Below are positions 1 to 10,761 of a DNA stretch of 10,761 nucleotides, one piece after another. Position 1 is the stretch's first letter. Every line of letters starts with the position of its first letter. Under the pieces are notes generated by a model. That model ran no database searches and was not told the DNA's origin. It saw nothing but the letters and a program-made list of their open reading frames with translations. The stretch spans positions 1-10,761 of the forward strand of contig CAXTTL010000167.1 of the NCBI GenBank assembly GCA_964247135.1. Reading direction: 5' to 3'. The translations under genes and the position numbers were made by a program. The DNA comes from an uncultured Deinococcales bacterium (GTDB lineage Bacteria > Deinococcota > Deinococci > Deinococcales > JAAFIG01).

Positions 1-800
1 CGACCAACGGTTCGGTGGGAATCGGCGGCGAGATCATGAACGCCCTGCCGAAGCTCGAGATTATCGCCTGTTACGGCGTCGGCGTCGATGCGATAGATTT
101 GGTGAGCGCCAAAGCCAGAGCCATTGCCGTCACGACCACACCCGATGTGCTGACCGCTGATGTGGCAGACATGGCGGTGGGTTTGATGATGGCGAGCGCC
201 AGACGGCTGGTTCGCGGCGACAAATACGTGCGTAACCTCGAGTGGGGGCAAAAGGGCGAGATGCCGTTGACCCGGCGGGTGACGGGCAAACGGGCTGGAA
301 TCGTCGGTCTTGGACGGGTTGGGAAGGCGCTGGCAAAACGTTTGACCGCCTTCGAGATGCAAATTTCTTATACCGATGTCAGTGCTCAGAGCGATCAGCC
401 GTACCATTTTATTGCCGATTTGACCGAACTGGCTCGAGGCAGCGATTTTTTGATCGTGACCGCCGCCGGTGGTCCAGCCTCGAAGAAAATGGTCAACCAA
501 TCCGTCCTCGAGGCATTGGGCGCAAAAGGCACACTGATCAATGTGTCTCGAGGTTCGATAGTCGATGAGGAGGCACTTGTGGCGGCACTCGAGGCTGGGA
601 CGTTGGGCGCGGCGGGTTTGGACGTGTTCGCCAACGAACCGCACGTTCCCGAAGCTTTGTTCAAGTTCGAGAATGTTGTGCTGATGCCGCATCATTCGAG
701 CGGCACGGTGGAATCGCGCACGGCAATGGGAGATTTGATCGTTGGCAACTTGGCGGCGCATTTTGCGGGGCAACCGTTGTTGACCCCATTTGTTTTTTAA
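1..800 (+). CDS. D-isomer-specific 2-hydroxyacid dehydrogenase (hydroxypyruvate/2-ketogluconate reductase-like), 5' end outside window
   Basis: Frame is open from position 3 (T-N-G-S-V-G...), so the real start lies upstream. Motifs: GVGVDAID, Rossmann GIVGLGRVG, LINVSRG (substrate-binding Arg), AGLDVFANEP (Glu) and PHHSS (catalytic His). Stop TAA 798-800. Confidence 0.9.
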   Translation, partial: TNGSVGIGGEIMNALPKLEIIACYGVGVDAIDLVSAKARAIAVTTTPDVLTADVADMAVGLMMASARRLVRGDKYVRNLEWGQKGEMPLTRRVTGKRAGIVGLGRVGKALAKRLTAFEMQISYTDVSAQSDQPYHFIADLTELARGSDFLIVTAAGGPASKKMVNQSVLEALGAKGTLINVSRGSIVDEEALVAALEAGTLGAAGLDVFANEPHVPEALFKFENVVLMPHHSSGTVESRTAMGDLIVGNLAAHFAGQPLLTPFVF

Positions 801-811
801 CAGGAGGTTTC

Positions 812-1852
812 ATGCTCGCATGTGTAATTCACAGTGCCAAAGACTTAAGAATTGAAGCTCGAGACATCCCAGAACCCGAAGCCAATGAGGTGCTGGTGCG
901 GTTTGGTGCGGGTGGCATCTGCGGTTCGGATTTGCATTATTTCAATCACGGCGGCGTCGGCGATTTTAAATTGCAAGAGCCGATGGTGCTCGGGCATGAA
1001 GTTTCGGGCGAGGTGGTGAACATCGGCAATGCTGTAAAAGGCATACAAATTGGCGATCATGTCGCGGTTGATCCATCCAGACCGTGCAGGGCGTGCGATT
1101 ACTGTTTGGCGGGACGCAGCAATCTGTGCCGACACATGCGCTTTTTTGGCAGCGCGGCACTGTTTCCGCATGTTCAGGGCGGCTTTTCAGAATTCTTTAA
1201 AGTCGCCGATTTTCAGTGTCATGTGGTTCCCAAAGACATTGCCTACAACGTGATTGCTTGCGCCGAACCGCTGGCGGTAACGCTTCATGCGGTGGCTCGA
1301 GTTGGCTCGTTGATGGGGGCAAAAGTGCTGATTACCGGCGCGGGTCCAATTGGGGTTTTGACCGTCGCGGCGGCAAAAATGGCTGGCGCGAGCGAAATCA
1401 CCATCGTTGATTTGTTCGACGAGCCGCTCGAGATTGCGCGAGCGATGGGCGCGACCAATGTTGTCAATTCCGTTTCAAATCCCGATGAACTCGAGGCATT
1501 CCAAGATCATAAAGGCATTTTTGATGTTTCGTTTGAAGCCAGCGGCAACGCCAAAGCGCTCGAGACTTGCGTGCAATCCACGCGTCCTGGCGGCAGCATG
1601 GTGCAGATCGGCATTTTGCCGCCTGGATTGAGCAGTGCGCCGATCAACCGAATTTTGGCGAAGGAACTCGGGTTTTTGGGTACCTTTCGTTTTCACCACG
1701 AGTTTGCTTGGGCAGTCGGCGCTTTGGTTTCAAAACGCATCGATGTGACGCCAATTCTGACGGCACAATTTGGTTTTCATGATGCTGTGAATGCTTTTGA
1801 ACTGGCATCGAACCGCAAAAAAGCCATGAAAGTCTCGTTGCGGTTTGATTGA
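812..1852 (+). CDS. idnD: Zn-dependent medium-chain dehydrogenase, L-idonate 5-dehydrogenase-like
   Basis: 346 aa with SD AGGAGG at 802-807. Catalytic Zn motifs GICGSDLH and GHE, structural Zn C-x2-C-x2-C-x7-C (CRACDYCLAGRSNLC) and GAGPIG NAD-binding motif. The segment MRFFGSAALFPHVQGGF and the C-terminal KAMKVSL resemble IdnD. Substrate is inferred from family resemblance only. Confidence 0.8.
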   Translation: MLACVIHSAKDLRIEARDIPEPEANEVLVRFGAGGICGSDLHYFNHGGVGDFKLQEPMVLGHEVSGEVVNIGNAVKGIQIGDHVAVDPSRPCRACDYCLAGRSNLCRHMRFFGSAALFPHVQGGFSEFFKVADFQCHVVPKDIAYNVIACAEPLAVTLHAVARVGSLMGAKVLITGAGPIGVLTVAAAKMAGASEITIVDLFDEPLEIARAMGATNVVNSVSNPDELEAFQDHKGIFDVSFEASGNAKALETCVQSTRPGGSMVQIGILPPGLSSAPINRILAKELGFLGTFRFHHEFAWAVGALVSKRIDVTPILTAQFGFHDAVNAFELASNRKKAMKVSLRFD

Positions 1853-1937
1853 TTTGGGTCCTATGGAAGGCTCGAGTTTGAGTTAGGCTGTCGCTGATTC
1901 AAAATCTTGGGCGGCAAAGAATTGCATTTTTGAGGGC

Positions 1938-1966
1938 TTGTATTTTTGTCATGATAACGCTATCAT
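1938..1966 (+). promoter_or_regulatory. Putative sigma70 promoter for the ABC transporter operon
   Basis: -35 TTGTAT (1938-1943), 17-nt spacer and -10 TATCAT (1961-1966), in an AT-rich intergenic region. Confidence 0.6.
1951..1966. promoter_or_regulatory. LacI-family operator-like palindrome ATGATA-ACGC-TATCAT
   Basis: 16-bp dyad with 14/16 positions symmetric and the central CG typical of LacI/GalR operators. It resembles the ATGTTA-N4-TAACAT site of the E. coli LacI-type gluconate repressor GntR. Its right arm is the -10 hexamer. Confidence 0.7.
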
Positions 1967-2050
1967 CCTTGGAACAATTTACAATCCAGTTTCATGGTTC
2001 AAGCGTTTTGCGCTTTCGATTTTTTGGTCATCCACGGGGTTCTTTTGAAC

Positions 2051-3577
2051 ATGCTCTCAACCTCACAACCCGCAACAATGCCACCGAGCGTCAAACCTGC
2101 ATTGCTCGAGTTCAAGCACGTCTCCAAGCAGTTTGGCGGCACGTTGGCAATTGACGATTTGTCGCTCGCCGTGAACGCCGGTGAGGTGCTGGCACTGCTG
2201 GGGCAGAACGGCGCGGGAAAAAGCACGGTCATCAAAATCTTGGCTGGCGTTCATGCCGCCTCGAGCGGTGAGATTTTATTTCAGGGACGCAAACTCGAGT
2301 CTTTTCAGCCCAAAGCGCCGATTGCGTTCATTCACCAAGATTTGGGTTTGATCGAATGGATGACCGTAGCCGAAAATTTGTCGTTTGGCACTGGATTCCC
2401 CAAGAAAAACGGCTTGATCGATTGGGGCAGTGCGAACACCCGAGCCACCAAAATGCTCAAAGTGGTGGGCGGCGGCATCCGCCCAAGTGCACGAATTTTC
2501 AGTTTGTCACGCACCGAACGCGCCTTGGTCGCCATCGCGCGGGCACTCGCCCAGGAAGCCCAATTGCTGGTCTTGGACGAGCCAACCTCGAGCTTGCCAT
2601 CGGCGGATGTGGAGCGTTTGTTTGAAGTGCTGCGCCACTTGCGGGCTGCCGGCGTGGGTATCATTTATGTTTCGCATCGTCTGGACGAAATTTTTAGGAT
2701 CAGCGACCGCATTGCCGTCATGCGCGACGGCAAATTGGTGAGTCTGTGCCATGCCCGAGAAACCAATCAATCCGAATTGGTCACGACCATCGTTGGGCAT
2801 AAAATCACCGAGGCGTATCCCAAAGCTTCAAACCCAACCATTCGAAAGCCCTTGCTCGAGGTGTCAGGTTTGCAGGTGGCGGCGCTCGACACCGTCAATT
2901 TTGGCGTTCGTCCAGGCGAGGCACTCGGTTTAACGGGCTTAAAAGGCGCTGGACAGGTCGAAATCGGGCGGGCGTTGTTTGGACTCGAGCCAATTCTGGC
3001 GGGGCAGATCAAACTTGATAACAACCTGATTCAAACGTCTTCACCGCTGGCGGCAATGCAGTCGGGCATCGGTTTTGTCTCCTCCAACCGCCGTGAGGAA
3101 AGCCTTGCCATGACCTTGAGCGTGCGTGAAAACTTTTTCATGAACCCAGCCAATCGCAAACTCAAACTTCACCAGACGATTCAACCCAAAAAAGAGAAAT
3201 CCGACGCTCGAGCTTGGGTCAAACGCTTCAACGTCCGTCCCCCAGATTCCGAACAGGCGCTTGACACGCTCTCGGGCGGCAACCAGCAAAAAGTCGTGAT
3301 GGGACGCTGGCTCGAGTTTGGGGCAAAACTCTTGATTCTCGAGGAACCGACCTTGGGCGTGGATGTCGGCTCAAAAGCCGAAATTTACGGTTTTCTGGTG
3401 GCGGCGCTCGAGGCTGGCGCGGCGGTGCTGCTCGTCTCCACCGATCTCGAGGAAATTGCTGGGATTTGTCACCGAGCACTCGTGTTTAACCGTGGCAGTG
3501 TGGCTGACGAACTTGAAGGAAATGCCTTAACCGTTCCCGCTTTGGTCCACGCGGCGGCGGGCGATCTCACAAACTAA
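2051..3577 (+). CDS. Sugar ABC transporter ATP-binding protein (CUT2, RbsA/MglA-type tandem NBD)
   Basis: NBD1 has Walker A GQNGAGKST, Q-loop IHQDL, Walker B LVLDEPT and H-loop YVSHRL. NBD2 has LSGGNQQK, LILEEPTLGVD and STDLEE. Start is uncertain: in-frame ATGs at 1994, 2051 and 2078. 2051 was chosen because GGGGT lies at 2036-2040. Confidence 0.92.
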   Translation: MLSTSQPATMPPSVKPALLEFKHVSKQFGGTLAIDDLSLAVNAGEVLALLGQNGAGKSTVIKILAGVHAASSGEILFQGRKLESFQPKAPIAFIHQDLGLIEWMTVAENLSFGTGFPKKNGLIDWGSANTRATKMLKVVGGGIRPSARIFSLSRTERALVAIARALAQEAQLLVLDEPTSSLPSADVERLFEVLRHLRAAGVGIIYVSHRLDEIFRISDRIAVMRDGKLVSLCHARETNQSELVTTIVGHKITEAYPKASNPTIRKPLLEVSGLQVAALDTVNFGVRPGEALGLTGLKGAGQVEIGRALFGLEPILAGQIKLDNNLIQTSSPLAAMQSGIGFVSSNRREESLAMTLSVRENFFMNPANRKLKLHQTIQPKKEKSDARAWVKRFNVRPPDSEQALDTLSGGNQQKVVMGRWLEFGAKLLILEEPTLGVDVGSKAEIYGFLVAALEAGAAVLLVSTDLEEIAGICHRALVFNRGSVADELEGNALTVPALVHAAAGDLTN

Positions 3578-3593
3578 TCTCTCGAGGTTTTTT

Positions 3594-4691
3594 ATGCAAT
3601 CACTCAAATCCGATGCGCTCGAGCCAGACCCGAACGACCTGCGCGGCAAACCGCTGGGGCAGGTGATCGTTCGGCTTATTCCGGTTTACGGTCTGGTCGT
3701 GATCACGCTGTTTTTAATTGTTGTGTTCTCGATTTTGCTGCCCAGGACTTTTCCAACGGCGCTCAACCTCGAAAGTATGCTCAAACGCCAAAGCATCAAT
3801 GCCCTGATGGCGTTGGCGGTCATGATGCCGATGGCGGCGGGTAAAATTGATCTCTCGATAGGTTTTGGCGTGATGCTCTGGGAGATCATGGCAATCTCGT
3901 TGCAAACCCGTTTTGGCATTCCCTGGCAACTGGTGATTCCAATTGTTTTGGCGGGCGGTGCCGTGATCGGCGTGGTCAATGCCAGTCTGGTCGAATTTGC
4001 GCGGATCGATGCGTTTATTGCGACGCTCGGAACTGCCACGGTCATCAACGCCCTGGCGTTGTGGTACACCAACGGGCAGCAGGTCGTTGGCACACTGCCA
4101 ACCAGCTTTTTTGAACTCTCCAAAGCCAGTATTCTGGGCATTCCAATATTGCCAATTTACCCGCTCGTCATCAGTCTCGCACTGTGGATCATGCTCGAGT
4201 ACCTGCCGATTGGACGCTACATTTACGTGGTCGGCGCCAATCCAGAGGCGGCGAAACTCAACGGCATTCCGACCCGCAAATACATCGTTTTGGCGTTCGT
4301 GCTCTCAGGCATGATCGTGGCGTTCGCGGGCGTCATTTTGGCATCGCAACTTCGCATCGGTCAGACCAGTTTGGGCGACAGTTACCTGTTGCCAGCGCTG
4401 GTCGGGGCATTCTTGGGTTCGACCACCCTCAAACCAGGGCGCGTCAACGTCTGGGGAACACTGATCGCCGTGGCGGTCTTGGCAATCGGCATTACCGGCT
4501 TGCAGCAACTCGGCGCAGAATTTTACGTCGAACCGATGTTCAACGGCTTGACCCTTTTAATCGCCATCGGTCTGGCGGGTCTGACAGGTCGCCGCCGCGT
4601 TCAACTGCAACGCGCTCGAGAAATTGCGCAGCACAGCACTCCCCCATCCCCACCGGACAAAAGCTCGAGTGAAGAGCCTGTCAAAAAGTAA
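3594..4691 (+). CDS. Sugar ABC transporter permease (RbsC/BPD_transp_2 family)
   Basis: 365 aa with many hydrophobic segments. Family motifs IDLSIG, FIATLGT and GRYIYVVGANPEAAKLNGI. SD-like GAGGT at 3584-3588. Confidence 0.92.
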   Translation: MQSLKSDALEPDPNDLRGKPLGQVIVRLIPVYGLVVITLFLIVVFSILLPRTFPTALNLESMLKRQSINALMALAVMMPMAAGKIDLSIGFGVMLWEIMAISLQTRFGIPWQLVIPIVLAGGAVIGVVNASLVEFARIDAFIATLGTATVINALALWYTNGQQVVGTLPTSFFELSKASILGIPILPIYPLVISLALWIMLEYLPIGRYIYVVGANPEAAKLNGIPTRKYIVLAFVLSGMIVAFAGVILASQLRIGQTSLGDSYLLPALVGAFLGSTTLKPGRVNVWGTLIAVAVLAIGITGLQQLGAEFYVEPMFNGLTLLIAIGLAGLTGRRRVQLQRAREIAQHSTPPSPPDKSSSEEPVKK

Positions 4692-4708
4692 GACTCCAAG
4701 GAGGAAAG

Positions 4709-5824
4709 ATGAAGCACAAAAATGCAGTTCTGGGTATTGCCCTGATTGGTGCAGCGCTCGCCGTGGCAGCCGCGTACAACGTCAATGCCCAAGATGACAT
4801 CGTCGCCAAAGCCAAGGCATTCGTCAAAGATGCCGCCAGCAAAGCCAACAAATGGACCGGTCCAACCTCGGGTCCAAAAGCGGCGGCTGGAAAATCCGTT
4901 ATTTATGTCTCGAGCGACCAACGCAACGGTGGCGCTCAGGGTGTGGGAGACGGCGTCAGCGAGGCAGCAAAAGCCATCGGTTGGGATTATAAACTGCTCG
5001 ACGGGCGCGGCACGGTTCAGGGTCACGGCGACGCCTTGGGGCAAGCCATCGTGCAAAAACCCGATGCGATTATTCTGGGTGGTTTTGACGCCACCGAACA
5101 AGCCGATCTGGTCGAGCAAGCCAACAAGGCGGGCATTGTGGTGGCAGGCTGGCACGCGGCAGGCACGCCAGGACCGCAAACCAACCCGACCATGTTCACC
5201 AACGTCACCACGCCAGCCCAGGACACCTCGGAAGCGGCAGCCTATCTGGCAATTGCCAACTCCAACGGCAAGGCGGGCGTCGTGGTCTTCACCGACAGCG
5301 CCTACGCGATTGCGGTTGCCAAATCCGATGCGATGGCGAACATCATCAGGCAATGCAAAACCTGCACCTTACTCGAGACTCGAGTTCAAAGCCTTGGCAC
5401 AGCCACCAAAGACATGCCAACCGTGACCTCGAACTTGCTGCAAAAGTACGGCAAGAAGTGGACGTACAGCCTGGGCATCAACGATTTGTATTTTGACGGC
5501 ATGGTTCCTGGTTTGGTCAGCGCCAACATCCGCCCGAGCGGTCAGTTGTTTAACATTTCGGCGGGCGACGGTTCGGAAAGCGCCTACCAGCGCGTGCGCA
5601 CCAAGCAATACCAATACGCCACCATTCCAGAACCGATCAATTTGCAAGGCTGGCAATTGGTGGACGAGATCAACCGTGCGATCAACAAAGAAGCACCGAG
5701 CGGCTTCAAGATTCCGGTGCATATCGTCGTGCCTGGCAACGTCAATTACGACGGCGGCAAGAAGAACCTGTTCGACCCAGAGAACGGCTACCGCGACCGT
5801 TACAAGAAGATTTGGGGCAAATAA
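4709..5824 (+). CDS. Periplasmic sugar-binding protein (type I fold, Peripla_BP_4-like)
   Basis: 371 aa with strong SD AAGGAGG at 4697-4703. Sec signal peptide (MKHK, hydrophobic core, VNA|QD) with no lipobox. Motifs QKPDAIILGG and QGWQLVDEINRA. Sits directly after the ATPase and permease. Confidence 0.88.
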   Translation: MKHKNAVLGIALIGAALAVAAAYNVNAQDDIVAKAKAFVKDAASKANKWTGPTSGPKAAAGKSVIYVSSDQRNGGAQGVGDGVSEAAKAIGWDYKLLDGRGTVQGHGDALGQAIVQKPDAIILGGFDATEQADLVEQANKAGIVVAGWHAAGTPGPQTNPTMFTNVTTPAQDTSEAAAYLAIANSNGKAGVVVFTDSAYAIAVAKSDAMANIIRQCKTCTLLETRVQSLGTATKDMPTVTSNLLQKYGKKWTYSLGINDLYFDGMVPGLVSANIRPSGQLFNISAGDGSESAYQRVRTKQYQYATIPEPINLQGWQLVDEINRAINKEAPSGFKIPVHIVVPGNVNYDGGKKNLFDPENGYRDRYKKIWGK

Positions 5825-5851
5825 ATTTTGTAAACTCAAATTCTTGTCCTT

Positions 5852-5891
5852 CCTCTCATCCCCGACCCTTCTCTCCTGGGAGAGAAGGGAG
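5852..5891. repeat. REP-like palindromic unit, possibly acting as terminator or mRNA-stabilising hairpin
   Basis: Perfect 11-bp inverted repeat CCCTTCTCTCC (5866-5876) / GGAGAGAAGGG (5879-5889), preceded by the pyrimidine-rich leader CCTCTCATCCCCGA. The stem starts about 40 nt after the SBP stop. Only a weak T run follows. Confidence 0.6.
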
Positions 5892-5895
5892 TTTC

Positions 5896-6032
5896 ATACC
5901 AAATTGCGGGGAACAGTCATGCTTTATCGACTGTTCCCCCGACCAACGGGAGTGGCAAAAGTACGGAATCAACGAGGTTAACGGAGTTGTGGAGCGAAGC
6001 GGAATAACGGAGTGTTCTCGTTGATTCCGTAT
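5896..6032. repeat. 137-bp structured small non-coding element with ATAC...GTAT ends (Deinococcota SRE/SNR-like)
   Basis: Ends ATAC (5896-5899) and GTAT (6029-6032). Hairpin 1 GGGGAACAGTC (5908-5918) / GACTGTTCCCC (5929-5939). Linker CGACCAACGGGAGT. Hairpin 2 TACGGAATCAACGAG (5962-5976) / CTCGTTGATTCCGTA (6017-6031). Only one copy is in the window, so repeat status is inferred. Confidence 0.65.
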
Positions 6033-6116
6033 CATTGGAATCTCGAGTGAATCGCTGACTTTTAAACTCGAGCTTCTTTTCATCCTCAGAAACTTCAAGC
6101 GCATGATCTAAAGGTA

Positions 6117-7028
6117 ATGATGACAAACCAATTCGAGATTTTTGACGAGCGTTTTAACAGCATTCTTTTGCCCGATTCCAAACTCGAGAAACTGGCTTCT
6201 GGGGCAGTTTGGTCTGAGGGTCCGGTGTACCTCGAGCAGGATCAAAGCGTGATTTGGTCTGATATTCCTGGCAATCGCTTGTTGCGCTGGAGTGAGGTGG
6301 ACGGGTTGAGCGAATTTCTCAAGCCCTCAGAATTTCATAACGGTCACACGCTCGATTTAGAAGGTCGGATCATCGCGTGTTCGCACGGTGAACGGGCGGT
6401 CATGAGGCTCGAGGCGGATGGAACCTGGACGAAATTGGTCAGCCATTTTGAGGGCAAAAAACTGAACTCGCCCAATGACGTGATCGTGAAATCTGATGGC
6501 ACAATCTGGTTTTCTGACCCGTCTTATGGCTTGATTCAACCGAACGAGGGTTACGGAGGTATGCAGGAACAGGCGGGGTGTTACGTCTACCGATTCGATC
6601 CCGTGAATTTGGACATTGACGCGGTGGTGACCGACATGGAAAAACCGAACGGCTTGGCATTCTCGAGCGACGAAAAGATTTTGTATGTTTCAGACACCAG
6701 CGCCAGCCACGACAAAAACGGCAAGCATCACATTCGGGCTTACGATGTGCTGGACGACTCGAGCACGGCAAATGGGCGGGTGTTTGCGGTGATCGAACCT
6801 GGTTTGCCCGATGGTTTTAGACTCGACAAAAACGGTTGGGTTTTCACCAGCTCGCAAGACAGCATTCAGGTCTTCACCCCCGCCGGCACGCTGCTCGGCA
6901 AAATTCTGGTGCCGGAAAAAGTTGGCAATCTGACGTTTGGCGGCGCAAACAAAGATCGGGTTTTTATCGCAGCAAGCTCGAGTCTGTACGCCATCACGCT
7001 CAACACCCAAGGGCTGCAACGCCCGTGA
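6117..7028 (+). CDS. SMP-30/gluconolactonase/LRE family protein (sugar lactone lactonase)
   Basis: 303 aa (ATG at 6117 or 6120). Propeller motifs WSEGPVY, WSDIPGN, NG, LNSPND, WFSDP, KPNGLAFS and PDG carry the metal-binding E/N/N/D residues. No signal peptide. Confidence 0.9.
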   Translation: MMTNQFEIFDERFNSILLPDSKLEKLASGAVWSEGPVYLEQDQSVIWSDIPGNRLLRWSEVDGLSEFLKPSEFHNGHTLDLEGRIIACSHGERAVMRLEADGTWTKLVSHFEGKKLNSPNDVIVKSDGTIWFSDPSYGLIQPNEGYGGMQEQAGCYVYRFDPVNLDIDAVVTDMEKPNGLAFSSDEKILYVSDTSASHDKNGKHHIRAYDVLDDSSTANGRVFAVIEPGLPDGFRLDKNGWVFTSSQDSIQVFTPAGTLLGKILVPEKVGNLTFGGANKDRVFIAASSSLYAITLNTQGLQRP

Positions 7029-7906
7029 GGCTCGAGCCTGGTTGCACGATAGGCTTTGTGGGTTTGGGTTTGATGGGCAAACCGATGGCGCTCAATCTTT
7101 TACAGGCTGGTTTCAAGCTGCGGGTTTGGAATCGAACGCCAGAAAAAGCGCTCGAGGTGGCGGCGGCGGGGGCAGAACTTGTCTCGAGTTTGCCAGAAGT
7201 TGCAAAAGGCGCGAGCGCCGTCATCACCATGCTCGAGAATGGCGCGGCGGTGACTGAGGTTTTGTTCTCGAGCGGTTTGGTTGGGGCGAGCACCCCAGGA
7301 ACCGTTTTTATTGACATGAGTTCAATTGCGCCCGCCATTGCTGAGGATCATGCGCATTTGCTCGAGGATCGAGGATTGAGATACATTGATGCGCCAGTTT
7401 CGGGTGGCACGGTTGGCGCAGAAAACGGCACGCTGGCGATCATGGCGGGTGGACTCGAGGCTGAGATTGCGAGGGCTGGTGCCATTCTTGAGGCATTGGG
7501 CAAGGTCACGCACGTTGGACCGCACGGAAGCGGACAGCTTTGCAAATTGGTCAACCAAAGCATTGTTGCCATCACCATCGGCGCGGTGGCGGAAGGCTTG
7601 CTGCTCGCCAAAAAAGGGGGCGCCGATCCCGCCAAAGTCCGCCAAGCCATTATGGGCGGGTTTTGTCAGTCTCGGATTCTCGAGCTTCACGGTTTACGGA
7701 TGATCGAGGGCAACTTTGAACCTGGCGGCACGGTCAAAAATCAAATTAAAGACTTGAACGCGGTGCTCGAGGTCGCATCAAAACTCAAACTCGAGCTTCC
7801 ACTGACCGAACGTGTTCACGGTTTGTTCTCGGAATTGGCTGCAAATGGCGGTGAAATGCTCGACCACAGTGCCCTGTACTTGCAACTCGAGCGCCCAGAT
7901 TCTTGA
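7025..7906 (+). CDS. NAD(P)-dependent beta-hydroxyacid dehydrogenase (2-hydroxy-3-oxopropionate reductase / 3-hydroxyisobutyrate dehydrogenase family)
   Basis: Start GTG 7025 overlaps the upstream TGA (GTGA), giving 293 aa. Motifs IGFVGLGLMG, WNRT, IDMSS, DAPVSGG, catalytic GQLCKLVNQ and the C-terminal KDL. Confidence 0.9.
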   Translation: MRLEPGCTIGFVGLGLMGKPMALNLLQAGFKLRVWNRTPEKALEVAAAGAELVSSLPEVAKGASAVITMLENGAAVTEVLFSSGLVGASTPGTVFIDMSSIAPAIAEDHAHLLEDRGLRYIDAPVSGGTVGAENGTLAIMAGGLEAEIARAGAILEALGKVTHVGPHGSGQLCKLVNQSIVAITIGAVAEGLLLAKKGGADPAKVRQAIMGGFCQSRILELHGLRMIEGNFEPGGTVKNQIKDLNAVLEVASKLKLELPLTERVHGLFSELAANGGEMLDHSALYLQLERPDS

Positions 7907-7967
7907 AGATTTTGTTCAACTCGGTTCAAACGTGGCATAATCTCGAGTTTTCTTTTGTTCGCGTGCT

Positions 7968-7982
7968 TATGATGTGTTGGTG
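7968..7982 (+). promoter_or_regulatory. -10 element (TATGAT) 6 nt upstream of GTG: probable leaderless promoter of plsY
   Basis: TATGAT 7968-7973, 6-nt spacer and in-frame GTG at 7980-7982. No SD upstream. Confidence 0.55.
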
Positions 7983-8681
7983 AACTACAACTTTCTCTGG
8001 GTGGCGGTCGTGGCATACCTGTTCGGTTCGATACCGTTCGGGGTGCTGGTGGCGCGAACGTATGCCATTGACGTGCAAAAAGTTGGCTCGGGCAACACGG
8101 GCGCGAGCAACGTCTTGCGATCTGCGGGTTGGGGTCCTGGTTTGGTCGTGGCGCTGGCGGACATCATGAAAAGTGGTGTTGCGGTTTTGATCGCGCAAGC
8201 CTTTGGAATGCCCAGTTGGGAAGTGATGCTGGTCGGTTGGTGCGCCGTGATTGGGCACAATTATTCCATTTTTTTGGGCTTCAAGGGCGGCAAGGGCGTT
8301 GCCGCGTCGTTCGGCACAATTGCGTTTCTTGACATCGGGCTGGGCATCGCCATCTTGCCGTTGTTTATCATTACCGTTTTGGTGACGCGCTTCACCAGTG
8401 CGGCATCGATCATTGCCTCAGCCTCGAGTGTGATTTTGGCGATAGCCATGCAGCGCGAATGGTGGAAAGTGCTCATGCTGGGCGGTTTGGCGCTCATGAT
8501 TGCCTTCAAGCACCGCGACAACCTCGGGCGGATGTACGCGGGCATCGAGCGCCGCATCGACCAGCGCGAACCTCGGGTCGTCTCGAGCGACACGGCAAAA
8601 CCTGGTACGGTGGACGCTTTGTTCAGGTCCGAGCCGCAGGAGCACATTCCGGTTTCGGAACCCGAGAAAAAATCCGAATGA
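7980..8681 (+). CDS. plsY: Glycerol-3-phosphate acyltransferase PlsY
   Basis: AYLFGSIPFG, motif 1 GSGNTGASNVLR, DIMK, GHNYS, motif 2 FKGGKGVA and motif 3 HRDNLGR, in a multi-TM protein. Start GTG 7980 is preferred; GTG 7974 is also in frame. Confidence 0.93.
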   Translation: MNYNFLWVAVVAYLFGSIPFGVLVARTYAIDVQKVGSGNTGASNVLRSAGWGPGLVVALADIMKSGVAVLIAQAFGMPSWEVMLVGWCAVIGHNYSIFLGFKGGKGVAASFGTIAFLDIGLGIAILPLFIITVLVTRFTSAASIIASASSVILAIAMQREWWKVLMLGGLALMIAFKHRDNLGRMYAGIERRIDQREPRVVSSDTAKPGTVDALFRSEPQEHIPVSEPEKKSE

Positions 8682-9385
8682 ACTCGAGCATCATGACTTT
8701 TGGCAAGCTCGAGTCCTTGGATATTTTATGCATTGCGCCTCACCCCGACGATGGCGAAATTGGTTGCGGCGGCAGTTTGGCGAGGGCAAAATCTGAAGGC
8801 AAACGCACTGGGATTCTCGAGTTGACGCTTGGCGAAATGGGCAGTTTGGGAACGCCCGAAATTCGCTTAACGGAGGCTCGGGCGGCGGCAGAAATTCTGG
8901 GCTTGAGTTTCCGTGGAAACCTGCGTTGGAACGACGGTGCAATTCAGGATTCTGAAACGTATCGGCTCGAGTTGGCGCAAGTCATCCGTGATTTGAAACC
9001 CAAAACCTTGCTTGTCCCGCACGAGACAGACCGTCACCCAGACCATGTTGGGGCGGCGAAGGTGGCGACTGCGGCGCTGCATTTCGCGGGGTTGCGCAAA
9101 GCCAAACTATCTGGCGAACCGCACAAGGTTTCCAAGGTGTTGTATTACCAAGGCAACTCGCCCATCGAGGCGAACCTGCTGGTGAATGTCACCGATGTTA
9201 TGGATGTTTGGGAAGCCGCCGTCTTGGCGCACGCCAGCCAATTCACCGGCGAAGCCGTTTCCGAAACCGTGAGTCCAGAAATTTTAGATCGCCGAAAAGC
9301 CAGAATGATGTACTGGGGCACGTTTATTGGGGCGCGTTACGCTGAAAGTTATCAGTCTCGGGTGCCGCTCGAGTTTGGACTGTAA
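8678..9385 (+). CDS. bshB1: LmbE/PIG-L family deacetylase, bacillithiol biosynthesis deacetylase BshB1-like
   Basis: ATG 8678 overlaps the plsY TGA (ATGA), giving 235 aa. Motifs APHPDDGEIGCGG, LTLGEMGS..TPEIRLTEA, DRHPDH, AHASQF and GARYAE. Confidence 0.85.
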   Translation: MNSSIMTFGKLESLDILCIAPHPDDGEIGCGGSLARAKSEGKRTGILELTLGEMGSLGTPEIRLTEARAAAEILGLSFRGNLRWNDGAIQDSETYRLELAQVIRDLKPKTLLVPHETDRHPDHVGAAKVATAALHFAGLRKAKLSGEPHKVSKVLYYQGNSPIEANLLVNVTDVMDVWEAAVLAHASQFTGEAVSETVSPEILDRRKARMMYWGTFIGARYAESYQSRVPLEFGL

Positions 9386-9397
9386 ACTGCAAAGGTG
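9383..9397 (+). promoter_or_regulatory. -10 element (TAAACT) 6 nt upstream of GTG, overlapping the bshB1 stop codon
   Basis: TAAACT 9383-9388, spacer GCAAAG and GTG 9395-9397. No correctly spaced SD. Confidence 0.5.
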
Positions 9398-10096
9398 TCC
9401 GAATCCGCCCCCGTGGTCAATCCCAAATCCTGGCATCGTCCAGAATTGCGTTCCATTGAGGTCACCCGAACCCTCGAGCGATTGTTGGAACGAATTTTGG
9501 AACGGTTCCCGAATTCTGGTTTAAGTCGCGTTTGTACAGACTTGATCAAAATTTCCAAAGACACCAAAGAGGTGGCAACCTGGATCATCAAGCCGCTCTG
9601 GTCGGTAAGGATCGGCATTGGACTCTTTTTATTGTTTGTCACCGTGGCACTGATGTTCACCGTCTCGAGGTCACAGATTGGCGTGTCCAAAATTGATTTG
9701 CAAAGCTTGGTCTCGATGCTCGAGTCGATCACCAACGAGCTGGTTTTGCTGGTGGCTGGAATTTTTTCGCTCATCACCATCGAATCTCGCATCAAGCGTG
9801 GGCGCGTGATCGATGCCATCACCAACCTCCGCGCCGTGGCGCACATCATCGACATGCACCAACTGACCAAAGCCCCAGGCTCGGGTCAGCACGGTTTAAA
9901 CAACGAAAACCTGGCGCGGTATTTGGATTACTGCTCGGAGATGCTCAGTTTGGTGTCCAAAATCGCATTTTTGTACGTCAATAATTTTGACGATGCCGCC
10001 GCAAACCAGAGCGTCAATGAACTCGAGGATTTGACCTCGGGTTTGTCGCGCAAGATTTGGCAGAAAATCACGATTATTCTCGATCAGGACGGTTGA
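9395..10096 (+). CDS. Uncharacterised membrane protein (two predicted TM helices plus helical soluble domain)
   Basis: 233 aa filling the gap between bshB1 and the convergent gene. Hydrophobic segments IGIGLFLLFVTVALMFTV and LVLLVAGIFSLITI. Motif-like stretches LLERILERFPNSGL, AHIIDMHQLTK, RYLDYCSEMLSL and LSRKIWQKI. Confidence 0.8.
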   Translation: MSESAPVVNPKSWHRPELRSIEVTRTLERLLERILERFPNSGLSRVCTDLIKISKDTKEVATWIIKPLWSVRIGIGLFLLFVTVALMFTVSRSQIGVSKIDLQSLVSMLESITNELVLLVAGIFSLITIESRIKRGRVIDAITNLRAVAHIIDMHQLTKAPGSGQHGLNNENLARYLDYCSEMLSLVSKIAFLYVNNFDDAAANQSVNELEDLTSGLSRKIWQKITIILDQDG

Positions 10097-10761
10097 AGTT
10101 GCTGCTCGAGTTCTTTGGGTGTATTCACGGGCATTTGACACGCCAGGTTTTCGCAAACGTAAGCGGTCGCTTTGTCCTCAATCATCTCGCGTTGCTCGAG
10201 CACGGGCAGGTAGCCCTCCCCTGCCGGAGCGGCGACCACCGCAACGTGCGGCAAGAATCTCGAGTTGAGGACTTTGAGCAAAGCTTTGGTGTCGTCATGT
10301 TCGAGGTTGCCGATGATGGCGACTTCGCGCATCGGGCTGGCGTGGGCTTCCAGGGCTTGCAGCAAACTGCCAAAACCCGTGGGCTGGCGGTGCATGACTT
10401 CCAGCATGTGTTTGATCGGCTCGAGCGCCAATTGTTCCCATTCATGTTTGCCCGTTAAGCGCGAAAGCTCAATCAACAGCATTGCCATTGCGCCGTTGCC
10501 GCTCGGCATGGCGCTGTCAAAATAACCTTTGGGTCGGACAATCAGTTTCTCGCCGTCTTTGGGCGTGTCAAAAAAGCCGCCGTTCGGGTCAGAAAACAAT
10601 TCGATGGCAGCGTTGGTCAATTGAACCGCAAACTCGAGGTGCTCGCGGTTGAAGGTCGTGCGGTACAACTCGAGCAATCCGAGGGCGTAAAAGCCGTAAT
10701 CGTCGAGCATCCCGTCGATTTCGGAAATTCCGTTTTTATGGGTGTGCAGCAGGCGTCCCTT
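10084..10761 (-). CDS. Thioredoxin domain-containing YyaL/SPATA20 (DUF255) family protein, C-terminal part; 5' end outside window
   Basis: Frame stays open to the window edge (KGRLLHTHKNGISEIDGMLDDY...). Motifs LDDY, GGFFDT, DSAMPSGN and ATAYVCENLACQMP. Stop TGA at 10086-10084, overlapping the 3' end of the + strand gene by 13 bp. Confidence 0.88.
   Translation of the reverse strand, partial: KGRLLHTHKNGISEIDGMLDDYGFYALGLLELYRTTFNREHLEFAVQLTNAAIELFSDPNGGFFDTPKDGEKLIVRPKGYFDSAMPSGNGAMAMLLIELSRLTGKHEWEQLALEPIKHMLEVMHRQPTGFGSLLQALEAHASPMREVAIIGNLEHDDTKALLKVLNSRFLPHVAVVAAPAGEGYLPVLEQREMIEDKATAYVCENLACQMPVNTPKELEQQLQPS

Follow-up and report, generated by a model that had tools for sequence, protein, structure and literature searches.

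The window, i.e. the whole stretch of 10,761 nucleotides analysed here, comes from the genome of an uncultured Deinococcales bacterium and raises one question: which process has filled it with copies of a single palindromic hexamer, CTCGAG? About 68 copies had been counted in a first-pass annotation. The exact count is 68, and the positions agree. The copies span 54-10674 (the last is 10669-10674), and start at 54, 237, 433, 507, 547, 588, 858, 1296, 1427, 1490, 1559, 1871, 2105, 2260, 2294, 2587, 2855, 2984, 3207, 3311, 3338, 3407, 3446, 3581, 3618, 4194, 4615, 4664, 4909, 5372, 5379, 6042, 6067, 6183, 6231, 6408, 6662, 6758, 6977, 7031, 7151, 7183, 7232, 7267, 7361, 7454, 7679, 7766, 7790, 7886, 7942, 8423, 8582, 8683, 8708, 8816, 8966, 9368, 9473, 9664, 9719, 10022, 10105, 10195, 10259, 10420, 10633 and 10669. 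In 200 dinucleotide-preserving shuffles of the window the mean number of copies was 2.11 (sd 1.41, maximum 8), and 68 was reached in none of them.

Copies occupy all three reading frames, as had been noticed at the outset. CTC-GAG codon pairs account for 42 of them, 7 are read as xCT-CGA-Gxx and 14 as xxC-TCG-AGx, and 5 are found in the 555 intergenic bases. Frames 0, 1 and 2 are exemplified by the forward-strand copies at 54-59 (Leu-Glu) and 433-438 (Ala-Arg-Gly), both inside the 2-hydroxyacid dehydrogenase gene 3-800, and at 2260-2265, in the ABC ATPase gene 1994-3577. The copies originally assigned to spacers are taken as the five intergenic sites. They are located at 1871-1876 (between a gene end at 1852 and a gene start at 1994), 3581-3586 (between 3577 and 3594), 6042 and 6067 (6042-6072), and 7942-7947 (between 7906 and 7974). 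Dispersed REP-like repeats, separate from the CTCGAG phenomenon, are found at 5837-6036, directly before the 6042-6072 copies. The close pair 5372/5379 (5372-5384, forward strand) has a spacing of 7 nt. Genes on both strands host the hexamer, and six copies (10105, 10195, 10259, 10420, 10633, 10669; 10105-10674) are within the minus-strand gene 10084-10761. Nine of the 11 genes are identifiable and encode ordinary metabolic and transport proteins, in keeping with the initial view that the gene responsible is not in the window.

Genome-wide abundance and placement

The genome from which the window derives (G000; 5.09 Mb, 386 contigs) contains 33,925 CTCGAG copies, about 1 per 150 bases or 6.7/kb, and no hexamer is more common. 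The observed/expected ratio (O/E) is 24.8 by composition, and 35.2 under a first-order Markov model. All 386 contigs have at least 2.56 copies/kb, and the enrichment is therefore not a peculiarity of one contig. Density is 6.62/kb in coding and 6.93/kb in intergenic DNA; the latter, which has a GC content of 45.6%, features 4,988 copies against 132 expected. Coding copies were compared with a synonymous-codon shuffle, which preserves the codon usage of each gene. Observed and null counts are 18,054 and 3,136 in frame 0 (O/E 5.8), 4,221 and 287 in frame 1 (14.7), 6,607 and 582 in frame 2 (11.4). The excess thus extends beyond Leu-Glu pairs and persists with codon usage preserved, and codon-pair bias is insufficient to explain it, as had been argued from the window. 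One density holds for all frames, both gene strands and intergenic DNA.

Flanking sequences are nearly uninformative: G is found at -1 in 38.6% of the copies, and base frequencies from -8 to -1 all fall within 0.18-0.39. Spacing is near-Poisson, the coefficient of variation of the gaps being 0.96 and the index of dispersion 0.91, 1.12 and 1.89 at 500 bp, 1 kb and 5 kb, respectively. No quasi-periodic spacing was found genome-wide, the sole periodicity being that of 3 nt due to coding. Gaps of 6 between copies are missing from the genome, because they would generate GAGCTC, itself entirely absent (0 copies); GGCC and CCSGG are avoided along with GAGCTC. CGATCG is present in just 47 copies. Three of the four longest genes lacking CTCGAG have a GC content of 0.26-0.36, and encode an O-antigen ligase, a reverse transcriptase-protease fusion and an AAA ATPase. 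The few genes without the hexamer are atypical in GC content and look recently imported.

Effects on proteins and strength of the pressure

CTCGAG distorts the proteome. The O/E is 2.34 for the Leu-Glu dipeptide and 1.01 for Glu-Leu. Of the 23,325 Leu-Glu pairs, 18,053 (77%, vs 11% expected) are encoded by CTC-GAG. Away from the motif, CTC encodes only 15% of Leu and GAG 32% of Glu, both being minor codons. About 13,400 Leu-Glu dipeptides are surplus, amino acid changes having been pushed through. At synonymous alternatives the strength of the pressure (S) is 3.0-3.6 (4.8 for CTG-GAG); for intergenic DNA the median is 3.9, with values ranging from 2.7 to 5.0. Relative to any one-step neighbour, the exact word is favoured by a factor of about e^3 to e^4 in odds, to the same extent at synonymous sites and between genes, and synonymous opportunities are nearly saturated.

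Conservation and turnover between species

G000 and its relative G005 were compared over 289 kb of aligned DNA (85.8% identity). CTCGAG is conserved at 1,662 of 2,114 sites (78.6%), whereas control hexamers matched for frame class reach about 46%; for intergenic sites the figures are 73.1% and 45.6%. Synonymous codon identity is similarly higher inside than outside the motif for CTC (0.918/0.576), GAG (0.947/0.717), CGA (0.821/0.611) and TCG (0.921/0.698). At 243 of the 452 differing sites the difference is of one base, and new copies arise in place through base substitution.

Of the window positions compared, 45 are covered by every one of six genomes; the motif is present in six genomes at 10 of these, in five at 14 and in one at 7. 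Turnover can be followed at single sites, all on the forward strand. The motif at 433-438 is shifted by 4 nt to 437 in G001, and replaced by the one-off CTTGAG in G002. The copy at 858 (858-880) is kept in G000, G005 and G001; G002 has CCCGAG there and a new CTCGAG at 875. The copy at 6758 (6750-6763) is kept in five of the six genomes, and is lost in G002, where a new CTCGAG is found at 6750 and the peptide changes from LDDSS to LEDFS. Three such loss-plus-gain pairs in the same lineage, 4-17 nt apart, were found in the window. Between G000 and G005, pairs at alternative positions 6-50 nt apart number 69, vs 40-47 expected. Both observations are hints that local density is under selection, an outcome not expected from drive alone. 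Conservation and turnover together bear out the early proposal that some process both keeps and creates the word.

Distribution among related genomes

All 19 genomes of the uncultured Deinococcales family, which are MAGs of 57-94% completeness, have about 4.3-6.8 CTCGAG copies/kb. The other four families of the order are graded, from intermediate to depleted. G027, a genome of the same order, features an 8-mer dialect, since 2,645 of its 3,131 CTCGAG are part of GCTCGAGC. The first-pass annotation mentioned CTCGAG richness in some other Deinococcota, and a Thermaceae bacterium MAG with 12,078 copies in 3.9 Mb fits this. Unrelated genomes have about 1 copy per 3-4 kb. Among the viral matches listed, one contig of 36.9 kb from an unknown host has 100 CTCGAG and 1 GAGCTC, and no virus is tied to the uncultured Deinococcales family. 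No published report of CTCGAG hyper-abundance in Deinococcales was found in the literature.

Methyltransferases, nucleases and Vsr

CTCGAG is the target of XhoI-type nucleases (PF04555). These were detected in 0/19 family genomes and in 6/221 genomes of the order; the search has power in the order because of the six matches. In two of the genomes of the order (G021 and G102) XhoI-family nucleases are adjacent to a PF01555 methylase. The closest relatives of the XhoI-linked methylase in the family are at most 33-47% identical, over motif regions only. G027, in which no XhoI nuclease was found, has a sole PF01555 methylase, 63% identical to the methylase located beside the G021 XhoI-family nucleases. 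The Vsr nickase (PF03852) was detected in 0/19 family genomes.

G000 has 12 methyltransferases, the specificity of which is unreadable from sequence. None is common to the whole family, nor is any methyltransferase class. PF01555 has no match in G011 (a single contig), G003 and G015, and G003, G005, G008, G009 and G015 yielded no C5 methylase. Four Type II methylases of G000 are paired with nucleases of other families (BcnI/MvaI, NgoPII, SacI, NotI). The D12 methylase M12, found in 6 of 18 relatives, is the one paired with a SacI-family nuclease. M2, M5 and M11 are patchy among relatives, and M5 has stop codons in G005 and G012. Eco57I-type matches of about 500 aa are Type I HsdM in 15 of the 18 cases examined. 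Finally, the deamination-type one-off variants CTTGAG/CTCAAG are not depleted (O/E 1.17).

Nature and possible origin of the repeats

All this identifies CTCGAG, with a probability of about 0.95, as a HIP-type highly iterated palindrome found across the clade: a bare 6-mer, placed almost at random, under a uniform directional pressure acting at the DNA level. The first-pass annotation had described a HIP1-like palindrome outside cyanobacteria, sustained by a genome-wide process. This part of its interpretation stands, genome-wide and clade-wide; the methylation-directed repair that it offered as an example is not supported, given that Vsr and XhoI-type nucleases were found in none of the 19 family genomes, that no methyltransferase or class is family-wide, and that the deamination-type one-off variants are undiminished. 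The negative is not final, because MAGs are incomplete and HIP1 methylases swap class (Elhai 2015, PMC4390886).

The process itself may be one in which CTCGAG works as a recognition word for self or kin DNA, spread by biased uptake or recombination, a reading that leads the alternatives but is adopted only tentatively. The hexamer would be recognised by machinery handling resident or kin DNA in uptake or recombination. Fragments bearing the word would be taken up or recombined preferentially, and copies would accumulate by molecular drive, a mechanism that has been modelled for uptake sequences (USS/DUS) and is now proposed for HIP1. A link of HIP1 to transformation and uptake has been put forward in PMC13756078, and also in bioRxiv 10.1101/2024.09.10.611283. 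Biased uptake or recombination is preferred only because enzyme-based rivals failed their tests, while ComEC, the object of its single refutation test, was found in 18/19 family genomes and in 12/12 genomes of other families (30/31 in total). The competent members of the order are Thermus and Deinococcus, whose DNA uptake has been reported to lack sequence preference. ComEC, being equally present in CTCGAG-poor relatives, does not discriminate, and no receptor candidate was found. Known uptake sequences are longer (9-12 bp) and non-palindromic, and occur about once per kb; CTCGAG is a 6-bp palindrome with a density about 7 times as high. Its copies are not evenly spaced but near-Poisson, local density shows the hints of selection mentioned above, and the data used fit direct selection and biased conversion alike.

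Among enzyme-based explanations, maintenance linked to methylation, as in the HIP1 model of Elhai, supposes that CTCGAG or its TCGA core is marked by a methyltransferase, and that near-matches are converted to the word by a methyl-directed or very-short-patch-like repair. It draws on cyanobacteria, in which alternate HIPs occur together with a methylase of the same specificity, m5C or m4C classes can serve one HIP1 core, and a few HIP1-rich strains have no recognisable methylase (all in PMC4390886). CTCGAG is m5C-methylated in Halorubrum (PMC8112702), and a restriction-modification pair specific for it is predicted in M. smegmatis (PMC7526240). G027, which combines the GCTCGAGC dialect with the XhoI-linked type of methylase and no XhoI nuclease, fits the model, as does the incompleteness of the MAGs. 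The model is nonetheless doubtful in view of the enzymes surveyed, which are patchy in the family, similar over motif regions only, paired with nucleases of other families or assignable to HsdM, and of the missing Vsr and undepleted deamination variants. Restriction-modification and Vsr-type methyl-directed repair are not favoured, neither XhoI-type nucleases nor Vsr having been found in the 19 family genomes. Direct selection, in which an abundant nucleoid, condensation or segregation factor would bind the word, copies being required at a certain local density, agrees with conservation in intergenic DNA and at synonymous positions, with the equal strength of the pressure in coding and non-coding DNA, and with the loss-plus-gain and alternative-position pairs. 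It is rather unlikely, since spacing is near-Poisson up to 1 kb, no relation to gene ends was noticed in an informal look, no candidate protein was found, and the compensation signal is weak and could reflect fine-scale variation in constraint. Known Chi sites are asymmetric and strand-oriented, which counts against a Chi-like self marker, a word that would attenuate a helicase-nuclease or another defence directed at DNA without it, the palindrome protecting resident DNA from either end. Such a marker would discriminate strongly, since unrelated genomes have about 1 copy per 3-4 kb and G000 has 1 per 150 bp. Imported low-GC genes without CTCGAG agree with it, and the CTCGAG-rich viral contig is as expected if phages copy the marker; among the viral matches listed, however, none is tied to the family, and we regard the marker as improbable. 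A by-product of codon, codon-pair or amino acid usage, a dispersed mobile element or an assembly artefact could appeal to the fact that 62% of coding copies are CTC-GAG pairs, yet these explanations are refuted, and retain practically no credit. Intergenic density is equal, frames 1 and 2 exceed the codon null 11-15 times, CTC and GAG are minor codons elsewhere, flanks are unconserved, the trait is found throughout the family and positions are conserved between species.

Comparison with known systems

REP/BIME and MITE repeats are likewise palindromic and numerous. Their units are however 30-150 bp long, conserved in sequence and intergenic, whereas CTCGAG lacks conserved flanks and is mostly found in genes.

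The USS of Pasteurellaceae and DUS of Neisseriaceae, asymmetric words of 9-12 bp found about once per kb, have an experimentally shown uptake bias. They form family-wide dialects, are costly to protein when in coding DNA, are scarce in new DNA and can spread by drive without a benefit at each site. CTCGAG resembles them in being genome-wide, family-wide with dialects, present in coding DNA with an effect on proteins and lacking from genes that look imported, and in the presence of ComEC; it differs in being palindromic and only 6 bp long, in its density of 6.7 per kb and in its nearly uninformative flanks.

Vsr/Dcm repair bias on CCWGG in E. coli is also sequence-specific and shifts word frequencies genome-wide, with a small effect. 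For CTCGAG, in contrast, Vsr is found in 0/19 family genomes and the deamination product is not depleted. Restriction targets are usually avoided, and CTCGAG is enriched 25-fold. XhoI/PaeR7I-type systems, including the predicted MamA/MSMEG_3214 pair of M. smegmatis (PMC7526240), share the same 6-bp word, but a cognate nuclease or methylase was not found in the 19 family genomes.

CTCGAG resembles the HIP1 repeat of cyanobacteria, in a relative of Deinococcus and with no matching enzyme found. It is not HIP1 proper, the word being CTCGAG rather than GCGATCGC, CGATCG being limited to 47 copies and the host being non-cyanobacterial. CTCGAG, at 6 bp, is also the shorter of the two words, and belongs to a different phylum. 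Density is higher, 6.7 per kb, HIP1 not exceeding about 1 per 350 nt (PMC5861425), and spacing is near-Poisson, whereas that of HIP1 is described as quasi-periodic (PMC13756078). HIP1 has DmtA and DmtC, whereas no conserved cognate orphan methyltransferase was found for CTCGAG. In cyanobacteria HIP1 (GCGATCGC) and its alternate forms are likewise short GC-rich palindromes, over-represented tens-fold (PMC4390886, PMC5861425). Both HIP1 and CTCGAG occupy genes, in any frame, as well as spacers, and both spread by point substitution, clade-wide and with local word variants. In HIP1, as in CTCGAG, sites and synonymous codons are conserved beyond codon controls, according to the same test in Xu et al. 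2018 (PMC5861425).

Abundance and anatomy of the word

The palindrome CTCGAG occurs exactly 68 times in the window, against 2.11 +/- 1.41 copies in 200 dinucleotide-preserving shuffles, the richest of which had 8. The first-pass annotation had put the figure at about 68, far above chance, and its site coordinates, reading frames, spacer sites, tandem pair and occurrence on both strands all agree with the window count and the gene calls. The window spans an entire contig (C167) of the assembly (G000), which measures 5,091,702 bases in 386 contigs, and is 84% complete with 1.8% contamination; the nearest named records are MAGs titled 'Deinococcales bacterium', with proteins 86-87% identical. G000 hosts 33,925 copies of CTCGAG, one per 150 bp. 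The observed/expected ratio (O/E) is 24.8 on base composition and 35.2 on a first-order Markov model. No hexamer is more frequent in G000 than CTCGAG; among palindromes TTTAAA comes next, with an O/E of 3.7. As had been inferred from the window alone, enrichment extends to the whole genome: each of the 386 contigs carries at least 2.56 copies/kb (median 6.81).

The word is the bare 6-mer. Base frequencies at flanking positions range from 0.18 to 0.39, the strongest preference being for G at -1 (38.6%), and one-off variants are all near expectation (O/E 0.5-1.7), with the exception of CTAGAG (0.08). Gaps between copies are near-exponential (mean 148, CV 0.96); those below about 20 nt are under-represented, coding imposes a 3-nt periodicity, and the index of dispersion is 0.91, 1.12 and 1.89 at 500 bp, 1 kb and 5 kb, respectively. 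Copies are therefore placed at random on a local scale and vary somewhat between regions, and neither the gap distribution nor the dispersion index of G000 revealed a quasi-periodicity of the kind known for HIP1, the highly iterated palindrome of cyanobacteria. Gaps of 6 are missing genome-wide, because they would create GAGCTC, a sequence with no copies in G000.

Frames, codons and proteins

Copies of CTCGAG number 28,926 within genes (6.62/kb) and 4,988 between genes (6.93/kb), and 11 lie on boundaries; the 4,370 genes (86% coding) were called by a custom ORF and codon-score procedure, and some of the DNA counted as intergenic probably corresponds to uncalled genes. Intergenic DNA is 45.6% GC, and a first-order model predicts 132 copies there, vs the 4,988 observed. 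Genic copies are found as CTC-GAG (frame 0; 18,054), xCT-CGA-Gxx (frame 1; 4,221) and xxC-TCG-AGx (frame 2; 6,607). Ten within-gene codon shuffles, conservative since both protein sequence and codon usage are kept, predict 3,136, 287 and 582 copies, corresponding to O/E of 5.8, 14.7 and 11.4. Codon-pair bias alone is thus no explanation, as had been argued at first pass, given the excess in all three frames under synonymous shuffling and the equal density between genes.

Outside the motif, CTC and GAG make up 15% of Leu and 32% of Glu codons in G000 genes. CTC-GAG accounts for 18,053 of the 23,325 Leu-Glu pairs (77%), vs 11% expected. The Leu-Glu dipeptide is itself 2.34-fold over-represented, at the top of all dipeptides, and Glu-Leu stands at 1.01. 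The surplus of Leu-Glu pairs in the proteome amounts to about 13,400, and the pressure therefore alters proteins, beyond codons alone.

The strength of the pressure was expressed as S, the log of the observed/expected odds of CTCGAG against each one-step neighbour. CTC-GAG has four synonymous neighbours, with S values of 3.45, 3.01, 4.82 and 3.57; in intergenic DNA, S for the nine neighbours lies between 2.7 and 5.0 (median 3.9), which shows that S is equal in coding and non-coding DNA. S plausibly corresponds to a scaled selection or conversion coefficient. O/E is 23-24 in each gene class with a GC content of at least 0.40, the one lower value, 14.6, being that of the 17 genes with GC under 0.40.

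CTCGAG is lacking altogether from four genes with a length of 1,200 bp or more. Three of these, encoding an O-antigen ligase, a reverse transcriptase-protease fusion and an AAA ATPase, have a GC content of 0.26-0.36 and look like recent imports. The fusion joins the reverse transcriptase to a trypsin-like protease (C4:51606-53231, 542 aa, GC 0.35, zero CTCGAG), and looks like a recently imported retroelement, possibly related to defence. Genes for solute-binding proteins, which account for 7 of the 20 poorest, are also low in the word, as are those for ammonium transporters and permeases. Density is 3.03/kb in 44 binding-protein homologues and 2.95/kb in 19 permeases, vs 7.2/kb in 98 ABC ATPases. 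Yet CTC-GAG still represents 92-94% of Leu-Glu pairs in the poor classes, which are poor because they have fewer such pairs, and not by codon choice. Synonymous opportunities are thus near saturation everywhere, and protein tolerance sets the remainder. Expression level was also considered as the cause of low density, and discarded, poor genes being explained by the number of Leu-Glu pairs instead. As to expression markers, the ribosomal protein L14 gene is absent from the assembly, and no ORF of EF-Tu size was found among nine GTPase-domain matches.

Conservation and turnover of sites

A 397 kb portion of G005, a genome of the same genus, was compared with G000, and 289 kb could be aligned, at 85.8% identity. 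CTCGAG is kept at 1,662 of the 2,114 aligned G000 sites (78.6%), vs about 46% for control hexamers of the same class. Conservation is 0.832 in frame 0 (control 0.461), 0.651 in frame 1 (0.463), 0.768 in frame 2 (0.463) and 0.731 between genes (0.456). Where the amino acid is conserved, codon identity inside and outside the motif is 0.918 and 0.576 for CTC, 0.947 and 0.717 for GAG, 0.821 and 0.611 for CGA, 0.921 and 0.698 for TCG, a comparison of synonymous codons that Xu et al. (PMC5861425) apply to HIP1. The two genomes differ by a single base at 243 of the 452 changed sites; changes are mostly transitions, and spread over all six positions.

The window was aligned to five genomes of the same genus, and 45 motif positions are covered in all six. 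The word is present in six genomes at 10 positions, in five at 14, in four at 4, in three at 6, in two at 4 and in one at 7, sites being both retained and newly created. Loss and gain in the same lineage are paired in three cases, the new site lying 4-17 nt from the lost one: 858 to 875 and 6758 to 6750 in G002, 433 to 437 in G001. At the genome scale, pairs of alternative positions at 6-50 nt number 69, vs 40 under a uniform and 47 under a divergence-weighted null. Local compensation for lost sites is striking in the window, but the modest genome-wide excess (1.5-1.7-fold) gives a weak hint of it.

Distribution in the order

Across 221 genomes sampled from the order (genome sizes rounded), the word forms a graded series. 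All 19 genomes of f1, the family of G000, have about 4.3-6.8 copies/kb. Several genera are at about 1.4-3.5/kb, among them g13 (20 genomes), g22 (4) and g24 (3) of family f5, which is probably Thermaceae. Others are neutral: g9 (30 genomes), also of f5, has 0.6-1.6/kb, about as many copies as of the reversed word. Family f2 is mixed, with 1.5-2.6/kb in some genera, and in f4 the word mostly reaches about twice its control in genus g8, and roughly matches it in g15. The word is depleted (0.01-0.27/kb) in genus g7 of family f3 (58 genomes), presumed to be Deinococcus. Named records have 12,078 copies in 3.9 Mb ('Thermaceae bacterium' MAG), 486 in 4.4 Mb (Deinococcus sp. MAG) and 138 in 4.6 Mb (Deinococcus saxicola). 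Counts in the Thermaceae MAG are identical to those in G157, a member of g13, hence the probable identity of f5. Outside the order, 1,223 copies were counted in 3.3 Mb of a Verrucomicrobiota MAG, and 2,236 in 6.7 Mb of Mesorhizobium. In G027, a member of f2, 2,645 of 3,131 CTCGAG lie in the 8-mer GCTCGAGC, which is a dialect of the word; G022 has only 5 GCTCGAGC among 1,966 CTCGAG.

Dispersed repeats and viral contigs

Two dispersed repeat units are found at 5837-6036 of the window, in the spacer between a binding-protein gene and a gluconolactonase-like gene. Unit 1 (5852-5897, about 43-46 bp) includes a hairpin with 11-nt arms at 5866-5889, and unit 2 (5894-6036, about 105-140 bp) includes hairpins at 5908-5939 and 5962-6031. 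Each unit has dozens of copies, 81-100% identical, on many contigs and in all five same-genus genomes, and both are REP/MITE-like.

Viral contigs dense in CTCGAG are, among the matches listed, mostly high-GC and also rich in GAGCTC. Seven viral loci, two f1-like ones included, were compared with G000, and none matches it. The linear viral contig L220 (G228; 36,913 bp, 66% GC) contains 100 CTCGAG and 1 GAGCTC, and in this matches those genera of the order in which CTCGAG richness is intermediate.

Restriction and modification enzymes

G000 encodes 12 methyltransferase candidates (M1-M12). The N4/N6 methylase M1 adjoins a nuclease of the MvaI/BcnI family (C189:4080-5632), the N4/N6 methylase M3 one of the NotI family (C207:3-1650), and the C5 methylase M10 one of the NgoPII family (C14:36040-37936). 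The D12-class M12 overlaps a 364-aa ORF which matches the SacI nuclease family near full length, E 8e-7 (C320:1064-2985). The four are Type II methylases, each paired with a nuclease of another family. GGCC, CCSGG and GAGCTC, the presumed targets of these nuclease families, are strongly avoided in G000, with 380 copies (O/E 0.02), 856 copies (vs 13,311 of CCWGG) and 0 copies, respectively. Many 6-bp palindromes are scarce in this genome, as GGGCCC (1), CGGCCG (3), AGGCCT (4), CGTACG (5) and GGATCC (7). GAGCTC is found in 0-25 copies in 16 of the 19 f1 genomes, a purge stronger than the patchy presence of M12, which has orthologues in 6 of 18 family relatives, would suggest. Coupling of CTCGAG richness to GAGCTC absence was rejected: genus g24 is rich in CTCGAG and has 1,778-4,391 GAGCTC, and the two features are therefore separable. 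A SacI-type system better explains the avoidance of GAGCTC.

Among the other candidates, M8 and M9 resemble MmeI, M6 is an HsdM of Type I, and M7 (C112:1671-6167, 1,499 aa) fuses an Eco57I/N6-type methylase to a SNF2-family helicase; contig C112 has a low density of CTCGAG (3.5/kb). Among the 18 relatives in the family, full-length orthologues of M2 are found in two, orthologues of M11 at least 50% identical in three, and relatives of M5 at least 62% identical in three, two of which have stop codons (one TGA and one TAG in G005:C76:182942-184300, two TGA in G012:C72:42092-43402). The M5 methylase family is about 60% identical across several phyla. M2, M5, M11 and M12 are all patchy in f1, and none qualifies as a universal partner of the word. 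The search for PF01555 methylases was negative in G011 (a single contig), G003 and G015, and that for C5 methylases in G003, G005, G008, G009 and G015. A recurring Eco57I-type ORF of about 485-540 aa was considered as a CTCGAG methylase similar to PaeR7I or MamA. Twenty such ORFs were extracted and, two near-duplicates being left out, 18 were scanned: 15 are Type I HsdM, two are unrelated Type II gamma enzymes (from G009 and G027, 19% identical) and one is a nuclease ORF.

Readings based on restriction-modification and on Vsr-type repair fail at the search for their enzymes, as neither an XhoI-family nuclease nor Vsr was found in any of the 19 genomes of f1. Methylation-directed repair through a Vsr-like nickase, suggested at first pass, thus finds no counterpart in the family; Vsr was found in one of 31 genomes overall. 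In the order, XhoI-family nucleases occur in 6 of 221 genomes (four in g8, one in g15, one broken copy in g14), a positive control for the negative result in f1, and adjoin a PF01555 methylase in G021 and G102. Relatives of this methylase 63% identical were found only in G027 and G022, and f1 has only proteins 33-47% identical over conserved motifs. The G027 protein (282 aa) abuts an unannotated 209-aa ORF (L331, G027:C75:1-2526), and that of G022 makes up the C-terminal end of a 583-aa ORF (L332, G022:C9:58237-62022). G027 and G022 may provide a natural contrast between a written and a restricted word.

Discussion

It seems secure that CTCGAG is a HIP-type iterated palindrome, under a uniform, word-specific pressure exerted at the DNA level. 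The proposal that a HIP1-like system exists outside cyanobacteria is upheld by the genome-wide count, the excess in all frames and the conservation between relatives. The pressure acts on resident DNA, creating sites by substitution and resisting their loss.

How the word is read is a more tentative matter. The first-ranked reading, with a probability of about 0.3, is that of a recognition word linked to uptake or recombination, and spread by drive. ComEC was identified in 18 of the 19 f1 genomes, and in 30 of 31 genomes overall. The candidate reader would be a sequence-specific recognition of self DNA in uptake, recombination or nuclease attenuation. It is conceivable, though doubtful, that f1 reads CTCGAG through a system with no need for a cognate methyltransferase; an enzyme writing CTCGAG might alternatively fill this role. 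Maintenance linked to methylation, as in the Elhai model of HIP1, ranks second and is rather unlikely. Its defining methylase partner was not found in f1, but the f1 genomes are incomplete, methylase classes can replace each other in cyanobacteria according to PMC4390886, and the 8-mer form in G027 has a possible methylase link. In third place, and unlikely too, is selection for a role of the word in binding or DNA structure, and attenuation of a nuclease in a Chi-like manner, ranked fourth, is improbable. Should f1 indeed use the word without a cognate methyltransferase, a 6-bp palindrome alone would serve as a mark of lineage identity, strong enough for more than 30,000 copies to be fixed, along with about 13,000 Leu-Glu pairs that change amino acids.

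The case shows how far a pressure at the DNA level can override protein sequence, and imported genes can be recognised in these genomes by their word density. With its density gradient, the order lends itself to natural comparisons of gene content against word density. The intermediate genera seem to include cultured Thermaceae, which makes uptake, methylome and binding experiments possible. A literature search, REBASE and subscription journals being outside its scope, found no report of CTCGAG hyper-abundance.

The high abundance of HIP1 is described, in PMC5861425, as not observed outside cyanobacteria. For some three decades HIP1 has had no function firmly assigned to it, as far as the literature consulted indicates. 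HIP1 is quasi-periodic, whereas CTCGAG in G000 is spaced without quasi-periodicity. The CTCGAG of Deinococcales represents an independent and denser case of the HIP type in another phylum and, if true, a recognition logic free of methyltransferases would explain HIP1 also.
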